Assembly (NCBI GenBank): GCA_049414425.1
Contig: JBMSAO010000037.1
Span: 1,731-65,730, forward strand
Reading direction: 5' to 3'
Origin: Desulfurococcaceae archaeon
GTDB lineage: Archaea > Thermoproteota > Thermoprotei_A > Sulfolobales > Desulfurococcaceae
DNA: 64,000 nt
Position numbers and translations under genes: made by a program. Positions 1 through 64,000 of this stretch are shown here, in pieces. A model generated the notes under the pieces. It was not told the origin of the DNA. It did no database searches and was given only the letters and a program-made list of their open reading frames with translations. Numbering within the stretch: the stretch's first letter is position 1; every line of letters begins with the position of its first letter.

Positions 1-1
1 A

Positions 2-1378
2 CTAGTAGGTGGTGGATTTAGACCAGGACTACACGTCATAGCAGTATATAAAACAGCAGTAGAGAGTGGAGTAGTATACGTCCTTACAGATACGGTAGTA
101 GCCTATGCACACTTCACTGTTACCGAGGAGGGTGATATTATAGCTGGAAAAATAGATGAGTTGAAAGAAGTACTAGTACTGCTTATAAATAGTAGTAGAG
201 AAGAGATTTTAATTAGAATCGATAACAACACAGTCACAATTCTCAGCGAGCTACGCGAAATTAAAACAGACCTGGCAACACTACTAGAACTACTAGAAGG
301 AATCAACGCTACGTTAATTGAGATAAAAGGCGACATCGCCACTATTAGTACAAATGTTGGCTATATTAGAGTAAAAGTAGACTTCCTCGAGCGGCTCATT
401 AACTTATCGAGAGAGGCCATTATTGAAGAGATTCGTGATGGCGTAGCAGTAATTCAACTCAATATCGGCAATCTCCGTGTCGAAATCCGCGCTAAATTAG
501 ACGCGATTAACGCTACGTTAATTGAGATAAAAGGCGACATCGCCACTATTAGTACAAATGTTGGCGAGATTAAAGCTAGAGTAGACACTCTTAGAGACCT
601 CATTGAGAGCTCGAGAATTGCGATTATCACTGAAATCCGCGATGGCGTTGCTACGATACAGACTGATCTCGCTGAGATCAAGGCAGTGCTCGACGCTCTC
701 GAGCCAGTAATTATTGATATTAATGACACTGTAGTGACTATTCTAACTAGAATTGGCGAGCTCCAGGCAGACCTCTCAATGATCAGAGATCTCATTGACA
801 ACTCGACGAGCGCGATTATCACTGAAATCCGCGGTGGAATAGCTGTAATTCAGACTAATATTAGTAGTATTAGCGCTAAATTAGACGCGATTAACGCTAC
901 ACTAGTTGAAGTGATCGGGGAGGGTATTGGTAGATTAGAGACTGCTATTGGCGATCTACTAGTTGATCTCACTGCTATCAGGGAGCTCATTAGGGAGTCG
1001 CGTGAAATTATAATATCGAGAATTGATAACAGCACTGTTAAGATTCAGAGCGAGCTGGGAACAATAGCTATTAGTCTAAAAGCTATTAACGCGACTCTAC
1101 TAGAGAAACTGCTACCCGAGATATCTAGTGCAATAAACACGCTCTTATCAGGAGTCGAGAGCGGAATTAGGGTTGAAGTAAGTGAGGTGAGAAGCTTAGT
1201 AGAAACCGTTTCGAAAACAGTGAGTGATATTAAGAGCGACACTGAGACTATAAAAGAGAGCACCGCGGCGATGCCCACAGTCTCTACGGCTGTGTGGCTC
1301 GCAGTAGTATTCTCGCTAATAGCGGCAATACTCTCAGCACTAGTAACAATAGGTGTAAGAGTAAGACTAGCTAGCTAA
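2..1378 (+). CDS. 5'-truncated surface-anchored coiled-coil repeat protein (S-layer-stalk/tetrabrachion-like) with C-terminal TM anchor
   Basis: The frame of ORF 161..1378 stays open back to base 2, so the gene enters from upstream of the window. About 68-aa tandem repeats begin INATL(I/V)E. At least 11 N-x-S/T sequons. C-terminal hydrophobic segment AVWLAVVFSLIAAILSALVTIGV followed by RVRLAS. Confidence 0.7.
   Translation, partial: LVGGGFRPGLHVIAVYKTAVESGVVYVLTDTVVAYAHFTVTEEGDIIAGKIDELKEVLVLLINSSREEILIRIDNNTVTILSELREIKTDLATLLELLEGINATLIEIKGDIATISTNVGYIRVKVDFLERLINLSREAIIEEIRDGVAVIQLNIGNLRVEIRAKLDAINATLIEIKGDIATISTNVGEIKARVDTLRDLIESSRIAIITEIRDGVATIQTDLAEIKAVLDALEPVIIDINDTVVTILTRIGELQADLSMIRDLIDNSTSAIITEIRGGIAVIQTNISSISAKLDAINATLVEVIGEGIGRLETAIGDLLVDLTAIRELIRESREIIISRIDNSTVKIQSELGTIAISLKAINATLLEKLLPEISSAINTLLSGVESGIRVEVSEVRSLVETVSKTVSDIKSDTETIKESTAAMPTVSTAVWLAVVFSLIAAILSALVTIGVRVRLAS
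302..1140 (+). repeat. In-frame ~200-bp tandem repeats inside the coiled-coil gene
   Basis: 305-361 is identical to 509-565 (57 bp, 204-bp offset). 620-641 is identical to 812-833 (22 bp). Degenerate further INATL copies start near 890 and 1085. Confidence 0.85.
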
Positions 1379-1394
1379 ATTCCACGTAAACACA

Positions 1395-1450
1395 TTTTTC
1401 CCTCCTTGTTCTACCCTCGAACTCCTCTTTCCCTAGTCCCCGAGTTCGAG
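1395..1450 (+). terminator. Possible terminator region: T5 tract plus 9-bp hairpin
   Basis: TTTTT at 1395-1399, 17 nt after the stop codon. CTCGAACTC (1416-1424) is perfectly complementary to GAGTTCGAG (1442-1450). Confidence 0.3.
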
Positions 1451-1515
1451 TAGCCGTGTAAATTTTGTAAAGTTTATTACTAGTCTCTTCACTCCACTAG
1501 TTTAGCGTGGGGTAA

Positions 1516-2112
1516 GTGACTTTGACTGTTATAGAAGAGCGTAAATCTCTCTTCGCTAGGAGAGATCTCGTTGTGAAATTACAGGAAATTGCTAGTAGTA
1601 GGGGTATTAGTCTGTATAGTCTAGTTAATAGTGTTTTCGAGAACTACATTAAGCTCAGTGAGAGTGGTGTTAACCCTGAGGAGGCGCTTGATCTAATTAA
1701 ACTAGTAGTTAAAGCCAGGTCGGCCGGCTTTATTCTGGTGCCCGAGAAAGCGTGGTGCAGGCTTCTAGAACTAGCTGGAGACGCGCTGAGTACTACTAGT
1801 ACTGAGTGGAGAGAGCTCGGCGTACTAGTAGCTAAACAGCTCGCAGAGACCCCGGGGGATAGCGTACTAGTGTACTTATCAAAGCTCTTAGAGCTCATGG
1901 GGGTTCGCGAAGCGCTTGTCAAAGAGAGTAACGGGGCTCTTAAAGTGAGAGTTACTAGTACACCCCTGTGTAGCGGGTCTTCTAGACTACTCCTCGAGTT
2001 TATTACGGGATTTCTCGCTGGGTTAGACTACAGCGTTGAGATCTTAGAGGCCAGTGGGGGTATTATTACCTTAACGGCTAAGAACACGGGGCTGAGAGTA
2101 GGTGATTATTAA
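1516..2112 (+). CDS. Hypothetical protein, paralog A of a tandem pair
   Basis: ORF with recognisable similarity to the next ORF along its whole length, e.g. ISLYSLVNSVFENYI vs TSLSKFVEDAVNHAV and LLLEFITGFLAGLDYSVEILE vs IARFLEGLISGLACTVTRVE. Confidence 0.6.
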   Translation: MTLTVIEERKSLFARRDLVVKLQEIASSRGISLYSLVNSVFENYIKLSESGVNPEEALDLIKLVVKARSAGFILVPEKAWCRLLELAGDALSTTSTEWRELGVLVAKQLAETPGDSVLVYLSKLLELMGVREALVKESNGALKVRVTSTPLCSGSSRLLLEFITGFLAGLDYSVEILEASGGIITLTAKNTGLRVGDY

Positions 2113-2674
2113 AAGCGAGAAGAAACTAGTTCCAGTATCAGTGAGTGCTATTAGCAGGGCTTCCCAGGTCGCTAAGAGAAAAATGACTTCACTTAGTAAA
2201 TTCGTTGAAGACGCTGTGAACCATGCTGTTAGAGTAGAGGAGGAGTTGGGGCTTGGTCTCGAGGATGCGTACAGTCTACTAAGAGCAGTCAAGACGCTCA
2301 GAGTTCTAGGTGGAGTATTCATACCACAACCAGTACTAGAGTGCCTAGTAGACGGAGAGTGTGGAGTTAGTAGAGAGAGGCTACTAGAGAAGTGGTTTGA
2401 GAGTGGAAAGCTCTACGGAGTCTACTTGAGAGACTCTACTAGCAGATCTGAGGTGCTGGGTGCTTTTCTCAGAGTTCTGAGGTGGGATTTTAGCGAGGTG
2501 CGTGTAGATAATGAAGGTAGTAGTTGTAGAGTTAGGTGTGTAGCGACATCTATTACTAGTGAGGAGACCGAGTATATTGCCAGGTTCTTAGAGGGGCTTA
2601 TTAGTGGATTAGCTTGTACTGTAACTCGCGTAGAGTGCATTAAGGGGCTTGTCGCTGTAGAGTTCAAGTGCTAA
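2102..2674 (+). CDS. Hypothetical protein, paralog B of a tandem pair
   Basis: GTG start at 2102 overlaps the previous gene by 11 nt. Similar domain layout to 1516..2112. Confidence 0.6.
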   Translation: MIIKSEKKLVPVSVSAISRASQVAKRKMTSLSKFVEDAVNHAVRVEEELGLGLEDAYSLLRAVKTLRVLGGVFIPQPVLECLVDGECGVSRERLLEKWFESGKLYGVYLRDSTSRSEVLGAFLRVLRWDFSEVRVDNEGSSCRVRCVATSITSEETEYIARFLEGLISGLACTVTRVECIKGLVAVEFKC

Positions 2675-2688
2675 CTAGAGAGGTGTGC

Positions 2689-3363
2689 TTACTCCGAGAA
2701 GAGGCGTTTTCGCAGACGGAGTAGCCAGCGAATAAAGTTAAGCCTCGACTTAAAACCACTCTTAATAGACTCTACCTCCCTGCTCAACTCCTCAATTCTT
2801 CTACTAGTAGCACTCTCTAGTCTCTCTACTTCATATCCGAGCCTCGCGACCTCCTCTCTAACAATAATTCTCATCTTCTCGAGCAGACTGGTAACGAGAA
2901 CTCTGTCAATGTACTCAGCTAGAAAACTCATGGGGATAGCTCTGGAGACGTTTTGCGCTACTGAAATTAGCATTTCTATACTTGATAGTCTAGACTTGAC
3001 ATCTTCTACGCTAAACTTACCTCCCTGAGAGCACAGTGTATTTAGAGCCCACGCTGTATCCCACGAGGAGAGAACCCAGTCTCCGAGTATTCTCGAGAGC
3101 TTCTCGACAGCTCTAATAAGGACCTCTTCAGACCACTCGCCACTCTTCTCAGCACTCTCAATGATGTCTCTTAGATTAAAGTGCACTACAAGGCCCTTCA
3201 CGGCCTCTTCTACAGCTCCGTACAGCTTTCCACAAGCTTGTGGCAAGTCTCTCTCAATAAGCCCTCTACCCTCTTCAAAATACCTTAAAGCTAGTTCAAA
3301 GTAGGGAGCGGCGTAAACTCTGAAAACACTAGGACTCCTCGACTCTGGCGCACTAGCACTCAC
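2689..3363 (-). CDS. PaREP1-like (HEPN-superfamily-like) helical protein with C-terminal coiled coil
   Basis: N-terminal pattern LALRYFEEGRGLIERDLPQACGKLYGAVEEAVKGL ... SWDTAWALNTL resembles the archaeal PaREP1 family recalled from memory. The C-terminal ~70 aa are heptad-like. Confidence 0.45.
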   Translation of the reverse strand: MSASAPESRSPSVFRVYAAPYFELALRYFEEGRGLIERDLPQACGKLYGAVEEAVKGLVVHFNLRDIIESAEKSGEWSEEVLIRAVEKLSRILGDWVLSSWDTAWALNTLCSQGGKFSVEDVKSRLSSIEMLISVAQNVSRAIPMSFLAEYIDRVLVTSLLEKMRIIVREEVARLGYEVERLESATSRRIEELSREVESIKSGFKSRLNFIRWLLRLRKRLFSE

Positions 3364-3399
3364 AGCTAAGACCCCTCCAAGTAATTAAGTTAAAACTAG

Positions 3400-3417
3400 A
3401 CAATATAAAAATATTGT
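3400..3417. promoter_or_regulatory. AT-rich palindrome (TATA-like) in a divergent promoter region
   Basis: ACAATAT-aaaa-ATATTGT: 7-bp perfect arms, 37 nt upstream of the minus-strand start at 3363. Confidence 0.3.
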
Positions 3418-3555
3418 TCACGCGAGAAACACGCTTAGTAGGGATCACGCCTCTAAGCACTCCTTTACCGCTCCAGGGCCCCCGGTCGCTCAAATTAATA
3501 TACTCTAATTAATATATCCTACAGTACTATGTAGTCTTCTGCCTAGGGGAGGGGT

Positions 3556-4476
3556 TTGAGAGAGCGCTTTAGAAGAGCACTTGGAGTATTTACTGGGAAG
3601 TACGCTAAACTAGTAGTATTAGGACTAGTGTTCTTAGCTGGACTAGTAGTTGTAGTTGCAGACGGGATCACAGAGTACACTTGGATATACCCGCTGAATA
3701 GACCCCGCGAGGTCACGGCTCTCTACGCTAAGAGCTCTACTAGTATAGCGATAATTAACGCGGAGACTGGAGAGAGAAATCTCGTAGTTTTAAGCGGCGT
3801 CTTAACGAGTAGTGTTCTGAGTGAGTGCTCTACGTGCTACGCTGTAGTATTAGCTAGTGGAGTAAACTTCTACACTCTGCTCTTCACACTCATACTCGCA
3901 GTGTTAACGGGACTAGTAGTGTACACTGAGAGTAGAATTAAACCACTAGTTGTAGTAGTGCTGGCGCTCTTCACACTAGCCATTGTAGCTATGTACCTGT
4001 ATGTTAGAGCAGGAGAGTCTGCTGGATACAATGTAGTGAACTACTATGATTTAATAACTCAAGATAAACTGAGCTACAAGGGCTTTCAGCGAGTCATCCT
4101 CGCTGAGGATAATAAAGTTAAAATACTCCAAGGAGGCTTCCACGCGTACAGTGACTACGCGGGGGAGCTCTCACTAATTAGTATTAGAGTGCGCTATAGG
4201 GCTAGTGACGCAATTATACTAGTAAATACTAGTAGAGGGGCCCTAGAAGTGCAAAACAGCACTACACTGTACGCTACTGGTAGAGTAGAGTTACTAGTAC
4301 TCCCCGGGGAAGGGGGGGTTAATGTCGAAGTAGAGTACTATAGACTAGAATTCGCAGAGAAGACCACACAAGCACCACTATACTTCACGATAACTCTACT
4401 CTCAGTAATAGCTCAGTGCACTCTAGTAACAGTGAGGTCTGCGAGAGTACTGAGGAGGAAGCACCAGGTAGCGTAA
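3556..4476 (+). CDS. Hypothetical multi-pass membrane protein
   Basis: Several long hydrophobic segments (LVVLGLVFLAGLVVVVA, FYTLLFTLILAVLTGLVVY, LVVVVLALFTLAIVAMYLYV, LYFTITLLSVIAQCTLV). No recognisable motifs. Confidence 0.55.
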   Translation: MRERFRRALGVFTGKYAKLVVLGLVFLAGLVVVVADGITEYTWIYPLNRPREVTALYAKSSTSIAIINAETGERNLVVLSGVLTSSVLSECSTCYAVVLASGVNFYTLLFTLILAVLTGLVVYTESRIKPLVVVVLALFTLAIVAMYLYVRAGESAGYNVVNYYDLITQDKLSYKGFQRVILAEDNKVKILQGGFHAYSDYAGELSLISIRVRYRASDAIILVNTSRGALEVQNSTTLYATGRVELLVLPGEGGVNVEVEYYRLEFAEKTTQAPLYFTITLLSVIAQCTLVTVRSARVLRRKHQVA

Positions 4477-4516
4477 GCTTATAAGTGCGGGCACTAGTCT
4501 TTTACTCTAAGGGTGT

Positions 4517-4626
4517 GCCGCCGTAGCTCAGCCCGGTAGAGCGCCGGACTCATACGGGTACAGGTGTTGACACGGGGTCGGCCCTGAGGGATCCGGTCGT
4601 CCCGGGTTCAAATCCCGGCGGCGGCA
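4517..4626 (+). tRNA. tRNA with CAU anticodon (elongator Met or Ile2) with 36-nt intron
   Basis: Hand-folded cloverleaf: acceptor GCCGCCG/CGGCGGC, D arm GCTC-AGCCCGGTA-GAGC, anticodon stem CCGGA/TCCGG, loop CTCATA[intron 4555-4590]A, T arm CCGGG-TTCAAAT-CCCGG, discriminator A. G1:C72 means it is not the initiator. Confidence 0.85.
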
Positions 4627-4689
4627 CATCTAGCTGTCTCCTAAAGACTTATAACTCCTCTACTTCTACGCTTCTAGAGGTGTCTTGTA

Positions 4690-5733
4690 GTGAGCGAGGT
4701 GCCTAGCTTCGCGTATGGTGTTGTAAAAGCTCTAGATGTGAGAGAGAGGAGTATTCACGAGTTACTTCTAGAGATGAGTAATGTGTCTTTTCAGGGCAGG
4801 GCGCTGGGGGAGGCGTACAGAATACTAATAGATATGTTTAGCGACCCCGACAGCACTATTTTCCTCGGATTAGCCGGGTCGATGAGCACTGCTGGCATGT
4901 GGAGAATTATTAAGTGGCTTGTAGAGGAGAGATATGTCGACGTAGTAGTCTCAACGGGCGCTATTATAAGTGAGGACGTATACGAGGCTATGGGGTTTAA
5001 GTACTACAAGGTACACCCCTGTATAGACGACGCTATACTACTAAAGTACAAGTATGATAGGTTTTACGACACAGTGGCGAGTGAGCTGGACTACAGGAAA
5101 ATGGAGCTGTTAATTAAAGACTTCGTCGAGACTCTACCGGATAACAGCGTGTACTCTACCGCGGAGTTCCTCTACGAGTTTGGTAAGTACTTGAACGAGA
5201 AGGGCGTTGACAGCATTGTGGCAGCCGCGTACAGGGCTAGAGTGCCAGTATTCTCTCCAGCACTAGTTGACAGTGCTTATGGCATGGCACTACTAATGGC
5301 GTACAGGAGAGGTGAGAGAGTAGTACTCGACATGGTGAGAGACTTCTACCAGCTGGTGGAAATAGGTAGGCGTGCCAAGAAGCTCTCAGCAATATACATT
5401 GGTGGAGGGGTGCCGAAGGACTACGTAAACTTAGTAACAGTAGCACAGACACTAATAGCAGAGTACGAAGAGGGCATACACGACTACTACAAGAGCTTCG
5501 AGTACATAGTTCAGTTCACAACAGATATGCCACAGTGGGGAGGTCTCAGCGGGGCGACACTAGAAGAGGCAGTGAGCTGGGGTAAAGTAGCGGCACACGC
5601 TAAGAAAAAAACGGTGCACGTAGACGCGACAATAGCACTGCCACTCATAGCGCACGGACTAAAAACAGGAAGAGTAAAGAGAAGTAGGTCGCAGGAAACA
5701 CTAGACGTAGTAGTACACGCTAAGAAGAACTAG
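4690..5733 (+). CDS. dys: Deoxyhypusine synthase
   Basis: Family-typical stretches GRALGEAYRIL, IFLGLAGSMSTAGMW, VDVVVSTGAIISEDVYEA, GGGVPKDY. Length 347 aa. Confidence 0.85.
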   Translation: MSEVPSFAYGVVKALDVRERSIHELLLEMSNVSFQGRALGEAYRILIDMFSDPDSTIFLGLAGSMSTAGMWRIIKWLVEERYVDVVVSTGAIISEDVYEAMGFKYYKVHPCIDDAILLKYKYDRFYDTVASELDYRKMELLIKDFVETLPDNSVYSTAEFLYEFGKYLNEKGVDSIVAAAYRARVPVFSPALVDSAYGMALLMAYRRGERVVLDMVRDFYQLVEIGRRAKKLSAIYIGGGVPKDYVNLVTVAQTLIAEYEEGIHDYYKSFEYIVQFTTDMPQWGGLSGATLEEAVSWGKVAAHAKKKTVHVDATIALPLIAHGLKTGRVKRSRSQETLDVVVHAKKN

Positions 5734-6310
5734 AAGCATCGGGCTCAGACTCCTCAAGATCATTAATTAAGATGTAGGTAAGAGGCTCATTGAGATATCT
5801 ATGAAACATCAGTAAGAATAGTTGAGAAAGCAAGACAAATACAATACGCTCATACATAGAGGGGTCTTTATATTTTAAACACTTGAGGTCTGCGGCTTTA
5901 ACTCTCTCAGCTGTAATAACTCTCATAGTTTCGAAAAACTCCGAGAATTTATTTATTAATTCTCCCATGTCTTCTCTGAGGCGGTTTAGTTCACTAGCTA
6001 ATATAAATGGCAAGTTCAACCTGTAGTAAACCTCAACCCTAAATCTCTTAGGATGCTCAGTAGCTTCTACTACGACACCGGCTTCTTTAAGCTTTCTCAA
6101 GTGATCATGTACTGTAGAGGGGGCGAGATCGAGCGCAGCCGATAGTTCTTTTAGCGTTAAGGGGCCGCGTGTAGCGAGTAAGTGCACAATAGCCCGTCTC
6201 GCCCGTGTCTCTAGTACACTAGTAACTCCAGTTACGGGTCCGTGACTACCTACAAACACTTTCCTACCATAGTACTCAACTGAGTGTTTCTTGTCTAAAG
6301 ACACTTTCAC
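5720..6310 (-). CDS. ArsR-family winged-helix transcriptional regulator with ~100-aa C-terminal extension
   Basis: RRAIVHLLATRGPLTLKELSAALDLAPSTVHDHLRKLKEAGVVV is a typical ArsR/SmtB HTH. Divergent from the peptide/rSAM operon. Confidence 0.7.
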   Translation of the reverse strand: MKVSLDKKHSVEYYGRKVFVGSHGPVTGVTSVLETRARRAIVHLLATRGPLTLKELSAALDLAPSTVHDHLRKLKEAGVVVEATEHPKRFRVEVYYRLNLPFILASELNRLREDMGELINKFSEFFETMRVITAERVKAADLKCLKYKDPSMYERIVFVLLSQLFLLMFHRYLNEPLTYILINDLEESEPDASSSS

Positions 6311-6378
6311 ACCTTTTCTTTAATTCTTCGTTTTTCCTAAAATAGCTTATTAGGGGTTTAGGTATACGGCTTTTAGCT

Positions 6379-6418
6379 TTTTCGGAAATACACGAAAAGT
6401 TTAAACACCCTTAAAATT
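6379..6418. promoter_or_regulatory. Candidate operator (inverted repeat) plus TATA-like boxes for the peptide/rSAM operon
   Basis: TTTTCG (6379-6384) and CGAAAA (6393-6398) form a 6-bp inverted repeat with an 8-nt spacer. TTTAAA at 6400-6405 and TTAAAATT at 6411-6418. GGAGG at 6445-6449 precedes the GTG at 6460. Confidence 0.35.
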
Positions 6419-6459
6419 ACTATCAAATTTAGAAAATAACGTTTGGAGGGTCTGTCGCT

Positions 6460-6561
6460 GTGAAGAAGGTGAAAGTTGTAGTTCTCGAGAAGGGCTTTCT
6501 CAAAGTGAGAGAGCCCAACTTCTGCGCTAAATTGTGCAGAACTGTCTGCTCTGGTTATTAA
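6460..6561 (+). CDS. Candidate RiPP precursor peptide, 33 aa (not in ORF track)
   Basis: GTG start, stop TAA at 6559-6561. Translation: (M)KKVKVVVLEKGFLKVREPNFCAKLCRTVCSGY. In-frame TAG at 6430-6432 limits any upstream extension. GGAGG sits 11-15 nt upstream. The ORF ends 27 nt before the rSAM gene. Confidence 0.6.
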   Translation: MKKVKVVVLEKGFLKVREPNFCAKLCRTVCSGY

Positions 6562-6588
6562 ATAGCTAACTAATCAGTGGTGACATAA

Positions 6589-7911
6589 GTGAAGCTCTCC
6601 AAATTCAATATGTTTTTTAATCTCGACTCAGACTTCCTCGTTGCTTATAACTCTCTCTACGACTCCCTCGTGCTTATTGATAGAGAGATGGGTGAAGCTT
6701 TAAAGCAGGGCGATTTATCTCGTGTTTTAAGTGATGGTGAGGTTTTAAAGAGTCTCCTTGCAACTGGAATTCTAGTTTACGACGATTTCGACGAAGACTC
6801 TCACTTAAAGAGACTACGCGAATCCACTTTTTCGGGGAACTCCATATCTATATTCCTCTCGATTACGAGTAAGTGCAATCTTGCATGCAAATACTGCTAT
6901 CAGTCTACGAGGCCTCAAATCGAAGGTGAGGACTTAACACTCGAGAAGTGGAGAGTTCTCTACAATCACATAGTGAAGAGAGTTGAGGAAGAGGCTAGAG
7001 TAGTCTCTATTGCACTCTACGGTGGCGAGCCTCTATTAAATCCACGCGTAGCTCTAAGTGTTATAAGAGATCTCGATAAGCTAACACAAGAGTACAGCGT
7101 TAAGAGCGAAGTAGGTCTTATAACTAATGGCACTATTTACAATAGCGACGTAGAGGAAATCTACGAGCGGGTAGCTGTCACGCAGATTACTATTGATAGC
7201 CCCAGAGAAGTTCACAATGCGAGGAGGCCCTTTAAAACCGGTGAGGGGAGTTTTGACGTCATTTTCACTAATTTGCTGAAAATCGTGGATAGACACGCTG
7301 GTAGAGTAAGTGTGAGAACTAATATTGACGAACACAACGTGGATTACGTGAGCGACTTTATTGACATGTTAGCTGACCTCGGCCTCCAGGACAAAATAGT
7401 TGCTCTCGACATAATGCCAGTGTACCCTGACCAGGCTACTAAGTACAAGCCGTTTAAAACACCTAAGAGCTACTCAGAGTACTTCGTAAACACGGCTAAG
7501 AAGTCAGCGGAACTACTAGAGTACGCTGTAGAGCGAGGATTTAAAATTGCTAAGATATTCGTTAAGGGGCCCTGTCTCTGCAAGTTTAAGTATGGTGTGA
7601 GTGTAGACGAGAAGTTAAATGTGTATATCTGCCCAGCTTACATATACGACACGCCATCAGGCTATATTGGCGGTGTGAGCGCGGACTGGGGCTTCAAGAT
7701 CAAAGAAGAAGTTACGCGGGACCCTCCCTGTGTCTACACGTATAAATACGGCCCTATATGCTATGGAGGCTGCGTGTACTTGAAGTCCAAGGGCATACCT
7801 ACTTGTCTACGCGTTCTCTACGGCGAGGACTACTTAGAGAGACTTGTACGTGCTTACGTTTTCTCCAGGTATCGCGAGGTGATCGAGCGTGAGAGAAATA
7901 GTAGCAGTTGA
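6589..7911 (+). CDS. Radical SAM enzyme with SPASM-like C-terminal domain; probable peptide maturase
   Basis: CNLACKYC (CX3CX2C) at 6874-6897 and GGEPLL. About 85 aa of N-terminal extension (FLVAYNSLYDSLVLIDREMGEAL...LLATGILV) resembling a PqqD-like RiPP recognition element. Seven C-terminal Cys including VDEKLNVYIC and PICYGGC. Confidence 0.8.
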   Translation: MKLSKFNMFFNLDSDFLVAYNSLYDSLVLIDREMGEALKQGDLSRVLSDGEVLKSLLATGILVYDDFDEDSHLKRLRESTFSGNSISIFLSITSKCNLACKYCYQSTRPQIEGEDLTLEKWRVLYNHIVKRVEEEARVVSIALYGGEPLLNPRVALSVIRDLDKLTQEYSVKSEVGLITNGTIYNSDVEEIYERVAVTQITIDSPREVHNARRPFKTGEGSFDVIFTNLLKIVDRHAGRVSVRTNIDEHNVDYVSDFIDMLADLGLQDKIVALDIMPVYPDQATKYKPFKTPKSYSEYFVNTAKKSAELLEYAVERGFKIAKIFVKGPCLCKFKYGVSVDEKLNVYICPAYIYDTPSGYIGGVSADWGFKIKEEVTRDPPCVYTYKYGPICYGGCVYLKSKGIPTCLRVLYGEDYLERLVRAYVFSRYREVIERERNSSS

Positions 7912-8784
7912 CAGCGTTACTAAAATATACCCCAATGGCGTGAGGGCAAATATAGACGTCTCACTACGAGCTTGTAGTGGCGAAGTAGTCTGTATTATGG
8001 GTCCTAACGGCGCGGGCAAGACGACTCTGATAAGGCAGATCACAGGTATACTAAAGCCTACGAGTGGTGCAGTGAGGGTTTTTGGGAGAGACCCCGTTAA
8101 ACACCACAACTACATTAAGAGGAGAATATCCTATACACCGCAACTCCCACTAACATACCCAGCACATAGAGTTATAGAAGTAGCGAAGTACGTAGCCGAG
8201 CTCTCTAATACTCCATTTGAGCGTGTAAGAGAAGTTTTAGAGCTACTGGGCTTGTGGAGTAGTAGAGATAACCTCGGGTACCAGCTGTCTTTAGGGCAGA
8301 GAAAACTCCTACTACTAGCACTAGCCCTAATTAAGGGTGGAGACCTCTTAATACTAGATGAGCCAACCGCGTTTCTAGACGTGTTTAAGAAGAAATTAGC
8401 GTGGAGTGCTCTACTATAAGAGAAGAGGAGAGGCAAGTCAATGCTCATTGTAAGTCACGATACTGAAGAAGTGCGAAGACTCTGTGATAGAGTATACATT
8501 ATGGTCGCCGGGAGAGTAGCAGGTAAACTAGACTTACTTAGCGACATTAATGGGGTGTCGAGGTCAAAGTGTACTGTGAGAGGCCTAGTGAGCTAATTCA
8601 CTTATTTAAGCGAGGTAATGTGAAAGTCTACGATGAACTACTAGTAGTAGAGTACACGCGCCTCCTCGACGCTCTCGAAGACTTGGAGAACCTGGCTGTA
8701 AATGGCGTGAATAGAGATATTCGCGTTACGCTAGAATACCCCTCAGTAGAGTACGTTCTAGAATCTCTACTCGCTAAGAGGTGA
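7889..8784 (+). pseudogene. ABC transporter ATP-binding protein, disrupted by an in-frame stop and a frameshift
   Basis: Walker A GPNGAGKTT, signature LSLGQRK, Walker B LLILDEPTAFLD (7889-8416). In-frame TAA at 8417-8419. The same frame continues EKRRGKSMLIVSHDTEEVRRLCDRVYIM (H-loop) to the stop at 8594-8596. The C-terminal domain (VEVKVYCERPSEL...LEYPSVEYVLESLL) lies in another frame from 8551 to 8784. The frame change is at the G-run 8552-8555. Confidence 0.7.
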
Positions 8785-9536
8785 GTGGCGTGGGGTTCTC
8801 TACACTAACAAAGTCTACTGTATTCTCGCTGAAGACGTATAGACTGTACTGGCCTAATCTCATATCAATCTGCGTCTTAATGCCAATTACGTACTTAGTA
8901 GTGATTTTCGCTACTGTTCCAGGTGATATCGAGGCTCTAAAAGCGGCGCTAGTAGGCTATATTGTAATGACCGGGTTTAACACGCTATTCTACATATCAG
9001 CGCTATACATAGCTAATACTTTTGAAGAACAAGTACTAGAGTCCTACGTGCTACTGCCAGTACCATTCTGGGAGGTCATCTTGTCTACAATACTAGCTCA
9101 GGTGTTAGTGAGTATTCCACCACTAGTAGTAGGACTTGTAATGCTGTTCCTCATCTCTAGTACAATTAACATACTCCTACTAGTAGCTGGACTGGCAGTT
9201 ATACTAGTAATTTACAATTCGCTGGGCATACTACTCGGCGCGAAAGTGAGGAATATGATAAAGCTAAATCCACTACTCGTAGCACTAATGATGATTACTA
9301 TAATAGCTACACCCGTGTACTACAGGCTACTCTACGTGAGCGAGCCGTACAGAACTCTACTACTACTAAACCCGCTAACACACGTAGTAGTTGTACTGAG
9401 AGCCTCTGTGGGGGTCTACGAGGGCTTTCCAGTGGAGTTCTCACTACTCTACTCCGCGTTGATCTCAGCACTACTTCTCCTTCTCACCTGGTGGAGGCTG
9501 CGTGGAGGTGCTTTTACAGTTCTCGAGAAGAAGTGA
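8781..9536 (+). CDS. ABC-2-type transporter permease
   Basis: About 6 hydrophobic helices, 251 aa. 4-nt overlap with the end of the ATPase C-terminal domain reading frame. Confidence 0.7.
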   Translation: MSGVGFSTLTKSTVFSLKTYRLYWPNLISICVLMPITYLVVIFATVPGDIEALKAALVGYIVMTGFNTLFYISALYIANTFEEQVLESYVLLPVPFWEVILSTILAQVLVSIPPLVVGLVMLFLISSTINILLLVAGLAVILVIYNSLGILLGAKVRNMIKLNPLLVALMMITIIATPVYYRLLYVSEPYRTLLLLNPLTHVVVVLRASVGVYEGFPVEFSLLYSALISALLLLLTWWRLRGGAFTVLEKK

Positions 9537-9883
9537 GAGTGGTGGAGTTGAGGAGTCTTAGAGAGGTAATAGAGTTGACTAGTAAGAGGTCGATGCCTGG
9601 ACTGCTAGAACTAGTCAACTTGTACTGTAATCTCGCGTTTAGAGCAGACTACTTTACAGTACTACTAGAAAGGCCGGAGTACATCGTGGAGATACTGAAG
9701 AAACTCTACGCACCCGAAGTAGTAGAGCTAATAGTGTACAGGGTCTTTTCCAAGCCTATAGTCGAGTTCGCGGGGAGAGGAGACGCAGTAGAGCTAGCTA
9801 GACTCACAGTGAGAGAACCGGAGTTATTTAGAAGCGAGGTAAAAAAGCTACTAGGAACTATTACTCAAGCTACTCACGGCTAA
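9491..9883 (+). CDS. Hypothetical small helical protein, last gene of the cluster
   Basis: ORF only. A more likely start is GTG 9533, which overlaps the permease TGA (GTGA coupling), or GTG 9539/9542. No recognisable motifs. Confidence 0.45.
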   Translation: MEAAWRCFYSSREEVRVVELRSLREVIELTSKRSMPGLLELVNLYCNLAFRADYFTVLLERPEYIVEILKKLYAPEVVELIVYRVFSKPIVEFAGRGDAVELARLTVREPELFRSEVKKLLGTITQATHG

Positions 9884-10187
9884 TTATAAATCTCGGTGGA
9901 GAAATCCACTCGCTTTTACAGCGAGGACACCTGCTAGGCTTTTTAGGCTTTTCTAGGTCTTTGAAGACATATCCACACTTTCTACACGTAGGCGGCTCCA
10001 TTAGGAGCACTTCTCTACCCTGAGATCTACTGCGAATAGTTTTAGCTATGTGTGCTAAGTGCTCATAGACCTCCCTATCCGTGATGTTAACACCTAGAAC
10101 TTCAATAATCTCCCTGGCTGTGAGTGGTCTACTAGTAGACCTGAGTAGTTCAATAATTCTCTCTCTTATTGTTAAAAACTCCTCCAT
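9870..10187 (-). CDS. HTH domain fused to a Zn-ribbon; predicted transcriptional regulator (COG3357-like)
   Basis: N-terminal RERIIELLRSTSRPLTAREIIEVLG and C-terminal CRKCGYVF...RCPRCKSEWISPPRF. Confidence 0.65.
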   Translation of the reverse strand: MEEFLTIRERIIELLRSTSRPLTAREIIEVLGVNITDREVYEHLAHIAKTIRSRSQGREVLLMEPPTCRKCGYVFKDLEKPKKPSRCPRCKSEWISPPRFIISRE

Positions 10188-10196
10188 AGTAGCACT

Positions 10197-10742
10197 TCAC
10201 TTTTTAGACGCCTTGTACCTCTCAATAGCGCGCTTAATCTTCTCTAGTGCTACGTCTCTGCCTTTCCAGCCGAGAACTCTAACCCACTTACCTTTTTCGA
10301 GCTCTTTATAGTGCGCGAAGAAGTGCTCTATTCTCTGCCTAATAGCCTCGGAGAGGTCTTTTACGTCTCTTATATTCTGAAATCTCGGGTCTATTTTATC
10401 AGCTGGTACGGCAACTATTTTTGCATCGAACCCCTTCTCGTCCTCAGTCTCTAGTACACCTATAGGCTTAACTCTAATAACACAGCCGGGTATGAGGGGG
10501 TCGTAAGAGACTACTAACACGTCTACTGGGTCGCCGTCTTCTTCGAGAGTTCCGGGTATAAAGCCGTAGTTAAACGGGTAGACCATTGACGTGTAGAGTA
10601 TTCTGTCGACAAATAAAACCCCGGTCTCCTTGTCGATCTCGTACTTGACACCACTATTAACTGGTATCTCGATTAGTACATTTACCTCTTCAGGCGCTTT
10701 TTCACCAGGACCTATTTTGTCTAGTACACTCACAATTAACAC
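10197..10742 (-). CDS. ppa: Inorganic pyrophosphatase (family I)
   Basis: [57 protein letters not shown]. Confidence 0.9.
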
Positions 10743-10791
10743 CTAGACACACTACTACACAGTTTATGGTTAAGAGTAGTGAGGTAAAAAA

Positions 10792-11670
10792 CTACTTTCT
10801 GAGAACTTCTCTTAATAGTAGTGGCACTTGTGAGGGTGTCTCGGCTACTTGTATGCCAGCGCTCTCGAGACTACTTCTCTTAGACTTGTAGTCTCCCATA
10901 CCCATTGATATTATTGCGCCGGCGTGCCCCATGCGCTTGCCTGGCGGAGCTGTTCTACCGGCTATGTAGGCTACTACTGGCTTCTTAACTGCTAGCTTAG
11001 AGTAGTAGTCCGCAAATCTCTCCTCGGCGTCACCACCAATCTCGCCTATTAAGACCACGGCCTCTGTCTCCTTGTCTTCGAGAAACATCTTGTAGACGTC
11101 TATGAAGTCGAGTCCCGTAATGGGGTCTCCTCCGAGGCCTACTACAGTTGAAACTCCGTAATTGTGTTTACTCAGCTCTCTCGCAATTTCATATGTGAGA
11201 GTGCCGCTTCTCGAGACAAGCCCTACAGAGCCCCGTTTAAATACGTGTGCCGGCATAATGCCTAGTTTACACTCACCAACAGTCATAACACCCGGTGTAT
11301 TGGGTCCAATGATATTAACACCTCTACTCCTAGCGTAGTTAACGAATTTAATTTCGTCGTGTAGCGGTATGCCCTCAGTTATGACGACAACTACTCTCAC
11401 GCCGTGATCTATAGCCTCGTACACAGCGTCGCTTGCAAATCTAGCTGGCACAAAGACTATTGAGGCGTCCACTGGGCCCTGCTCTCTCACAGCCTCGTAC
11501 ACGGTGTTGTATACTGGAACCCCGTGAACGTAGCTACCGCCCTTACCGGGCGAAGTGCCAGCAACTATTTTCGTCCCGTACTCTAACATTAACTTAGTGT
11601 GAAAACTCCCCTCTCTCCCAGTAATGCCTTGAACTAGTACTCTAGTAGAGGGGTTCACGAGTATACCCAC
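10792..11670 (-). CDS. sucD: Succinyl-CoA synthetase alpha subunit
   Basis: [36 protein letters not shown] and the phosphohistidine loop GHAGAII. Confidence 0.9.
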
Positions 11671-11673
11671 TAC

Positions 11674-12813
11674 TCACCACCTCTTAGCCAGCTCTACAGC
11701 TGTTTTTACGGCGTCATCCATTTCACTGTACGCTTCAATACCGTGTTCCCTTAGTATTCTACGCCCCTCCTCCTCGTTAGTTCCCAGCATTCTCACTACA
11801 ATGGGTTTCCTAGCGCAGACCTCCTTCACGGCCTCAATAATACCCAGTGCTACTTCATCACACCTCGTTATTCCTCCAAATATGTTAATTAGCAGTACTC
11901 GCGTCCTCGGGTGTGTAAGCATTAATTTAACAGCCTCTTTAACGCTTTCTCTGCGGGCACCACCACCGATATCGAGGAAATTAGCGGGCCTCCCCCCGTA
12001 GTAGAGTATCGAGTCCATTGTAGCCATTGTCAAGCCGGCGCCATTACTAATTACCCCTATATCGCCGTCTAGTTCGACGTAGTTAAATCCGAGTTCTTTA
12101 GCTCTCTTCTCGTACTCAGTGAGGTCTCTTCCGTAGAGCTTCTGCAAGTCTGGGTGTCTGTAGAGGCTATTATCATCGATAATTACCTTGGCGTCTAGAG
12201 CTACCAGTCTATTGTCGCATGTCAGTGCCAGCGGATTGAACTCTACGAGCTCCGCCTCGTAGTCAGTCATGATACTGTACATAGCCTTCATTATGTTTGC
12301 GAGGTCCTGTAGGAGAGTCCACGGGAGTTTTAGTGCTTGCAGCGCTTCTCGAGGCATGTAATCGCTGTACCCCACGCTCGGGTCTACGTATATTCTGTGT
12401 ATCTTATCGGGGTATTTCTTAGCCAGCTCCTCTATTTCAACTCCACCCATTTCAGAGACTAAGTATACTGGTCTGCGAGAAGCCCTGTCAACTGTTAGTG
12501 ATAAGTAGAGCTCTCTACTAATACACACTTTCTCCTCAACTAGCACTTTTTCTACTTTTTCTCCGCGAATAGTACTCGAGAAGAGCCTCTCGGCTACTGC
12601 GTAGGCGTCTTCTGGAGTCTCGGCGGCTTTCACGCCACCAGCTAACCCCCTGCCACCGACGAGGACTTGAGCTTTAATCACCACAGCTCCGAGTTCCTCC
12701 GCAACTCTCTTCGCATCTTCAGGATTCTCGACAACTCTACCACGCGGCACTGGAATACCATAGCGCCTAGTAATCTCCTTACTCTCATACTCGTAGAGCT
12801 TCATTCTGCACAC
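11674..12813 (-). CDS. sucC: Succinyl-CoA synthetase beta subunit
   Basis: MKLYEYESKEI, ATP-grasp N-terminal domain, NIFGGITRCDEVA. The true start is probably the MKLYEYE Met, 3 codons in. Confidence 0.9.
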   Translation of the reverse strand: MCRMKLYEYESKEITRRYGIPVPRGRVVENPEDAKRVAEELGAVVIKAQVLVGGRGLAGGVKAAETPEDAYAVAERLFSSTIRGEKVEKVLVEEKVCISRELYLSLTVDRASRRPVYLVSEMGGVEIEELAKKYPDKIHRIYVDPSVGYSDYMPREALQALKLPWTLLQDLANIMKAMYSIMTDYEAELVEFNPLALTCDNRLVALDAKVIIDDNSLYRHPDLQKLYGRDLTEYEKRAKELGFNYVELDGDIGVISNGAGLTMATMDSILYYGGRPANFLDIGGGARRESVKEAVKLMLTHPRTRVLLINIFGGITRCDEVALGIIEAVKEVCARKPIVVRMLGTNEEEGRRILREHGIEAYSEMDDAVKTAVELAKRW

Positions 12814-12855
12814 ACCAGTTAGTAGTAGAATCAGTTAGGAATAAATGAGTATTAG

Positions 12856-12940
12856 TGCGGGGGGTGGGATTTGAACCCACGCAGGCCTACGCCATCGGGT
12901 CCTGAGCCCGACCCCTTTGACCAGGCTCGGGCACCCCCGC
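12856..12940 (-). tRNA. tRNA-Leu (CAG), class II
   Basis: Reverse complement folds as GCGGGGG/CCCCCGC acceptor, anticodon stem TCGGG/CCCGA, loop CTCAGGA, long variable arm TGGCGTAGGCCTGC, T arm GTGGG-TTCAAAT-CCCAC, discriminator A. Confidence 0.9.
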
Positions 12941-13099
12941 ACATCTACGTACTCGTAAACCACACCGGTACCGTAAATAGCTATATAATAGACCGGTCTT
13001 TTAATCATTAAAGCGCAGAGCGCTAATCTACTCGTGTGTACTAGGGCTGTTTCTGTTAACAAGGCGAGTTAGAGTTGTTTAGGTCTTTTTCGGGTTTTA

Positions 13100-13260
13100 A
13101 TCGGGGCTCGTAGACCACTATGCAATCTCGGCACTGCGCCGTGAGGAGCCCGAGGGCGGCTTAAAACACCGCAAGCAACCTCTCGGGTGAGCGGCTCTCT
13201 GAGACTGGCTCAGTAGTCAGTGAGGAGATGCGCGCGCTCACTAATCGCTTCGCCAGCTCT
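13100..13260. ncRNA. GC-rich structured intergenic island; candidate ncRNA of unknown class
   Basis: About 61% GC by hand count. Helices CTCGG(13127-13131)/CCGAG(13150-13154), CTGAG-actgg-CTCAG, and AGTGAG-12 nt-CTCACT. Shares TCTCGGCACT and a CCGAGG(G)CGG motif with the island at 41.2 kb. Confidence 0.3.
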
Positions 13261-13304
13261 TCTTCATCCCTGAATAAATTACTCCTAGTAGCTCTTTAAA
13301 TTAG

Positions 13305-14495
13305 TTGCGAGAGGTCTGCGAACCCGTGTCAGCTTTGTTAAATGCTGTTAGGAGTGTGCTAGAAGAGAAGAAGAGACTTAGTGAGCTAGTGGAGTCTAAG
13401 CTCAGCGTGGAGGAGAGGGAGCGCGCTGGGAGTGACCCCCACGCTAAGAGACCTCCTAGACCCTGTGGAGTAACAGTACACACAGCTATAGGCTGCGTGT
13501 ATCAGTGTAAATACTGCTACATCTACGACATGGGGTTTAAGAGAGAGATCAAGCCGTATCCTCTCAGCGGGCTTCAATTAGTCTACGCGCTACTAGTAAA
13601 CAAGTACTTTATTCCGGGTCTCCGCGGAACGTACATAGCAATAGGCAGTGTCTCTGAGCCCTTTCACCCGGCAGTCGTAGAGAAGACAGTAGAGTACATT
13701 GAGGCGTTTTACAAGTACCTCTCTAATCCAGTACAGTTCTCAACTAAATCGTATCTCAGTAGACACCTCTGCGAAAAACTCGCAGTCATAAGTTCCGGGA
13801 GAGTATCGCCTCTAGTGACAATTGTGAGCCTCAATGAGAGCAGGGCTCTTGAGCCCTACGCGCCAAGCCCTGAGAAGAGACTCGAGAGCATTAAGAACCT
13901 CAGAGAGGTGAGGTTAAAGCCGCTTCTCTTTTTGAGACCCATAATTCCGGGCTTAACGGAGAAAGAGTACGCGGAGATAATTGACCTCGCGGCTGAGTGC
14001 GGAGCAGTAGGCGTAGTAGCGGGTACTTTGAGAGTCACGCGGAGAATAGTAGAAGAGCTTCGAGAAGCGGGCTTTGACACTTCACTTATTCTGAGGAGAG
14101 TGAAAATTCCACTTGAGAAAATGCGTAGTGGTGTGCATTACGACGTGTATACTAGTGACATTAAGTCTCAAGTAGCCAGCTACGCTAGGCGTAAGGGGCT
14201 ACTCTTCTTCCCATCGGCTTGCATGGCGAATCTCTACACACACAGAGTCTCTTGTTGGAAAATGTCTTTAATGAGTGTAGACGCCCCCGAAAAGCCTCGA
14301 GTAATAGACTACGAGGCTGTGAGGAGAGTTGTGGAGTGGCTAGGGGGGAGAGTGGAGAGAGTCTCTTACAGTAGAGGCGAACTACTAGTAGACGTCGCTG
14401 GCAGAGTAGACTTCAAACTCGTGAGCGAGGTCTTGAGATCGCAGTTTTTAGCCTGCGTGAGAGTCGCCCAGAGTGAGAGAGGTAGGGGTCATTGA
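13305..14495 (+). CDS. Radical SAM protein (SplB/COG1533-like)
   Basis: GCVYQCKYCY (CX3CX2C) near the N-terminus. 396 aa. No further assignment possible by eye. Confidence 0.6.
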   Translation: MREVCEPVSALLNAVRSVLEEKKRLSELVESKLSVEERERAGSDPHAKRPPRPCGVTVHTAIGCVYQCKYCYIYDMGFKREIKPYPLSGLQLVYALLVNKYFIPGLRGTYIAIGSVSEPFHPAVVEKTVEYIEAFYKYLSNPVQFSTKSYLSRHLCEKLAVISSGRVSPLVTIVSLNESRALEPYAPSPEKRLESIKNLREVRLKPLLFLRPIIPGLTEKEYAEIIDLAAECGAVGVVAGTLRVTRRIVEELREAGFDTSLILRRVKIPLEKMRSGVHYDVYTSDIKSQVASYARRKGLLFFPSACMANLYTHRVSCWKMSLMSVDAPEKPRVIDYEAVRRVVEWLGGRVERVSYSRGELLVDVAGRVDFKLVSEVLRSQFLACVRVAQSERGRGH

Positions 14496-15130
14496 GCGGT
14501 ATTCACGTAATATTTGACCTCTACGGGACACTTGTAGACTGGACTAGTAGTATTAGTAGCTTCATTGAGAAGTACTTGTCGAGAGAGGCTGTAGAAGACT
14601 TCTTTAAGTGCGATCTAGAGGTTGTTTCCTCGGGTGTTTACAGACACTACAAGGAGATCCTGAGAGAGTGCTTGAGTAGAGTAGCTCTGAAACGCGGCGT
14701 CATCCTGGCAAGAGATCTCGAAGACGCGTTTGTACTCCACTTCGCCAAGTCACCTCTATACCCAGACGTTATCTATGGTATTAGGCAGCTGAGAAATAGA
14801 GGCTTTGTAGTGGGAGTGCTCTCCAATACGGGTAGAGATTTAATTAAAATAACTCTCTGTGGTATTGAAGACCTACTAGACTTCACAATTACGGCTGAAG
14901 ACGTTAAAGCCTACAAGCCCAGAAAAGAGGCTTTTACGAGAGCTTACGGAATACTCGGCATAACTCCACTAGACGCCGTTCACGTATCAGCGTATCCCCA
15001 GTACGATTTGATACCAGCTAGTGAGCTTGGAGCCAGGACAGTCCTACTAGATCGGGGCTACGGGTGCAAGTGGTATGTGTCTACTAGTAGTCTAGTAGAG
15101 CTTGCAGAGATTCTCGAGGAGATTTTGTAG
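14492..15130 (+). CDS. HAD-superfamily hydrolase (haloacid dehalogenase-like)
   Basis: Motif I VIFDLYGTLVDW, motif II VLSNT, motif III KAYKPRKEAF. Confidence 0.75.
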   Translation: MSGIHVIFDLYGTLVDWTSSISSFIEKYLSREAVEDFFKCDLEVVSSGVYRHYKEILRECLSRVALKRGVILARDLEDAFVLHFAKSPLYPDVIYGIRQLRNRGFVVGVLSNTGRDLIKITLCGIEDLLDFTITAEDVKAYKPRKEAFTRAYGILGITPLDAVHVSAYPQYDLIPASELGARTVLLDRGYGCKWYVSTSSLVELAEILEEIL

Positions 15131-15216
15131 ATAGAGTGTCAGTAAGGACTCAGCTCATCAGGTACTCAGACGAAACCTCCTTCATCAGCCACCTTCACGC
15201 TTAAACTAAGTGCAAA

Positions 15217-16110
15217 CTACTTTTTTAACTTTATTTCCCACTTCTCGCTCGACTGTCTGAGCACCGGTATAGTGTTTCTCGCCTTCTCGACTTCCTCTAG
15301 TAGTAATTTGTGTTCAGCGTAGTGCTCTCTGTAGCCCATATCTAGCTCCTTATAGCCCCACGGGCTGTACACACCGCTTTTCCCAGTAAACATTTCTCCT
15401 ACTTGATTTGAGAGCACAATGTACACGGTGTTCTCGTGAGCTCTACTAGAGGCGAGGGCGTCGAGAACGCTCTCCTTTAGGGGGCCGCGGACCCAGCCCG
15501 CTTGCACTACTATGAGCTTAGCTCCGCTGAGAGCGTAGAGCCTGAAGAGCTCTGGGAACCGCAGGTCGTAGCATATAGCGAAGCCCGTCTCAAAGCCATT
15601 AATAACGACTAGCCTACTTGGAGCAGTCCCAGGCGTGAAGAAATCAGATTCTCTGTAGCCGTACGCGTCAAATAGGTGCATTTTACTGTAAACGTGTAGA
15701 GCCTCGCCGCGACTAGTTATGAGTATAGTTGAACTCCTAGTGTAAGGTGGAGTTAGAGTTTTCTCCACGAAGTGTACAGCTAAATTAGCGCCGAGACTCT
15801 CAGCTAATTTGACGAGTCCAGCTAAGTACTTACTACTAGTGGGTTCTTCTGCCAGCTCGTAGACTCTGCGCGGGTCTCTCACTAGTAGCGGGTTCACCAT
15901 ACTGTACTCGGGGAGCACAATCAGGTCTGCTTCTCTATACCGGCGCTTAATGAGAGAAGCCGCTTTTTCGAAGTTTGCTTGAGGACTCCCACTAAAATCG
16001 GCCTGGACAATTCCTACAACAAGCTCGCTCAAGAGAGCAACCCCTCTTAGAACTAAGAATTGCGGAGAGGGTTTATAGAGTAAAGAACTACTCAGCCTTA
16101 ACGCGCCCAA
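15217..16110 (-). CDS. Carbon-nitrogen hydrolase (nitrilase superfamily)
   Basis: LIVLPEY, catalytic-Cys motif GFAICYDLRFPELFR, RAHENTVY. The true start is likely downstream, near LSELVVGIVQ. Confidence 0.8.
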   Translation of the reverse strand: MGALRLSSSLLYKPSPQFLVLRGVALLSELVVGIVQADFSGSPQANFEKAASLIKRRYREADLIVLPEYSMVNPLLVRDPRRVYELAEEPTSSKYLAGLVKLAESLGANLAVHFVEKTLTPPYTRSSTILITSRGEALHVYSKMHLFDAYGYRESDFFTPGTAPSRLVVINGFETGFAICYDLRFPELFRLYALSGAKLIVVQAGWVRGPLKESVLDALASSRAHENTVYIVLSNQVGEMFTGKSGVYSPWGYKELDMGYREHYAEHKLLLEEVEKARNTIPVLRQSSEKWEIKLKK

Positions 16111-18052
16111 TGTCTGGTGGGAACCTGTAGTACTCCGGAAACCTGGCTACTCGCTCCAGCAATTCGCGGTCTCTGAGAGCAACGAGGAACTCTTTAACCA
16201 GAGTCTTCTCGAGCCTGTTCTTGGGTATTAAGAAATCGTATTCTTCCCACTTTAGTGGAATAAAGTCGAGGTCGTAGAGCTTAGCCGCGTAGCCCACAGC
16301 TATACCCACATCAGCTCTTTCCTGCTTAACAGATAATGCAACAGCGGTGTGAGTCTTAACCTCGTAAGTGTAGCCCTTAATGCTCTCTACTAGTTTACTC
16401 CACTCTAAGCCCCTCTCCTCCGCGTACTTCTTTAGAGTCGTGTCTAGAAATACCCTTATACCAGAGCCTTTAGTTCTATTCACTATTCTCACATCACTTC
16501 TCAAGAAGTCTTCTATGCTGTGAATATTCTTGGGATTACTCTTAGCCACTACTAGTCCAATAAGCCTCTCAAAGCCCCTGATTAGAACGGCTCTACCGCG
16601 AAGCCCATATTTCTCTAGAAACGGCGTGTTGTAGAGTCCAGTTGCTGGGTCTAGTAGGTGTGTTGGTGCAATATCAGCTTCATTTCTCGCTACAGCGCGC
16701 CACCCCCCTACACTCCCCACATTGAGAACTCTACTAGCGTAAATTAGCCCAGTGTACTTGAGAACGTCTTCTAGTAGCGGGTCATTACTACCTATAATTA
16801 CTAGTTTTACTCGCTGAACATTCCTAAACGGGTAGAAGGGAACAGGCGTGTCTTCCTCTACGACATCTAGGTCCTCGTGTAGCTCTATAAAGCCCTCACT
16901 GTAGACGAGAGAGTATATACTCCCACTACTCAGTGTTACAGGGTAGGTTGCAAACCCGCTCTCCGCCTCAACTAGTATAGCCGGAATTAACCAGGTCTTC
17001 CCCACACCCTTTCTAATAGTGAGCGGTAATTTCGCGTAGATCTTCTCTTCGCGCAGCCTCAGACCCGTGAGCCTAGCTATTAGTGGCTTAACTAGGCGTA
17101 CTAGTACCACGTAGCAGGAGAGTGGGAACCCGGGTAATCCTATTAACAGCTTACCGCTCTTGCTGAGGGCTATTACAGTGGGCTTTCCAGGCTTAGCCTT
17201 CAGTCCGTGCACTAGGATCTCGCCTAGATCTCCGAAGACTCTATACACAATATCGCTTACACCAGCACTGGTACCACCACTAGTCACTACAACGTCGTAC
17301 TCTTCAAGAGCTCTCAGCACAGCATTTCTCACAGTACTGTAGCTGTCTGGAAGCTTACCGAGAAAGACGGCGTCGGCTCCAATTTCCCTCAAATAGCTAG
17401 TTATGAGGTGCCCGTTAACGTCGTACACACACCCCTCTCTCAAGGGCTCACCGGGAGTGATCACTTCATTGCCGGTTGAGAATACAGCTACTTTTGGCTT
17501 AATGTAGACTGGCACCTCAGCTATACCCAGACCAGCTAGCAGGGCCACGTGCTCGTGCCTAATTAGCGTACCCTCTGGTAGTACGAGGTCTCCAGCCGAG
17601 ATGTCACTACCGGCGGTAGCCACGTTCTCGCCGGGGGCAAGGGGCCTGTAGATCTTTACACTAGAGCCCTCTCGCTCAGTGTACTCTTCCATTACTACTG
17701 CGTCGCACTCCCTCGGCATCATGGCTCCAGTAGAAATCCTCACAGCGCCTTCACGACACGTCGAGCTAGGGACCTCTCCCACTTCAACCTCACCTCTAAT
17801 ACTGAGAACTACTGGTGAGAGCTCACTAGCCCAGGAAACACTTGAACTCGTTACAGCGTAGCCGTCTACTTCAGACCTGTCAAATGGGGGGTAGTCTATG
17901 GGAGCGTAGATGTCACTAGCTAAAACCCTGTAGAGAGAGTCGAGAACCCTCACTCTCTCAACGCCTTTAGGAGAGAGTTTCGCGCTGTTTAACACGATCT
18001 CCAGTGCCTCTTCTACGCCGCGAAGTACGTGGAAGACTTTTTGCTGAGACAC
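16088..18052 (-). CDS. moeA: Molybdopterin molybdenumtransferase MoeA fused to a C-terminal periplasmic-binding-protein-like domain
   Basis: MoeA N-terminal, MoCF-binding (VVVTSGGTSAGVSD) and C-terminal domains, followed by ~230 aa with PBP/LysR-substrate-like alternating beta-alpha pattern. Confidence 0.75.
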   Translation of the reverse strand: MSQQKVFHVLRGVEEALEIVLNSAKLSPKGVERVRVLDSLYRVLASDIYAPIDYPPFDRSEVDGYAVTSSSVSWASELSPVVLSIRGEVEVGEVPSSTCREGAVRISTGAMMPRECDAVVMEEYTEREGSSVKIYRPLAPGENVATAGSDISAGDLVLPEGTLIRHEHVALLAGLGIAEVPVYIKPKVAVFSTGNEVITPGEPLREGCVYDVNGHLITSYLREIGADAVFLGKLPDSYSTVRNAVLRALEEYDVVVTSGGTSAGVSDIVYRVFGDLGEILVHGLKAKPGKPTVIALSKSGKLLIGLPGFPLSCYVVLVRLVKPLIARLTGLRLREEKIYAKLPLTIRKGVGKTWLIPAILVEAESGFATYPVTLSSGSIYSLVYSEGFIELHEDLDVVEEDTPVPFYPFRNVQRVKLVIIGSNDPLLEDVLKYTGLIYASRVLNVGSVGGWRAVARNEADIAPTHLLDPATGLYNTPFLEKYGLRGRAVLIRGFERLIGLVVAKSNPKNIHSIEDFLRSDVRIVNRTKGSGIRVFLDTTLKKYAEERGLEWSKLVESIKGYTYEVKTHTAVALSVKQERADVGIAVGYAAKLYDLDFIPLKWEEYDFLIPKNRLEKTLVKEFLVALRDRELLERVARFPEYYRFPPDIGRVKAE

Positions 18053-18101
18053 GGTTGCCCCCTCTTTAAAAGACCTCTAGTCTAGATATTTACTGTGTGA
18101 G

Positions 18102-20240
18102 TTGACTTTGAAAGTAGAAGAGCTGTTAAAGTACGGGCTCCCGCGAGTCTATATTGAAACGCTCATGGAGAGGGGTGTTCGCGAGCTAAACCCCGTTCAA
18201 GTAGAGGCCGTTAAGAGGGGTATTCTCAGTGGTAGTAACATAGTGATCTCAACTCCTACTGCTAGTGGCAAGACTCTAGTAGCTGAAATGCTCTTAGTTA
18301 AGAAGTCTCTAGAGGGTAAAGTAGGCGTTTACTTGACTCCTCTGAGAGCACTAGCTAGTGAGAAGTACCAGGAGTTCTCAAGACTAAGAGACCTGGGTTT
18401 AAGCGTGGGCATTAGTACGGGTGACTACGATCAGCCGGCTGAGTACCTCGGAGAGTACAATATCGTAGTGGCTACTTACGAGAGATTTGATAGTGTAATG
18501 AGGCAGAGACCCCTCTGGCTGAATAGAGTTGGAGTAGTCGTAGTAGACGAAATGCACAATATTAGTGACCCCGAAAGGGGGCCTATAATAGAGGCCATAG
18601 TAGCGAGGTCACTCAAGCGCGGTTTTCAAGTTCTAGGCCTCTCGGCGACTATTGGAAACCCCGAGTTAATGGCTAAGTGGGTGAGGGGTGAACTAGTGAG
18701 TACTAGCTGGAGGCCTGTTAGACTCGTTGAGGGCGTTCTCGACAGAAAGCGTAGTAGAATAGTGTTTCTAGACGGTAGAGAGGAGCCCGTTGACATTGAG
18801 GGCGACCCGGTACTAGACCTCTTAAAGCACAATTTAGAAATGAACATGCAGACACTAGTCTTTATCCACAACAGGAAGAAAGTTGAAGAACTCGCTGAGA
18901 TCTTTGCTCATAGTAGTGGCGCCTCAGCGGACTCGAGCTCTATAAGTAGCTTACTAGAGGAGCTGGAATCGGCGCCTACAAGGTTCGAGAGAGAACTAAT
19001 ACCAGAGCTTCTACGAAGAGGTGTCGGGTTTCACCACGCTGGGCTCTCACACATCTCGAGGAGAGTTATCGAGGAGGCCTTTAGGAGGAGAATTCTAAGA
19101 GTAGTCTTTGCCACCCCAACACTCGCAGCCGGCGTTAACTTGCCTGCTAGGAGAGTTCTCGTCTCAATTAAGAGGTATGATCCCAGTAGTGGTAGGCGCG
19201 TTAATATAAGTGTATCGGAGTACAAGCAAATGGCTGGTAGAGCGGGGAGGCCCCAGTACGATGATCTCGGCGAGGCTATTATAATTGACGCTCGCGACTT
19301 AAAAGAGGGGTTTAAGTACATAAACTCTCTCCCGGAGCCGGTACTCGGCAAAATGTTTACTGAAAGGAGTCTCAGAGTACACGTGCTCTCCAGTATTGTA
19401 TCAGGTGAGGCGAGAACTATTAGTGAGCTCGTAGAGCTCTTTAAGCACACTTTTTCAGCTCAGTACTGCGGGGACGTAGGGTTTCTCCGGCGTAGAGTAG
19501 AGGAGGCTGTCTCTGTGCTAGTAGAGTCCAATATGATTAGCACAGTGGGGGAGAAACTTGTACCCACGCTCCTGGGTAGAGTAACCTCGTACACGTACTT
19601 AGATCCTCTAACAGTAGTCCTCTACTCGAAGCTTAGACCGGGGAGTTACAGTGACTTCTACATTCTACACTTGATTGCACTCACACCTGATTTTAGGAGG
19701 AGTAGCGTCTACGTCTCGGAGAGAGTACTGTCTCGCTACGAGGACCTAGTCGAGATATTTAAGCACAAGACTCCCCCCACTAGTAGTGGCTTCTACGACT
19801 ACGACGAGTGGCTAGTAGGCCTCGTCTATGCTAGTGTTCTCTACGACTGGATTAACGAGAGGACAGAAGACGATATACTAGAGAGCTACATGATTGGCCC
19901 AGGCGACCTCTACAACATTAAGGACACGGCGAGCTGGATTATAAGTGCACTTGCAAAAGTAGAGAGAGTTCTTGGAAACTTAGAACTAGCCAAGAAGCTC
20001 TACACGCTCGCAGTGAGAGTAGAAAATGGTGTCAGAGAAGACGCGGTGGAGTTGGTCTCTCTCAGGTTTGTTGGCAGGGCGAGAGCGAGAATACTCATAC
20101 AGCACGGTATTAAAACTCTAAGAGACTTGGCGAAAACGCCTCGCAAGAAGCTCTTATCACTACCCACATTCGGTCCTCGAGTAGTCGACGAGATATACGC
20201 GCAGTTGAAAGAGCGAGGCTACATAGTCGAGGATAAGTAG
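18102..20240 (+). CDS. hel308: Hel308/Hjm Ski2-like DNA helicase
   Basis: Motif I TPTASGKT, motif II VVVDEMH, motif III SATIGN, motif VI QMAGRAGR. C-terminal HhH-like tail. 712 aa. Confidence 0.85.
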   Translation: MTLKVEELLKYGLPRVYIETLMERGVRELNPVQVEAVKRGILSGSNIVISTPTASGKTLVAEMLLVKKSLEGKVGVYLTPLRALASEKYQEFSRLRDLGLSVGISTGDYDQPAEYLGEYNIVVATYERFDSVMRQRPLWLNRVGVVVVDEMHNISDPERGPIIEAIVARSLKRGFQVLGLSATIGNPELMAKWVRGELVSTSWRPVRLVEGVLDRKRSRIVFLDGREEPVDIEGDPVLDLLKHNLEMNMQTLVFIHNRKKVEELAEIFAHSSGASADSSSISSLLEELESAPTRFERELIPELLRRGVGFHHAGLSHISRRVIEEAFRRRILRVVFATPTLAAGVNLPARRVLVSIKRYDPSSGRRVNISVSEYKQMAGRAGRPQYDDLGEAIIIDARDLKEGFKYINSLPEPVLGKMFTERSLRVHVLSSIVSGEARTISELVELFKHTFSAQYCGDVGFLRRRVEEAVSVLVESNMISTVGEKLVPTLLGRVTSYTYLDPLTVVLYSKLRPGSYSDFYILHLIALTPDFRRSSVYVSERVLSRYEDLVEIFKHKTPPTSSGFYDYDEWLVGLVYASVLYDWINERTEDDILESYMIGPGDLYNIKDTASWIISALAKVERVLGNLELAKKLYTLAVRVENGVREDAVELVSLRFVGRARARILIQHGIKTLRDLAKTPRKKLLSLPTFGPRVVDEIYAQLKERGYIVEDK

Positions 20241-20294
20241 CGCGGTGTTAAAGCTTTAAGTACCTAGTCTAGTGATATTAGTAGCGTGAAGAGA

Positions 20295-20368
20295 GCCGCC
20301 GTAGCTCAGCCTGGTGGAGCGTTGCCCTGGTAAGGCAGAGGTCCCGGGTTCGAATCCCGGCGGCGGCT
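20295..20368 (+). tRNA. tRNA-Thr (GGU)
   Basis: GCCGCCG/CGGCGGC acceptor, D arm GCTC-AGCCTGGTG-GAGC, anticodon stem TTGCC/GGCAG, loop CTGGTAA, T arm CCGGG-TTCGAAT-CCCGG, discriminator T. Confidence 0.9.
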
Positions 20369-20395
20369 CGTCTAGACTCTCACCGCACTACTGGT

Positions 20396-20944
20396 GTGCT
20401 TGTATTGTACATAGGTATAGCGGCTCACAGCGAGGAGCCGAGTGAGACCTTACTGGTAAAGGCGCGTAGATTTCTAGAAGAGCTCTCGCGTATGTGTGGT
20501 TCTACGTCTAGGCTAGTTGTTGGGGGCTACTGGGGACTAATGAAACACGTGGTAGAATGTGCCCTGGACCTGGGCTTTACAGTTATTATTCTCCCTCCTC
20601 TAGAACTAGAGCAAGTAGACTTCCCCGAGAAGGCAATAGTAGTCAAGACGGGCGTCTCGTTCCGCACTAGAAGCGTCTTCTTAGTTAGGACGTCAGATCT
20701 ACTAGTAGTTCTAGGCGGCGGGGCTGGCTGTCTTCAAGAACTAGTTACAGCCTACACTGAGAAGAAGCCCGTCTACGTCTTAGTGGACACTGGATACCCC
20801 ACAGATATTGTGAAGACCTGGCCCGAGCACCTCGACAACAGAGCCTTAGCGCCAGTAGTGAAAATCAGTGATCCAGTGGAGCTGGCTAAGAGAGTGTGCG
20901 AGTCTGGAAAACGGACTAGTATTAAGAGGGGGGTTGAGTACTAG
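20396..20944 (+). CDS. LOG/TIGR00725-like Rossmann-fold protein
   Basis: RLVVGGYWGLMKHVVECALDLGFTVIIL and LLVVLGGGAGCLQEL resemble the lysine-decarboxylase-like/LOG fold family. Confidence 0.5.
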   Translation: MLVLYIGIAAHSEEPSETLLVKARRFLEELSRMCGSTSRLVVGGYWGLMKHVVECALDLGFTVIILPPLELEQVDFPEKAIVVKTGVSFRTRSVFLVRTSDLLVVLGGGAGCLQELVTAYTEKKPVYVLVDTGYPTDIVKTWPEHLDNRALAPVVKISDPVELAKRVCESGKRTSIKRGVEY

Positions 20945-21345
20945 TCACTTAGTACTCGCTTTAATTTAATGCCATTTTCTCTACAGAACAAAATCACGTC
21001 TCCTGGAACCGCCACTCCCTTACCGTAAACTACTAGCACAGGGCGAGCTCTCAGTAATTTAGCCTTTTCGAGAAGCTTCTTCGCGACTTCACTTGTGAGA
21101 TTTTCAGTAACAACATCTATAGCTAGTACTATGCCGTGTTTTTTAGCAATAATGTGTACTGGGCCGTAGCGTGTAGGGTGAAACATTCTCACAGAGTACC
21201 CCGCAGTGACATATCTACTCGCAACGCACCCAAATACACCATACTTCTCAACGAGTTTACTAGCTAAATATGCTTGTCTAGCAGTAGCCATAGAGACGCA
21301 CCAATTTCTACGATAATGTAGTAGGGAAATTTTTAAGCAGTGCAA
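20941..21345 (-). CDS. Hypothetical protein
   Basis: ORF only. The likely true start is MATARQAYL. There is superficial similarity to small nuclease-fold proteins, but no catalytic motif is visible. Confidence 0.4.
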   Translation of the reverse strand: MHCLKISLLHYRRNWCVSMATARQAYLASKLVEKYGVFGCVASRYVTAGYSVRMFHPTRYGPVHIIAKKHGIVLAIDVVTENLTSEVAKKLLEKAKLLRARPVLVVYGKGVAVPGDVILFCRENGIKLKRVLSD

Positions 21346-21455
21346 AGGAGCCTCAATAATACTAACTTTGGCGCTTCTCGCTAACTAGAGTAGCTATGGG
21401 TCATTTTTATGTAAGTTGAGTGTGACTGTGAATAGCTATGTTTATGAGTGTAAAG

Positions 21456-21554
21456 GGCCCGGGCCGGGATTTGAACCCGGGACCTCCGGGTACCCGCCCC
21501 CATCATCTCGGGGGTCCACAGCCCGGCGCTCTACCAGGCTGAGCTACCCGCGCC
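21456..21554 (-). tRNA. tRNA-His (GUG) with 24-nt intron and encoded G-1
   Basis: Reverse complement: G(-1)GCGCGGG, D arm GCTC-AGCCTGGTA-GAGC, anticodon stem CCGGG/CCCGG, loop CTGTGG[intron 21492-21515]A, T arm CCGGG-TTCAAAT-CCCGG, 3' acceptor CCCGGGC, discriminator C. Confidence 0.85.
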
Positions 21555-21653
21555 ACTCCTACTACCTGCTCGTGGCCTAGGCTCCACACGATCTGCGGTT
21601 CGGGCCCTTCTCTCCAGGGGAGTATTAGTGTTAAGGGTATTAAAGGTTTAATT

Positions 21654-21923
21654 GTGAATGAAGAGTGGGATGCTACTATGTCTTCGAGTAGTAAGCCTAG
21701 AGAGATATACTTACCTATTCACGCGCTGTCTTCGTGTAGTGAAAGGAGTGAGTGCCCCTATTTTGAGGTTATTGAGTACGGTAGAGAGCCGGAAGTCGTC
21801 TGTATTGCTTACTGCAAAGTAACGGAGAGGTACTTGACCCGCTCAGCTGTTAAGAAGTGCATTGCCTACTGGTCTACTTGCCCATTTAAGCAGTACGCTG
21901 ATCACCAGTTGACCTCGCAGTGA
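21654..21923 (+). CDS. Hypothetical small Cys-rich protein
   Basis: ORF with 6 Cys (CSERSECPYF, CIAYC, CIAYWSTCPF). No family recognised. Confidence 0.4.
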   Translation: MNEEWDATMSSSSKPREIYLPIHALSSCSERSECPYFEVIEYGREPEVVCIAYCKVTERYLTRSAVKKCIAYWSTCPFKQYADHQLTSQ

Positions 21924-22125
21924 AAACTCTGAGGCGGCCAATTCTCCTCTCTACTACAAAACCACGCGACACGAGGTTTTCAAGCACTCTAACAAGCACG
22001 TAGTAGTTTAAATTCGTCTTTCTCCTCAGCGCGCTAATATTAGCCCCGCCTAGCTCTCTCAGAGCACTTAGTACTAGTTTTTCGCGGTCTTCGTTTCTAC
22101 GCTTCAAGCTTTCTTCTCCTCTCAA
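21886..22125 (-). CDS. Small winged-helix DNA-binding protein
   Basis: LSALRELGGANISALRRKTNLNYYVLVRVLENLVSRGFVVERR. Overlaps the orc1/cdc6 3' end by 29 nt. Confidence 0.5.
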   Translation of the reverse strand: MRGEESLKRRNEDREKLVLSALRELGGANISALRRKTNLNYYVLVRVLENLVSRGFVVERRIGRLRVFTARSTGDQRTA

Positions 22126-23359
22126 TTAGTTCTAGTACTAGTTTCTCCAGAGAGTCGAGAGGGCCGTAGTGTATAGTGATCATTGTCGTCCTCCCTCGCT
22201 GACCCCTACCACTTGGGTAGGCGTGTATGATATTGGCTTTAGAGAGCGTCTGAATGTACTCATATAGTTGAGTGTGCTTTCGGGGGACTTCTCCGTAGAA
22301 GTCGCAAATAGTCCTATAATCGACCTCCACTTCTCCCATTCTGACTTCTCTCCTCCCCGTGCGTCTCAGTAGCTTAACAATACTCAGTAAGACGAGGAGC
22401 TCGTGTAGTGTCAAGGCGTTCAGAGCCTCGCTTACATTTACGAGCTCGCGCGAAAGACTTGTAATAGCCCTCCTCACGTGTTCTAGAGTAATCCTCTTAG
22501 CCCCCTCTCTCTCAGCGATGTCACCTGCTAGTAGTAGTATTTCCAAAGCGTGTCTAGCGTTACCCCCTCCACCCATGTCAACGCCTTCATAGCTCGCTAT
22601 GAACTTTAAGACCTCATCGTCACACGTCCCTTCGTAGAGAGAGATCTCAGCTCTGTATTTCAGTATATCGTACAGTTGCTGCGAAGTGTAAGGCTCTAGT
22701 TTAATAAAGTGTCTCAGCAGGTAGCCCTCAGTCGCCGGGTCGAGAAAAGCGAGTTTAGAGGTGTCGCTAGCTATGAATATGAAGTTTACGTGTTTAGCCC
22801 CCTCAAACGCGTCATATGTCCTAGTCAAGAAGTACACGGCGTCATTGCCCGCGACGCTGGCGAAGTAGTGAAACTCGTCGAGTGCCACTACGACGTAGAG
22901 TCCCAGCTCGCTGAGATATGAGAGTAGGGCATCGTACATCTCTTTAGCTGAGAGTCCGCGCGGTGGTAGCGGTATAGCTAACTGCATGGATACATCGTAG
23001 ATGACGTTAAAGAGTGTTCTACTCCTGTGGCAGTTTACGTGCACGTAGGCTACATTATACCCCTTCTCTCTCGCAAACCTAGTAAAGCTCCTACCAAATA
23101 GCCTTGAGAGAGCGGTCTTGCCCGTTCCAACCCCCCCGACAATTAGTACTCTCTGAGAGATTACTCCTGGATTGGTAACTAGGTGTTTAAAGTACGAGAC
23201 GAGAGTTCTCAACTCGTTTTCGCGGTGAGGTAGTTTATCTGGCAAGTGTTCTGGTGAGAGGCTCTCTCTGCTCTTAAATATAGAGGGCTTACCGAGCTCT
23301 TCCTCAACTATTCTCCACGCGTCTATAGACACGCTGAAAACACCAACACTTTCACTCAA
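22097..23359 (-). CDS. cdc6: Orc1/Cdc6 replication initiator (paralog 1)
   Basis: LPHRENELRTL, Walker A GGVGTGKTA, Walker B VVALDEFH, GNARHALEILL, C-terminal winged helix. Confidence 0.9.
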   Translation of the reverse strand: MSESVGVFSVSIDAWRIVEEELGKPSIFKSRESLSPEHLPDKLPHRENELRTLVSYFKHLVTNPGVISQRVLIVGGVGTGKTALSRLFGRSFTRFAREKGYNVAYVHVNCHRSRTLFNVIYDVSMQLAIPLPPRGLSAKEMYDALLSYLSELGLYVVVALDEFHYFASVAGNDAVYFLTRTYDAFEGAKHVNFIFIASDTSKLAFLDPATEGYLLRHFIKLEPYTSQQLYDILKYRAEISLYEGTCDDEVLKFIASYEGVDMGGGGNARHALEILLLAGDIAEREGAKRITLEHVRRAITSLSRELVNVSEALNALTLHELLVLLSIVKLLRRTGRREVRMGEVEVDYRTICDFYGEVPRKHTQLYEYIQTLSKANIIHAYPSGRGQRGRTTMITIHYGPLDSLEKLVLELIERRRKLEA

Positions 23360-23892
23360 CTATTCATAGTAGATGCTTTAAAAACCGGCTTACAGGAGCC
23401 AACTCCCAGGTAAACAGTACTCTCAATCATCTCCAGGAAGAGGCAGAGAGGACTCTTACTCGAAGTAGTAATACCGCGTTCTCTCAGTACTTGAAGTACT
23501 AGTTTGTAGACCTCGTTACTCACACCTCTCACTCCTCTTGCTCGCACCTTTACTTTTACTTCACTGCCCTCTCTGAGAAGCCTAGTGAGGCACTCTTCTA
23601 GAAAAGGTCGTGTTACCGGTAATGTGCTCGTGCAGTGTATGGGGACAATTAACTCCACGAAGCCGTACTCCCTAAAACTAGTAGCGCGGTAGGCGGTACT
23701 CACGTCTAGAACGCTGTATACTAGTAAGACGCCTGGGAAGCGGGTTTTTTCAACTCTGACGCAGGGGTCTTTAATAAACAAGACGTTTCCCACTTCGTGC
23801 TCGCAGAGATCACTACTACTCCTACACGTAACCAGCAACACGGGTCTGCCGGGCTCTGAGCATTCAGCGGCTTCCATGTAAGCGCTCGCCAC
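23356..23892 (-). CDS. THUMP-domain-like RNA-binding protein
   Basis: The pattern VLLVTC...E.EVGNVL...GVLLVYS...VKVRARGVRGVSNEVYKLV...LFLEMIESTVYLGV resembles COG1818-type THUMP proteins. Confidence 0.45.
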   Translation of the reverse strand: MASAYMEAAECSEPGRPVLLVTCRSSSDLCEHEVGNVLFIKDPCVRVEKTRFPGVLLVYSVLDVSTAYRATSFREYGFVELIVPIHCTSTLPVTRPFLEECLTRLLREGSEVKVKVRARGVRGVSNEVYKLVLQVLRERGITTSSKSPLCLFLEMIESTVYLGVGSCKPVFKASTMNS

Positions 23893-23978
23893 CTCCGCAC
23901 GTATTTAGAGGGTTTCGGTTAATAGCTGAAAATGCTCACTCTACTATAACCTAGAGACGACTACTAGCGGTGGTGTGA

Positions 23979-24776
23979 GTGGATAGTTGTAGAGTGTTTA
24001 GAAAAATCGTTGAAGACGCGGGGAATTTACTTAGAGAGTACTACGGAATTGACTACTATGTTGAAGTTGTTGGTAAGGGGGCTTTTGGCGACGTCTCGAG
24101 GAGAATCGACTTGTTAGTTGAGGACTATATAGTAGACCAAGTTGCCAGCGCGGGTTTTAAGGCGTGGGTTTTAGCGGAGGAGAGGGGGCTTAGAAAGCTC
24201 GTAGATAAGCCCGAGTACGTGGTCGTTGTAGACCCGCTCGACGGGAGTTTAAACTACACTCTGAGAATACCATTTTTCGCCGTCTCGCTGGCTGTTTACC
24301 CGGCTCACGTAGGAGACGTAACTAGAGCTCTCTATGGAAATCTAACTGGCGTGTTCACGGGCGAGGTAATTGAGTACTGTAATGAAAGAGTATACTATAA
24401 TAGAGTAGAAGTGCAGAGCCGTCTGAACAAGGGACTGGAGGTTTTATCCATATATAGTGAAGACCCTAGTGTTCTCCAGGTCGTGATGGAGGCCTTTACT
24501 AGAGCTGGTTTGAAGTTGAAGACGAGGACCATGGGGGCGGCCTCGCTGGAGGCCTCATACGCGGCACTGGGCTTTATTGGGCAATTCGCGCACTTGACAG
24601 GTAGAGTGCGCAACGTAGACCTAGCGGTCGCTCTCACTATAGCACGTGTACTCGGTGCCTACACGTACACTCAACCCCCTCTGAGCCAAATCAGCACTAC
24701 GGAATTACAGGCAATAGACAAAGTCGTAGTAGCAAGTCCTCAGAGCCCCCTGCTGAGTGTTCTAGATAGGATATAA
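23979..24776 (+). CDS. suhB: Inositol monophosphatase/FBPase-family phosphatase
   Basis: EERG..., VVVDPLDGSLNY metal-binding motif. 265 aa. Confidence 0.75.
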   Translation: MDSCRVFRKIVEDAGNLLREYYGIDYYVEVVGKGAFGDVSRRIDLLVEDYIVDQVASAGFKAWVLAEERGLRKLVDKPEYVVVVDPLDGSLNYTLRIPFFAVSLAVYPAHVGDVTRALYGNLTGVFTGEVIEYCNERVYYNRVEVQSRLNKGLEVLSIYSEDPSVLQVVMEAFTRAGLKLKTRTMGAASLEASYAALGFIGQFAHLTGRVRNVDLAVALTIARVLGAYTYTQPPLSQISTTELQAIDKVVVASPQSPLLSVLDRI

Positions 24777-24805
24777 CACATAGAAATAGTGCGAAAAGTA
24801 TAGTG

Positions 24806-24855
24806 TAAAAAGTGGTTTAAACAGTGTGAGCGGAAAGAGCGAGTATGTGGGAAAA
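24806..24855 (-). terminator. Oligo-T tracts downstream of pepQ (minus strand)
   Basis: The minus-strand transcript would carry successive U4, U3, U5 and U4 tracts. The plus strand here is almost C-free and purine-rich. Confidence 0.3.
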
Positions 24856-24862
24856 GTAGAGG

Positions 24863-25987
24863 CTAAGTAATAGCCTCTAGAACTCTCTTCAAGTTCTTTG
24901 AGAGCACTCTTGCTTTTCGCTTCGTGACCACTACGACGTCTTCTACTCTGACGCCGTAGCACCCATTAAAGTACACTCCGGGCTCTACGGTGAAAACCAT
25001 ATTTGGCTCTAGAATAGTCGTAGAGCCGGCTCTCAGATAGGGCGGCTCGTGGACGACAACACCCAGTCCGTGACCCAATCCGTGTATGAATTTCTCTCTG
25101 AGACCCCACTTCTCCAGCACTTTACACGCCACTCCGTACACGTCTTCGGCTTTAACACCTGGAGTTGTAGCGTCAGTAGCGACTTCTAGAGCCTCAACTA
25201 CAGCTTCTAGACTCATCCTCTCCTCTTTACTAGGCCTACCACGTATAATCATTCGAGTAATATCACTACACCTCCCTCGATGCTTAACACCCACATCGAC
25301 TAGCACTAGGTCTCTTTTACCTATGACTTTACGGCTGGGTAGTGTGTGTGGATACGCGTTATTCGGTTTAAAAGCTACTATTGGGTCAAAGGCCATTTTC
25401 TCCACTCCTCTACTTCTAACAGTCTGCTCAAACACGCCGGCCAAGTGAGTCTCTGTGACGTTATCAATAACGCTAGCCTGTACTGCTAGTATTCCAGCAC
25501 ACGTAATAGATACAGCTTCTTTAATAGCCGTGATTTCTCTCTCGCTCTTAACTACTCGAATATTCCAGATGTCATTTGAAATATTCATGGCCTTTTTGCC
25601 TAGGCTCTCTACTAGGAGGGCCTGTAGGGGGCTGTTATGAGCTAGATCAGCGCCCACTCTCTGCCACTTGGAAGTCACGGAGGCTACAATATCCTTCCAG
25701 TCAGCTTCTAGAACTGGTATATCTGGCGGCTTCATAGTCTTAGAGAGAGCGTAGAGGGAGACATAGCCTGGTAGTAGAGACCTGTACCTGTAGTACTCGA
25801 GTAGCGGAACATAGAGAGAAACTACGTTATCCTTCCTCTCGTACACGAGTAGTAGAGGAGAGTCGGCTGCCACAGTCGCGTCTAAGAAGTATTCAATATT
25901 GTCTACACCACTAATTATGAGGGCGTCGAGATTCTTACTCTCAGCTAAGTCTACTAGCTTGTCTAGAGAGTTCTTCAAGTACAGCAC
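24863..25987 (-). CDS. pepQ: M24-family Xaa-Pro dipeptidase/aminopeptidase
   Basis: LVDVGVKHRGRCSDITR, GHGLGVVVHEPPYL, VEPGVYFNGCYGVRVEDVVVVT. Confidence 0.85.
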   Translation of the reverse strand: MLYLKNSLDKLVDLAESKNLDALIISGVDNIEYFLDATVAADSPLLLVYERKDNVVSLYVPLLEYYRYRSLLPGYVSLYALSKTMKPPDIPVLEADWKDIVASVTSKWQRVGADLAHNSPLQALLVESLGKKAMNISNDIWNIRVVKSEREITAIKEAVSITCAGILAVQASVIDNVTETHLAGVFEQTVRSRGVEKMAFDPIVAFKPNNAYPHTLPSRKVIGKRDLVLVDVGVKHRGRCSDITRMIIRGRPSKEERMSLEAVVEALEVATDATTPGVKAEDVYGVACKVLEKWGLREKFIHGLGHGLGVVVHEPPYLRAGSTTILEPNMVFTVEPGVYFNGCYGVRVEDVVVVTKRKARVLSKNLKRVLEAIT

Positions 25988-26043
25988 CTCAACTATGTTT
26001 AATACCGCGAAAATATAAAGTCGTTTCCAGAATCAGTGATTTT

Positions 26044-26277
26044 ATGTGGCGAATTCCCATGAGCGAGACTACTGGGGTTAAATGCAGTAGAGATGGGAGT
26101 TTAATGGTTTTTACATACGAGTCTGAGAATCTAAAAGGAGACATAGTCAGGATTTCTCTGTACTACAAGTGTCCACTCTGCGGTGCTAGGAGAGAAATTG
26201 AGGAAATTAAAATTGAGAGGAGCGAGAAGGACTTCTTAGTCACGCGAAGACTACATATTACTAGCACTACAGGGTAG
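26044..26277 (+). CDS. Hypothetical small Zn-ribbon-like protein
   Basis: ORF with CSRDG...CPLCG. Confidence 0.35.
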   Translation: MWRIPMSETTGVKCSRDGSLMVFTYESENLKGDIVRISLYYKCPLCGARREIEEIKIERSEKDFLVTRRLHITSTTG

Positions 26278-26291
26278 AAGTCGACAAAGCA

Positions 26292-26651
26292 CTACTCTTC
26301 ACGGGGTCTACTTTTACTCTTCGAAGTAAGCTCGCTGAGCGCGCTACTAACTAGACTCGGATCTCCCTCAACGACTTTGACCACGTAGTGTAGACTGTCT
26401 CTAGGCTCTACGAGAACAACTAGTTTCTCCCTCTTCTTGTCGAGGAGTGCAGATATGAGCTTAGTAGTCATAGTAGCTGGTAGTTCAATTTCGCTCTTAA
26501 CGCTCGAGTAGCTGGGAGGGTCTACAGACTCGCCGGCGAGAATATACTTAACACTCCTCTTCCTACCCTTCACGACTGTGTGCTCCAGCTTACTACTGAC
26601 TAGAATCCACTTTCCACTCCTCGTTTTTAAGTATATTTTCACAAATAACAC
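26292..26651 (-). CDS. Hypothetical protein
   Basis: ORF only. Confidence 0.35.
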   Translation of the reverse strand: MLFVKIYLKTRSGKWILVSSKLEHTVVKGRKRSVKYILAGESVDPPSYSSVKSEIELPATMTTKLISALLDKKREKLVVLVEPRDSLHYVVKVVEGDPSLVSSALSELTSKSKSRPREE

Positions 26652-26998
26652 CGCTAGCTTCTCACACTAGCTGAAGTAGACCCTCCTCTCCATGTATACT
26701 GTTCTCGTAGTTTTAAACTAAAACAGTCTTGAATTACTAAGTTAGCAGATTTACGCGTTTAACTACTAACCCCGAGGCGGGGATTTCAGCGCGAGAACTT
26801 GTTATTCACGCGTGTAGGTAGAGAGCGCGTGGATATATACTCGGCTTAACATTAGAATACTAATGGGATGACCTAGCAGGAACGTGCTGACACGTGATGT
26901 AAGGTGGAGCGACGGGGACCGTTTTAGTTCTCACTTCGAGCGTTCAAATAGGATTTTTAATTTTCAGTTTATCTTAAGTTAGCACGGGGACTACTGCT

Positions 26999-28153
26999 TT
27001 GAGCTACATGGATGTTGTTAAAGAAGTAGAGAGAATTCTGTGGCCTCGACCCCTCAGGCTATTCACAGCTGGTCCTGTAGCGTGTTTTCCAGAAGTACTC
27101 GAGGCTATGAAAATACAAATGGTTAGCCACAGATCTCGCGAGTACCAGGAGCTTCACAGAGACACGGCTATGAGGTTAAAGGCTTTTCTGGAAGCAGAGA
27201 AAGCGGTAGTACTGCTCATACCCTCGAGCGGCACGGGGTTTATGGAGGCTAGCGTCAGGAACGCTGTGACTCCCCGTGGAAAGGTCCTAGTCACAGTTAT
27301 AGGTGAATTTGGAAATAGGTATAGAGAGGCCGTTGAGAGAAATGGCAGAGTACCTGTTGTGCTAGAAAAGCCTCTGGGCAAGCCAGTGCTACCAGAAGAG
27401 CTCGACGACGCGTTAAAGAAAAATCCCGACGTAGAAGCTGTAACTATAACTTACAACGAGACGAGTGCTGGAGTGCTAAACCCGCTCAGAGAGCTAGCTA
27501 AAGTCGCTAAGGAGAGAGACAAGTTATTATTTGTAGACGCGGTGTCGGCTATGGGGGCGGCCGAGATCAAAGTCGACGCGTGGAAACTAGACTTAGTCTT
27601 CTCGAGCAGTCAAAAGGCCTTCGGCCTCCCACCGGGACTCGCCATGGCGGCTGTGAGCGAGGAGGTGTTTGAGAGAGCTAAGAAAATACCGGAGAGAGGC
27701 CTCTACTTCGACTTAATAGAGATTAGAGAATTCCTCGAGAAGCAGTGGTCAACCCCCACGACGTCCCCAATACATCAAATCGTGGGATTAAACGTCGCAT
27801 TGAGAATTGCTGAGCGAATGGGTGGTAGAGAAGCGTGGCTTAGAATGTACGCTGAGAGAGCGGAGAAGATCAGGAGAGGAGTTCTAGAACTGGGGTTACA
27901 GCTATTCGCCGAGCCGGGCTATTATAGTCCCACAATCACGGTAGTCTACAATCCGCCCGATATAAAGGGCCCAGTTATTTACGAGGAGATGAGGAAGCGT
28001 GGAGTAGAGATAGCTAAAGGCTACGGTAAAGTCAGAGATGTGACGTTCAGAATAGGGCATATGGGGTATATAACAGATGAAGACATAGAAGTGCTCTTCA
28101 ATACTCTGAGAGAAGTTCTCGAGTATCTCGGCTATAAGCCCTCAAAGAAATAA
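26999..28153 (+). CDS. Class V aminotransferase (serine-glyoxylate/phosphoserine aminotransferase-like)
   Basis: PLP-lysine motif SSQKAFGLPPGL, TYNETSAGV, 384 aa. Followed by a serA-like gene. Confidence 0.8.
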   Translation: MSYMDVVKEVERILWPRPLRLFTAGPVACFPEVLEAMKIQMVSHRSREYQELHRDTAMRLKAFLEAEKAVVLLIPSSGTGFMEASVRNAVTPRGKVLVTVIGEFGNRYREAVERNGRVPVVLEKPLGKPVLPEELDDALKKNPDVEAVTITYNETSAGVLNPLRELAKVAKERDKLLFVDAVSAMGAAEIKVDAWKLDLVFSSSQKAFGLPPGLAMAAVSEEVFERAKKIPERGLYFDLIEIREFLEKQWSTPTTSPIHQIVGLNVALRIAERMGGREAWLRMYAERAEKIRRGVLELGLQLFAEPGYYSPTITVVYNPPDIKGPVIYEEMRKRGVEIAKGYGKVRDVTFRIGHMGYITDEDIEVLFNTLREVLEYLGYKPSKK

Positions 28154-28202
28154 ACTAAGCTACTCAAAGAGGAGATTTAGGAAGTCTGCGTGGTGAGCAT
28201 TC

Positions 28203-29138
28203 GTGGTAAAAGTTTTAGTTGCTAGTAGAATACACAGAGTGGGTATTGAAATCCTCAAGAGTGCTGGCGTAGAAGTCTTGTACCTAGAGGAGCCTCCTGA
28301 AGAAGAGCTGGTTAAGGCCATTAAGGGTGTTCACGGCTTAATTGTGAGGAGCAAGCCGCTAGTTACTAGGAGATTAATAGAGGCGGCTGATGGCCTCCTA
28401 GTCGTAGGCAGAGCTGGCGTTGGAGTAGACAACATCGACGTCGAGGCGGCGAGAGCTAGGGGGGTAGAGATACTGACCTCCCCCGAGGCCGCTACGCAGA
28501 GCGTAGCGGAGCTTACAATGGGGTTAATACTGGCCGTCGCGAGGAAAATAGCGTTCTGTGACAGGAAAATTAGGGCTGGAGAGTGGCCTAAAAAACACGC
28601 TGTTGGCGTGGAGCTCTGGGGTAAAACACTGGGAGTTATTGGCGCGGGGAGAATAGGCTTGACAGTGGCGAGAATAGCGAAATTCGGATTTAACATGAAC
28701 GTCGTATACTATGACGTAGCTAGAAATAAAAAGATTGAAGAAGAAGTAGGCGCGAGGTACGTTTCACTGGAAGATTTACTCCGCGAAGCAGACGTCGTTA
28801 CCATACACGTCCCTCTAACTGAGCAGACTAAGTACTTAATTAACGAAGAGAAATTGAAGTTAATGAAGAGAACTGCAATACTCATTAACACCTCGCGGGG
28901 GCCAGTAGTGGACACAAAGGCCTTAATTAGGGCTTTAAAAGAGGGCTGGATGGCTGGTGCTGGACTAGACGTCTTCGAGGAGGAGCCTCTCCCGCCAAAT
29001 CACCCACTACTAGAACTCGAAAACGTAGTGTTAACAGCTCACATAGGTGCTAGCACGGAGGAGGCGCAGGAGAGGGCTGGAGTAGACATAGCAAAGAAAG
29101 TAGTAGAGTTCTTCAGGACGCGAGGGTACATTCAATAA
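28203..29138 (+). CDS. serA: D-isomer-specific 2-hydroxyacid dehydrogenase (3-phosphoglycerate dehydrogenase/glyoxylate reductase-like)
   Basis: NAD-binding site GKTLGVIGAGRIGLTVA and catalytic region NTSRGPVVD...GAGLDVFEEEP...TAHIGAST. Confidence 0.8.
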   Translation: MVKVLVASRIHRVGIEILKSAGVEVLYLEEPPEEELVKAIKGVHGLIVRSKPLVTRRLIEAADGLLVVGRAGVGVDNIDVEAARARGVEILTSPEAATQSVAELTMGLILAVARKIAFCDRKIRAGEWPKKHAVGVELWGKTLGVIGAGRIGLTVARIAKFGFNMNVVYYDVARNKKIEEEVGARYVSLEDLLREADVVTIHVPLTEQTKYLINEEKLKLMKRTAILINTSRGPVVDTKALIRALKEGWMAGAGLDVFEEEPLPPNHPLLELENVVLTAHIGASTEEAQERAGVDIAKKVVEFFRTRGYIQ

Positions 29139-29310
29139 TAAAACCACTGCTCTCTCGAGAACCCGGTATTAGTGCCTAGTTTAAGCGCGCTGAGAACTTC
29201 CGTGTAGAGGAAGTCGACACCTACTATTAAGGTGTGAGAGGATAGAGCAGACTAGTTGGTCTGGTTTTTAAGGGCTTACTGTAAAAATATTAAGAATGGC
29301 GGGGCTAGGC

Positions 29311-29384
29311 AGCGGGGTAGGGCAGCCTGGTAGCCCGCGGGGCTCATAACCCCGAGGTCGGTGGTTCAAATCCACCCCCCGCTA
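29311..29384 (+). tRNA. Initiator tRNA-Met (CAU)
   Basis: A1:U72 (AGCGGGG/CCCCGCT), anticodon stem CGGGG/CCCCG with three G-C pairs next to the loop CTCATAA, T arm GGTGG-TTCAAAT-CCACC, discriminator A. Confidence 0.9.
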
Positions 29385-29496
29385 CTCCGCCGCAAGGCGG
29401 CCCCGCCACTCGCTCGACCCGCACACTTTCCAGTAGCACTTCAGCCTCACCAGTCCTTGAACTCTGATTTTATTAAGACTCCGGCTTAATCGCTAT

Positions 29497-30768
29497 ATGA
29501 GGTGTGTAGTTGTGCGACTATGTGGCTGGGTTATAAGGAGAGCTCAAGTAGGTAGAGTAGTAATACTAGAAGTGTCTACTAGTCGCTCTGCAAAGCCCTG
29601 CGTCCTCGTCTTTAAACCCGAGCGCGAGCCCGAGCTCTACGAGGTTGCGAGTGGAGTTGATGTGGGAACAGCTCTTTGTTTTGAGGGCGAAGTGGCAGAG
29701 GAGCAGAAGAGTAGGCGTGGTATTGAGTATGTCGTTAAAAAGCTGGAGGTATGCGTCAAGCCCCTAGAATCCCTCCCCGTTGACACTGCTGGTAAAACAC
29801 CAGCTCTACTAGACACGAGAGTAAAGTACAGGTGGCTCTTAGCGAGAAAGCCGGAGGAGAGAGCGATATTTAGGATACGAGCGGGCATACTCAAAGCGGC
29901 TCGCGAGTACTTTGAGAAAGAGGGCTTTATCGAAGTCCACACACCTAAAATAGTGGCAGCTGGTGCTGAAGGCGGTGCTACGCTATTTAAAGTACAGTAC
30001 TTTGAGAGCGAGGCGTATTTAAGTCAAAGTCCACAACTCTACAAGCAAATACTAGTAGCTAGTTTTGAGAGAGTATACGAGATTACTCCGTACTTTAGAG
30101 CTGAAAAGTTCAATACTACTAGGCATCTCAACGAGTCGTGGGGTATTGACGCGGAACAGGGCTTTATAAGCGGAGTGGAGGACGTGATGAAGACGCTAGA
30201 AGAACTAGTTGCATACATACTCGACTACATATCCAGGAACTGCGGAGAAGAACTAGAAGTACTAGGTGTAGAGGTTCCACGCGTTTCAACTCCATTTAAG
30301 AGATTGAAGTTCACAGAAGTCGTGGACATACTGAGAAGTGAAGGCCTCGACGTGAGGGAAGACGAGGACTTAAGTGATTACGCTGAGAGAAAACTAGGCG
30401 AAATCATGAGTGAGAAAAAACACAACTTATACTTCATTGTGGGCTTTCCGTGGTCCTCGACGGCCTTTTACTACATGAGAGAAGAAGACGGAGCCTACGC
30501 TAGGAAATTCGACTTAGACTTCAAAGGCCTGGAAATAGCTAGTGGAGGTCAGAGAGAACACAGATACGAGAAGCTCGTGGAGGCGCTGAGAGAAAGGGGA
30601 CTAAACCCAGAGAACTTCGCGTTCTACTTAGAGGCCTTCAAGTACGGTATGCCTCCTCACGGGGGATTCGGCCTCGGCGTTGAGAGGCTACTCATGAAGA
30701 TCTTAAACCTGGAGAACATACGCGAGGCAATACTCTTTGTACGTGACAGGACAAGACTAGCACCGTAG
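29497..30768 (+). CDS. aspS: Class IIb aminoacyl-tRNA synthetase, most likely aspartyl-tRNA synthetase
   Basis: N-terminal OB domain, QSPQLYKQ, FRAE...TRHLNE, GGQREH, PPHGGFGLGVERL. AsnRS cannot be excluded by eye. Confidence 0.75.
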   Translation: MRCVVVRLCGWVIRRAQVGRVVILEVSTSRSAKPCVLVFKPEREPELYEVASGVDVGTALCFEGEVAEEQKSRRGIEYVVKKLEVCVKPLESLPVDTAGKTPALLDTRVKYRWLLARKPEERAIFRIRAGILKAAREYFEKEGFIEVHTPKIVAAGAEGGATLFKVQYFESEAYLSQSPQLYKQILVASFERVYEITPYFRAEKFNTTRHLNESWGIDAEQGFISGVEDVMKTLEELVAYILDYISRNCGEELEVLGVEVPRVSTPFKRLKFTEVVDILRSEGLDVREDEDLSDYAERKLGEIMSEKKHNLYFIVGFPWSSTAFYYMREEDGAYARKFDLDFKGLEIASGGQREHRYEKLVEALRERGLNPENFAFYLEAFKYGMPPHGGFGLGVERLLMKILNLENIREAILFVRDRTRLAP

Positions 30769-30877
30769 CGAATTTACTTTTCTCTCGGCACCCCAATAGA
30801 GAACACTCCACTCTGACTCTGCGCTCTTAATTGAACACTTATATACGTGATCGTGAATATACTACTAAGGGCTAGGT

Positions 30878-31195
30878 ATGAGTGAGCCGCGCGCACTAGT
30901 GAGGTTAAGGAAGAAACTTACTGTGGAGAATCTCTGGCTCTACATTATAAAAATACTGAAAGAGAGTAAGCCTCTAAGAGCCTACGACATCAAGGTCTCT
31001 CTCAGAGAGAGATTTAATATTAACCCTCCAGCTGTAACTGTCTACACTGTTCTCTATAGAATGAGGCGTGATGGCTTAATTGAGGTGAGGCGTGAGGGCG
31101 ACTCAGTAGTCTACACTCCCACTGAGAGAGGTCTCGAGGCGTTTAAAGAGGGTATAGCATTCATTGAGGAGGCACTCGCGAAGTTGAAGCTGTGA
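30878..31195 (+). CDS. PadR-family transcriptional regulator
   Basis: LWLYIIKILKESKPLRAYDIKVSL...VYTVLYRMRRDGLIE. Confidence 0.6.
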   Translation: MSEPRALVRLRKKLTVENLWLYIIKILKESKPLRAYDIKVSLRERFNINPPAVTVYTVLYRMRRDGLIEVRREGDSVVYTPTERGLEAFKEGIAFIEEALAKLKL

Positions 31196-31196
31196 G

Positions 31197-32360
31197 GTGG
31201 TGTCCGTGATACGCGTAGCTATAGTTGGACAGGGGCTAGTTGCAACGCACTTTGCTGTTGGGCTTGAGAGGCTCAAAAACAATGAAATACCAGACCACGG
31301 CGTGCCGCTAAAAACGAGACTCCCCTACAAGTACACTAATATAGAGATAGTAGCGTCTTACGACGTAGACGAGTCTAAGATTGGAAAATCCCTCTACGAA
31401 ATAGCCAAGAAGAGCTATGAGGGTTCTGGTGAAATACCGAGAACACTCAAAGACATATACGTTCGTAGGGGTATTCACTTAGCTAGTACGAGAGGTCTGC
31501 CCATTAAAGCTAGGGGTAGAGAGGAGGAAGTGGGATTAAAGCGCGCAGTAGAAGAGATCCTCGACGAGTGGCGAGAACTCGACGTCGACGTCGTAGTTAA
31601 CGCAATGACAACTGAGCCCGTAGAAGCTGTTAATAACATTGAGGCTCTTCACGAAGCGTTTGAGAGTGGGGATTTAACCGCCTCTCAAACACACGCGTAC
31701 ATGACAGCCCTGTACTCCTCAAGGTATAAGAGCGCGGCCTTCATAAACTCTATACCCTCACCGATCGCGAATGACCAGGCGTTTGTAGAGCTCTATAAGA
31801 AGTCGAAGGCGGTTGTTTTCGGTGATGACGGGGCTACTGGGGCAACTCCGCTCACAGCAGACCTCCTCGAACACTTATACGAGAGAGGGAGGAGAGTACT
31901 GGGAATAGCTCAGTTCAATATTGGAGGCAACATGGACTTCTACGCGCTGAACATGCCCGAGAGGAATGTAATGAAGAAGGCGACTAAGAGCAGCATGATC
32001 GAGGACATACTAGAACATCACGTGCCAAACTACATTAGGCCAACTGGCTACCTCGAGCCGCTCGGAGATAAGAAGTTTGTAGCCATGATTATTGAGTACA
32101 TGAGCTTTGGAGAGTTCAAAGACGAGCTGTACATTGTAGCGAGAATAAACGACAGCCCAGCTCTGGCAGGCCTGCTTGTAGACCTCGTGAGACTGGGAAA
32201 AATAGCCATTGACAGGGAAGCCTACGGGACTGTCTACGAGGTAAACGCCTTCTACATGAAGAAGCCGGGCCCGCCTGGGAGCAGAGCCATATCTAAATTC
32301 CACGCGTACTTAAAGTTATTAAAATGGCTTGGGTTAAAAGACCACAGGATCCCCGAGTAG
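31197..32360 (+). CDS. ino1: myo-Inositol-1-phosphate synthase (archaeal type)
   Basis: Rossmann N-terminus IRVAIVGQGLVATHF. GDDGATGATPLTADLL...FNIGGNMDF resembles GNDGKTGET...NILGN.D of archaeal MIPS (recalled). Confidence 0.65.
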   Translation: MVSVIRVAIVGQGLVATHFAVGLERLKNNEIPDHGVPLKTRLPYKYTNIEIVASYDVDESKIGKSLYEIAKKSYEGSGEIPRTLKDIYVRRGIHLASTRGLPIKARGREEEVGLKRAVEEILDEWRELDVDVVVNAMTTEPVEAVNNIEALHEAFESGDLTASQTHAYMTALYSSRYKSAAFINSIPSPIANDQAFVELYKKSKAVVFGDDGATGATPLTADLLEHLYERGRRVLGIAQFNIGGNMDFYALNMPERNVMKKATKSSMIEDILEHHVPNYIRPTGYLEPLGDKKFVAMIIEYMSFGEFKDELYIVARINDSPALAGLLVDLVRLGKIAIDREAYGTVYEVNAFYMKKPGPPGSRAISKFHAYLKLLKWLGLKDHRIPE

Positions 32361-32373
32361 GTGTTTTCCGAGA

Positions 32374-33051
32374 ATGCGAGTAGTACTTATTGGTGCCCCC
32401 GGTGCTGGTAAAGGCGTTTACGCGCAGTACTTCGAGGAGAAGTACTGTATTCCCCATATAAGTACAGGTGATATTTTCAGAGAGGAGATTGCTAAGGGAA
32501 CGGAGCTGGGTCTGAGAGTTAAACCGTGCGTGGAAAGCGGGAGATTAGTGCCAGATGAGATCGTCATCGAAGTCGTTAAGAAGAGGCTTCAACAGCCCGA
32601 CACAGAACAGGGCTTTATACTAGATGGATTTCCGAGAACAATTAACCAGACTAGAGCCCTCGACGACATCGTCGCAATTGACAGGGCTATATACTTAAAC
32701 GTCTCTGAGGAGGTTGCTGTGAAGAGGCTTAGTGGTAGGAGAGTCTGCCCTCTCTGTGGTAGAGTGTACAATATATACTACGAGCCCAAGCCGAGAGTAG
32801 ATGAGAAGTGCGACTATGACGGCGCGCAGTTAATTCACCGACCAGATGACAAGCCTGAAGTAGTGAGAGAGAGGTACAGGGTTTTCCACGAGACGTTTAA
32901 ACCCGTAATAGAGTATTACAGGTCGTCTCGTAGACTAATTGAAGTTAATGCTGATAGGCCTCTGAGAGAAGTACTACCAGTACTAGAGAAAGTACTCATA
33001 GAGACGGGAGTTCTGAGAGTACCTCTGTGTAGGGATGTAAAAATTGAGTAG
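32374..33051 (+). CDS. adk: Adenylate kinase, long bacterial/eukaryal type with Zn-type LID
   Basis: P-loop GAPGAGKG, STGDIFR, GFILDGFPRT. LID CPLCGRVYN...EKCDYDG (Cys-Cys-Cys-Asp). Confidence 0.9.
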   Translation: MRVVLIGAPGAGKGVYAQYFEEKYCIPHISTGDIFREEIAKGTELGLRVKPCVESGRLVPDEIVIEVVKKRLQQPDTEQGFILDGFPRTINQTRALDDIVAIDRAIYLNVSEEVAVKRLSGRRVCPLCGRVYNIYYEPKPRVDEKCDYDGAQLIHRPDDKPEVVRERYRVFHETFKPVIEYYRSSRRLIEVNADRPLREVLPVLEKVLIETGVLRVPLCRDVKIE

Positions 33052-33316
33052 AGAGCTGAGCGGGAGGAGCAGAGAGTACTTGCTGAGCCTACTACGCAGA
33101 CTCCTAGAAGAGCCAGACGCGTACTTCAGTAATGGCTATTTAAACAGTGAGGGCTGGAAGGTACTCAACTTAATTCGGAGACTAGTAGTAAGGAGTCACC
33201 CCTACTTGGCTAGAGGGTTTAAGAAGAGTATTTACACTGGTAGTTATGACGAGGTCGTCAGGGTCTTACACGACTTAGTGAACTACGTGCACGGGCGTAA
33301 TTCCGATCATTCATGA
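33044..33316 (+). CDS. Hypothetical protein
   Basis: ORF only; overlaps the adk stop by 8 nt. Confidence 0.35.
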   Translation: MSRELSGRSREYLLSLLRRLLEEPDAYFSNGYLNSEGWKVLNLIRRLVVRSHPYLARGFKKSIYTGSYDEVVRVLHDLVNYVHGRNSDHS

Positions 33317-33953
33317 GAGCACAGTTACTATTATTGCCGCAAATTGAAGAGTAGTCGCACTTATAACACGAATTCTTCAACAGTATTAACGCGTCTCTAG
33401 AGAGAACTCCGTACTCAGCTGATATTTCAAGTATATTGTTTAAGAGACTTCGCACTAGCTCAATAAGCCTCGCGACTCTCTGCTTGTTCTCAGCCGTAAT
33501 GACAATCATAGCCTCCCTACCACTATTAATCTCCATGTAGGTGACCACGTGATTACACGTGTGCGAGAACTGAGCCAACTTCTCCAAGTCGCTGTGACTA
33601 CTAGTCTTAACTCTCACTACAGCGGCTTCTCGTCCTAAAATCGCTGTTGGAGTTGCTAGTACGGGGACTAAGTGCCCCTTCGAGAACAGTCTATTTAGTA
33701 GTCTCCTCACAAAGTTGTACTCTAAATTTAACTGCAAGGATATTTGCCTAATACTAGCCCTGGGGTTTTTCATTAGTAATTCAAGCACTGTGGAGAGCAA
33801 GTCGCTAGTATTACTAGTACTCTCGGAAATAGCTATCACCATGGTGAATAGAAGTAAAAAGCCCCTTAATACTTGAACTAATAGGGGGCTCAGGGCTTCT
33901 TGGGGAGTGCGGACTGTGGGTACTTGTAGATACTGTGGAGAGTCGAGTATCAC
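33258..33953 (-). CDS. Lrp/AsnC-like HTH regulator with Cys-rich C-terminus
   Basis: LELLMKNPRASIRQISLQLNLEYNFVRRLLNRLFSKGHLV followed by an alpha/beta domain. The start is probably the internal Met (MVIAISE, near 33842), because the 5' end overlaps the divergent rSAM gene. Confidence 0.5.
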   Translation of the reverse strand: MILDSPQYLQVPTVRTPQEALSPLLVQVLRGFLLLFTMVIAISESTSNTSDLLSTVLELLMKNPRASIRQISLQLNLEYNFVRRLLNRLFSKGHLVPVLATPTAILGREAAVVRVKTSSHSDLEKLAQFSHTCNHVVTYMEINSGREAMIVITAENKQRVARLIELVRSLLNNILEISAEYGVLSRDALILLKNSCYKCDYSSICGNNSNCALMNDRNYARARSSLSRVRP

Positions 33954-35037
33954 TATTAGTAGTGTGGTGAGAGTGTGTGTTAACTGCCTGAGAAGAGGGT
34001 ATGCTCATCCAGAAGACCCTCACAGGTACTCGCGAGAGAGGTTTCACTTGCCTCTAGTTGAGAGCGGTGGAGATGGCTTTAAGTGTAGTGTTTGTGGTAG
34101 AGGCTGTGTTATTTCTACTGAGGGTGGGAGGGGTTATTGTGGCTATAGAGTGAGAGTCTCCGGCTTTACGACTGTATCTACCAGAAACCCACTGAGCGCT
34201 GTAGGTCTATACTACTACGACCCCCACCCCACAAACTGCGTAGCGCTACCAGTGTGTCCAGCCGCGACGGGTCTCGGCTACCCAGAGTACGCCCTATCCC
34301 CCACTGGAGAACACGGTTACTACAACATAGCAGTGTTTTACGGTGGATGTAATCTCGACTGCCTCTACTGCCAGAACTGGGAGTACCGCGAAATGGCTGT
34401 TAAAGCAGAGCCTGTACTGAGCGTGGAGAGCTTATTCAACGCGGTGAACTCTAGAACAACGTGTGTTTGCTACTTCGGCGGGGATCCGGGGCCTTTCGCT
34501 CCACACGCTCTCATCGCTTCGAGAAAAATGATTGAGAGAGCGAGGTCTATTGGACTAAGAGTCTTCAGAGTGTGCTGGGAGACAAATGGCCTCTGGAACC
34601 CCACTCTACTAGAAAGGGCTACATTACTGAGTCTCGAGACGGGTGGAATAGTAAAAATAGACTTTAAGGCGTGGAGTCCAGAGGTGTATAGAGCGCTTTG
34701 CGGTGTCGAGGAGAAACACGTTAAGTTAATAAGAGAGAATATCAGACTAGTAGCGGGTCTCTTCAATAAGAGACTAAAGCCTCCACTACTAGTAGTGTCA
34801 ATGTTGCTCGTACCGGGGTATGTCGATGAGTACGAAATCGAGCAGGCAACGAGATTCATAGCCCAATTAAACCCAGAAATACCCTACGTATTCCTCGGCT
34901 TTCACCCAGACTACCTGCTTCTAGACCTCCCTACTACTAGTAGGAGACACGCTGAGAAAGCTGTGAAAATTGCTCGTGAAAATGGATTAAAGAACGTGTG
35001 GGTTGAAAACGTGTTTTTACTCGGCTCAGCGTACTGA
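33907..35037 (+). CDS. AmmeMemoRadiSam-system radical SAM enzyme (PflA-like activase family)
   Basis: N-terminal Zn-ribbon CRYCG...CVNC and cluster motif GGCNLDCLYCQNWEY. Confidence 0.75.
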   Translation: MRTVGTCRYCGESSITISSVVRVCVNCLRRGYAHPEDPHRYSRERFHLPLVESGGDGFKCSVCGRGCVISTEGGRGYCGYRVRVSGFTTVSTRNPLSAVGLYYYDPHPTNCVALPVCPAATGLGYPEYALSPTGEHGYYNIAVFYGGCNLDCLYCQNWEYREMAVKAEPVLSVESLFNAVNSRTTCVCYFGGDPGPFAPHALIASRKMIERARSIGLRVFRVCWETNGLWNPTLLERATLLSLETGGIVKIDFKAWSPEVYRALCGVEEKHVKLIRENIRLVAGLFNKRLKPPLLVVSMLLVPGYVDEYEIEQATRFIAQLNPEIPYVFLGFHPDYLLLDLPTTSRRHAEKAVKIARENGLKNVWVENVFLLGSAY

Positions 35038-35050
35038 GATAGTCTAGTCT

Positions 35051-35872
35051 TCACGCGTACTTCTTAATGTACTCTAAGTCTTCTACTTTTAGTCTCCAAC
35101 CAGTTGAACCGAGGATCTCCTGGACGTGACTTATGTTCTCGCTTTTAGGTATAGCAATGACGTTTTTGTGGCTAATTAAGTAGTTCAGTGCTACCTGGAT
35201 TGGCGTCTTATCGTACTTACTGGCGATTTTCGCGATTACTGGGTTTACTACGACGTTGCCTCTTTCAAGCGGCGTGTATGCTTGAAGAGCAATGTTGTTC
35301 TCTATGCAGTACGGTAGTAGCTCTTTCTCGACATAGTGTCTCGTGATCACGCTGTAGTGGACTTGATTTACAACTATTTCTGCTTTTCTAGTAGCCTGAA
35401 TAGCCTCTCGGAGCTGTGCGGGGTCGAAGTTGCTCACGCCAATATATCTCGCTAAGCCGTACTCGTATACTACTTCGAAGTTTCTCACTTGATCTGTAAT
35501 ACTCATTCTCTCATTAGGCCAGTGTATTAACATCAAGTCTGCAGACGAGACACCTAGTCTGCGGAGAGACTCCCGCGCGGCTTTCAGTACGAGTTCTCTA
35601 TCAATGAGTCTGCTCGGGAGGATCTTTGTTGTTATAAACACAGCACTCCTACCTACGTGCTTTACTACTTGACCTATAAATTCCTCTGCACGCCCCGCGT
35701 CGTACATCTCAGCTGTGTCAATTAAGTTGACACCGTGAGTTATAGCGTAAATAAACGCGTCGAGAGCTCTGTCATAGGACTTTATACCGTAAGTTCCAAG
35801 TCCAGTGGCGAAGACCTTGTCAGACCCTATATACCTGTAGTCGCTGAAATCGTAGGAACTCGATACACTCAT
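35051..35872 (-). CDS. Aldo/keto reductase
   Basis: GLGTYG, NLIDTAEMYDAGRAEEFIGQ, IHWP, IGVSNF. Confidence 0.85.
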   Translation of the reverse strand: MSVSSSYDFSDYRYIGSDKVFATGLGTYGIKSYDRALDAFIYAITHGVNLIDTAEMYDAGRAEEFIGQVVKHVGRSAVFITTKILPSRLIDRELVLKAARESLRRLGVSSADLMLIHWPNERMSITDQVRNFEVVYEYGLARYIGVSNFDPAQLREAIQATRKAEIVVNQVHYSVITRHYVEKELLPYCIENNIALQAYTPLERGNVVVNPVIAKIASKYDKTPIQVALNYLISHKNVIAIPKSENISHVQEILGSTGWRLKVEDLEYIKKYA

Positions 35873-35952
35873 TTCTCAGTACCCATAGTGGGAAATAGAG
35901 CGGGAGAGCTAAAAATAGGTATTGACACTAGAGTTTAGAGTAGGCGAGTGAA

Positions 35953-36135
35953 GTGGTAGATTTACTGAAGTGCTTTATGAGATGTGCTATGAGTAAGCGA
36001 GGGCGTAGATCTCAAGTACTAGTAATCACTAATACAGGTGTTCTCGTAGAGAGTGAGGGTAGAGACTGCGTAGAGATTAGTAATATAAGTGCCAATTGCG
36101 CTAAGTGTCCGCTTCGAAGTCTTTGCGGGTATTAG
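35953..36135 (+). CDS. Hypothetical small Cys-rich protein
   Basis: ORF with 6 Cys (CFMRC, CAKCPLRSLC). Overlaps the next gene by 31 nt. Confidence 0.3.
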   Translation: MVDLLKCFMRCAMSKRGRRSQVLVITNTGVLVESEGRDCVEISNISANCAKCPLRSLCGY

Positions 36136-36653
36136 CTTTGATGATTCGTAGAGGGGAAAAACTAAACTTTACTTGTATAAGGTGCGGTAGGTGCTGTAGT
36201 AGTGGGCCTAACGTATCTTTAACTGTAAGCGACATCTGTAGAATTGCCAGGTATTTAGGTGTCACGTGGCGGGAACTAGTCGGTAAATACATCTACGCCA
36301 TTATAGCGGACTACGTGCCGGTAGTAGTTTTGAGAGGCGTGAATAATAGATGTGCTTTCTTGAAGTACGTTAACAACACGCCGACCTGCACAATATACCC
36401 AGCTAGGCCCATGAGGTGTAGGCTCTACCCATTTCTACCAGTAGCTCCCGGCGAGAACAGTAAACTAGAGATCTCTGCGAGGTGTCCTGGTGTTGGAAAA
36501 GGAGATCTAGTGGAGCCTCTGTGGAGTGACTTAGAGATGTACCTCGAAGAAGTAAAGAGCCACTACAGAGAGCTCTACGAGCTAATATTCGTTAAAGGAC
36601 TAGAGCCCCTCACAGCTCTAGAAACACTACTAGATAAGCTCTGTACTCAGTAG
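36105..36653 (+). CDS. YkgJ/UPF0153-family Zn/Fe-chelating protein (CxxCxxCC)
   Basis: FTCIRCGRCCSSGPNVSLT plus CAFL...CTIYPARPMRCRLYPF. Confidence 0.7.
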   Translation: MSASKSLRVLALMIRRGEKLNFTCIRCGRCCSSGPNVSLTVSDICRIARYLGVTWRELVGKYIYAIIADYVPVVVLRGVNNRCAFLKYVNNTPTCTIYPARPMRCRLYPFLPVAPGENSKLEISARCPGVGKGDLVEPLWSDLEMYLEEVKSHYRELYELIFVKGLEPLTALETLLDKLCTQ

Positions 36654-36694
36654 TAAACGTAGTGATCCAAGCCTGCTTTAAGTGAGCGCGAGCC

Positions 36695-37327
36695 TCAACT
36701 CACTATGCTCACAACGTGTCTTAGAGGCGCGTTATCCGGGGCTACTCTAATGTAGTCGCTGTATTCTCTCTTCTCTCTAGTTATTTTCAGGAGCCCGAGG
36801 TCAGTTGTAAGAGTGCAAGAGGCCTCCTCCACGCTACTAGAGTGGAGTTTTCTACAGGATTCTATTAGCAGGTCAAATTCGCCGCTTCTAAGACTGCTGT
36901 GAAAAATAACCCATTCTTCAAGACGCCCTTTTGTCGAGTGCTCTGAGAGTAGTGTGCTGTGGGGTTTAAGGTAGAAATAGTACTTCTCAGTGTTAACGAA
37001 GTCTATAGTGATTGGTATTAAAGAGCTCTTGTAGGCGATAAAACTTCCAATACCGCCATAGAACATAGAGTACGCTTTCGCCAAGTCTATAGTACTCAGT
37101 GAATTCAGCTTATTACTCGCAATCGCTACACAGAGCTTGAACACGTGTTCTCGCCAAGAAGGAGTCGAGATGTTTGAGTAGTACTTGAACTCACCGTTTC
37201 GAGTTATAAGTAGATTTGCCCGGAGATTTAATATAGGCATTACTACGTAGCCTAGAAGTCCGCTGTACTCGAATACCCCAATGAGAACTGGGAGAGGGCA
37301 GCTGTAGAGCTCTTTGTAGCTCCACAA
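36695..37327 (-). CDS. Hypothetical protein
   Basis: ORF only; the local sequence looks more AT-rich than its neighbours. Confidence 0.4.
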   Translation of the reverse strand: MWSYKELYSCPLPVLIGVFEYSGLLGYVVMPILNLRANLLITRNGEFKYYSNISTPSWREHVFKLCVAIASNKLNSLSTIDLAKAYSMFYGGIGSFIAYKSSLIPITIDFVNTEKYYFYLKPHSTLLSEHSTKGRLEEWVIFHSSLRSGEFDLLIESCRKLHSSSVEEASCTLTTDLGLLKITREKREYSDYIRVAPDNAPLRHVVSIVS

Positions 37328-37454
37328 TAGACTGGTACACCTCTAGCTAGACTTAACAGCTAGAAAACTAATTAAATTTATTTCACTTTGAATTCTAAGT
37401 TAATTTTCGAGTTACGGGGGGTAGCGCGAGCTCTTTGAAATAGTGTGGTGATTT

Positions 37455-38438
37455 ATGACGGTGCTAAATCGCCTAGTACTCTGCACTTCACTATTACTGC
37501 TAATTAAAGTACTAGTAGCGGGTCTACTTGTAGGTACTTCTAGTAGCAGTTCTCTTATTAGTAGCCTCAACTACTATACTGTGTACGATTTGCTCTCTAA
37601 TTGTGGCTTAATGGAAATAAGTGCTCTTGTTAACTTCGAAGATATAACTCACTTTGAAATACCTCTAAACGTCTTTGAGGAGAGCGCTCAGTTCGAACTA
37701 GTAAATTATACTTCATCAAGAGACCTCTTCGTGGCTGGGTTAAATGTGAGCAGGGAGAGGATAAGTGTAATTGCTCTGGGCAGTGGTGAATTAAGAGTAT
37801 TTCTATCCGCATGTAGTCTACTCGAAGAGCCCGGTGTTGCTGTATATTTCCTCATGGTTAACACAGAGCACTTAGCTAATTACGCATTTAGTGTTAACGT
37901 GACATTTGACTTTATAGGCAACTACAATGTTACTGGAGAAGCCATCAAGGCTAAATTAGAAGTTAGCAAGTCAAACAACATCACTAGGGTTGCAATTACC
38001 GGATTTGGCTTAGCACTATTAGCCGTGATTCCAGTGATCGAGGAAACTCCTGGACAGACTCCTCCAGGGCGGCAACAACAGGCTTCATGGGTTCTAGTAG
38101 GCGTTATTGTGGGCTCGCTACTAGCTGGAAGTGGATTACTTGTATACCTCCTCGCGAAGCGTGGAGTAAAATTCTCAGTTGAGAGGCCTGACTATCTAAC
38201 TGATAGTAGCTATAGAGCTATAATAAGAGTACTCGGTGACAGCGGCAACAAGGGGCTCTTGCAGAGCGAAATTGCCAGTATAACTGGCTTGTCGAAGTCT
38301 ACTATTAGTAGAAAACTCAGGAGAATGGAAGAGGACGGCTTAGTGGTAATTAAGAGGTCTGGTAAGTACAACTACGTCTACTTAACGGATAGGGGACTAG
38401 ACCTATACAGGAGAGTAGTTAAGAGAGGTGCTAGCTAG
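37455..38438 (+). CDS. Membrane-tethered winged-helix (MarR/TrmB-like) regulator with an extracytoplasmic domain
   Basis: N-terminal TM (LVLCTSLLLLIKVLVAGLLVG), ~165-aa hydrophilic domain with N-x-S/T sites, two TM segments (FGLALLAVIPVI; WVLVGVIVGSLLAGSGLLVYLL), then the wHTH LLQSEIASITGLSKSTISRKLRRMEEDGLVVIKRSGKYNYVYLT. Confidence 0.6.
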   Translation: MTVLNRLVLCTSLLLLIKVLVAGLLVGTSSSSSLISSLNYYTVYDLLSNCGLMEISALVNFEDITHFEIPLNVFEESAQFELVNYTSSRDLFVAGLNVSRERISVIALGSGELRVFLSACSLLEEPGVAVYFLMVNTEHLANYAFSVNVTFDFIGNYNVTGEAIKAKLEVSKSNNITRVAITGFGLALLAVIPVIEETPGQTPPGRQQQASWVLVGVIVGSLLAGSGLLVYLLAKRGVKFSVERPDYLTDSSYRAIIRVLGDSGNKGLLQSEIASITGLSKSTISRKLRRMEEDGLVVIKRSGKYNYVYLTDRGLDLYRRVVKRGAS

Positions 38439-38951
38439 TTGATTCCGCGATATGCTCTCGGCTTTTTCTTCGTCAGAGAGACGGGTCTCGTAGAGCAGGT
38501 AGTTGTGTTCAAGTACTATGATCAGGCTGAGGAGTATAAGAGAGTGGTTGAAAGTGAAGAGCGTTTAGAGGAGGAGAAGAGCCTCTTAGCTAGAAATATG
38601 CGGTTCTACCTTGATCAAGAGGAAGTGTACATAAATGGTGAGCGAGTGCACCCCAGAGTTGTAGACGTAGAAGTGGGGTTTCAAGGCGATTACAAACACC
38701 CCTATATACTCTTCTTGATAATTTTTCGCGGGGGCTTTAAGAGGGGAGTTAATATCTACGAGAACAAGTACGAGCCTGAAGTAGTGGAGTACGACTACAG
38801 AGTCTACTGGATATTTCCACAGGGAGCTAGAATTCTCAGTGTGGAGATGGGAGTGCCGCACAGACTACTCGATAAGAGTAGAATTCTAGTTTTTGATGTA
38901 AGAGCGGGTACTCGAGTAGGTGGCTACGAGAGAATAGAATTCGAGCTCTAA
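38439..38951 (+). CDS. Hypothetical protein, co-transcribed with the membrane wHTH gene
   Basis: TTG start immediately after the upstream TAG (no gap). No motif recognised. Confidence 0.45.
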   Translation: MIPRYALGFFFVRETGLVEQVVVFKYYDQAEEYKRVVESEERLEEEKSLLARNMRFYLDQEEVYINGERVHPRVVDVEVGFQGDYKHPYILFLIIFRGGFKRGVNIYENKYEPEVVEYDYRVYWIFPQGARILSVEMGVPHRLLDKSRILVFDVRAGTRVGGYERIEFEL

Positions 38952-39156
38952 GAGAAGAACCACCCTTTTAAGTGTACTAGAGCTATATAATTAGTAGATG
39001 ATGTGAGGGGACCTCGAAAGAGCTCTGAAGCGTGATGTGGGGCCAAAGCGCTGATTAATTCACGGCTTTTCAACTGATCATCTGTTAAGTCTCGATGAGG
39101 AGTACGCCATCGGCGGATTTTACGTGAAGACGGCTCGACCATGCTGAGGGGGTTAA

Positions 39157-40347
39157 ATGCCGCTCTACGTAGATTACTCAAAGTACCCATTTGTCTTTCC
39201 ACGAGAAGACCTAAAAGTAATGTACGTAGACAGTCCGGGTGTTATTGCTAGTCGAGATGAGGTTTTGAGGAGTAAGTTGAGTTCTCTAGTGAAGAGAGTA
39301 GTAGAAGCTGGAGAAGTCCCCTCTGAGCTGTGTTCTAGTAGTGAGGAGTGCGTTCTACTATACTACGCGGTACTAGACGTGGCGAAGGCTGCGGGAGACA
39401 AGTGGTTTCAAAACAGAGTAGCTCTCGCTTACTCCAAATACGCGTCTCAGTACATGGAGAGAGAAGACTCCGAGAAGTTGCTACTACTTGGAAGGAGGCT
39501 GGGTTTAGACGTCTTCTTAGCCGCGAAGGGGTCAAATACCCCTAAACTACCAGTCATATCTAAGAGTGGTAAAAGCATTAGCTTTATCCCCTGCGAGTTC
39601 GCTGTCTCAATAACTAGTTATTTAAGAGTAGTCTCTAAGAGGCTTGTACACGACCCTCTTTACGGTCTTACTAATAACACTGTGAGTAACGGGTACGTGT
39701 ACTTGGATAAAATGACATACCAGAGAGTCCTAGAAGAGGCTATTTTGAATAGAGTTCTGGAAGCTACAGAAGAGTCCACACCTCTCACAGAACTCAGCGA
39801 GTTTGCAGAACTAGTTAACGAGGTGAAGAGAGCTCTAGAGGAGAGTAGAGGAGGGGGCGAGGCTACTACTAGTAGAGTAGTAGTGTCTGAGAAGAGTACT
39901 TTAAGAGAGCCTGAGACTGGAGAGCTACCAGTAATAGAGAGTCTTTTCCCCCCGTGTATAGCAAGAATAATTGAGATCTTGAAGTCGGGTGGAAACCCTA
40001 GTCACGTAGAGAGATTTAACTTAGCGGCTTTTCTCGGCAGTATAGGGCTCGGCGTCGAGGCTGTGTTGGAGTACTTCAAGACGTCGGCCGACTTCAATGA
40101 GAAAATTGCGAGATATCAAATTGAACACATACTGGGTCTCAGGGGTAATAAGAAGAAGTACTTACCATATAGTTGCGAGAGAATGAGAGCTACCGGAATC
40201 TGCCCTGTTCAAGAGCAGTGTAAAGGCGGGAGAAACCCGGTAGCTGTGTATAGATACGCGGTGAGGACCAGGGTGAGGAGTGAAAAGAGCTCAACTAGTA
40301 GAGGAAGTAGAGACGACGATGCTAGTGAAGCCGCCGGCGGGATTTGA
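39157..40347 (+). CDS. priL: DNA primase large subunit PriL
   Basis: FPPCIARIIEILKSGGNPSHVERFNLAAFLGSIG, YQIEHILG, YLPYSCERMRATGICP (Fe-S domain cysteines). Confidence 0.8.
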   Translation: MPLYVDYSKYPFVFPREDLKVMYVDSPGVIASRDEVLRSKLSSLVKRVVEAGEVPSELCSSSEECVLLYYAVLDVAKAAGDKWFQNRVALAYSKYASQYMEREDSEKLLLLGRRLGLDVFLAAKGSNTPKLPVISKSGKSISFIPCEFAVSITSYLRVVSKRLVHDPLYGLTNNTVSNGYVYLDKMTYQRVLEEAILNRVLEATEESTPLTELSEFAELVNEVKRALEESRGGGEATTSRVVVSEKSTLREPETGELPVIESLFPPCIARIIEILKSGGNPSHVERFNLAAFLGSIGLGVEAVLEYFKTSADFNEKIARYQIEHILGLRGNKKKYLPYSCERMRATGICPVQEQCKGGRNPVAVYRYAVRTRVRSEKSSTSRGSRDDDASEAAGGI

Positions 40348-40435
40348 ACCCGCGACCACCGGCTATCTCCACGGGCCTCTTTACTCTAGAATCCGCTTAC
40401 AAGGCCGGCGCTCTACCGGGCTGAGCTACGGCGGC
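40329..40435 (-). tRNA. tRNA-Thr (UGU) with 33-nt intron
   Basis: Reverse complement: GCCGCCG/CGGCGGC acceptor, D arm GCTC-AGCCCGGTA-GAGC, anticodon stem CCGGC/GCCGG, loop CTTGTA[intron 40365-40397]A, T arm GCGGG-TTCAAAT-CCCGC, discriminator T. Confidence 0.85.
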
Positions 40436-40477
40436 TTCTTCACTATAATAATAAGTCTAAGTGTGGGTTTTTAACAC

Positions 40478-40756
40478 TCAACCACCGGAGACGGGTGGCA
40501 TTAGGGCTATCTCATCGCCTTCTCTAATAGGGGTTTCCAGCCCCCGACTAGGTGTTTTTAAATTTACAAGGATAATGACATCAGACCTCCCCAGTAATAT
40601 GTCTTCTACAACTCGAGAGAGTTGAGGTTTACTCCTGGCTAGTTCTAGTAGAACGCTGTGTAGAGCGGTCTCACTGGTGTCTTTAATATCGAGCTCAACT
40701 CCGTCTTTACCGGCCTTCTCCGCCAGCCAGAGGAGAAATCTCACTTTCACTCTCAC
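40478..40756 (-). CDS. MoaD/ThiS-family ubiquitin-like protein (SAMP-like) ending in Gly-Gly
   Basis: 92 aa. C-terminus EGDEIALMPPVSGG. Confidence 0.7.
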   Translation of the reverse strand: MRVKVRFLLWLAEKAGKDGVELDIKDTSETALHSVLLELARSKPQLSRVVEDILLGRSDVIILVNLKTPSRGLETPIREGDEIALMPPVSGG

Positions 40757-41079
40757 TGCTCCGACCTCTTCATTTCTTCTCGCATTTTAGCCTCTTCAGA
40801 TAGCTTCTTCCACTCTTCATCACTAAGAGACCTGTAGGGGTCTGCGAGTATGTATCTGTAATCAGGGTTTTTCGTGAAGAAGTAGATTACATAGCTACAA
40901 ATAGGCTCTATTAGCCAGTTATTGCGCTTAGCAAGCTCTATAGCGTACTTAATTAACTGCAAAGCCACTCCTTTACCTCTATGTTGCGGTGGCGTGTAGG
41001 TCTCTAGTAGCTTCATGATGCCATTCTCAACAGTGTACTTCAAGAAAGCCTTACTTCCATCAGAGAAGACTGTGTACAC
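40753..41079 (-). CDS. Small GNAT-like N-acetyltransferase (YjdJ type)
   Basis: TYTPPQHRGKGVALQLIKYAIELAKRNNWLIEPICSYV. Confidence 0.6.
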   Translation of the reverse strand: MYTVFSDGSKAFLKYTVENGIMKLLETYTPPQHRGKGVALQLIKYAIELAKRNNWLIEPICSYVIYFFTKNPDYRYILADPYRSLSDEEWKKLSEEAKMREEMKRSEQ

Positions 41080-41197
41080 TACTTGACTAGTGTGTTTTAT
41101 TTCTAGGGTACTATTCTCGTGTGGGCCTACAATAGACTAATCACCCCGAAGTAATTACTTGGATTTCCTAGGTTTTTAATAACTTAGAGTTTTCTAT

Positions 41198-41350
41198 GAG
41201 CCTCCTCAGCGAGTTGCCACAACGTGGTCTTCTCGGCACTTATAGGGCTTCCCCGAGGCGGTTATTTGCCCCGGGGCCTCCAGGCTCTGCTCGGGTTTCC
41301 ACTGCGTCGTAGCCCGGGCTATTAGGGCTCCACGTAGCCCCCGAACTTCT
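41198..41350. ncRNA. GC-rich structured intergenic island; candidate ncRNA of unknown class
   Basis: About 63% GC by hand count, inside a 368-bp gene-free gap. Helices GCCAC-aac-GTGGT, CTCGG(41232-41236)/CCGAG(41253-41257), and CGTAGCCC...GGGCTccACG. Shares TCTCGGCACT (41231-41240) with 13126-13135. Confidence 0.3.
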
Positions 41351-41447
41351 CATCCGTGCTAAGAACAGCAATTTCTAAAAATCATTACCCACAGGTAGCC
41401 ACTCATAACTAATTACAAGTAATTACAGATCGGTCGCAGACTACTCC

Positions 41448-41642
41448 TTATTTAGTCTGTTGACCGTACTTTAATGTCCATTTGTACTTTCTGGGGTCTC
41501 TACCCAGCTTGTAGTTCTTAAAGCACTTGCTACCACAAAACCACAGTATAGTCCCATAGTTAAGTACGTACATGAGGCCTGTTCCGGGCTCTATTTCGCC
41601 GCCGCAAAATGTGCACTTCACTAGTCTAGGCATGCTCCTCAA
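41448..41642 (-). CDS. rpl24e: 50S ribosomal protein L24e
   Basis: [17 protein letters not shown]...[10 protein letters not shown]. Confidence 0.9.
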
Positions 41643-41728
41643 CCCTTTTAATCACTGTCTAGTACACTGAGTGAGTTTAACGCTTAAAAAGCATTAACAC
41701 GTACTTAGTACAAGAACTAGACATCGGG

Positions 41729-42013
41729 GTGCTTAGTGTCTTGAGTGGTGAGACGCGCGAAGCGAGAAAGGTGGTGTTTGAGCCTCCCAAGGCAAACGTA
41801 GTAGAGGAGATAGGGTTCCCAGCAGAGGTTATTCAGATAATTGGGCGGACAGGCGTTACGGGAGAGGTTACGCAGGTTAGAGTACGAGTTCTAGAGGGGC
41901 GCGATAAGGGCAGAGTCATAACTAGAAATGTGAGGGGTCCTGTTAGAATAGGAGACATACTAATTCTACGCGAAACAGAGAGAGAGGCTAGGAAGTTAAC
42001 GGCGAGGAGATAG
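41729..42013 (+). CDS. rps28e: 30S ribosomal protein S28e
   Basis: [61 protein letters not shown]. The true start is probably an internal GTG (VVFEPP...). Confidence 0.9.
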
Positions 42014-42056
42014 CTAGAAAAACGCTTTTGGTCTTTTAGACTTCTCTCAGACTGTT

Positions 42057-42440
42057 CTAGCCTGATCTAGCTCGGATCTGTTGCACTTGCTTAGTTATTT
42101 CTTCAATCAGGTCCTTTGCTCCTCCAGGGTCAATGATAGCGATGGAGGCGGCCGCGACTTCTATGCTGGCAGCCTCGCCCAGTCTCCTCTTACTCGGCAC
42201 GTATGTGTAGGGAATTTTCTTCTCGTCGCAGAGTATTGGGAGATGGCCGACTATTTCTGGGGGGTCTACGTCCTCTGCTATAACTACTAGTTTCGCGAGG
42301 CCTCTCTCTACAGCCTTAGTTGTCTCGTTTGTTCCCTTCTTTATCTTGCCTCCCGTCTCTCTGGCTTTCTTAACGGCCTCGTAGGTCTTCTCGGCGAGTT
42401 CTGGCAGGACGTTGAACTTTACGTAGAAGGGCTTTGACAC
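42057..42440 (-). CDS. rpl7ae: 50S ribosomal protein L7Ae (K-turn binding)
   Basis: [59 protein letters not shown]. Confidence 0.9.
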
Positions 42441-42512
42441 GGTTCATCCTCCTCCTCTTCTCGTCCCCTACACAAGATTAAATGTTAACTCAAAATAAGC
42501 CCTTATAAAGCT

Positions 42513-44270
42513 TCAGTCATGTGCGTATATTAGTACAACTCTCTCGCCGCTGATACTGTCTACGCGAGCAAAGCCCAGTCTGTATAGCTGGACAATCGAG
42601 TCTACTTTTTCACTCAGTATTCTACGCTCCAAGCAGATCTGCCTCCTGGCGAGTCTCAGCCCCTCTGCCACTACCAGCTCTCCTGTAGTAGACTCTCTGA
42701 GTAGAACCCACTGAATAATAGGCGCGTTCAGCTTCTCGACCTCTTCGTGGCTAATACTATGAAGCTTAGCGACAAATACAGGGATTTCGTTCCACGTGTC
42801 TAGGCGTGTTATTTCAAAGTTGGCGAGCCCCATTAACCTAAAGACCCCGCTCTTAGCGACAGCCAGGTCTGATCTAGAGATCAGTGCTATGTCCCCGCCC
42901 TCGACTCTGTATTTGAACACTTCGGCTCTAGATGGGTGGACTGGTATTGAGGCCTCTAGCTCCTCCTCGAAGCCACTTAGTTGCAGGTATATGGGGTTTT
43001 CAACTGCCATGTAGCGGTTAGCCACTGGGTCTATTATTGACCTGTTTAACGCGTACAGGTTCACTAAGCTTATTTTCGCGTCAGTGTGCTTTACGCCGAC
43101 TTCTCTAATGAGTCTCCAAATAGTCTCTCTGGCTATTCCGCGGCGCTTGAGGGCTCTTAGAGTCCCCAGCCTGGGGTCTGAGAGGGACTTAATGCCCTCT
43201 TCTAGTACTAGTTTCCTCATTTTAGATTTACTCAGCATAAGGCCCTCCAGCGAGAGTCTCCCGAAGTGGACTGTCTCCGGGTATGTCCAGCCCATGTGGT
43301 CGTAGAGGTATTTCTGCTTAATAGTGTTTGTCAAGTGCTCTCGCGCTCTCAGAATATGAGTTACCCCCATTAAGTGGTCGTCTACTCCAGCAGCGAAGTT
43401 GTAGGTCGGCCATACAATGTACTTGTCACCTACAACCGGGTGTGGTGTTCTTGATGTGTCAATAATTCTGAGGGCAATCCAGTCTCTCACACTGACATCC
43501 GGGTGTGATAAGTCAGTTTTAACTCTCACTACGGCTTCGCCCTCTCCGCAGTGGCCTTCTAGCATTTTATCGAACTCTTCTAGGTGCTTCTCTACCGGGA
43601 GGTCTCTGTGGGGACACGCTCTGCCCTCAACTCGCAGTGCTCTAATAGTCTTCATGTCGCAGAGGTCCACGTAAGCGCCTCCACGCCTTATCAGCTCCTT
43701 CGCAACGCTGTAGAATACTGGTAGCCTAAGGCTCTGGATGTACTCTTCATCCCAATTCACGCCAAGCCACTCCAAGTCTTCTTTAATAGAGTTATACGCC
43801 TCTGGGTATGGGGCCTTAGTCCTGGGGTCTGTGTCCTCGAATCGCAAAATCATCATGCCACCGTACATTTTAGCGTACCAGTAGCTAAGTAGCGCGGGTC
43901 GCGCATTACCTAGGTGAAGCGGGAAGTCGGGGTTCGGGGCTAGTCTAGTCACAACTCGCCCTCTAACAGCTCCATGTAGTGGCGGGAGCTCCTTTCTGTG
44001 CTCTATGCGCCTCTCTTCGAGTAGCTCGGGCCAGTTCTCTCTAGCTATCTTTAACTGCTCTTCGCGCGTTAACTTGTTGACCTCTTCTACAATGCTCTTG
44101 ATAACTTCAATATAGCTCTTCATGTCCCTCCTGATCTCGGGTAACTCAGCGGCTACTTTCGACACTACAGCCTTTAAGTCGGCCTTGCCTTCGTGTTTAA
44201 CGGCATTTATAATAGCGTGTTTAAACGCGACTTCACGTAGTCTTTTCAACAACGACTCGTCTAGGCTCAC
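42513..44270 (-). CDS. gltX: Glutamyl-tRNA synthetase (archaeal type)
   Basis: RLAPNPDFPLHLGNAR (HIGH-like), RFEDTDP, LSKSKMRK (KMSKS-like). 585 aa. Confidence 0.85.
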   Translation of the reverse strand: MSLDESLLKRLREVAFKHAIINAVKHEGKADLKAVVSKVAAELPEIRRDMKSYIEVIKSIVEEVNKLTREEQLKIARENWPELLEERRIEHRKELPPLHGAVRGRVVTRLAPNPDFPLHLGNARPALLSYWYAKMYGGMMILRFEDTDPRTKAPYPEAYNSIKEDLEWLGVNWDEEYIQSLRLPVFYSVAKELIRRGGAYVDLCDMKTIRALRVEGRACPHRDLPVEKHLEEFDKMLEGHCGEGEAVVRVKTDLSHPDVSVRDWIALRIIDTSRTPHPVVGDKYIVWPTYNFAAGVDDHLMGVTHILRAREHLTNTIKQKYLYDHMGWTYPETVHFGRLSLEGLMLSKSKMRKLVLEEGIKSLSDPRLGTLRALKRRGIARETIWRLIREVGVKHTDAKISLVNLYALNRSIIDPVANRYMAVENPIYLQLSGFEEELEASIPVHPSRAEVFKYRVEGGDIALISRSDLAVAKSGVFRLMGLANFEITRLDTWNEIPVFVAKLHSISHEEVEKLNAPIIQWVLLRESTTGELVVAEGLRLARRQICLERRILSEKVDSIVQLYRLGFARVDSISGERVVLIYAHD

Positions 44271-44748
44271 TAGTCACCACCACTAGGGCTTTTCGAGGCA
44301 CTTCCCAGGGCATGTCAATTATAAGCACTACTACTCCCTCACACAGAGACTTCACATTTCTCACTTCAAACTTACCTGTAACGTGGTAGGCTATAATATC
44401 TCCCCTCTTAACCTGCGAACTCTCACTGACTAAGAAGTATATGAACTTGCCGCGGACTTCTTGAAGGCAGAGCTGCGCACTCTTCTCAACTAGTAGTCCC
44501 GTGAACTCGGGGAGGACCGGGTCTTCTTCGAGGACCAGAACACTCCTAGTAAACACAGCTCTCTCTAAGTCTATAAACTGTACTACGCTTTCATATGGTA
44601 TTTCCCCAAAAAGCCTTGAGCACTCCTTTAGGAGGCTTTTAGTGTAGAGGTACTTTTGACCAGTAAAACACACGTGCTTGTTGCTCTCAGCGTCTTCGAT
44701 GTAAACCTCGTACACTCTTGAAGAGACGCTCACGTAAAACCGCCACAC
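44233..44748 (-). CDS. Hypothetical protein with a biotinyl/lipoyl-like barrel (DUF2118-like)
   Basis: VKRGDIIAYHVTGKFEVRNVKSLCEGVVVLI resembles a hybrid-barrel motif. Family name recalled from memory. Confidence 0.4.
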   Translation of the reverse strand: MWRFYVSVSSRVYEVYIEDAESNKHVCFTGQKYLYTKSLLKECSRLFGEIPYESVVQFIDLERAVFTRSVLVLEEDPVLPEFTGLLVEKSAQLCLQEVRGKFIYFLVSESSQVKRGDIIAYHVTGKFEVRNVKSLCEGVVVLIIDMPWEVPRKALVVVTSEPRRVVVEKTT

Positions 44749-45797
44749 CGCTTTTTCTCAATGTACTCTACTGGATTAATACCGCGCTGTACGAGGTAGT
44801 TAGCTATTAGAGGGCCTAGGACAACGAGGACGTTGCAGAGGTCTCTAATGCTCTCTGCTCCAACTAGAAACATCACTGTCTTTAGTGTGGCTATGTAGTT
44901 CATAACGAAGCGCCTAGCCCCCTCTAAGCCCTCCTCTACTAGTGCCTTTAGAATAGGCCTAGCAAAGCCCACGAGGTTAGCTCCTAGCGCGAGCGTCTTA
45001 GCTGCGCGGAGTCCACTCCACACTCCACCACTACCAACTACTACTATATCTCGGCTAACACTCCTAGCCTCTATTACTGAGAGGGGTGTCGGCACACCCC
45101 AGTTTGCAAGCTCTAGACCTACGTGGTAGTTAGCACTGTCTCGGGGATTGCGGTGAGCCTCGATCAGCGCCCAGTTAGTGCCGCAGGCGCCGGCTGTGTC
45201 TATGTACTTAACGCCCAGCTCAACTAGTCTAGAGACGACTTCCATTGAAAGCCCGTGACCAACTTCCTTAACTATTACCGGGACTTCGAGTTCCCGGGCA
45301 ACCTCGCGTATTCTATCGTAGAGGTCTCCTCCGAAGTCGTGGTCGCCCTCCGGCTGGACAGCTTCCTGCGCGGGGTTCAAGTGTATTGCTAGCGCATCGG
45401 CATCAATTACATCAACAAGCCTCTTTAAAGTGTCTACGTCTACTTCTCTCAACTGCGTGACTCCTATATTGCCTATAACGGGGATGTTTCGCGCTATCTC
45501 CCTCACAACTCTGTAAGTGTCAATGACGTCCTCTCTAAATGAAGACAGGAGAATGGGGCGCTGACTACCCACACCAATAGCTATTCGAAACTCACTAGCG
45601 ATCTTGGCGAGCCCCTCATTTATATGCTTAGACGTAGTAGAGCCTCCGGTTATAGCCTCTATAACTACGGGGGCCCCGAGCTCGTATCCGAGAAAAGTAG
45701 TTGAGAGGTCTACTCTGTCTAGGTTCAGGCCTGGTAGCCCTCTGTAAACTAAGTACACTTCGCTGTACACGTGCTCGCAGTTTCCAGGAAACACCAC
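44730..45797 (-). CDS. fni: Type 2 isopentenyl-diphosphate delta-isomerase (FMN-dependent)
   Basis: VVIEAITGGS, GVGSQR, IHLNPAQEAVQPEGD, IVKEVGHGLS, AGACGTNWALIE, GSGGVWSG. Confidence 0.9.
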   Translation of the reverse strand: MVFPGNCEHVYSEVYLVYRGLPGLNLDRVDLSTTFLGYELGAPVVIEAITGGSTTSKHINEGLAKIASEFRIAIGVGSQRPILLSSFREDVIDTYRVVREIARNIPVIGNIGVTQLREVDVDTLKRLVDVIDADALAIHLNPAQEAVQPEGDHDFGGDLYDRIREVARELEVPVIVKEVGHGLSMEVVSRLVELGVKYIDTAGACGTNWALIEAHRNPRDSANYHVGLELANWGVPTPLSVIEARSVSRDIVVVGSGGVWSGLRAAKTLALGANLVGFARPILKALVEEGLEGARRFVMNYIATLKTVMFLVGAESIRDLCNVLVVLGPLIANYLVQRGINPVEYIEKKRCGGFT

Positions 45798-45888
45798 GTC
45801 CTCTCTCAGACATATCTCTATGTGACTTTGCTTTCTGGACTCGTAACTAGCCTTGGCAGAAATGAGTACTCACCTAGTGTGCCCTGAG

Positions 45889-46764
45889 CTATTCACGCGC
45901 GACTCTTACAGCAGCGTAGCCAACTACAGCTGACCTCTCTCCAGAGACATCTCCGCTCGTCGCGTACTTCAGTAACTTAGCTTTAGCGCCAGTTCTCCTC
46001 GCGATCTCAATGAGGGTCATTATTCCGCCCGGGCCGCAGACACCTATGTTTCCCTCCACGATTAAATTGTAGAAGCCCTGCGCGTCGAGTTCAACTACTT
46101 TGTTAATGGCGGCCTCGTCCTTCTTCACAGTCACGTCGTGGGGTTCGTAGTGATTAAAATCACTCGAAGCCAGGACAACTACGTCTCTGCCGAGCTCTCT
46201 AGCGGCTCTGAGTATAGACTCCGCTAGGTCGGCTGCAACACTGGGAGTGTGTATTCCTATTACCACGGGGAGTATTTTCACTCTGCTCCCATAAATGTAC
46301 TGTATAAAGGGCAGTTGCACTTCAACAGAGTGTTCTTCTAGGTGGGCTTCTTCGTCTAAGTCCGCGATGTCGCTGTACTCAACTACCTTCTTACCTAGCT
46401 CCTCGTCGACTTCTAAACTACCTAGAGGTGTCTGCCACTCGCCGCTGGGATACACTGCGATCGGCTTGCCTAAACCCGTGTGATTTGTCCCGAGAATTAC
46501 GAGTGTCTGCGGTGCCCCGTCCCGCGCTAGGTCATAGTAGGCGTGAGCGGCAACGGGACCACTGTATATATAGCCGGCGTGGGGGACTACGTACCCCATG
46601 ACCATTCGGGGTCCTTGCTCAACTACTTGTGGGAGCGAGCCCGGTCCTAGTCTGTGTTTAAAAGACCACTCTACGACCTTGACGAGATCCTCTCTTCTAC
46701 TCGGGTAGAAATAGCCAGCGACGACTGGATACCTCACTCTCTTCACTACGTGAACACCGTGCAC
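45889..46764 (-). CDS. MEMO1-family protein (AmmeMemoRadiSam system protein B)
   Basis: PVVAGYFYP, VVPHAGYIYSGPVAAHAY, EHSVEVQLPF. Confidence 0.8.
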   Translation of the reverse strand: MHGVHVVKRVRYPVVAGYFYPSRREDLVKVVEWSFKHRLGPGSLPQVVEQGPRMVMGYVVPHAGYIYSGPVAAHAYYDLARDGAPQTLVILGTNHTGLGKPIAVYPSGEWQTPLGSLEVDEELGKKVVEYSDIADLDEEAHLEEHSVEVQLPFIQYIYGSRVKILPVVIGIHTPSVAADLAESILRAARELGRDVVVLASSDFNHYEPHDVTVKKDEAAINKVVELDAQGFYNLIVEGNIGVCGPGGIMTLIEIARRTGAKAKLLKYATSGDVSGERSAVVGYAAVRVARE

Positions 46765-46834
46765 GCGATTCTAGTACTTAATGTGATGAGTGTATTTAAA
46801 AGTCTAGTTTTGCGAAGCGCGTAAAACCGCGCTA

Positions 46835-47503
46835 CTAGACTGGTGCCTCAAACTCTAAAGGCGGCTCTGGCAAGTCGGCGTTTGCTGGTACTGCACCGCG
46901 CTCTCTCATGATCTGCCTCGTGAGTATCCAGTAGAGTAGAGCTAGGCTCTTACGCCCCTTATTATTCGCCGGGACTACTAAGTCCACGTTCTCAGTTCTG
47001 TTATCCGTGTCAGCGAAGGCGACTACTGGTATGCCTATTTCAGAGGCCTCCTTTACAGCCTGCGCGTCGGCTCTGGGGTCAGTTACTAGCACAACAGCGG
47101 GTTCAAAATACGTCGTTAATGCGGGGTTTGTGAATGTGCCGGGGAGAAATCTATCTACAAAGGGCCTGCACTGGAGGTATTGACACATTTTTAAAACGGG
47201 CTTTCTCCCGTAGAGCCTCGCCGAGACTACTGCTATTTTCGCCGGCTCGAACATAGCGAGGAATTTGCCGGCAATTTGCAGTCTCTCGTCAATTTTCCTC
47301 ACGTCGAGTATGTAGACGCCGTCTGGTCGCACTTTGTAGACAAAAGGCTCCATGTACTTAGTGCACACGTGTGTGCCTATGTGAACTCCAGCGGACAAGT
47401 ACTTGTCTACTGGAACTAGTAGCTCAATAGTAGTTGCGGGTTTCTCGTACTCACTACTCACACAACGCACCTCACGAGATCTTTGGGAAGCGCAGTATTT
47501 CAC
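46835..47503 (-). CDS. rps2: 30S ribosomal protein S2 (uS2)
   Basis: [51 protein letters not shown]. Confidence 0.9.
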
Positions 47504-47672
47504 GCGAGATCTCTATGTGTGAGAGGAACATTCTCCTACAGCAATACCTCTTGACTCCGAGGTCGTCTAGTACTTTAGCGGAGTTTTCACCCCGCTGAAC
47601 TCTCTCAAGGTACTTCTCCCAGAGGTGTCCTATAACAGCACCGCACGTAAAGCACCTAACGGGGAAGAGCAC
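47472..47672 (-). CDS. rpoN: RNA polymerase subunit N (Rpo10)
   Basis: [15 protein letters not shown]...[15 protein letters not shown]. Confidence 0.9.
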
Positions 47673-47678
47673 GAGACC

Positions 47679-48122
47679 TCACCTGTAGCTCTTCTGCCAT
47701 CTCCTCCTAGCGCTAATTCTCCCCCACTTCTCCGGCTCTGTTCTACGCGGGTCGCCGCTCAGCATGTACCTATCGTATTCTTTAAACAACTTTTCCAGCT
47801 CACCACTTATCTCAGAGAAGTACTCTACTAGGCCCCTGGCAATAGCTATTCTACACGCATCTGCCTGGCTCATGACACCCCCGCCTTTAACGTTGATCTT
47901 AATGTCTACTTTCCGCGCTAAGTCCCCTATTAGTCTCAGCGGCTCTGCTATTTTTTCGCGCGCCATTTCAATTGGGAGCACTTCGAGCGGCATATTGTTA
48001 ATCCAGACCCTCCCCTCTCCGGGTTTTATAACAGCTCGCGCAATACTAGTCTTTCTCTTACCAGTCGCTATGACTATCTTCTCTACTCTAGCGGGGACTT
48101 CTCCACTTAAATTCGCGCTCAC
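47679..48122 (-). CDS. rps9: 30S ribosomal protein S9 (uS9)
   Basis: GKRKTSIARAVIKPGEGRVWINN. C-terminus ARRRWQKSYR. Confidence 0.9.
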   Translation of the reverse strand: MSANLSGEVPARVEKIVIATGKRKTSIARAVIKPGEGRVWINNMPLEVLPIEMAREKIAEPLRLIGDLARKVDIKINVKGGGVMSQADACRIAIARGLVEYFSEISGELEKLFKEYDRYMLSGDPRRTEPEKWGRISARRRWQKSYR

Positions 48123-48583
48123 TTAGTACCACCCCTCCACCCCAACTCTCTGGCTAACTCTTCAACTGTAATGTACTTTCCACCGAGTCTCGTGTACATG
48201 GCGTCGGGGAATCTAGTAAGCTCCATGTTACTCAATTCTGAGGGGACTCCAACGTACACTCTAAGCTTCTTAAACGCGAGTCTTCCGCGCGGCTTGTCCA
48301 TAGGTAGCATACCTCTAACGGCGCGCCTGAATATATTAACAGGGCTTCTGGGGCGTCTAATACCAGATCTCTCGGGGTTCGTGTGCGTCTTTACTTCAAA
48401 GAGTAGCTTGTAGCCTTCTACAACGCGCCTTTTCTCTCCACTGAGTACAGTTTTTTCCACGTTCACAACGTAGACTCTGTACCCCTTGAGGAGTTTCTTA
48501 GCTACAATACTAGCTAGTCTCCCCAGAATGTGCCCCGACGCGTCTACGTAAATAGTCTTCTCCGCGCTCACAGCTCTCACCAC
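48119..48583 (-). CDS. rpl13: 50S ribosomal protein L13 (uL13)
   Basis: [22 protein letters not shown]; conserved operon position. Confidence 0.9.
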
Positions 48584-48939
48584 ACGATCTTCACGTTAGA
48601 CCCCGTAGGTCTCTCCTCGAGGAGCTTAAATATACTTACAGCCCTGCCTCCGGCTCTAGTTATCTTCTCAATAGCGGTTTTAGAGAACGCAAACGCGGCT
48701 ACTGTAACAGGGTGGTCTAGCTCTCCGGCTCCGAGGACTTTGCCCGGGACTACGACGTAGTCATTGGGCTTAGTGTACCTATTAATCTTGCTAATATTAG
48801 CTACTCTACGCTTCCTGCTAGGCTTTTCAAGCTCTTCTGCTACGCGAGCCCATATGGGCGCGTCACGCGTCTTCGCGTACTTGTAGAGCGTCTCAATGAG
48901 CTCTCTTAACACGAGATTAGTCTTCTTCACTCTCTTCAT
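48577..48939 (-). CDS. rpl18e: 50S ribosomal protein L18e
   Basis: Sits between rpoD and rpl13. [19 protein letters not shown]...[13 protein letters not shown]. Confidence 0.85.
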
Positions 48940-49769
48940 TCTAAGACACCGGCCTCCTTCAGCTTCGACTCAAACTCCTCTAACTTCTTGATAAGCACGT
49001 CAGAGGCTATTACGAGCGTGTTTTTAGGGCTGAGAGCACCGGTAAGCTCGAGTTTTAACACGTAGGCGTTTTCTCGGTGTGAGACTCTGATAGCTCTACT
49101 AGGACAGACACTTTCGCAGAGTCTGCAGAAGTGGCAGTCTAGCACCTTCCCCTCGTCGACTACAACTCTGTTCTCGGAGGTCTTTAAAACTCCTCGAGGG
49201 CACGCATCTACGCACTTCAAGCAGTTATCGCAGTCGTTGTAGTTTACTGTGATCACAGGGACGTACTTGTGAGCTACTACTGATACGGGGCTCCACTTAA
49301 TGTGCTCTTTTCCGCGACCCAGCCTCGCGTAGGCTTCGAGTTTTATTCTCTGCCCTTTGAGAAGCCTCGCAATTGCTACATCCTCGTACACGGGGGCCAC
49401 ATAGGGGTCTGTGGATACTAAGTCTTTAGCGTACACTACGCGCTCCTCCTCCTCGGCCTCGACTACGAGGTCTAATTTCGCGAAGCAGTCTGCTGGAAAT
49501 ATGTGCTTCTCACCGGCCTCTGCGCACTCCTCAGGGGGCTTATATCTCGGCATGGCGTCGTCGCTTAGAAGAGGTATTAGGCCTAGTCTGTGAGCTATGT
49601 ACTCGTCGTAAAAAGCACTAGAGTTCTCAATAAAGACTACGTAGTCTACAGCCATAGTGGGGGTCTCTTCAATAATGGCTCTCCTAATAGAGTTGAGTAC
49701 GTGTAGGGAAATCCCCTCAATGTAGAGTTTTAGCGTGAGAGGAGTCTTCTCCAGCACTTCTACCTTCAA
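48936..49769 (-). CDS. rpoD: RNA polymerase subunit D (Rpo3) with ferredoxin-like 4Fe-4S domain
   Basis: [16 protein letters not shown] and the Cys clusters [12 protein letters not shown] and [12 protein letters not shown]. Confidence 0.9.
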
Positions 49770-49784
49770 GAAGACAAGCCCCCT

Positions 49785-50192
49785 CTACAGCCTCTTACCT
49801 CTCCTACCGCCCGGCCTCCTGGTGGTATCGTGAGGTATTGGAGTCACGTCTTCTATTCTGCCAATTATAAATCCAGACCTCGCGAGAGCTCTAATAGCGG
49901 CCTGAGCGCCAGGCCCCGGCGTTTTAGGCCCGTGTCCACCCGGTGCTCTGACTTTAATGTGGAGTGCCGATATCCCCTTCTCAAAGACCTCGGCAGCGGC
50001 TTTTGAGGCGGCTAGCATAGCGGCGTAGGGAGTGGGCTTCTCTCTATCTGCTTTAACGACTTTCCCACCACTGTAGATACTCACAGTCTCGGCTCCGGAG
50101 AGGTCTGTTATGTGTATAATTGTGTTATTAGGGCTACTGTAAATGTGCGCTACGCCCCACCTCAGCTCTCTCTGAGCAAAAGACATACTCAC
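49785..50192 (-). CDS. rps11: 30S ribosomal protein S11 (uS11)
   Basis: [21 protein letters not shown]...[15 protein letters not shown]. Confidence 0.9.
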
Positions 50193-50201
50193 TACTCACC
50201 C

Positions 50202-50717
50202 CTACCCGGCTGCCGAACTCTCAGCCGCTCTTTTGGCTAGTGGGCTGTACGGGTAGTAGGATATGTAGGGCTCCTCGTCTACTGTGACTAAATAGCCCGG
50301 TGATCGTATTCTCCTGCCTTTAATAGCTATGTGCCCATGTGCTATTAGTTGTCTAGCCTCGTACATCGTCCGAGCAAGCCCCTTCTTGTAGACTAGAGTC
50401 TGAAGCCTCCTCTCCAGTAGATCTTCCACTCTAAGGTCTAGTACATTGTCCAGTTTAGCGCCTTCTCTCATTAAGCCTAGTTTAATGAGTTTTCCTATTA
50501 GAGCCTTCTCCTCCTTCTCTCTAACATCAGGTGGCGCGGCGAGTAGAGCTCGTGCTCTGTGCCTAAAGTACCTTACAATACTAGCAGCTTTCCAGAGCTC
50601 TCTCTTATTTCTCAGACCGTATAGTCCCAGAAGCCTACTCTCTTCCATCAAGACTTCTTTTCTCCACGGGTGGCGAGAGCCGCTCCACGTTTTTCGCGGT
50701 TTTTTGGGATCGCCCAC
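50202..50717 (-). CDS. rps4: 30S ribosomal protein S4 (uS4)
   Basis: [11 protein letters not shown]4 RNA-binding domain [30 protein letters not shown]. Confidence 0.9.
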
Positions 50718-50732
50718 TTATAGACACCCACT

Positions 50733-51203
50733 CTACTTCTTCTCTTGTTGCTGCGCGGTCTTCTTCCTCCTCACACCCACAGTCATGCCTACTCTACCTG
50801 TAGTTCTCGTCCTCTGTCCTCTGACTTTTAGTCCGAGCGCGTGTCTTATTCCGCGCCAGCTCTTAACTCTCTTCTCCCGCTCTATGTCCTCCTTAGCGTA
50901 GAATATTAACTGAGCTCCGTACAAGTGCATGTCTAGTCCTGTTGTGTAGTCTTTTCTCCTATTGAGAATACAGGACGGTATTCCAGCGCTCAGAGGCTCT
51001 TTAACGACTTTCTCAATGGCCTCTATCTCGCCGTCTGTTAAGTAGCCGGTTTTCATGTAGGGGTCTAAGTTTAGCACTCTGCACACGGCGAGGGCCAGGT
51101 TGTATCCTACGCCCTTTACTTCGGCTAGCCCGTACACTAGTGGCAAGTCTCCCGACACGTCTGTTTCAAGTATTCTCACGACGTGACGGAAACTCCTCTC
51201 CAA
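50733..51203 (-). CDS. rps13: 30S ribosomal protein S13 (uS13)
   Basis: FRHVVRILETDVSG...GVGYNLALAVC...WRGIRHALGLKVRGQRTRTTGR. Confidence 0.9.
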   Translation of the reverse strand: MERSFRHVVRILETDVSGDLPLVYGLAEVKGVGYNLALAVCRVLNLDPYMKTGYLTDGEIEAIEKVVKEPLSAGIPSCILNRRKDYTTGLDMHLYGAQLIFYAKEDIEREKRVKSWRGIRHALGLKVRGQRTRTTGRVGMTVGVRRKKTAQQQEKK

Positions 51204-51314
51204 GTCTTAAACCCCCCGAGATAAGCACTCGTGCTAATCACTACAATAGATAATTAGAAGCTTTTAAATACTGCTTACAGCGGATCGTCAGGAGTATGGA
51301 GAGAGCGTTTAAAG

Positions 51315-51411
51315 CGCCGGGGGCGGGATTCGAACCCGCGCGCCCCTTACGGGGCACTGGCTCTCTGAGGTCTCTCCAGGCCAGCCCCTTAGTCCGCTCG
51401 GGCACCCCGGC
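51315..51411 (-). tRNA. tRNA-Ser (GGA), class II, with ~11-nt intron
   Basis: Reverse complement: GCCGGGG/CCCCGGC acceptor, anticodon stem CTGGC/GCCAG, loop CTGGAG[intron ~51363-51373]A, long variable arm TGCCCCGTAAGGGGCG, T arm GCGGG-TTCGAAT-CCCGC, discriminator G. Confidence 0.8.
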
Positions 51412-51471
51412 TTCACGTGTTATTTAGCTTTTAGGGGTTAAAAGCGGTAGTCCACGTAGAAATACTGGTCT

Positions 51472-51786
51472 CTACGAGATCTCTAGTTCAATCCAGACTT
51501 CTGGTGGAACTCTGACTCTTATTAGTTGCTTCATTACTCTCTCGTCTTCTGCTACGTAGAGTAGTCTCTTGTGTATTCTCATCTCCCACTTCTCGTACTT
51601 CTTCTTGCCCTCACCGTGTGGTAGCTTGAGTGTCCTAATTGTGAGCTTTTTTGTTGGTAGCGGTATAGGTCCACTTATCTTCACACCGCTCTTCTTAGCG
51701 ATGTCCACTATTTTCGACACAAAGTCCTCGAGTACTTTCACGTCTGTGCTCCACACTTTTATCTTAACCATTTTCTGAAGAGACAC
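51472..51786 (-). CDS. rps10: 30S ribosomal protein S10 (uS10)
   Basis: KIKVWSTDVKVLEDF...GPIPLPTKKL...MRIHKRLL. Follows tuf. Confidence 0.9.
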   Translation of the reverse strand: MSLQKMVKIKVWSTDVKVLEDFVSKIVDIAKKSGVKISGPIPLPTKKLTIRTLKLPHGEGKKKYEKWEMRIHKRLLYVAEDERVMKQLIRVRVPPEVWIELEIS

Positions 51787-51868
51787 GCTCGACCCCCCGC
51801 GTGTGGAGTAAGCGCGCAGTTCTAATTACTGAAAAAACTCTTATTATGTCATTGCGAGATGGAGACCC

Positions 51869-53197
51869 CTACTTCTTAATTGCCACCTGTGCCGATTTGA
51901 CGTCTATTACTTGACCTACACCGACAGTCTTGCCCATGTCTCTCATAGCGAATCTTCCGAGTCCTGGGAAGTCAGCGTACTTCTCGACTACTAGTGGCTT
52001 AATTGGCTTGAACCTGATAATTGCAATATCGCCCTGCTTTATGAATTGCGGGTTCTTCTCAATCTCTTTACCAGTTCTCGGGTCTAGCTTAGCGACGATC
52101 TCTACGATTCTGCACGCGACGCTAGCTGTGTGTATGTGGATTACGGGTGTGTAGCCAACAGCTATGGCTGTTGGGTGCCACACTACCATTACTCTAGCTG
52201 TGAACTCGTCTGCTACTGTTGGCGGGTTATCGATTTGCCCTACAACGTCGCCTCTCTTCAAATCTTTTCTCTCAACGCCCTTTAAGTTAAACCCGATGTT
52301 GTCTCCCGGCTCGGCCTTCTCTATTTTAACGTAGTGAGTCTCAATAGACTTCACTTCGGCTGCAAGCCCTGGGGGCATAATTGATACTCTATCGCCTGTC
52401 TTCAATACACCGCTCTCAACTCTTCCAACCGCTACTGTGCCGACGCCGGGGATCGAGTGCACGTCTTGAACGGGTATTCTGAGAGGCTTGTCAATAGGTT
52501 TAGCCGGCGGCGTTAACGTGTCTAGGCCCTCGACTAGCACTGGGCCGTTGTACCACGGCGTGTTCGGCGAGCGCTCAATTAAGTTCTCGCCAGTCCACGC
52601 TGACACTGGTATGAAAGGTATCTTGGAGACGTCGTAGCCAATACTCTTCAAGAACTTACTTAGAACCTCGACAACTTCTTTGTACCTCTTCTCGCTATAC
52701 GGCGGCTCAGTAGCGTCCATTTTGTTAATGGCTACTATTAACTGGTTTATACCCATAGTTCTAGCTAGAATTGCGTGCTCTCTAGTCTGACCTTCAGCGC
52801 TCATACCAGCCTCGAACTCACCCTTTCTCGCGCTTGCAACTAGTATTGCGGCATCAGCCTGGCTTGCACCGGTAATCATGTTCTTTACGAAGTCTCTGTG
52901 ACCTGGCGCGTCAATAATAGTGAAGAAATACTTCTTAGTCTCGAACTTCATGTAGGAGAGAGATATTGTTAGGCCTCGCTCTCTCTCCTCTTTCAGCCTA
53001 TCGAGTAGCCACGCGAATCTAAAGCTCTCTTTACCCATCTTTTTGGCCTGCTCCTCTATCTCTTTGATAGTCTTCTCATCGAAGTAGCCTAGACGGTACA
53101 GTAGGTTTCCTACCATTGTGCTCTTTCCGTGGTCTACGTGTCCAATTATTATTAGGTTCAAGTGTGGTTTCTGCGGAACACTCACATGCCTCACCAA
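51869..53197 (-). CDS. tuf: Translation elongation factor EF-1 alpha
   Basis: GHVDHGKST, DAPGHRDF, NKMD, 442 aa. Confidence 0.95.
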   Translation of the reverse strand: MVRHVSVPQKPHLNLIIIGHVDHGKSTMVGNLLYRLGYFDEKTIKEIEEQAKKMGKESFRFAWLLDRLKEERERGLTISLSYMKFETKKYFFTIIDAPGHRDFVKNMITGASQADAAILVASARKGEFEAGMSAEGQTREHAILARTMGINQLIVAINKMDATEPPYSEKRYKEVVEVLSKFLKSIGYDVSKIPFIPVSAWTGENLIERSPNTPWYNGPVLVEGLDTLTPPAKPIDKPLRIPVQDVHSIPGVGTVAVGRVESGVLKTGDRVSIMPPGLAAEVKSIETHYVKIEKAEPGDNIGFNLKGVERKDLKRGDVVGQIDNPPTVADEFTARVMVVWHPTAIAVGYTPVIHIHTASVACRIVEIVAKLDPRTGKEIEKNPQFIKQGDIAIIRFKPIKPLVVEKYADFPGLGRFAMRDMGKTVGVGQVIDVKSAQVAIKK

Positions 53198-53374
53198 GTC
53201 TCAGTAACACTTGAATTGAAAAGTGAGCTTATAAATCTGGTTAAAGCGAGCTTGGAGAAAGGCGCAGTAAGCACACTCGCTAGGTATTGAGAGGAGAGGT
53301 AGTACTACTAGTCAGGATAAGCAACACTAAGTCTCACGGACTAGTATCAGAGCGCTACTTAAGAGTACTAAAAA

Positions 53375-53974
53375 CTACCTGCTACTGAGAGCTATTCTCT
53401 CTGTTTCATCTTTCTTCTGGATAGCGTAGCTTTTAGAGTCGCCACTAGCCGCCAGTATGATCTCTTCTGCTAGCGCCTCTTCTATTGGAATTGGGTTATT
53501 AAAGGCTCTGAGTCTAGCCCCCTCAGCTATGCGTCTTAGAGCAACATCTATTCTCCTGAGTGGCGAGACGTCTACTGAAATGGGGTACGTAATACCGCCC
53601 TGTGTTATTCTAGTTGTATCTTCGCGAGGCGCGCTGTTCTCAATAGCGCGCGCGAGCACCTGAATGGGGTTCTCTCCTGTCTTCAAGTAGATAATGTCGA
53701 AGGCCTTCTTGACTATATTGTAAGCTAGGTGCTTCTTGCCGGTATTCCCCCCGGGCCTCATGAGCTTGTTTATCAGCCTCTCAACTATTGGAACGTGTGC
53801 TTTACCGAACTTTTTGTGCTCGTGTCTGCTGCCTGTGTGTGGTAGATAGACTGGTTTTAAGCACAAATACCTCTTTAAACTCGGGTCTCTGACTTCAATC
53901 CAGTCGTAACTCCACTTGCCAAAGAGCTTGATCTCGCTGATTTTAATCTCGAGCTCGGACAAGGGAGTCACCAC
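53375..53974 (-). CDS. rps7: 30S ribosomal protein S7 (uS7)
   Basis: [26 protein letters not shown]; conserved position after rps12. Confidence 0.9.
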
Positions 53975-54432
53975 TACCTAACGGGCTTTTGCTTCTTGCC
54001 TAACCACAGGGCTTTAAGGGATACACCATTCACCAATACAACTTTGTACTTTACGCCTGGAATGTCGCCCATAGCGCCTCCAAGTGTACCGCCTATTTTT
54101 TCAATAATTACCTCGTCGTGCTCGTCAATGTAATTTATACCTCCGTCCCATGGAACAAAAGCCGTTACTACTTTACCGTTCTTAACGAGCTGCACTCTAA
54201 CACACTTTCTCAGAGCTGAGTTGGGTTTACGGGACTCCACGCCGACTTTCTCTAGTACAATGCCTCTAGCCATCGGCGCTCCTTCTAGTGGGTCTTCTAG
54301 TAGTCCCTGCTTTCTCAGTATTCTCCTCTTGTACTCTCGCTGATGCAACCTAAACTTCTTTCTCTTCTTAGTCAGCCTCCTCGCCGCGAACAATCCATTA
54401 GGCCCTTTTTTACCGGGCACCCAGCAAAGCAC
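53974..54432 (-). CDS. rps12: 30S ribosomal protein S12 (uS12)
   Basis: [29 protein letters not shown]. The start may be a few codons downstream. Confidence 0.9.
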
Positions 54433-54434
54433 CT

Positions 54435-54887
54435 CTACACTATTATTACCGAGTCTATATCAAAGTGCCTTTTAAGTATTAACCTCGCCCTCTGAACATT
54501 TCTCCCATTTTTACCAATTGCTATGGCCTTGTCTTTTGGGTCTACGGCTACGTAGAGGACTTTTGAGCCATCTGGCCTGTTGACCAGCTTCACGCCTGTA
54601 ACTCTAGCTGGCATTAGTGCGTACTTAACTTGCTCTTCAAAGTTCTCGCTGTAGCCTACTACTTCAATGTTCTTGTTGAGCAGGCTTCTAAGCTTCTGAA
54701 TTATAAAGCCCCTGGGCCCAATGGCTTTTCCAATATCGCCCGGGTCTACTAGGAATATTATTCGGTTATTCTCGTTTTCAATAATACAGTCTCGAACAGA
54801 GACACCTGTCAAGTCGCTGAAAAGAGCCATGTACCTGAACTCCTCGGCCGTTATCTTCACATTCGGCTTTGCTTTACTCAGAAGCAC
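54435..54887 (-). CDS. nusA: Archaeal NusA-like KH-domain protein
   Basis: Two KH motifs (IGKAIGPRG; [11 protein letters not shown]). Sits between rpl30e and rps12. Confidence 0.85.
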
Positions 54888-55209
54888 TCACCTTTGCGGC
54901 CAGCTCTAATATATTCGACTGACCGGGATTTATAATAGCTAGTACGGCGGCGCTGTGAGGTCTCCCAATGACGGCTCCAAGCTCCATGTTTGTGCCGTCA
55001 AATACTATGACTGGAATGCTACTGAGCTTAGCGTAATATGTAATGTCTCTCTTCAAGTCTGGCGGAGCGTTCTTGGCTATGACGACTGTCTTGGCGTTAC
55101 CGTGTAGTACTAGTTTTTTAACTTCTCGCGCACCATACTTAATATCACCAGTTCTCGCGGCTACCTGGAGAGCTTTTACTAGGTCTGGCTTTGAAATCAC
55201 GTCACTCAC
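54874..55209 (-). CDS. rpl30e: 50S ribosomal protein L30e
   Basis: [32 protein letters not shown]...[15 protein letters not shown]. Confidence 0.85.
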
Positions 55210-56437
55210 CCTCGGGCTTCTTAGTGGAGATATTCATGAATACTCTCACTATACTAGTACCCACTGGAGGCAACTGCCCTAAAATAATGTTTTCTGTGAT
55301 TCCTAGTAGCGGGTCTTCTTCACCCATAACAGTGCTCTCCACGAGCTTCTGTACAGTTGTCTCGAAAGTAGCTCTGGCTAGGACACTGGGCTTCTCGCCG
55401 GCTATTCCCATTCTGCCAATTTGTCTTATGTGACCAGTCCAAGTCATCATGTCAGCTAGTAACATAATGTGTCTAATGTCCACGTCGAGGCCTTGGTCGC
55501 TGAGGACGTTGTATATTTCCTTTATAATTGCCGCTCTAGCGGCCTCTATGCCTAAGACTCTCGCGATCTCGTGTATGTCATTAGTGTAGACACGGCGCCA
55601 GTCAATACCCGGCACGCGCATGACTTCCTCTAAATTACTCCCCTCAGCAATAATCACGTACTCGTCACCTCTGCGCTGAATAATTGTTTTCTTAATTCCC
55701 TTAACGCCCTTGAGATACGTCTGGAGAACTGCTGTTCTCGCCTTCTCTACCTTAACCGGGTCTAAGTACTCGTCGCTGAGGGTTAGTATTATCTCGTAGG
55801 GGTCTTCGCTGGAGACCTCTACTGAGCCTATATTGAGATCTCCCAGCGCGTTTATGACCTGCTCTACTGTAACGCCTTTATTACTGAGCATTTCTGGGTC
55901 TAGCCTTATTTTCATTGTGCCCATCTCATAGCTGATCTCTATCTCTCGCGTGACGTTTTCTAAATATGTGCACTCTATTCTCCTAGCAACTTCCATTGCT
56001 TTTTCAACATCGCGTTTCCACGCTTCAGCGAGGTAGATCTCGGTAATAGGAGTCTCGGGCTTCTTCTTAGCGTCTACTATTTCAATAAGTCGAGGTAGTC
56101 CAAGAGTAATATTGTACTCTCTTACACCAGCGTAGTGGAATACTCTCAGTGTCATTTGCGTCGAGGGCTCACCGATACTCTGAGCAGTTATAGTGCCCAC
56201 GGCTTCCCCGGGCTCTATAAAGGCGGAGTGATACCTATTCACGACTTCCCAGGCTATTTTCTCAATAACCTCGGGCTTTAAGTTGTACTTCTCCACGACC
56301 TCTCTCAATTTCTTCGAGAGCTCAAGGTGTATTTGTGGAGTTAAGTAGGGTTTTACTTCTTCTAGTATCTCTTCGAGACTCTTCCCACCACTCTTCATGG
56401 TCTTACCCGTGTATGTACTTCTCAATAATTCTATCAA
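55202..56437 (-). CDS. rpoA2: RNA polymerase subunit A'' (Rpo1C)
   Basis: [30 protein letters not shown]. The true start is probably the Met at 56398 (MKSGGKS), which removes the overlap with rpoA1. Confidence 0.95.
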
Positions 56438-59072
56438 TGTTCACGGGCTTGCCATGGTCGCTCTTCATTGGGTCTACGCCGTCCTCGCCGTATATGAGTT
56501 GCACTAGCTCTCCAGAAGTCGTTCTAACCGAGCCATCGTACTGGACTACGAGGTCCTGAAGAGCGTTTATGAGCCTTCTCTGCATGTAGCCAGACTGGCT
56601 AGTTCTAACTGCCGTGTCTATTAAGCCCTCCCTGCCGGCAGCTGTGTGGAAGAAGAACTCTAATGGGTTAAGCCCGTCGACAAAGCCGCTCGCTATGAAG
56701 CCTCTTGCCTCAGCTCCTAAATCTCCGGGCTTGAAGTGAGGTAGCATTCTCCCGGCGTATCCCCGGTCAAGTCTCCTACCTCTAACAGTCTGTTGTGCGA
56801 GCAGGCCGCTCATCTGCGCCAAGTTAATTGGATTCCCTCTAGCACCAGTTCTCGCCATTATGACTACTGAATTTGCAAGTGACATGTGCTTAGTTAGGAG
56901 ATCAGCCACCTCGTCGAGAAGCTTCTTTGAGAGCGCATTAATGATCTCGTCTTCTAGAGTCTCCTCCACGGTTTTTCCGGGTTTAGATTGTAGTAGCCCT
57001 TCTTTGTACAGTCTTATTAGCTCACCGACCTCCTCCCTCTTCTTCTCAATAATCTCGTGAATAGACCTCTTAAATTCGGGTCTGACGGCTAAGTGGTCAT
57101 AGCTCATCGTGAAGCCGTAGATCTCGCACATAGTTACAAACATCTTGTAGACTCTGTCCATGAACTCTCTAGCCAGGTTTTCACCGTACTCCTTTATTAG
57201 CCAGTGTACAATATTCTCAGGCTCCTCTCTGCCAATACTGCTCTTGTCAATTACCCCCTCGAGGAGAACCCCGTTTCTAATAATGACAATACTGTCGTGG
57301 GGACAGTCTTCGTCGAGGCACCTTAATATGGAGGCTTTTCCTATATTCGCCATTTTCTTGTAATTGAAGTCTCTTGGTAGGAACAGCGAAAAGATCTGCT
57401 TGCCCGTCCAGTACTCTCTAGGCTTAAGTATAGCTGGCTCTGAGAGAACGCCCTTGTAGCCTGCGGAGGCGAGTAGTCGTGCGACCTTGTCCTTAGTTAG
57501 GAGTGTCGATTTAACTGTTAACAAGTAAGCACCGCTAATGTAGTCTTGCAGCCCACCTATTATGGGACCACCGTACCTCGGTGTCAGTATGTGTTTCTCG
57601 ACGAGCATTAAGAGTCTTACTTCGGCACGCGCCTCTTCACTCTGAGGAACATGCATGTTCATCTCGTCTCCATCAAAGTCAGCGTTATACGGTGGACACA
57701 CTAGCAAGCTTAACCTGAAAGTCTTGTACGGGAGTACTCTGACAATGTGCGCCATTACTGAAATTCTGTGTAGTGATGGCTGTCTGTTAAAGAGGACCAC
57801 ATCGCCATCTAGTAAGTGCCTCTCTACTATAAAGCCCGGCTCTAGCGACTCGGCGGCGGCTTTCCTGTCGTGGTACTTTAAGTTAATTTTCTTTCCATCT
57901 GGTCTGACTATGTGAACAGCGCCAGGCCACTTGTCGGGGCCGTTGAGGACTAGTCTGCGGAGTAACTCGATATTCCACGGTGTTACTCGCTCTGGCATAG
58001 TCAGCTTCTTTGCTATTTCCTCTGGAACTCCTACTTCGTTTATACTCAAGTTGGGGTCTGGGCTTACTACTGTTCTAGCAGAGTAATCAACACGCTTACC
58101 TCTCAAGTTGCTTCTGAATCTGCCTTCTTTACCCTTAAGCCTCTGCGCCAGGCCTTTTAGGGGTTTACCGCTTCTGTGCCTAGCCACTGGTACACCCGAT
58201 ACCTCGTTGTCGAAGTAAGTAGTGGCGTGGTATTGAAGCAAGTTCCACTCCTCCTCGACAATAGCTTCGGGAGCGCCGCTCTCTATGTGTTCTTTGAGCC
58301 TGATATTAGTCCTCACTATGTCTACGAGTTTGTGTGTTAAGTCGTCTTCGCTCCTCATGCCGGTTTCTAGTACTACAGACGGTCTCACCTGCCTGGGTGG
58401 TATGGGGAGTACGGTTAACACCATCCACTCCGGTCTCGCGTCTTTGGGGTCGCCTCCTAGGAGCCTCACATCATCATCGGGTATTTTCTCTAGGTGCTTT
58501 CTCACCTCGCTCGGTGTGACTTTTCTCAAGCCGGTCTCTGTCTTAACGTAGAATGTGTGCGGCTTTTCGAGCTTGTACTCTAGGGACTGCGCTCCGCAGT
58601 GTGGACACGTAGTAGTGCTGGCAGCTTTCTTTCTAATGTACTCGTGTAGCCTCTTCTTGAGGTACGTGAGTTTTAGATTTTCGAGGTCTTCGAGAAGTTT
58701 CAGTAACTCAACTCTTTCACTTTCAGGTATCTTTATTCTCCCGCAGTTACTACAAGTAGCCTTCAGGTACGTTAAAATGTACTTAGCGAAGGCTACGTGT
58801 ATAACAGGCTTTGCGAGCTCTAAGTGCCCAAAGTGCCCTACACAATTTTCTCTGCTGTTTCCACAGACAGGGCACTTTTCAAGAGGCTCCATCGCACCCA
58901 TGCGCCTGTCCATTACGCCTCCGTCTATTGGTGTCCCGTCAGTGTCAAACACGTTAGCTGTTACAATAGTTGTAACGCTCATTTTTCGTATCTCGTCGGG
59001 TGAGAGTATTCCGAATTTCATCTTGGAAACTCTAGTAGTCGGGAATCCACTAGCTCTAAGCACAGTCTTCAC
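56403..59072 (-). CDS. rpoA1: RNA polymerase subunit A' (Rpo1N)
   Basis: Zn motifs [17 protein letters not shown], catalytic [10 protein letters not shown], 889 aa. Confidence 0.95.
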
Positions 59073-62000
59073 CTCGCTCCTAACTCCTCAACTATTAATC
59101 TAGGCCTTATACCCATACTCATAAGCTCCTGGATGAGTAGTTTAAACGCGTATGTCACTTCGACGGGTTTTAGTGTAGCCTTGTCTTTGTGTATTGGGCA
59201 CATAAGCCTGTCCTTATTTACGTCGTAGTGGCCTATCATGCCGCACTCTTCGCACACGTGTATAACTACGCGGTCACTGCGCTCTCTCATAGTCTCTCTC
59301 AGCACAATTGAGGAGCCGTGCCCAATGAGACAGTCAACTTCCATTTCACCCCATCTCAGTCCGCCCTCTCTTGAGCGTCCCTGTGTGGGCTGTCTTGTTA
59401 GGATCTGGACCGGCCCTCTCGCTCTTGCGTGTATTTTATCGCTCACCATGTGGTGTAGTCTCTGGTAGTATACGATGCCGATGAATATTGGCGTCTCAAT
59501 AATCTCTCCCGTTCTCCCATCATACATTACCTCCTCGCCTGTGGATGAGAATCCATAGCGCTTTAAGACCAGCCTCAAGTTGCTTGTGTCCTCTTTGAAG
59601 AACGGTGTTGCGTCAACTAACTCGCCCCGCAGAGCGGCGGCTTTGCCAGCTATGCTTTCAAGTAGATGTCCCACAGTCATTCTGCTCGGAAACGCGTGTG
59701 GGTTAATTATGAGATCTGGGGTTACACCATCCTCCGTGAAGGGCATGTCGTACTGCGGGATCAAGAGCCCTACCACTCCCTTCTGCCCGTGTCTAGAAGC
59801 GAACTTGTCTCCCAGTTCTGGGACTCTGAGGTCTCTTACTCTAGCTTTTATTAGCCTATTGCCCTCGCTGTCCGTGGTGATCACTACTACGTCCACTACT
59901 CCCTTCTCACCGTGTCTAACAGTCACACTAGCATCATTTTTAACTAGACTACTTGCACCCTCGTACTCGGCTACTTGGAACCTAGAGGGACTAATCTTCC
60001 CAATAAGAACCTCTCCGCCAACCACTTCTGTCTCGGGGGCCACAATGCCGTCTTCTTCGAGTTTATCGTAGGCTCTAAGCCCCTTGTAGTTTCTAATACC
60101 AGGTGGCGGTTTAGTGATTTCGTCTTGAATACCACCCGGGTATTTCTTCTCTACTGTAGAGTAAAGCCTGAAGAACGTTGATCTAGCGAGCCCCCTCTCA
60201 ACACTGCTCTTGTTTAGGATTACAGCGTCTTCCATGTTGTACCCGGTGAACGAGTAAATAGCTACAACCATGTTCTGCCCAGCGGCTCTCTCATTATACC
60301 CTATGATCTCTATCGCTCTGGCCTGGACGAGTGGTTTCTGTGGATAGTGTAGTAGGTGCCCGCGCGTGTCTACTCTGCGCTGGAAGTTAGCTGTGGTGAG
60401 ACCTAGTGCCTGTTTAGCCATAGCGGCCTGGTACATGTTTCTTGGACTCTGGTTGTGCTCAGCATATGGTATAATCGACGCTGTGATCCCGAGAATTCCG
60501 GGTATCCAGAGCTCCAAGTGAGTGTGCTCCTCTGCGACCTGATCTGGTGTTAGCGCGGTGTAAGTGTTCTCCTCCTCATCTGGGTCAATGTACTCTATAA
60601 TGCCCATTCTTACGAGGTCGTCGAATGTCACCTCGCCTCTCTCGACCCTCTTGACAATTTCTTTTGTTAATTTTGACCTACCGTTCTCTACGACTATTAG
60701 TGGTCTCCTAATGCGCCCAGCGTCCGTGTTGACTACGACCTCGTCTATATACTCGGTCTTGATGTGAGCGATATTCACTTCGTGACTGATCCGCCCTCTC
60801 CTTCTCAACTCTCTAATAGTCTTAGCGAGCTTCTCGCCGTTTGGATGATAGCCTATTAACTTGCCGTTTAGGAATACTCTACTCCAGCCCTTGAACTCTT
60901 CTTCTACGGGCTCTCCTCTGCTAGTAAGCTCTGCAATGAGATCTAAGTAGCCCTCCTTAACTTTCCCCTTCACTTTCCTAGTAACTACAGGTAGAACACC
61001 CAGCTCGTATAGTAGCTCCTCGATCTCTCTGTCGTCTATACCTACACTAACATTAACCATGAGGGCTAAGTTCTTCACTAGTCCAATGTTAGCGCCTTCC
61101 GGCGTCTCTACTGGGCATATTCTACCCCACTGTGTTCCGTGGAGCTCTCTAGCCTCGAAGTGTGGTTGTGTTCTAGCTAGTGGAGAAACCACTCTTCTCA
61201 AGTGGCTAAGAGTGCTGAGAATGTTTGTCCTGTCTACTAACTGACTTGCACCCGTTCTACCACCAGGCCAGTTACCAGTGGCCATTGCGCTGAGAATCTT
61301 GTCTGTTATAGCAGTGTGCTTAAACGCGGTCCTCAACTCGGCTCTCTTGCTCTTCGAGATTTGCCTCTCAAGCTCTTCCCGCAGATCTCTAATAAACGAT
61401 ATTAAAGCAGTTCTAATTAGAGTTGCCAGGAGGTCGCCTGCCAGTTTGAGCCTCTTATTTCTATAGTGGTCTTTATCATCTGGTTTTCTAAAGCCGCGTT
61501 TAAGCTCAATTATTCTGGCGATCATCTGCCCTATAAACACGGCCTTCATAAGTCTGGTCTCTCTGCTCGAGTCTATACCTATGTGTGGTAGTAGCCTCTC
61601 GTCGAGGAGCCTCTGAGCCCTAGCTATTCTCTCTTCTCTAGGTCTACCAATAGCGAATCTCGAACCGATATAGTCTAGAGCGGCCTCTAAAACCTGCTTC
61701 CTGTACTCTTCTACGGCTTTCTTAACCTCCTCTTCAGAGGCTTCTGGGGGCACTTCTAACTTTGGTAGAATTTGCTCTGCCTGGACTATTGAAGGCATTA
61801 ACTCGTAGTGGAATAAGGGATCTGGGCTCACAGTGTAGAGGATCTCGGGAGTGTAGAGCCCTAGTGCAATCATGAGTACAACAGCGGGTATCTTGTGACC
61901 CTGGAAGCTAGCGTAGAATATGCCGTCTTTCCTGAGGTCTATTATTAGTTGTGAGCGCCTCCCGCGAGCGGCACTAATAACCTTTGCTGTGTGCGTGATG

Positions 62001-62548
62001 CCGGCGCCTTCCTGCCCGTAGTCTACTATAATAGTGTTACTAGCAAGGTCTTCCTGCGCGACGAGGACTCTCTCGCTTCCATTAATAATAAAGTAGCCGC
62101 CGGGGTCTTTCGGGTCCTCTCCGATTTCGATTAGCTCATCGGGGCTCATTTTGCTTAGTGGGTCAATATCCGATTTCAGCATTACCGGCAAGTCCATTAA
62201 TTTCAGCTCGACCTCGCGTGTGGACACCTCGCCCTCGAGCCTCACAGTGACGTAGACTGAAACCATATACGTTAAGTTCCTGACTCTGCACTCGAGCGGC
62301 GTCTTGTAGTTCGCTGTGCCGTCTACATCGACCCACTGAGGTTTAATCCCTATTCTCAGCTTCTCAATGACGAGTTTTGCGCTCCCCGTTATTGGTATCT
62401 CTCTGAACTCTGATATTATTGCTGGCAGTATTTCCTTTACGAATCTGTTATAGCTGTCGAGGTGCTGTCTGACGAGTCCTTTTTCCTCGAGGTACTTACG
62501 CGCAACAATCCAGAGGTCTTCTATTGTTAGAGTCTCGTTGGAGCTCAA
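59069..62548 (-). CDS. rpoB: RNA polymerase subunit B (Rpo2), unsplit
   Basis: [26 protein letters not shown]-terminal Zn ribbon CEECG...CPIH. 1159 aa as one ORF. ATGA overlap with rpoA1. Confidence 0.95.
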
Positions 62549-62802
62549 GACTTCTTAGTCACCTCGGGGACTACGTATCTATAAGCAATAGATAAGCCCG
62601 CGGTGGGGCTCTTCCTGATAATCCTCACAATGTCTCCTGGTTTGGCGCCAATAGCCCTCACTACTGGGTCGTTTGCAGACATCCACTGGAGTTGCCAGGG
62701 CTCGACGCCCAGCTCTTCTAGTACTTTGCGAGCCTCCTCGGGGGAGAGTACTTCGTGCTTGGGTACTAACTCGTGCTCTAGAATGTTTATTTTCTCACTC
62801 AT
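62545..62802 (-). CDS. rpoH: RNA polymerase subunit H (Rpo5)
   Basis: [27 protein letters not shown]...[14 protein letters not shown]. Confidence 0.9.
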
Positions 62803-62944
62803 TTAAGCGCAACACCCACGGGGGAAGTATTCTAGCGCCTACTAATAAACTGGTATAGAGGTTTTTAAATAGCGATTCGCGGAGAGGTTACCTAGTCACT
62901 GGGAGTTCTAGTAGTCGAGAGTAGTAGTGTGGAGTTGGTGAGTG

Positions 62945-63032
<88 letters not shown>

Positions 63033-63135
63033 ATCTCCGAGTCTATCTAAATTACCTGTCCGGGTTTTAAAGCGATTTCTCCGGGAATATGTGTTTGTGA
63101 GGTTTAATTGTAGCTCTAAGGCAGGGTTTTAATTC

Positions 63136-64000
63136 ATGTATGTTAGTTTTGATTTAGTCGAGGAGATACTGAGAAGGCGCGGTCTTGTCTCGAGAATTTT
63201 TGCTAATAGAGAGGTGCTACACCCAGACTACATACCCGAAACTCTCCCTCACAGAGAGAGGGAGATAGCTAAGCTGGCGGAGATTCTCGTTATTTCAGCT
63301 AAGGGTGAGAGGCCTAGTAACGTGTTTCTGTACGGACTCACAGGCACTGGTAAAACAGCTGTTGCTAAGTACGTCGTTAAAAGACTAGTAGAGAAGGCCT
63401 CTACATATGGTGTAGAGCTCAACTACGCCTACGTTAATACTAGAAAAGTCGACACGGCTTACAAAGTTCTAGCATCAATAGCTTCTAGTTTAGGACTCCG
63501 CGTACCCCACACGGGACTCGCCGTTAGTGAAGTGTACAGACGCTACGTGAGCGCTCTCGACAGCTGGGGCGGTTTGCACATTGTGATACTAGACGAAATA
63601 GACTTCTTCGTCAAGAGGAACGGTGACGACGTGCTGTACAAGCTCCTCCGCGTAAACGAGGACTTAGTGAGCGCGCGTGTATCCGTTATAGGCATTACAA
63701 ATGATCTAAACTTCGTAGAGGGCCTCGACCCGAGAGTGAGGTCTAGTCTGGGCGAAGAGGAAATAGTCTTCCAGCCGTACAACGCAGACCAGCTATTCAC
63801 GATTCTAAAGCAGCGAGCTGAACTAGCGTTTAAACCTGGAGTTATAGACGACAGCGTGGTCTCGTACTGCGCAGCCCTCGCCGCCAGAGAGCACGGTGAT
63901 GCGAGGAGAGCCCTAGACCTACTCAGAATCTCGGGTGAAATGGGCGAGAGAGAAGGCGCAGAGAGAGTTACCATTGACCACGTGAAAAAAGCTTCCCTCG
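63136..64000 (+). CDS. cdc6: Orc1/Cdc6 replication initiator (paralog 2), 3'-truncated by the window edge; absent from the ORF track
   Basis: ATG at 63136, open to the end of the window. LPHREREIAKL, Walker A GLTGTGKTA, Walker B IVILDEID, sensor GITND, GDARRALDLL. The minus ORF 63543..63974 is its antisense shadow. Confidence 0.9.
   Translation, partial: MYVSFDLVEEILRRRGLVSRIFANREVLHPDYIPETLPHREREIAKLAEILVISAKGERPSNVFLYGLTGTGKTAVAKYVVKRLVEKASTYGVELNYAYVNTRKVDTAYKVLASIASSLGLRVPHTGLAVSEVYRRYVSALDSWGGLHIVILDEIDFFVKRNGDDVLYKLLRVNEDLVSARVSVIGITNDLNFVEGLDPRVRSSLGEEEIVFQPYNADQLFTILKQRAELAFKPGVIDDSVVSYCAALAAREHGDARRALDLLRISGEMGEREGAERVTIDHVKKASL

Follow-up and report, generated by a model that had tools for sequence, protein, structure and literature searches.

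Gene order and regulatory sequence at the locus

A compact gene module lies between dys and ppa in the 64,000-nucleotide stretch of Desulfurococcaceae DNA that we analyzed (hereafter the window; Table 1). An earlier note on this sequence had placed the module there, and that placement and most of the proposed gene layout were borne out. Divergent from the peptide operon is a gene for an ArsR/SmtB-type winged-helix regulator, described as such in the note and matched by Pfam models at E values of about 1e-13 to 1e-12; the NCBIfam model HTH_metalloreg matches at 1e-10, under its cutoff. The winged helix spans approximately residues 30–90 and is followed by a C-terminal part of about 100 aa. An orthologue of the regulator adjoins the cluster in all archaeal loci placed between dys and ppa.

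On the plus strand, a small, previously unlisted ORF is followed after 27 nt by a radical SAM (rSAM) gene, which the start of an ABC transporter ATPase gene overlaps by 23 nt. An ABC-2 permease ORF, intact in the window, overlaps the ORF before it by 4 nt, as the note had it, and is coupled through GTGA to a gene for a 116-aa protein, within the size of about 115–130 aa first proposed. The note did not include the PF0610-like gene that separates this last ORF from ppa. No gene for a leader-removing protease occurs in the cluster. Uncultured Desulfurococcaceae keep the order peptide-rSAM-ATPase-permease, invariably with dys on one side and ppa on the other. The module also occurs in distant loci, one of which, with the same precursor type, belongs to a Lachnospiraceae MAG; in the distant loci, as in the archaeal ones, the permease comes after the ATPase.

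Table 1. Features of the dys–ppa region, numbered from the first nucleotide of the window.
Feature	Position	Strand	Basis or remark
dys	4690-5733		upstream flank of module
ArsR/SmtB-type winged-helix regulator, 196 aa	5720-6310	-	Pfam HTH_20 5e-13, HTH_5 1.4e-12
Palindromic block CCTAAAATAGCTTATTAGG	6336-6354		26-44 nt upstream of ArsR start; intergenic alignment, 11 loci
TTCG-N8-CGAA inverted repeat, then directly BRE/TATA-like CGAAAAG-TTTAAACA	6381-6407	+	intergenic alignment, 11 loci
GGAGG, Shine-Dalgarno-like	6445-6449	+	10 nt before GTG start of precursor ORF
Precursor peptide gene (putative), 33 aa, MKKVKVVVLEKGFLKVREPNFCAKLCRTVCSGY	6460-6561	+	GTG start; counterparts upstream of rSAM in relatives
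Radical SAM/SPASM peptide maturase (predicted), 440 aa	6589-7911	+	NCBIfam, PDB profile, AF2 model
Codon TAT (Tyr385)	7741-7743	+	replaces second Cys of C-x3-C-x5-C-x3-C (C385Y)
ABC transporter ATPase pseudogene (DrrA-like)	7889-8784	+	Pfam ABC_tran 2.6e-27 on fragment 1; aligned at the DNA level with intact genes of L001 and L002
ABC-2 type permease, 251 aa	8781-9536	+	Pfam ABC2_membrane 5.5e-7 (29.8 bits, cutoff 26.9) and ABC2_membrane_3
All-helical 116-aa protein, PH0832/NitrOD5-like	9533-9883	+	GTG start, GTGA-coupled; orthologues in relatives
PF0610-like wHTH/Zn-ribbon gene	9870-10187	-	between 116-aa ORF and ppa
ppa	10197-10742		downstream flank of module

The intergenic region between the regulator gene and the small ORF is AT-rich, as had been observed. 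When 11 such regions were aligned, conservation was highest in the TTCG-N8-CGAA inverted repeat and the CGAAAAG-TTTAAACA element that abuts it. Judged by the archaeal promoter consensus, this block is a putative promoter of the peptide operon and a candidate binding site for the regulator. Closer to the regulator gene, the block CCTAAAATAGCTTATTAGG is kept in most of the 11 regions and its flanking sequence is not; it may provide the TATA region of a leaderless ArsR mRNA, act as an operator, or do both. The GGAGG reported before the small ORF is present, and G-rich motifs precede most of its orthologues.

A conserved family of putative precursor peptides

The 33-codon ORF was found where the note had indicated, and it is not peculiar to the window. 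In L001, L002 and L083–L103 a counterpart directly precedes the rSAM gene, with identities of 49–96%, and all but two of the rSAM loci with enough upstream sequence have one, which answers the question of whether a short Cys-rich ORF precedes related enzymes. What is conserved is the peptide sequence: between the window and L002, the ORF differs by 11 synonymous and 6 nonsynonymous codons. We built a profile HMM from 13 archaeal peptides and ran it against 38,944 stop-to-stop segments from the fetched loci and the window (1.27 Mb). Approximately 50 segments matched at E<0.01, all on the plus strand and within a few hundred bases upstream of an rSAM gene. The sole match at this threshold in the window was the segment containing the small ORF (6433-6558, E=8e-18).

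The window peptide consists of a leader, KVVVLEKG…REPNF, and a core with the pattern C-x3-C-x3-C. Across eight aligned archaeal precursors the three cysteines are the only invariant core positions, and family-wide the first cysteine and at least one further downstream cysteine recur. Aromatic residues beside the cysteines are also conserved (NFC, GYY), and some loci carry several tandem precursor copies. Sequence comparison gives good support to a precursor family with the leader [VI]LE[KR]G…EPNFC and a variable core rich in Cys, for which most archaeal members show the pattern C-x3-C-x3-C. The locus has the marks of a RiPP cluster, a short precursor with conserved leader and variable core that is adjacent to, and co-conserved with, an enzyme. 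No NCBIfam model matched the precursor peptides even at E<=10, and a literature search with the precursor motif found no description of the family.

A predicted peptide maturase related to CteB

The 440-aa enzyme has the features the note had listed: CX3CX2C (C96/C100/C103, at 6874-6897), invariant in 28 sequences, and in its C-terminal part VYIC (residues 345–348) and CYGGC (391–395). The enzyme's Pfam Radical_SAM score, 51.4 bits, exceeds the cutoff of 29.5, and the fold of the AF2 model (pLDDT 88) matches rSAM enzymes, a superfamily in which CX3CX2C binds the SAM-cleaving [4Fe-4S] cluster inside a partial TIM barrel. In NCBIfam, rSAM/SPASM peptide maturases match best, at E values of 1e-44 to 1e-36, and the top ones align from residue 1. 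Each lies far below its cutoff, however: CefB at 151.5 bits against 600, geopeptide at 151.5 against 400, TIGR04463 at 147.7 against 525 and Clo7bot at 125.7 against 600. Among solved structures, CteB (5WGG) was the best match in a PDB profile search (1.4e-38) and also the top Foldseek match.

The domains on either side of the rSAM core are predicted from the CteB profile alignment, the cysteine pattern and the modeled fold. The note had likened the N-terminus to PqqD. The model does place a βββααα arrangement at residues 7–59 (strands 7–11, 16–21 and 26–31; helices 32–39, 44–47 and 50–59; pLDDT about 90), and a profile alignment with TigE (8VPO) begins at residue 4, suggesting an RRE-like domain at approximately residues 1–62; Pfam PqqD, on the other hand, has no match to the enzyme at E<=10. 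The SPASM-like C-terminus fared similarly: its cysteine positions (C329, C331, C348, C381, (Y385), C391, C395 and C406), all eight conserved in the archaeal clade, and the alignment with CteB speak for it, but Pfam SPASM (PF13186) likewise gave no match at E<=10. The family motif C381-x3-C385-x5-C391-x3-C395 aligns by profile, with one gap, to CX2CX5CX3C of CteB, the first spacing being CX3C rather than CX2C. SPASM domains carry seven or eight C-terminal cysteines, CX2CX5CX3C among them, as ligands of two auxiliary [4Fe-4S] clusters. Because neither the SPASM nor the PqqD model matches, the chemistry of known enzymes is not confidently transferable.

The 116-aa protein is associated with the cluster and remains beside the rSAM gene even in two loci without the transporter (L101, L102). 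Its AF2 model (pLDDT 90) has seven helices. The best PDB match is PH0832 (2P9X; E=0.14, TM 0.58–0.68). Of 9 orthologues, 4 match Pfam NitrOD5 weakly, with an E value of 3.5e-4 for the best.

Lesions in the window copy

The note had taken the cluster to be intact. In the window, the ATPase gene is a pseudogene split into three parts (7889-8419, 8441-8596 and 8569-8784) by an in-frame GAA>TAA change at 8417-8419 (G>T) and a 1-nt deletion after 8553; the gene's presence and its 23-nt overlap with the rSAM gene were as described. Walker A, the signature and Walker B fall in the first fragment, the H-loop region in the second and the C-terminal domain in the third. In relatives the ATPase is a single protein of 296–323 aa, and the DrrAB-like pair of intact ATPase and permease that makes up an ABC-2 exporter is present there and interrupted in the window. 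The predicted maturase carries tyrosine at position 385. Of 28 aligned family sequences, 27 have cysteine there, the window row being the sole exception; the 90% cluster has 14 members, 3 of them with tyrosine. Finally, the precursor ends early through a TAC to TAA change and loses the four C-terminal residues with which its relatives run on (…YIA[DNK]).

Could the ATPase stop and frameshift be assembly or consensus errors, the cluster being intact in the living organism? The window derives from a MAG, and MAG consensus sequences can contain errors. However, both ATPase lesions and Y385 recur in L083, a separately assembled ENA contig of slightly different sequence that differs from the window elsewhere, including in the peptide, and one of the lesions is a substitution (G>T) rather than an indel in a homopolymer. 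We judge such errors very unlikely. In the close relatives L001 and L088, the ATPase, the SPASM cysteine and the precursor are all intact.

The window copy is thus probably impaired, and given the ATPase stop and frameshift, C385Y and the truncated precursor, its product is probably not made or not exported. In AlbA, mutation of auxiliary-cluster cysteines abolishes thioether formation (PMC8172795). For the rSAM gene, dN/dS is 0.09 when the window is compared with L001, which indicates that the enzyme gene was under purifying selection until recently, and the maturase may still be active with Tyr385.

Proposed mechanism and relation to known systems

We consider it likely that the locus is a RiPP-type operon for leader-guided maturation, cysteine crosslinking and ABC-2 export of a peptide, present here as a lesioned copy. 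The BRE/TATA promoter at about 6381-6407 would drive expression of a precursor of about 37 aa, the maturase, a two-gene ABC-2 exporter and the small helical accessory protein, probably under control of the divergent ArsR-type regulator. The precursor would comprise the leader K-V-V-V-L-E-K-G…R-E-P-N-F and the core C-x3-C-x3-C-x-G-Y-Y-I-A-D/N, and the RRE-like N-terminus of the maturase, given its predicted fold and the co-conserved leader motif, would bind the leader. The rSAM cluster would then cleave SAM, and the 5'-deoxyadenosyl radical would take a hydrogen from an acceptor residue in the core; a core cysteine placed at a SPASM auxiliary cluster would form an intramolecular crosslink, and the ABC-2 pump would export the product. 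By homology, the crosslink would most likely be a thioether, as made by CteB-type sactipeptide and ranthipeptide synthases. We infer this chemistry by analogy, and the sactipeptide/ranthipeptide label used in the note is itself an analogy, drawn from the enzyme's homology with CteB, which forms thioethers, and with maturases of Cys-rich peptides; in sactipeptides the Cys sulfur is joined to the α-carbon of an acceptor residue, in ranthipeptides to its β- or γ-carbon. Three lines support the note's RiPP reading: the small ORF is conserved, the enzyme matches maturases by family and by structure, and the gene order is kept among relatives.

CteB contains an RRE together with two auxiliary clusters (PMC8172795); with CteA it makes up the thermocellin system, of the SCIFF-type ranthipeptides, in Clostridium thermocellum (5WGG/5WHY). 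The archaeal maturase is predicted to share with CteB an N-terminal RRE, an rSAM core and a SPASM domain with Cx(2-3)Cx5Cx3C, and in both systems a short Cys-rich peptide, the putative substrate in the archaea, is encoded immediately upstream. They differ in that the archaeal maturase is only 18–19% identical to CteB in the structural alignment, and that the archaeal precursor has the VLEKG…EPNFC leader, three cysteines rather than six and no SCIFF signature, and is accompanied by a dedicated ABC-2 exporter. TIGR03974 gives 78 bits where its cutoff asks for 425, and the peptide falls outside every NCBIfam model; we rejected assignment to SCIFF. The nearest NCBIfam maturases belong to the Haft-type in-silico families CefB (Cys-every-fifth, NF038107), geopeptide (TIGR04280), TIGR04463 and Clo7bot (TIGR04334), at no more than about 151 bits against cutoffs of 400–600. 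Geopeptide-type precursors encoded beside distant homologues (e.g. L019, L033, L012) share the leader element [VI][VI]VL[ED]xG, but the EPNFC junction and the core of the archaeal family differ from all four.

The anaerobic sulfatase-maturing enzyme anSME (4K36-4K39) combines an rSAM core with SPASM and is a strong fold match; its auxiliary-cluster cysteines, eight in number, form a comparable set. It lacks the N-terminal RRE predicted for the archaeal enzyme, and the archaeal locus has a dedicated small putative precursor and exporter. TIGR03942 reached 59.7 bits against a cutoff of 349. The note had remarked that this locus has no sulfatase gene nearby, and in four archaeal relatives neither the gene calls nor the Pfam assignments showed one within about 5 kb. 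An assignment to anSME was therefore rejected.

Alternative readings of substrate, chemistry and role

The small ORF might instead have arisen by chance or be a regulatory upstream ORF, with the rSAM enzyme maturing a protein or cofactor encoded elsewhere, and most assemblies do leave it uncalled. We give this scarcely any credence, since its peptide sequence, beyond the open frame, has been retained alongside the enzyme in lineages as far apart as archaea and the Lachnospiraceae MAG, precursors occur in tandem, the modeled enzyme bears an RRE-like domain, and sulfatase and quinohemoprotein genes were not found within about 5 kb in the four relatives. If the RiPP module is accepted, its maturase could still install something other than a Cys thioether, such as Phe/Tyr C-C crosslinks or cyclophanes, a TigE-like cyclopropylglycine, epimerization or anSME-like Cys oxidation. 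In its favor, TigE, anSME, SuiB and ChlB also match strongly by structure and by sequence, E values for the cyclophane-forming families YhhB and GrrM are 1e-19 to 1e-14, aromatic residues flank the cysteines, and no known family's cutoff is reached. The top matches, though, are maturases of Cys-rich peptides and the thioether synthase CteB, and it is the cysteines that are invariant in the archaeal cores and recur family-wide; a non-thioether product seems to us unlikely.

Compatible with the RiPP mechanism, and concerning the role of its product, is the suggestion that the peptide is not a secreted antimicrobial but an endogenous signaling, redox or metal-binding peptide, as for SCIFF-type peptides in Clostridia, with the ABC-2 system serving release or self-handling. 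The cluster occupies a single chromosomal site (dys…ppa), and the genes flanking it are 76–90% identical between genomes, a pattern that points to long vertical inheritance. It is accompanied by its own regulator and by a small helical partner protein, and L087, L101 and L102 retain peptide and rSAM without any transporter. Yet the cluster diverges much faster than its flanks (rSAM 49–76% against dys 76–90%) and has been degraded or trimmed repeatedly (the window, L083, L104, L137-139), behavior more typical of dispensable competition loci. An endogenous role is accordingly possible, if somewhat doubtful.

Genome mining has already predicted rSAM RiPP clusters, ranthipeptides and sactipeptides among them, across archaeal superphyla including TACK, and functional characterization in that study covered two lanthipeptides only, both from Haloarchaea (PMC12144867). 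The Desulfurococcaceae locus is of the same general kind, and the novelty claimed for a crenarchaeal rSAM peptide was overstated. The housekeeping-gene setting of the locus fits a physiological peptide as well as a secreted antimicrobial. A precursor family for which we found neither a database model nor a paper is common to hot-spring archaea and some bacteria.

Organization of the cluster

An earlier note had placed between dys and ppa a divergent ArsR-type regulator, a short Cys-rich ORF, a radical SAM (rSAM) enzyme, an ABC transporter and a last small protein, and its ORFs and coordinates match both the ORF map and the raw sequence.

Features of the window between dys and ppa
Feature	Position	Strand	Remarks
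dys	4690-5733		flank
Winged-helix regulator, 196 aa	5720-6310	-	Pfam HTH_20/HTH_5, E about 1e-13 to 1e-12
AT-rich spacer, 150 nt	between regulator and precursor ORF		raw sequence
Palindrome CCTAAAATAGCTTATTAGG	6336-6354		conserved block, 26-44 nt from ArsR start
TTCG-N8-CGAA, then directly BRE/TATA-like CGAAAAG-TTTAAACA	6381-6407		conserved block, about 55 nt 5' of precursor start
GGAGG	6445-6449	+	5' of small ORF
Small ORF, GTG start, 33 codons, MKKVKVVVLEKGFLKVREPNFCAKLCRTVCSGY	6460-6561	+	
Radical SAM ORF, 440 aa	6589-7911	+	27 nt after small ORF; protein MFZ8782851.1
rSAM motif C96-x3-C100-x2-C103	6874-6897	+	
ABC ATPase, three pieces	7889-8419, 8441-8596, 8569-8784	+	start 23 nt ahead of rSAM stop
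ABC-2 permease	8781-9536	+	4-nt overlap
116-aa ORF	9533-9883	+	GTGA-coupled
PF0610-like wHTH/Zn-ribbon gene	9870-10187	-	between 116-aa ORF and ppa
ppa	10197-10742		flank

The PF0610-like gene converges on the 116-aa ORF with a 14-nt overlap and keeps this place in most archaeal loci, L086 being an exception; it may act as another regulator or have no link to the cluster. At 44.1%, the G+C content of the cluster (5720-9883) is modestly lower than that of the window (47.8%). Upstream of dys, an Rfam tRNA match that ARAGORN did not report (4517-4626, plus strand, 59 bits) spans 110 nt and is therefore probably an intron-containing archaeal tRNA; ARAGORN and Rfam agree on a tRNA-Leu (CAG) just past the 5' end of sucC (12855-12940, minus strand).

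The maturase resembles CteB but falls outside named families

The best NCBIfam matches of the rSAM enzyme are all rSAM/SPASM peptide maturases: CefB (3e-44), the geopeptide maturase (3.4e-44), TIGR04463 (4e-43) and Clo7bot (2e-36), with PapB and the SCIFF maturase also among them, and the top alignments begin at residue 1. Every score is far under its curated cutoff (for example, 151 bits vs 400-600), and by their own cutoffs the SCIFF, CefB, geopeptide, Clo7bot and anSME families do not include the enzyme. Profile comparison places the enzyme inside the rSAM/SPASM peptide-maturase clade and outside all its named families. An anSME role was rejected for its low family score and for the neighborhood, where the called genes and Pfam assignments of four archaeal relatives include no sulfatase.

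A 28-member family profile found CteB (5WGG) first among solved structures (E=1.4e-38), then TigE, ChlB, anSME and SkfB. An AlphaFold2 model built on the same alignment (pLDDT 88, pTM 0.88) opens with three strands and three helices at residues 7-59, an order of elements like that of the PqqD-like, leader-binding RiPP recognition element (RRE). Foldseek with this model also ranked CteB first, followed by anSME, TigE, SuiB, ChlB and SkfB. The C-terminal cysteines lie at family positions C329, C331, C348, C381-x3-C385-x5-C391-x3-C395 and C406 (residue 385 is Tyr in the window), and HMMER aligns the central motif with the C-x2-C-x5-C-x3-C of CteB. When the N- and C-terminal domains were scanned separately, Pfam PqqD and SPASM gave zero matches, even at E<=10, and the domain assignments are therefore structural and profile-based rather than a matter of Pfam membership. 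The RRE-like N-terminus and SPASM-like C-terminus of the earlier note are in this sense probable, from profile, predicted fold and Cys pattern and not from the Pfam models. With a maturase of probable RRE-rSAM-SPASM layout, an adjacent Cys-rich precursor and an exporter, the system is, in architecture and probably in mechanism, like that of CteB and of a known kind.

A second radical SAM gene in the window (13305-14495, plus strand, 396 aa) shows neither an RRE nor a SPASM signature, its Pfam matches being Radical_SAM and, faintly, DUF1848; a radical SAM gene also follows sucC at this position in the relatives L001, L002 and L087.

The short upstream ORF is conserved and probably encodes a precursor

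Orthologous loci were gathered from exact-protein look-ups and by scanning metagenomes with aligned C-terminal domains, the family-specific part of the enzyme (54 loci). Wherever the rSAM gene is at least about 49% identical and the upstream sequence is long enough, a small ORF ends 20-70 nt 5' of the rSAM gene, as in MKVKTRIIVLEKSKINVREPNFCGPYCSLVCGGLIIAPD, MKSKPKVIVLERGMTNARESNFCGPFCRLVCTGYYILPN, MPQSKVIVLERGITSVKEPNFCGTFCRTVCGLIITKK and MKSKVVVLERAAVDPNGICWTLCKIFCWLQVF; the intact precursor of L001 reads MKKAKVVVLEKGFLKVREPNFCVTLCRTVCSGYYIAD. Over 33 codons, the window and L002 ORFs differ by 11 synonymous and six nonsynonymous changes. We also built a peptide HMM from 13 archaeal peptides and ran it on 38,944 stop-to-stop segments, taken in six frames from the window and all retrieved loci (1.27 Mb). 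About 50 matches were obtained at E<0.01, all on the plus strand and within a few hundred bases 5' of the rSAM gene, and the sole comparable match in the 64-kb window lies at 6433-6558 (E=8e-18). This pattern is well beyond chance.

The window copy carries three lesions

The cluster had been taken as intact, and three lesions were missed: in the ATPase, at maturase residue 385 and at the precursor end. Alignment with the intact 298-aa ATPase genes of L001 (rSAM 96% identical) and L002 (76%) traces the three ATPase pieces to a G>T substitution (GAA to TAA) at 8417-8419 and to a 1-nt deletion after 8553. Residue 385 of the maturase is Tyr (TAT, 7741-7743), where all others of the 28-member alignment have Cys; within the 90%-identity cluster Tyr is found in three of 14 members, P0131 being the third carrier. 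The precursor stops four residues early through a TAC to TAA change, where close relatives read …CSGYYIA[DNK].

Assembly noise might have produced such defects. L083, however, a separately assembled ENA contig with sequence differences of its own elsewhere and an untruncated precursor, shares both ATPase lesions and Y385; the lesions are therefore taken as inherited within a sub-lineage. We reject programmed recoding of the ATPase: its two lesions, a TAA substitution and a 1-nt deletion, are unrelated, and outside the L137-139 group the gene is unbroken in every other archaeal or distant locus. We likewise reject a lasting relaxation of selection on the rSAM gene in this lineage: its dN/dS against L001 is 0.09, and ppa, sucD and sucC are similarly low (0.10-0.14). 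For the permease and the 116-aa gene the same comparison gives about 0.4, on few substitutions. The lesions of the window copy thus appear recent. AlbA without its auxiliary-cluster cysteines loses thioether formation and retains SAM cleavage (PMC8172795), and by analogy C385Y should cripple crosslinking by the window maturase. L001/L088-type alleles are intact and the window allele is damaged, which matters when genes are picked for heterologous expression.

A fast-evolving locus, repeatedly eroded

In loci where dys and ppa bracket the cluster, these two genes are 76-90% identical to their window counterparts, and the cluster's own genes are far more diverged (rSAM 49-76%, ArsR 38-65%, 116-aa protein 30-63%). 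The transporter and 116-aa genes are both gone from L087 (6344-6365); in L101 (4411-4737) and L102 (4412-4738), like L087 Desulfurococcaceae loci, the transporter is gone and the 116-aa gene lies directly 3' of the rSAM gene; and in L084 and L100 the module sits elsewhere in the genome, without ArsR. The rSAM gene is fragmented in L104 (898-1272), L137 (3420-3793), L138 (1581-1954) and L139 (2462-2835), archaeal metagenome contigs with rSAM fragments only, next to an ATPase gene in pieces and an unbroken permease gene; here the cluster has decayed independently, in a different lineage. The cluster is a long-resident, fast-evolving locus that has been eroded repeatedly.

Promoter, regulator and 116-aa protein

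Alignment of 11 ArsR-to-peptide intergenic regions revealed two conserved blocks, the palindrome and the TTCG-N8-CGAA block. From the archaeal promoter consensus, we read the latter as a putative operon promoter with an overlapping operator. The wHTH part of the regulator weakly matches the Thermococcales Phr heat-shock regulator in NCBIfam (E 9e-8, far under cutoff), and for the C-terminal roughly 100 aa no match was found.

Queried on its own in a word-based search, the 116-aa protein returned near-identical sequences only; a profile search gave 15 relatives, the few named ones from Desulfurococcaceae MAGs. Its AlphaFold2 model (pLDDT 90) has seven helices, and the sole meaningful PDB match in a fold search was the uncharacterised Pyrococcus horikoshii protein PH0832 (E=0.14, TM 0.58-0.68). 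Pfam NitrOD5 weakly matches four of nine orthologues. Its close association with the rSAM gene suggests that it may be an accessory protein or a regulator.

Related precursors occur in very distant hosts

The C-terminal-domain scan also recovered loci in which this rSAM domain is only 31-40% identical. Most encode precursors that share the leader and differ in their Cys-containing core (MIRVLEKGVLSFGEPNFCVFNNCVFKVR, MEELIVLERGSTSFDEPNFCGVFCNPIKGGDNPY, MKRFEVLERGVLTFAEPNFCWWYMNCPIKVLSNPR), and some (L113, L124, L132) hold three or four tandem copies. Tandem precursors with differing cores precede a single maturase in L132 (2403-2973), L124 (168-552), L113 (131-728) and L116 (2677-2999); the three copies in L116 are of a more divergent precursor (MEMEVFEEGSMGMDCVFCNPVC…) without EPNFC, the leader/core junction. 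Downstream of the rSAM gene, the distant loci likewise encode homologues of this ABC ATPase and this ABC-2 permease, so that all four genes of the module are conserved together in hosts very remote from each other. The ArsR-type regulator and 116-aa protein were seen in the archaeal clade only.

A contig scan with the full-length rSAM alignment, which carries generic rSAM motifs, gave at most 28% full-length identity and no close archaeal genome among the matches listed. It supplied L013, a locus of the same precursor type in a Lachnospiraceae MAG, and the geopeptide-type comparison loci of yet more distant homologues (L019, L033, L012), whose precursors lack EPNFC and have a similar [VI][VI]VL[ED]xG element, probably the common recognition motif of a larger superfamily.

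Discussion

Large-scale mining has predicted rSAM RiPP clusters across archaea, TACK lineages included, with functional characterization of haloarchaeal lanthipeptides only (PMC12144867), and a 2026 study describes ranthipeptides as 'only recently reported in archaea' (PMC13635244). The novelty that the earlier note claimed for the crenarchaeal cluster was overstated, as mining had already predicted archaeal rSAM RiPP clusters. For the precursor family itself, neither a database model nor a publication was found: no NCBIfam model matched any of ten precursor variants, even at E<=10, and a literature search for 'EPNFC' found no paper.

A broader proposal joins three parts: that VLEKG…EPNFC peptides make up a RiPP family that spans two domains of life and has a new crosslink pattern, that the product in a lineage of hyperthermophilic Desulfurococcaceae is a vertically inherited physiological factor (a signal, redox or metal-handling peptide) under ArsR-type control, and that the PH0832/NitrOD5-like protein is a new accessory component. 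We consider it unlikely that all three hold together. If the cross-domain physiological-factor reading were true, Thermoproteota would gain their first peptide natural product that is modified by a radical SAM enzyme and open to heterologous reconstitution. Archaeal radical-SAM RiPPs are otherwise bulk predictions only, and the present analysis makes one of them a defined, testable family, with a precursor consensus, a confident structural model of the maturase, a conserved putative promoter and regulator, and dozens of naturally occurring variants, found both in bacteria and in archaea of hot springs. For mechanistic and engineering work, a thermostable rSAM/SPASM maturase that uses a short leader would be of value.

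Follow-up and report, generated by a model that had tools for sequence, protein, structure and literature searches.

A Conserved Small Gene Beside a Radical-SAM/SPASM Enzyme in a Desulfurococcaceae Archaeon Most Likely Specifies an Uncharacterised Peptide Precursor That Undergoes Thioether-Type Modification

Introduction

Several systems have been described in which a radical-SAM/SPASM enzyme is paired with a short Cys-containing peptide. In SCIFF/CteA-CteB of Clostridium thermocellum (5WGG, 5WHY) the enzyme consists of an RRE, a radical-SAM core and a SPASM domain, and a short Cys-rich precursor with six Cys is encoded beside it. PapB, which acts on PapA in the formation of the ranthipeptide freyrasin, is a SPASM thioether synthase for regularly spaced Cys residues (CX3D repeats). 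The CefA/CefB “Cys-every-fifth” (NF038107), geopeptide (TIGR04280) and TIGR04463 families also mature small Cys-containing peptides and have, to our knowledge, been defined bioinformatically and are uncharacterised, and the CXXX-repeat system (TIGR04115) has a Cys period of four residues. Among the type-I sactipeptides, thuricin CD (Trn-alpha/Trn-beta) has its donors at Cys5, Cys9 and Cys13, which is a C-x3-C-x3-C pattern (PMC8172795), and genes for a radical-SAM/SPASM maturase and an ABC transporter are found in its cluster. As regards Archaea, many radical-SAM RiPP clusters have been predicted according to a 2025 survey, with only a few haloarchaeal lanthipeptides having been characterised (PMC12144867).

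Here we describe a locus within a 64,000-nucleotide stretch of DNA (hereafter the window) from a Desulfurococcaceae archaeon, at which a small ORF most likely supplies the precursor for a thioether-type modified peptide, so far uncharacterised, within a module of precursor, radical-SAM enzyme, ABC ATPase and ABC-2 permease. The locus presents a concrete archaeal system that is compact, with four genes, and whose precursor motif is clearly defined.

Comparison with the Closest Described Systems

As modelled, the enzyme of the window shares the architecture of CteB, and its precursor is likewise short, Cys-rich and encoded next to it. However, its identity to CteB is only ~18%, it scores 78 bits against the SCIFF maturase model TIGR03974 (cutoff 425), and the window peptide differs from the SCIFF precursor in having three Cys rather than six, another leader (LEKG...EPNFC) and no NCBIfam peptide match. 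The highest scores (148–152 bits) were obtained with the CefB, geopeptide and TIGR04463 models, the alignments of which extend to the N terminus of the enzyme; the same three families also come first, ahead of PapB and Clo7bot, for the enzyme of each of the six further loci tested (five loci of the EPNFC type described below, and L092). As these scores are far under the cutoffs of 600, 400 and 525, respectively (151.5 bits for CefB itself), the Cys period is four in the window peptide and five in CefA, and the peptides are unmatched, the locus is taken as a sister family rather than a member of any of these.

PapB (NF047865) is also among the matches of the enzyme, at 99.4 bits and under its cutoff of 340, but the core of the window peptide has no acidic residue, and unlike PapB substrates it has no Asp or Glu four residues past any Cys. 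The four-residue Cys period is shared with the CXXX-repeat system, though the window peptide has only three Cys and is not a member by score. With thuricin CD the donor pattern is identical and the clusters have maturase and transporter genes in common, while no sequence relationship between the precursors was detectable. The thuricin acceptors lie 8–23 residues past the donors (positions 21, 25, and 28) in a nested hairpin, whereas peptides of the family to which the window peptide belongs have only 3–8 residues after the last Cys, and a nested hairpin of the thuricin type was therefore ruled out as impossible.

The Precursor Gene

The features of the locus are listed in Table 1. The GTG at 6460 is the earliest possible start past an in-frame TAG at 6430–6432, the ORF ends with a TAA at 6559–6561, and 27 nt separate it from the start of the radical-SAM/SPASM gene. 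The translation is (M)KKVKVVVLEKGFLKVREPNFCAKLCRTVCSGY, with Cys at residues 22, 26, and 30. A preliminary description made from the sequence alone had given these bounds, the in-frame TAG and the GGAGG ahead of the start, all of which were confirmed on re-reading, and the two parts into which it divided the peptide, one N-terminal, strand-like and rich in Lys and Val, the other C-terminal and rich in Cys, are supported. The boundary between leader and core would fall at residues 21/22. Residues L9, E10, E18, P19, N20, and F21 are invariant or at least 90% conserved in at least one of the family alignments (A2 to A4).

Table 1. Features of the locus, with positions counted from the first letter of the window.
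Feature	Position	Strand	Details
ArsR/HTH_20-type winged-helix regulator, 196 aa	5720..6310	-	Divergent; Pfam HTH_20 and HTH_5
Proposed archaeal BRE/TATA-like element, CGAAAAGTTTAAAC	6393..6406	+	~55–65 nt 5' of the start codon
Shine-Dalgarno-like GGAGG	6445..6449	+	10 nt ahead of the GTG start
Precursor ORF, 33 aa, MKKVKVVVLEKGFLKVREPNFCAKLCRTVCSGY	6460..6561	+	
Predicted leader part, residues 1–21, MKKVKVVVLEKGFLKVREPNF	6460..6522	+	Family motifs VLEKG and EPNF
Predicted Cys-rich core, residues 22–33, CAKLCRTVCSGY, and stop	6523..6561	+	TAA 6559–6561 is a nonsense variant of TAC (Tyr)
Leftover tail codons ATA GCT AAC TAA (I-A-N-stop)	6562..6573	+	DNA alignment with L176 (identical but for C>A) and L174
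Radical-SAM/SPASM peptide maturase, 440 aa	6589..7911	+	Pfam Radical_SAM and Fer4_12
ABC transporter ATP-binding gene, disrupted	7889..8784	+	ORFs of 176, 51, and 71 aa
ABC-2 type permease, 251 aa, apparently intact	8781..9536	+	Pfam ABC2_membrane and ABC2_membrane_3
Conserved ORF, ~116 aa	9533..9883	+	Position in relatives

The precursor ORF is confirmed as a genuine conserved gene by its position, its conserved placement and the purifying selection acting on it. Homologous small ORFs were found at the equivalent position in at least 13 related loci, where they precede enzyme relatives of 43–96% identity in Desulfurococcaceae metagenome genomes. They lie 17–36 nt 5' of the radical-SAM start in L161, L166–170, L172–176, L082, L083, and L087; the ORF of L162 overlaps the called radical-SAM start, and the versions in L163 and L171 are divergent yet recognisable. 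A scan of genome contigs with generic radical-SAM patterns gave only distant enzymes (≤31% identity) among the matches listed. Of the 14 distinct loci examined in the Desulfurococcaceae clade, 13 keep all three Cys (C22, C26, and C30) unchanged, the exception being the L163–L165 contigs carrying the radical-SAM gene P0009, in which the spacing is C-x3-C-x2-C.

The ORF is under purifying selection: the precursor codons of the window and L161 show 12 synonymous and seven non-synonymous differences (pS 0.68, pN 0.12), those of L162 and L082 show 12 and two, and over all comparisons pS was 0.5–1.0 against a pN of 0.02–0.36. Two of the checks suggested in the preliminary description, the search for short ORFs upstream of homologous radical-SAM genes and the codon-level comparison (in which synonymous changes far exceed non-synonymous ones), came out in favour of its claim that the small gene is real and overlooked, gene callers having missed it in most relatives.

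The EPNFC Peptide Family

The consensus of the family in alignments A2 to A4 is hhhLE(K/R/E)G, followed by 5–7 residues, EPNFC and a Cys-rich tail. Members were defined as peptides with this motif and one to three further Cys, whose gene directly precedes a radical-SAM/SPASM gene with 30% or more identity to that of the window. The window peptide fits this definition with VVVLEKG, FLKVR and EPNFC followed by C26 and C30, and peptides of the family precede radical-SAM enzymes of 30–35% identity in L084–L091. Tandem precursors are frequent in the wider family, with 3–4 copies in L090 and L091, and L175 has two copies. A profile search among 1.84 billion proteins returned 52 representative clusters at E ≤ 0.001, and called members exist in Hungatella hathewayi and Clostridium botulinum. 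The peptide and the enzyme gene are in this way linked across two domains of life, and the occurrence of homologues in culturable Clostridia makes the chemistry testable.

Among distant members the Cys patterns are C-x3-C-x2-C, C-x2-C-x2-C, C-x4-C or F-C-x1-3-F-C-N-P. The exact four-residue Cys period, which had been proposed as the defining feature of the peptide, is strictly kept only by most members of the Desulfurococcaceae clade. The elements truly conserved are LE(K/R/E)G and EPNFC rather than the period, with E, P, N, F, and the first Cys as the most conserved residues of the family.

Scans of 16 family peptides against Pfam and NCBIfam gave no matches (even at E ≤ 10), and literature searches on the family motif, the nearest maturase families and Hungatella radical SAM returned no relevant paper. 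A Clo7bot identity was considered for the C. botulinum member (P0150) and rejected, as no curated peptide model matches it and the enzymes score 108–126 bits against a cutoff of 600. The EPNFC peptides form an uncurated family common to Desulfurococcaceae, other archaea and Clostridia, with carriers in hot springs and in the gut, and the family goes almost wholly undetected by standard gene callers and curated models.

The Radical-SAM/SPASM Enzyme

The enzyme matches Pfam Radical_SAM with an E-value of 1.9e-13, and its CX3CX2C motif (CNLACKYC, 6874–6897) is invariant in 21 family sequences. In an AlphaFold (AF2) model (pLDDT 87.7), residues ~1–80 form an RRE-like domain, in which strands at 7–11, 16–21, and 26–31 are followed by helices at 32–39, 44–47, and 50–59 (pLDDT ~90). 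This three-strand, three-helix topology is that described for the RREs of CteB and TigE (PMC10878394), and the enzyme is accordingly predicted from the model to carry an N-terminal RiPP recognition element. No match to the Pfam PqqD/RRE model was obtained with the isolated N-terminal part, nor to Pfam SPASM (PF13186) with the whole enzyme or its isolated C-terminal part, so that both domains are assigned solely from the modelled structure.

Eight C-terminal Cys are conserved in the family (C329, C331, C348, C381, C385, C391, C395, and C406), seven of them in the window copy. The motif of the predicted SPASM region is C-x3-C-x5-C-x3-C as against the canonical C-x2-C-x5-C-x3-C, and the modelled fold matches the SPASM enzymes CteB, SuiB, and anSME. 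CteB is the top Foldseek match (5WHY/5WGG, E 7e-18, TM 0.64–0.67 over ~450 columns), and by sequence too it is the best match from the PDB (E 4e-14). The preliminary placement of the ORF beside a radical-SAM enzyme holds, with an RRE-type N terminus and a full-length match to CteB in the model. Other structural neighbours are SuiB (C-C), anSME (Cys oxidation), and TigE (cyclopropanation). The nearest curated families by score, namely CefB, geopeptide, TIGR04463, Clo7bot, PapB, and SCIFF, are all maturases of Cys peptides, and none of the curated NCBIfam cutoffs is reached by this enzyme or the related ones.

Neighbouring Genes

The four-gene module of precursor, radical-SAM enzyme, ABC ATPase and ABC-2 permease is kept not only in Desulfurococcaceae but also in L084, L088 and the Brockarchaeota locus L177, and a fused ABC exporter is found at the Hungatella locus. 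The gene order in Desulfurococcaceae is deoxyhypusine synthase, HTH regulator, precursor, radical-SAM gene, (ABC genes), PF0610-like gene and pyrophosphatase, with the permease at the equivalent position in relatives. The ABC genes are absent from the clade members L171 and L172/L173, and export by this transporter is thus not obligatory. No protease gene was found in the module.

The ~116-aa ORF, for which there were no Pfam or NCBIfam matches, comes after the permease in L161, L162, L166, L169, L174, and L175 and directly after the radical-SAM gene in L172 and L173, which are without ABC genes; it is possibly part of the module. The ArsR/HTH_20-type protein is, by its position, a candidate regulator of the cluster. 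It adjoins the cluster in all syntenic Desulfurococcaceae loci with a visible upstream flank; in L163 the module sits elsewhere and has no regulator beside it.

Lesions in the Window Lineage

The precursor stop codon of the window corresponds to TAC (Tyr) in L176, L174, and L175 and to TTC (Phe) in L161. Since L174 and the sibling assembly L176 have TAC here, the product of the window, with its 33 aa, is a 37-aa peptide cut by four residues. Intact peptides of the L176/L174 type, such as MKKVKVVVLEKGFLKVREPNFCVKLCRTVCSGYYIAN, end in ...CSGYYIAN or ...CSGYYIAD, and the ancestral stop lies at 6571–6573 in the DNA alignment with these two loci.

In the enzyme, codon 7741–7743 is TAT and encodes Tyr385, where relatives have Cys. 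Tyr385 was found only in the window lineage (the window, P0130/L176, and P0131), and Cys385 in the 20 other clusters and in nine of the 11 cluster members read, the remaining two being P0130 and P0131. Cys385 is the second Cys of the C-x3-C-x5-C-x3-C motif, of which the first three Cys act as ligands of auxiliary cluster II in SPASM domains (PMC10878394). An in-frame TAA at 8417–8419, where relatives read GAA, interrupts the ATPase gene, and one nucleotide is missing from a G run near 8553–8556; both lesions recur in the independent assembly L176. Added together, the pieces of the gene correspond to the 298-aa protein that is intact in L174, L161, and L162, and the gene in the window is a pseudogene.

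With a shortened peptide, a Cys385Tyr change at a predicted auxiliary-cluster ligand and a broken ATPase, the system in this genome is probably impaired. The window and its relatives provide natural allelic series, in which the peptide is whole or shortened, residue 385 of the enzyme is Cys or Tyr, and the transporter is present or absent.

Proposed Maturation and Alternative Explanations

The ORF at 6460–6561 is probably a RiPP precursor which has the radical-SAM/SPASM enzyme encoded downstream as its maturase. The N-terminal leader (KVVVLEKG...) would dock as a beta-strand on the RRE-like domain, and the enzyme would split SAM to a 5'-deoxyadenosyl radical and remove a carbon-bound hydrogen of the core peptide. 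Aided by auxiliary Fe-S clusters, it may then bond the Cys22, Cys26, and Cys30 thiols to carbon atoms of acceptor residues, the outcome being thioether rings of the sactionine or ranthionine type. The leader would presumably be removed, and the adjoining ABC ATPase and ABC-2 permease could export the product or protect the producer. As neither the peptide nor the enzyme belongs to a curated family, this chemistry is extrapolated from relatives of less than 20% identity (CteB). A heat-stable cross-linked peptide from near-boiling habitats would be of interest for peptide engineering and with regard to competition or communication among archaea.

SPASM enzymes acting on Cys peptides are also capable of other chemistry. 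SbtM of Geobacter, for example, turns Cys/Sec in a small peptide into a thio(seleno)oxazole, and it is possible, if on balance doubtful, that the modification here is a Cys-derived heterocycle, formylglycine, an epimerisation or a C-C/C-O cross-link at the invariant Asn or Phe of EPNFC. Consistent with this, the enzyme is under the cutoff of every curated thioether synthase family, the structural neighbours SuiB, anSME, and TigE perform other chemistries, and the most conserved peptide residues do not correspond to the donor/acceptor pair of any characterised system. The thioether synthase CteB is nevertheless the best match in both sequence and structure, the closest curated families all work on Cys-rich peptides, and within the close clade Cys is the sole core feature conserved throughout. 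Membership of the curated “CXXX-repeat target” system, which the preliminary description had named, was not borne out: the peptide has three Cys at a period of four and TIGR04115 is among the matches of the enzyme, but the match is of 63.2 bits against a cutoff of 350, ranks 13th and covers only the generic radical-SAM core (residues 87–269), no NCBIfam peptide model is matched at E ≤ 10, and the period is lost in the wider family, which makes this assignment highly improbable. There is also scarcely any likelihood that the ORF is a chance one, or a regulatory upstream ORF with an irrelevant peptide sequence. It is short, and C-x3-C-x3-C alone is no rarer than chance in the window (three occurrences in the six-frame translation, against a mean of 2.6 in mononucleotide shuffles), yet its amino acids are conserved despite saturated synonymous divergence, the family motif is conserved across archaea and bacteria, and tandem copies each have their own promoter.

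At the family level, the RiPP precursor explanation is compatible with the window copy being a decaying, non-functional remnant that gives no mature product, a situation to which we would assign somewhat less than an even chance. The change from TAC to TAA strips the conserved hydrophobic tail (YIAN) found in L176 and L174, Cys385 is replaced by Tyr in this lineage alone, and the stop and frameshift in the ATPase gene are shared with an independent assembly. On the other hand, the whole leader and all three Cys are intact, in other respects the radical-SAM gene is complete, with 96% identity to intact relatives, SPASM clusters of other enzymes accept ligands besides Cys (Asp in PqqE, Tyr in TigE; PMC10878394), and some relatives persist without the ABC genes; the precursor stop itself is known from one metagenome-assembled genome and may be a consensus error or a minor variant. 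It is improbable that the product is a housekeeping intracellular peptide, metal-binding or redox-cofactor-like as in the PQQ and mycofactocin SPASM systems, and not an exported antimicrobial. Against such a role, the ABC ATPase and ABC-2 permease are kept in most loci, including those of other phyla, with the exporter fused in Hungatella; diversified tandem precursors (L090, L091, and L175) are typical of secreted RiPPs; and the hypervariable residues between the core Cys fit a diversifying ecology better than a cofactor. In its favour, the Desulfurococcaceae locus is single-copy and strictly syntenic, which suggests vertical inheritance and not a mobile bacteriocin island, the precursor and radical-SAM gene survive in lineages that lost the ABC genes, and the adjoining regulator is of the ArsR/SmtB type, a family with many metal sensors. 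A broader proposal, which we regard as rather unlikely, is that EPNFC is a cross-domain RiPP family, undescribed in the literature searched, with a vertically inherited Desulfurococcaceae branch in hyperthermophiles, perhaps with a new cross-link at the invariant Asn-Phe-Cys triad and perhaps with a metal or redox role under the ArsR-type regulator instead of that of an antibiotic. If this were true, the product of this branch would be the first archaeal peptide with a radical-SAM cross-link to be characterised.

Transcription and Translation Signals

Rfam was searched with 6250–6650 and no RNA family matched, for which reason an RNA-element explanation of the region was dropped. A weak hairpin at 6536–6549 falls within the precursor coding sequence and is accounted for by the Cys-Arg-Thr-Val-Cys codons. 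A sigma-70 promoter was discounted, the scan not being applicable to an archaeon. On the known archaeal consensus, the element at 6393–6406 may serve as the BRE/TATA promoter of the precursor/radical-SAM operon; it is near-identical in all five close relatives aligned, whereas the surrounding intergenic DNA has diverged. The Shine-Dalgarno-like site is kept as GGAGGG in L174, L175, and L176.

Precursor Gene and Its Conservation in Close Relatives

The precursor ORF translates as (M)KKVKVVVLEKGFLKVREPNFCAKLCRTVCSGY, in which residues 22, 26, and 30 are Cys, and its GTG is the first start codon past an in-frame TAG. Re-reading of the sequence reproduced the ORF coordinates, GTG, TAG, TAA, and GGAGG of the preliminary description. 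The C-x3-C-x3-C string itself is unremarkable, with three occurrences across all six reading frames of the window vs. a mean of 2.6 in shuffled sequence, and the case must therefore rest on context and conservation. No Rfam family was matched in a scan of the small-ORF region.

Coordinates of the features of the peptide locus on the window
Feature	Position	Strand	Remarks
Deoxyhypusine synthase gene	4690–5733	+	Convergent with regulator gene
ArsR/HTH_20-type regulator	5720–6310	-	Upstream of precursor, opposite strand
BRE/TATA-like element	6393–6406	+	CGAAAAGTTTAAAC; kept in close relatives (DNA alignment)
In-frame TAG	6430–6432	+	Precedes precursor ORF
GGAGG	6445–6449	+	Kept in close relatives (DNA alignment)
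Precursor ORF	6460–6561	+	GTG start 6460; TAA stop 6559–6561
Remnant tail codons	6562–6573	+	ATA GCT AAC TAA; still present downstream of the stop
Radical-SAM enzyme gene	6589–7911	+	440 aa; starts 27 nt downstream of precursor ORF
Enzyme codon 385	7741–7743	+	TAT (Tyr)
ABC transporter ATP-binding gene	7889–8784	+	After radical-SAM gene; pseudogene, judging by its lesions
GAA>TAA in ATPase gene	8417–8419	+	GAA in relatives
1-nt deletion in ATPase gene	near 8553–8556	+	In G run
ABC-2 permease	8781–9536	+	After ATPase gene
Conserved ORF	9533–9883	+	~116 aa; follows permease; function unassigned

The enzyme is an exact-sequence match to MFZ8782851.1 from a Desulfurococcaceae metagenome-assembled genome (MAG), which makes the source of the window a hyperthermophilic crenarchaeon. 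Hot-spring metagenomes and Desulfurococcaceae MAGs are the source of all its relatives at 43–96% identity, which form ~20 clusters; beyond these, identity falls to 33% and below. Conservation of the small ORF was read in DNA flanking the genes for 14 of the relatives. The ORF was found at every locus with the upstream region present, mostly 17–36 nt before the enzyme gene, and had been annotated by gene callers in only a few contigs. The peptides of close relatives include MKKVKVIVLEKATLKVREPNFCVGLCRTVCTGYFINPQ, MKVKTRIIVLEKSKINVREPNFCGPYCSLVCGGLIIAPD, MKSKPKVIVLERGMTNARESNFCGPFCRLVCTGYYILPN, and MKNPRVIVLERGVTNIKEPNFCVTFCRTVCALVIKKP, and those of two more divergent lineages are MKSKVVVLERAAVDPNGICWTLCKIFCWLQVF and MVVIVLEQRGDTKPAGCIIYCSLCFIYGRDSGA.

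A Nei-Gojobori count over 25 codons (VVVLE to the third Cys) gave saturated synonymous differences (pS 0.5–1.0) with non-synonymous values of 0.02–0.36; the window and relative L161 differ at 12 synonymous and seven non-synonymous sites, and relatives L162 and L082 at 12 and two, respectively. Judging by these codon counts, selection is acting on the peptide sequence and not on the DNA alone. The proposal that the ORF encodes a RiPP precursor, as made in the preliminary description, is supported by this purifying selection, by the conservation of the ORF and by its linkage to the radical-SAM enzyme.

The locus is single-copy and syntenic in Desulfurococcaceae, in the order deoxyhypusine synthase, HTH regulator, precursor, radical-SAM enzyme, (ABC genes), 116-aa ORF, PF0610-like regulator, pyrophosphatase, and succinyl-CoA ligase, with the exception of the L163 lineage, where the module is sited elsewhere.

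The EPNFC Peptide Family

A similar small ORF also precedes enzymes only 30–35% identical to that of the window, and tandem precursor copies are frequent (loci L090 and L091 have three and four, respectively, and L175, a close relative, has two). A peptide profile search of 5.8 billion proteins returned 45 called proteins at E ≤ 10 (41 at E ≤ 0.001) and a search of 1.84 billion returned 52 representative clusters, the matches including peptides of Hungatella hathewayi and Clostridium botulinum. In consensus, the family reads hhhLE(K/R/E)G, 5–7 residues, EP(N/S)FC and a short Cys-containing tail, with L9, E10, E18, P19, N20, F21, and C22 near-invariant or invariant in alignments. The regular C-x3-C-x3-C spacing emphasized in the preliminary description holds within the Desulfurococcaceae branch, to which its strict form is confined, and fails as a mark of the wider family; outside Desulfurococcaceae, F-C-(N/S)-P-(I/V) is the commonest tail.

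The precursor, radical-SAM, ABC ATPase, and ABC-2 permease module was also found in loci L084 and L088, where the neighbors (HcyBio-CBS, Thi4, and a CCG-domain protein) look archaeal, while the Hungatella locus carries a fused ABC exporter in place of ATPase and permease. A four-gene module is likewise present in L177, from a Brockarchaeota MAG, where a divergent precursor relative (MKFVPLQKGSTPEPGTRPLTCCGSNFHFGTYCTPVKGPTQ…, 2846–3001) ends exactly at the radical-SAM gene start and the ABC ATPase and ABC-2 permease follow.

Scans of 16 family peptides against Pfam and NCBIfam gave no match at a threshold as loose as E ≤ 10, and searches of the accessible literature did not turn up the family. 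What is new is a clearly delimited precursor family with its own enzyme clade, absent from Pfam and NCBIfam and ranging over hyperthermophilic archaea and Clostridia. Systems in which radical-SAM/SPASM enzymes mature Cys-rich peptides are themselves well known. Many such clusters have been predicted in archaea, with none reported as characterized (PMC12144867).

Three tandem precursors in L092 (3571–3923; MEMEVFEEGSMGMDCVFCNPVC…) lack EPNF and keep an hhhEEG leader and FCNPV core, which suggests from their sequences that a superfamily extends past the EPNFC motif. In L175 (3900–4670; same 90% enzyme cluster as the window) promoter and precursor are duplicated in tandem, and the core of the first copy differs, with four Cys (…EPNFCVTLCGNVCIVCDGFTRTPE); the 111-aa gene that JGI annotates on the minus strand across this duplication is probably spurious.

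The Radical-SAM Enzyme

A CX3CX2C radical-SAM motif is present in the enzyme, whose C-terminus is rich in Cys. AlphaFold2, run on a 21-sequence family alignment, gave a confident model (pLDDT 87.7, pTM 0.87), which predicts an N-terminus of three strands and three helices arranged as in a RiPP recognition element (RRE), followed by a radical-SAM barrel and the C-terminal Cys-rich domain. In a Foldseek search of the PDB the top hit was CteB, a thioether synthase (5WHY/5WGG, E 7e-18, TM 0.64–0.67, ~450 columns), followed by SuiB, anSME, TigE, ChlB, and SkfB; CteB was also the top PDB sequence match (E 4e-14).

NCBIfam scores of the enzyme
Family	Score (bits)	Cutoff (bits)
CefB "Cys-every-fifth"	151.5	600
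Geopeptide maturase	151.5	400
TIGR04463	147.7	525
Clo7bot	125.7	600
PapB	99.4	340
SCIFF maturase	78	425
CXXX-repeat TIGR04115	63.2	350

Enzymes of six other loci (five EPNFC and L092) gave the same below-cutoff pattern. As all family scores fall far below cutoff and the peptides match no model, the system is sister to the curated Cys-peptide maturase families and a member of none. The CXXX-repeat class, to which the system had initially been likened, was rejected on the same grounds, the TIGR04115 alignment spanning only the generic core of the enzyme.

Proposed Maturation and Role

Beyond the enzyme architecture and genetic linkage, docking, chemistry, acceptors, and export may be proposed on the model of CteB and other SPASM enzymes that bear an RRE. 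The leader KVVVLEKG would bind as a strand to the N-terminal domain and the core would thread into the radical-SAM barrel, where a 5′-deoxyadenosyl radical would take hydrogen from the acceptor carbon. A Cys thiolate, possibly bound to auxiliary cluster I, would then make the S–C bond, with the auxiliary clusters accepting the electron, and a product with as many as three thioether rings would form. Export of this product, or protection of the producing cell, would fall to the ABC-2 system. Donor spacing is the same as in thuricin CD (Cys5/9/13; PMC8172795), but the nested hairpin of that peptide is impossible here, with only 3–8 residues past the last Cys. The window core also lacks the acidic residue at i+4 of PapB substrates, the module contains no protease gene, and the most conserved residues, E-P-N-F-C, match no known donor/acceptor pair. 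Given these differences, a modification other than thioether formation is a serious alternative, though an unlikely one. It is improbable that the product has a cellular (metal or redox, housekeeping) rather than an antibiotic role: the single-copy syntenic locus and ArsR-type neighbor leave room for this, but the transporter genes, tandem diversified precursors, and variable core residues favor a secreted product.

Comparison with close relatives identified lesions in three genes of the window copy. Where the window precursor stops with TAA, L174 and the sibling assembly L176 have TAC (Tyr), and their peptides continue to …CSGYYIAN or …CSGYYIAD; the lost tail is part of the conserved hydrophobic segment (Y/L/F)(Y/I)I-x-P-(D/Q/N) of the clade. 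Enzyme residue 385 is Tyr here and Cys in 20/20 other clusters and 9/11 same-cluster members read. Since Tyr385 is common to three assemblies (the window, P0130/L176, and P0131), it is a real lineage trait. The position is that of the second Cys in a C-x3-C-x5-C-x3-C motif and is predicted to ligate auxiliary cluster II, which SPASM domains bind through the first three Cys of their equivalent motif, although other residues can also serve as ligands (Asp in PqqE and Tyr at Aux I in TigE; PMC10878394). Both ATPase lesions, which break up the coding sequence of the 298-aa protein into three ORFs (176, 51, and 71 aa), also occur in the independent ENA assembly L176, and on this sequence evidence the gene is a pseudogene. 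Taken together, the shortened precursor, Cys385Tyr enzyme, and broken ATPase gene make it quite possible, if somewhat short of an even chance, that the cluster is heading toward loss in this lineage. However, two other lineages retain precursor and enzyme without any ABC genes, so that ATPase loss alone is not decisive.

Neighboring Genes

The ~116-aa ORF, which has no Pfam or NCBIfam match, may be an uncharacterized component of the peptide system; in L172 and L173, where the ABC genes are absent, it directly overlaps the end of the radical-SAM gene. The ArsR/HTH_20-type regulator weakly resembles the model for Phr, a heat-shock regulator of archaea (32 bits vs. a cutoff of 320). Its gene overlaps the deoxyhypusine synthase gene by 14 nt at the 3′ ends, and this pair is syntenic with the peptide cluster across the whole clade. 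Seven tRNA genes were identified in the window by Rfam (4517–4626, 21456–21553, 40329–40435, and four others), several of which, at 98–110 nt, are long enough to make introns probable, the usual situation in Crenarchaeota.
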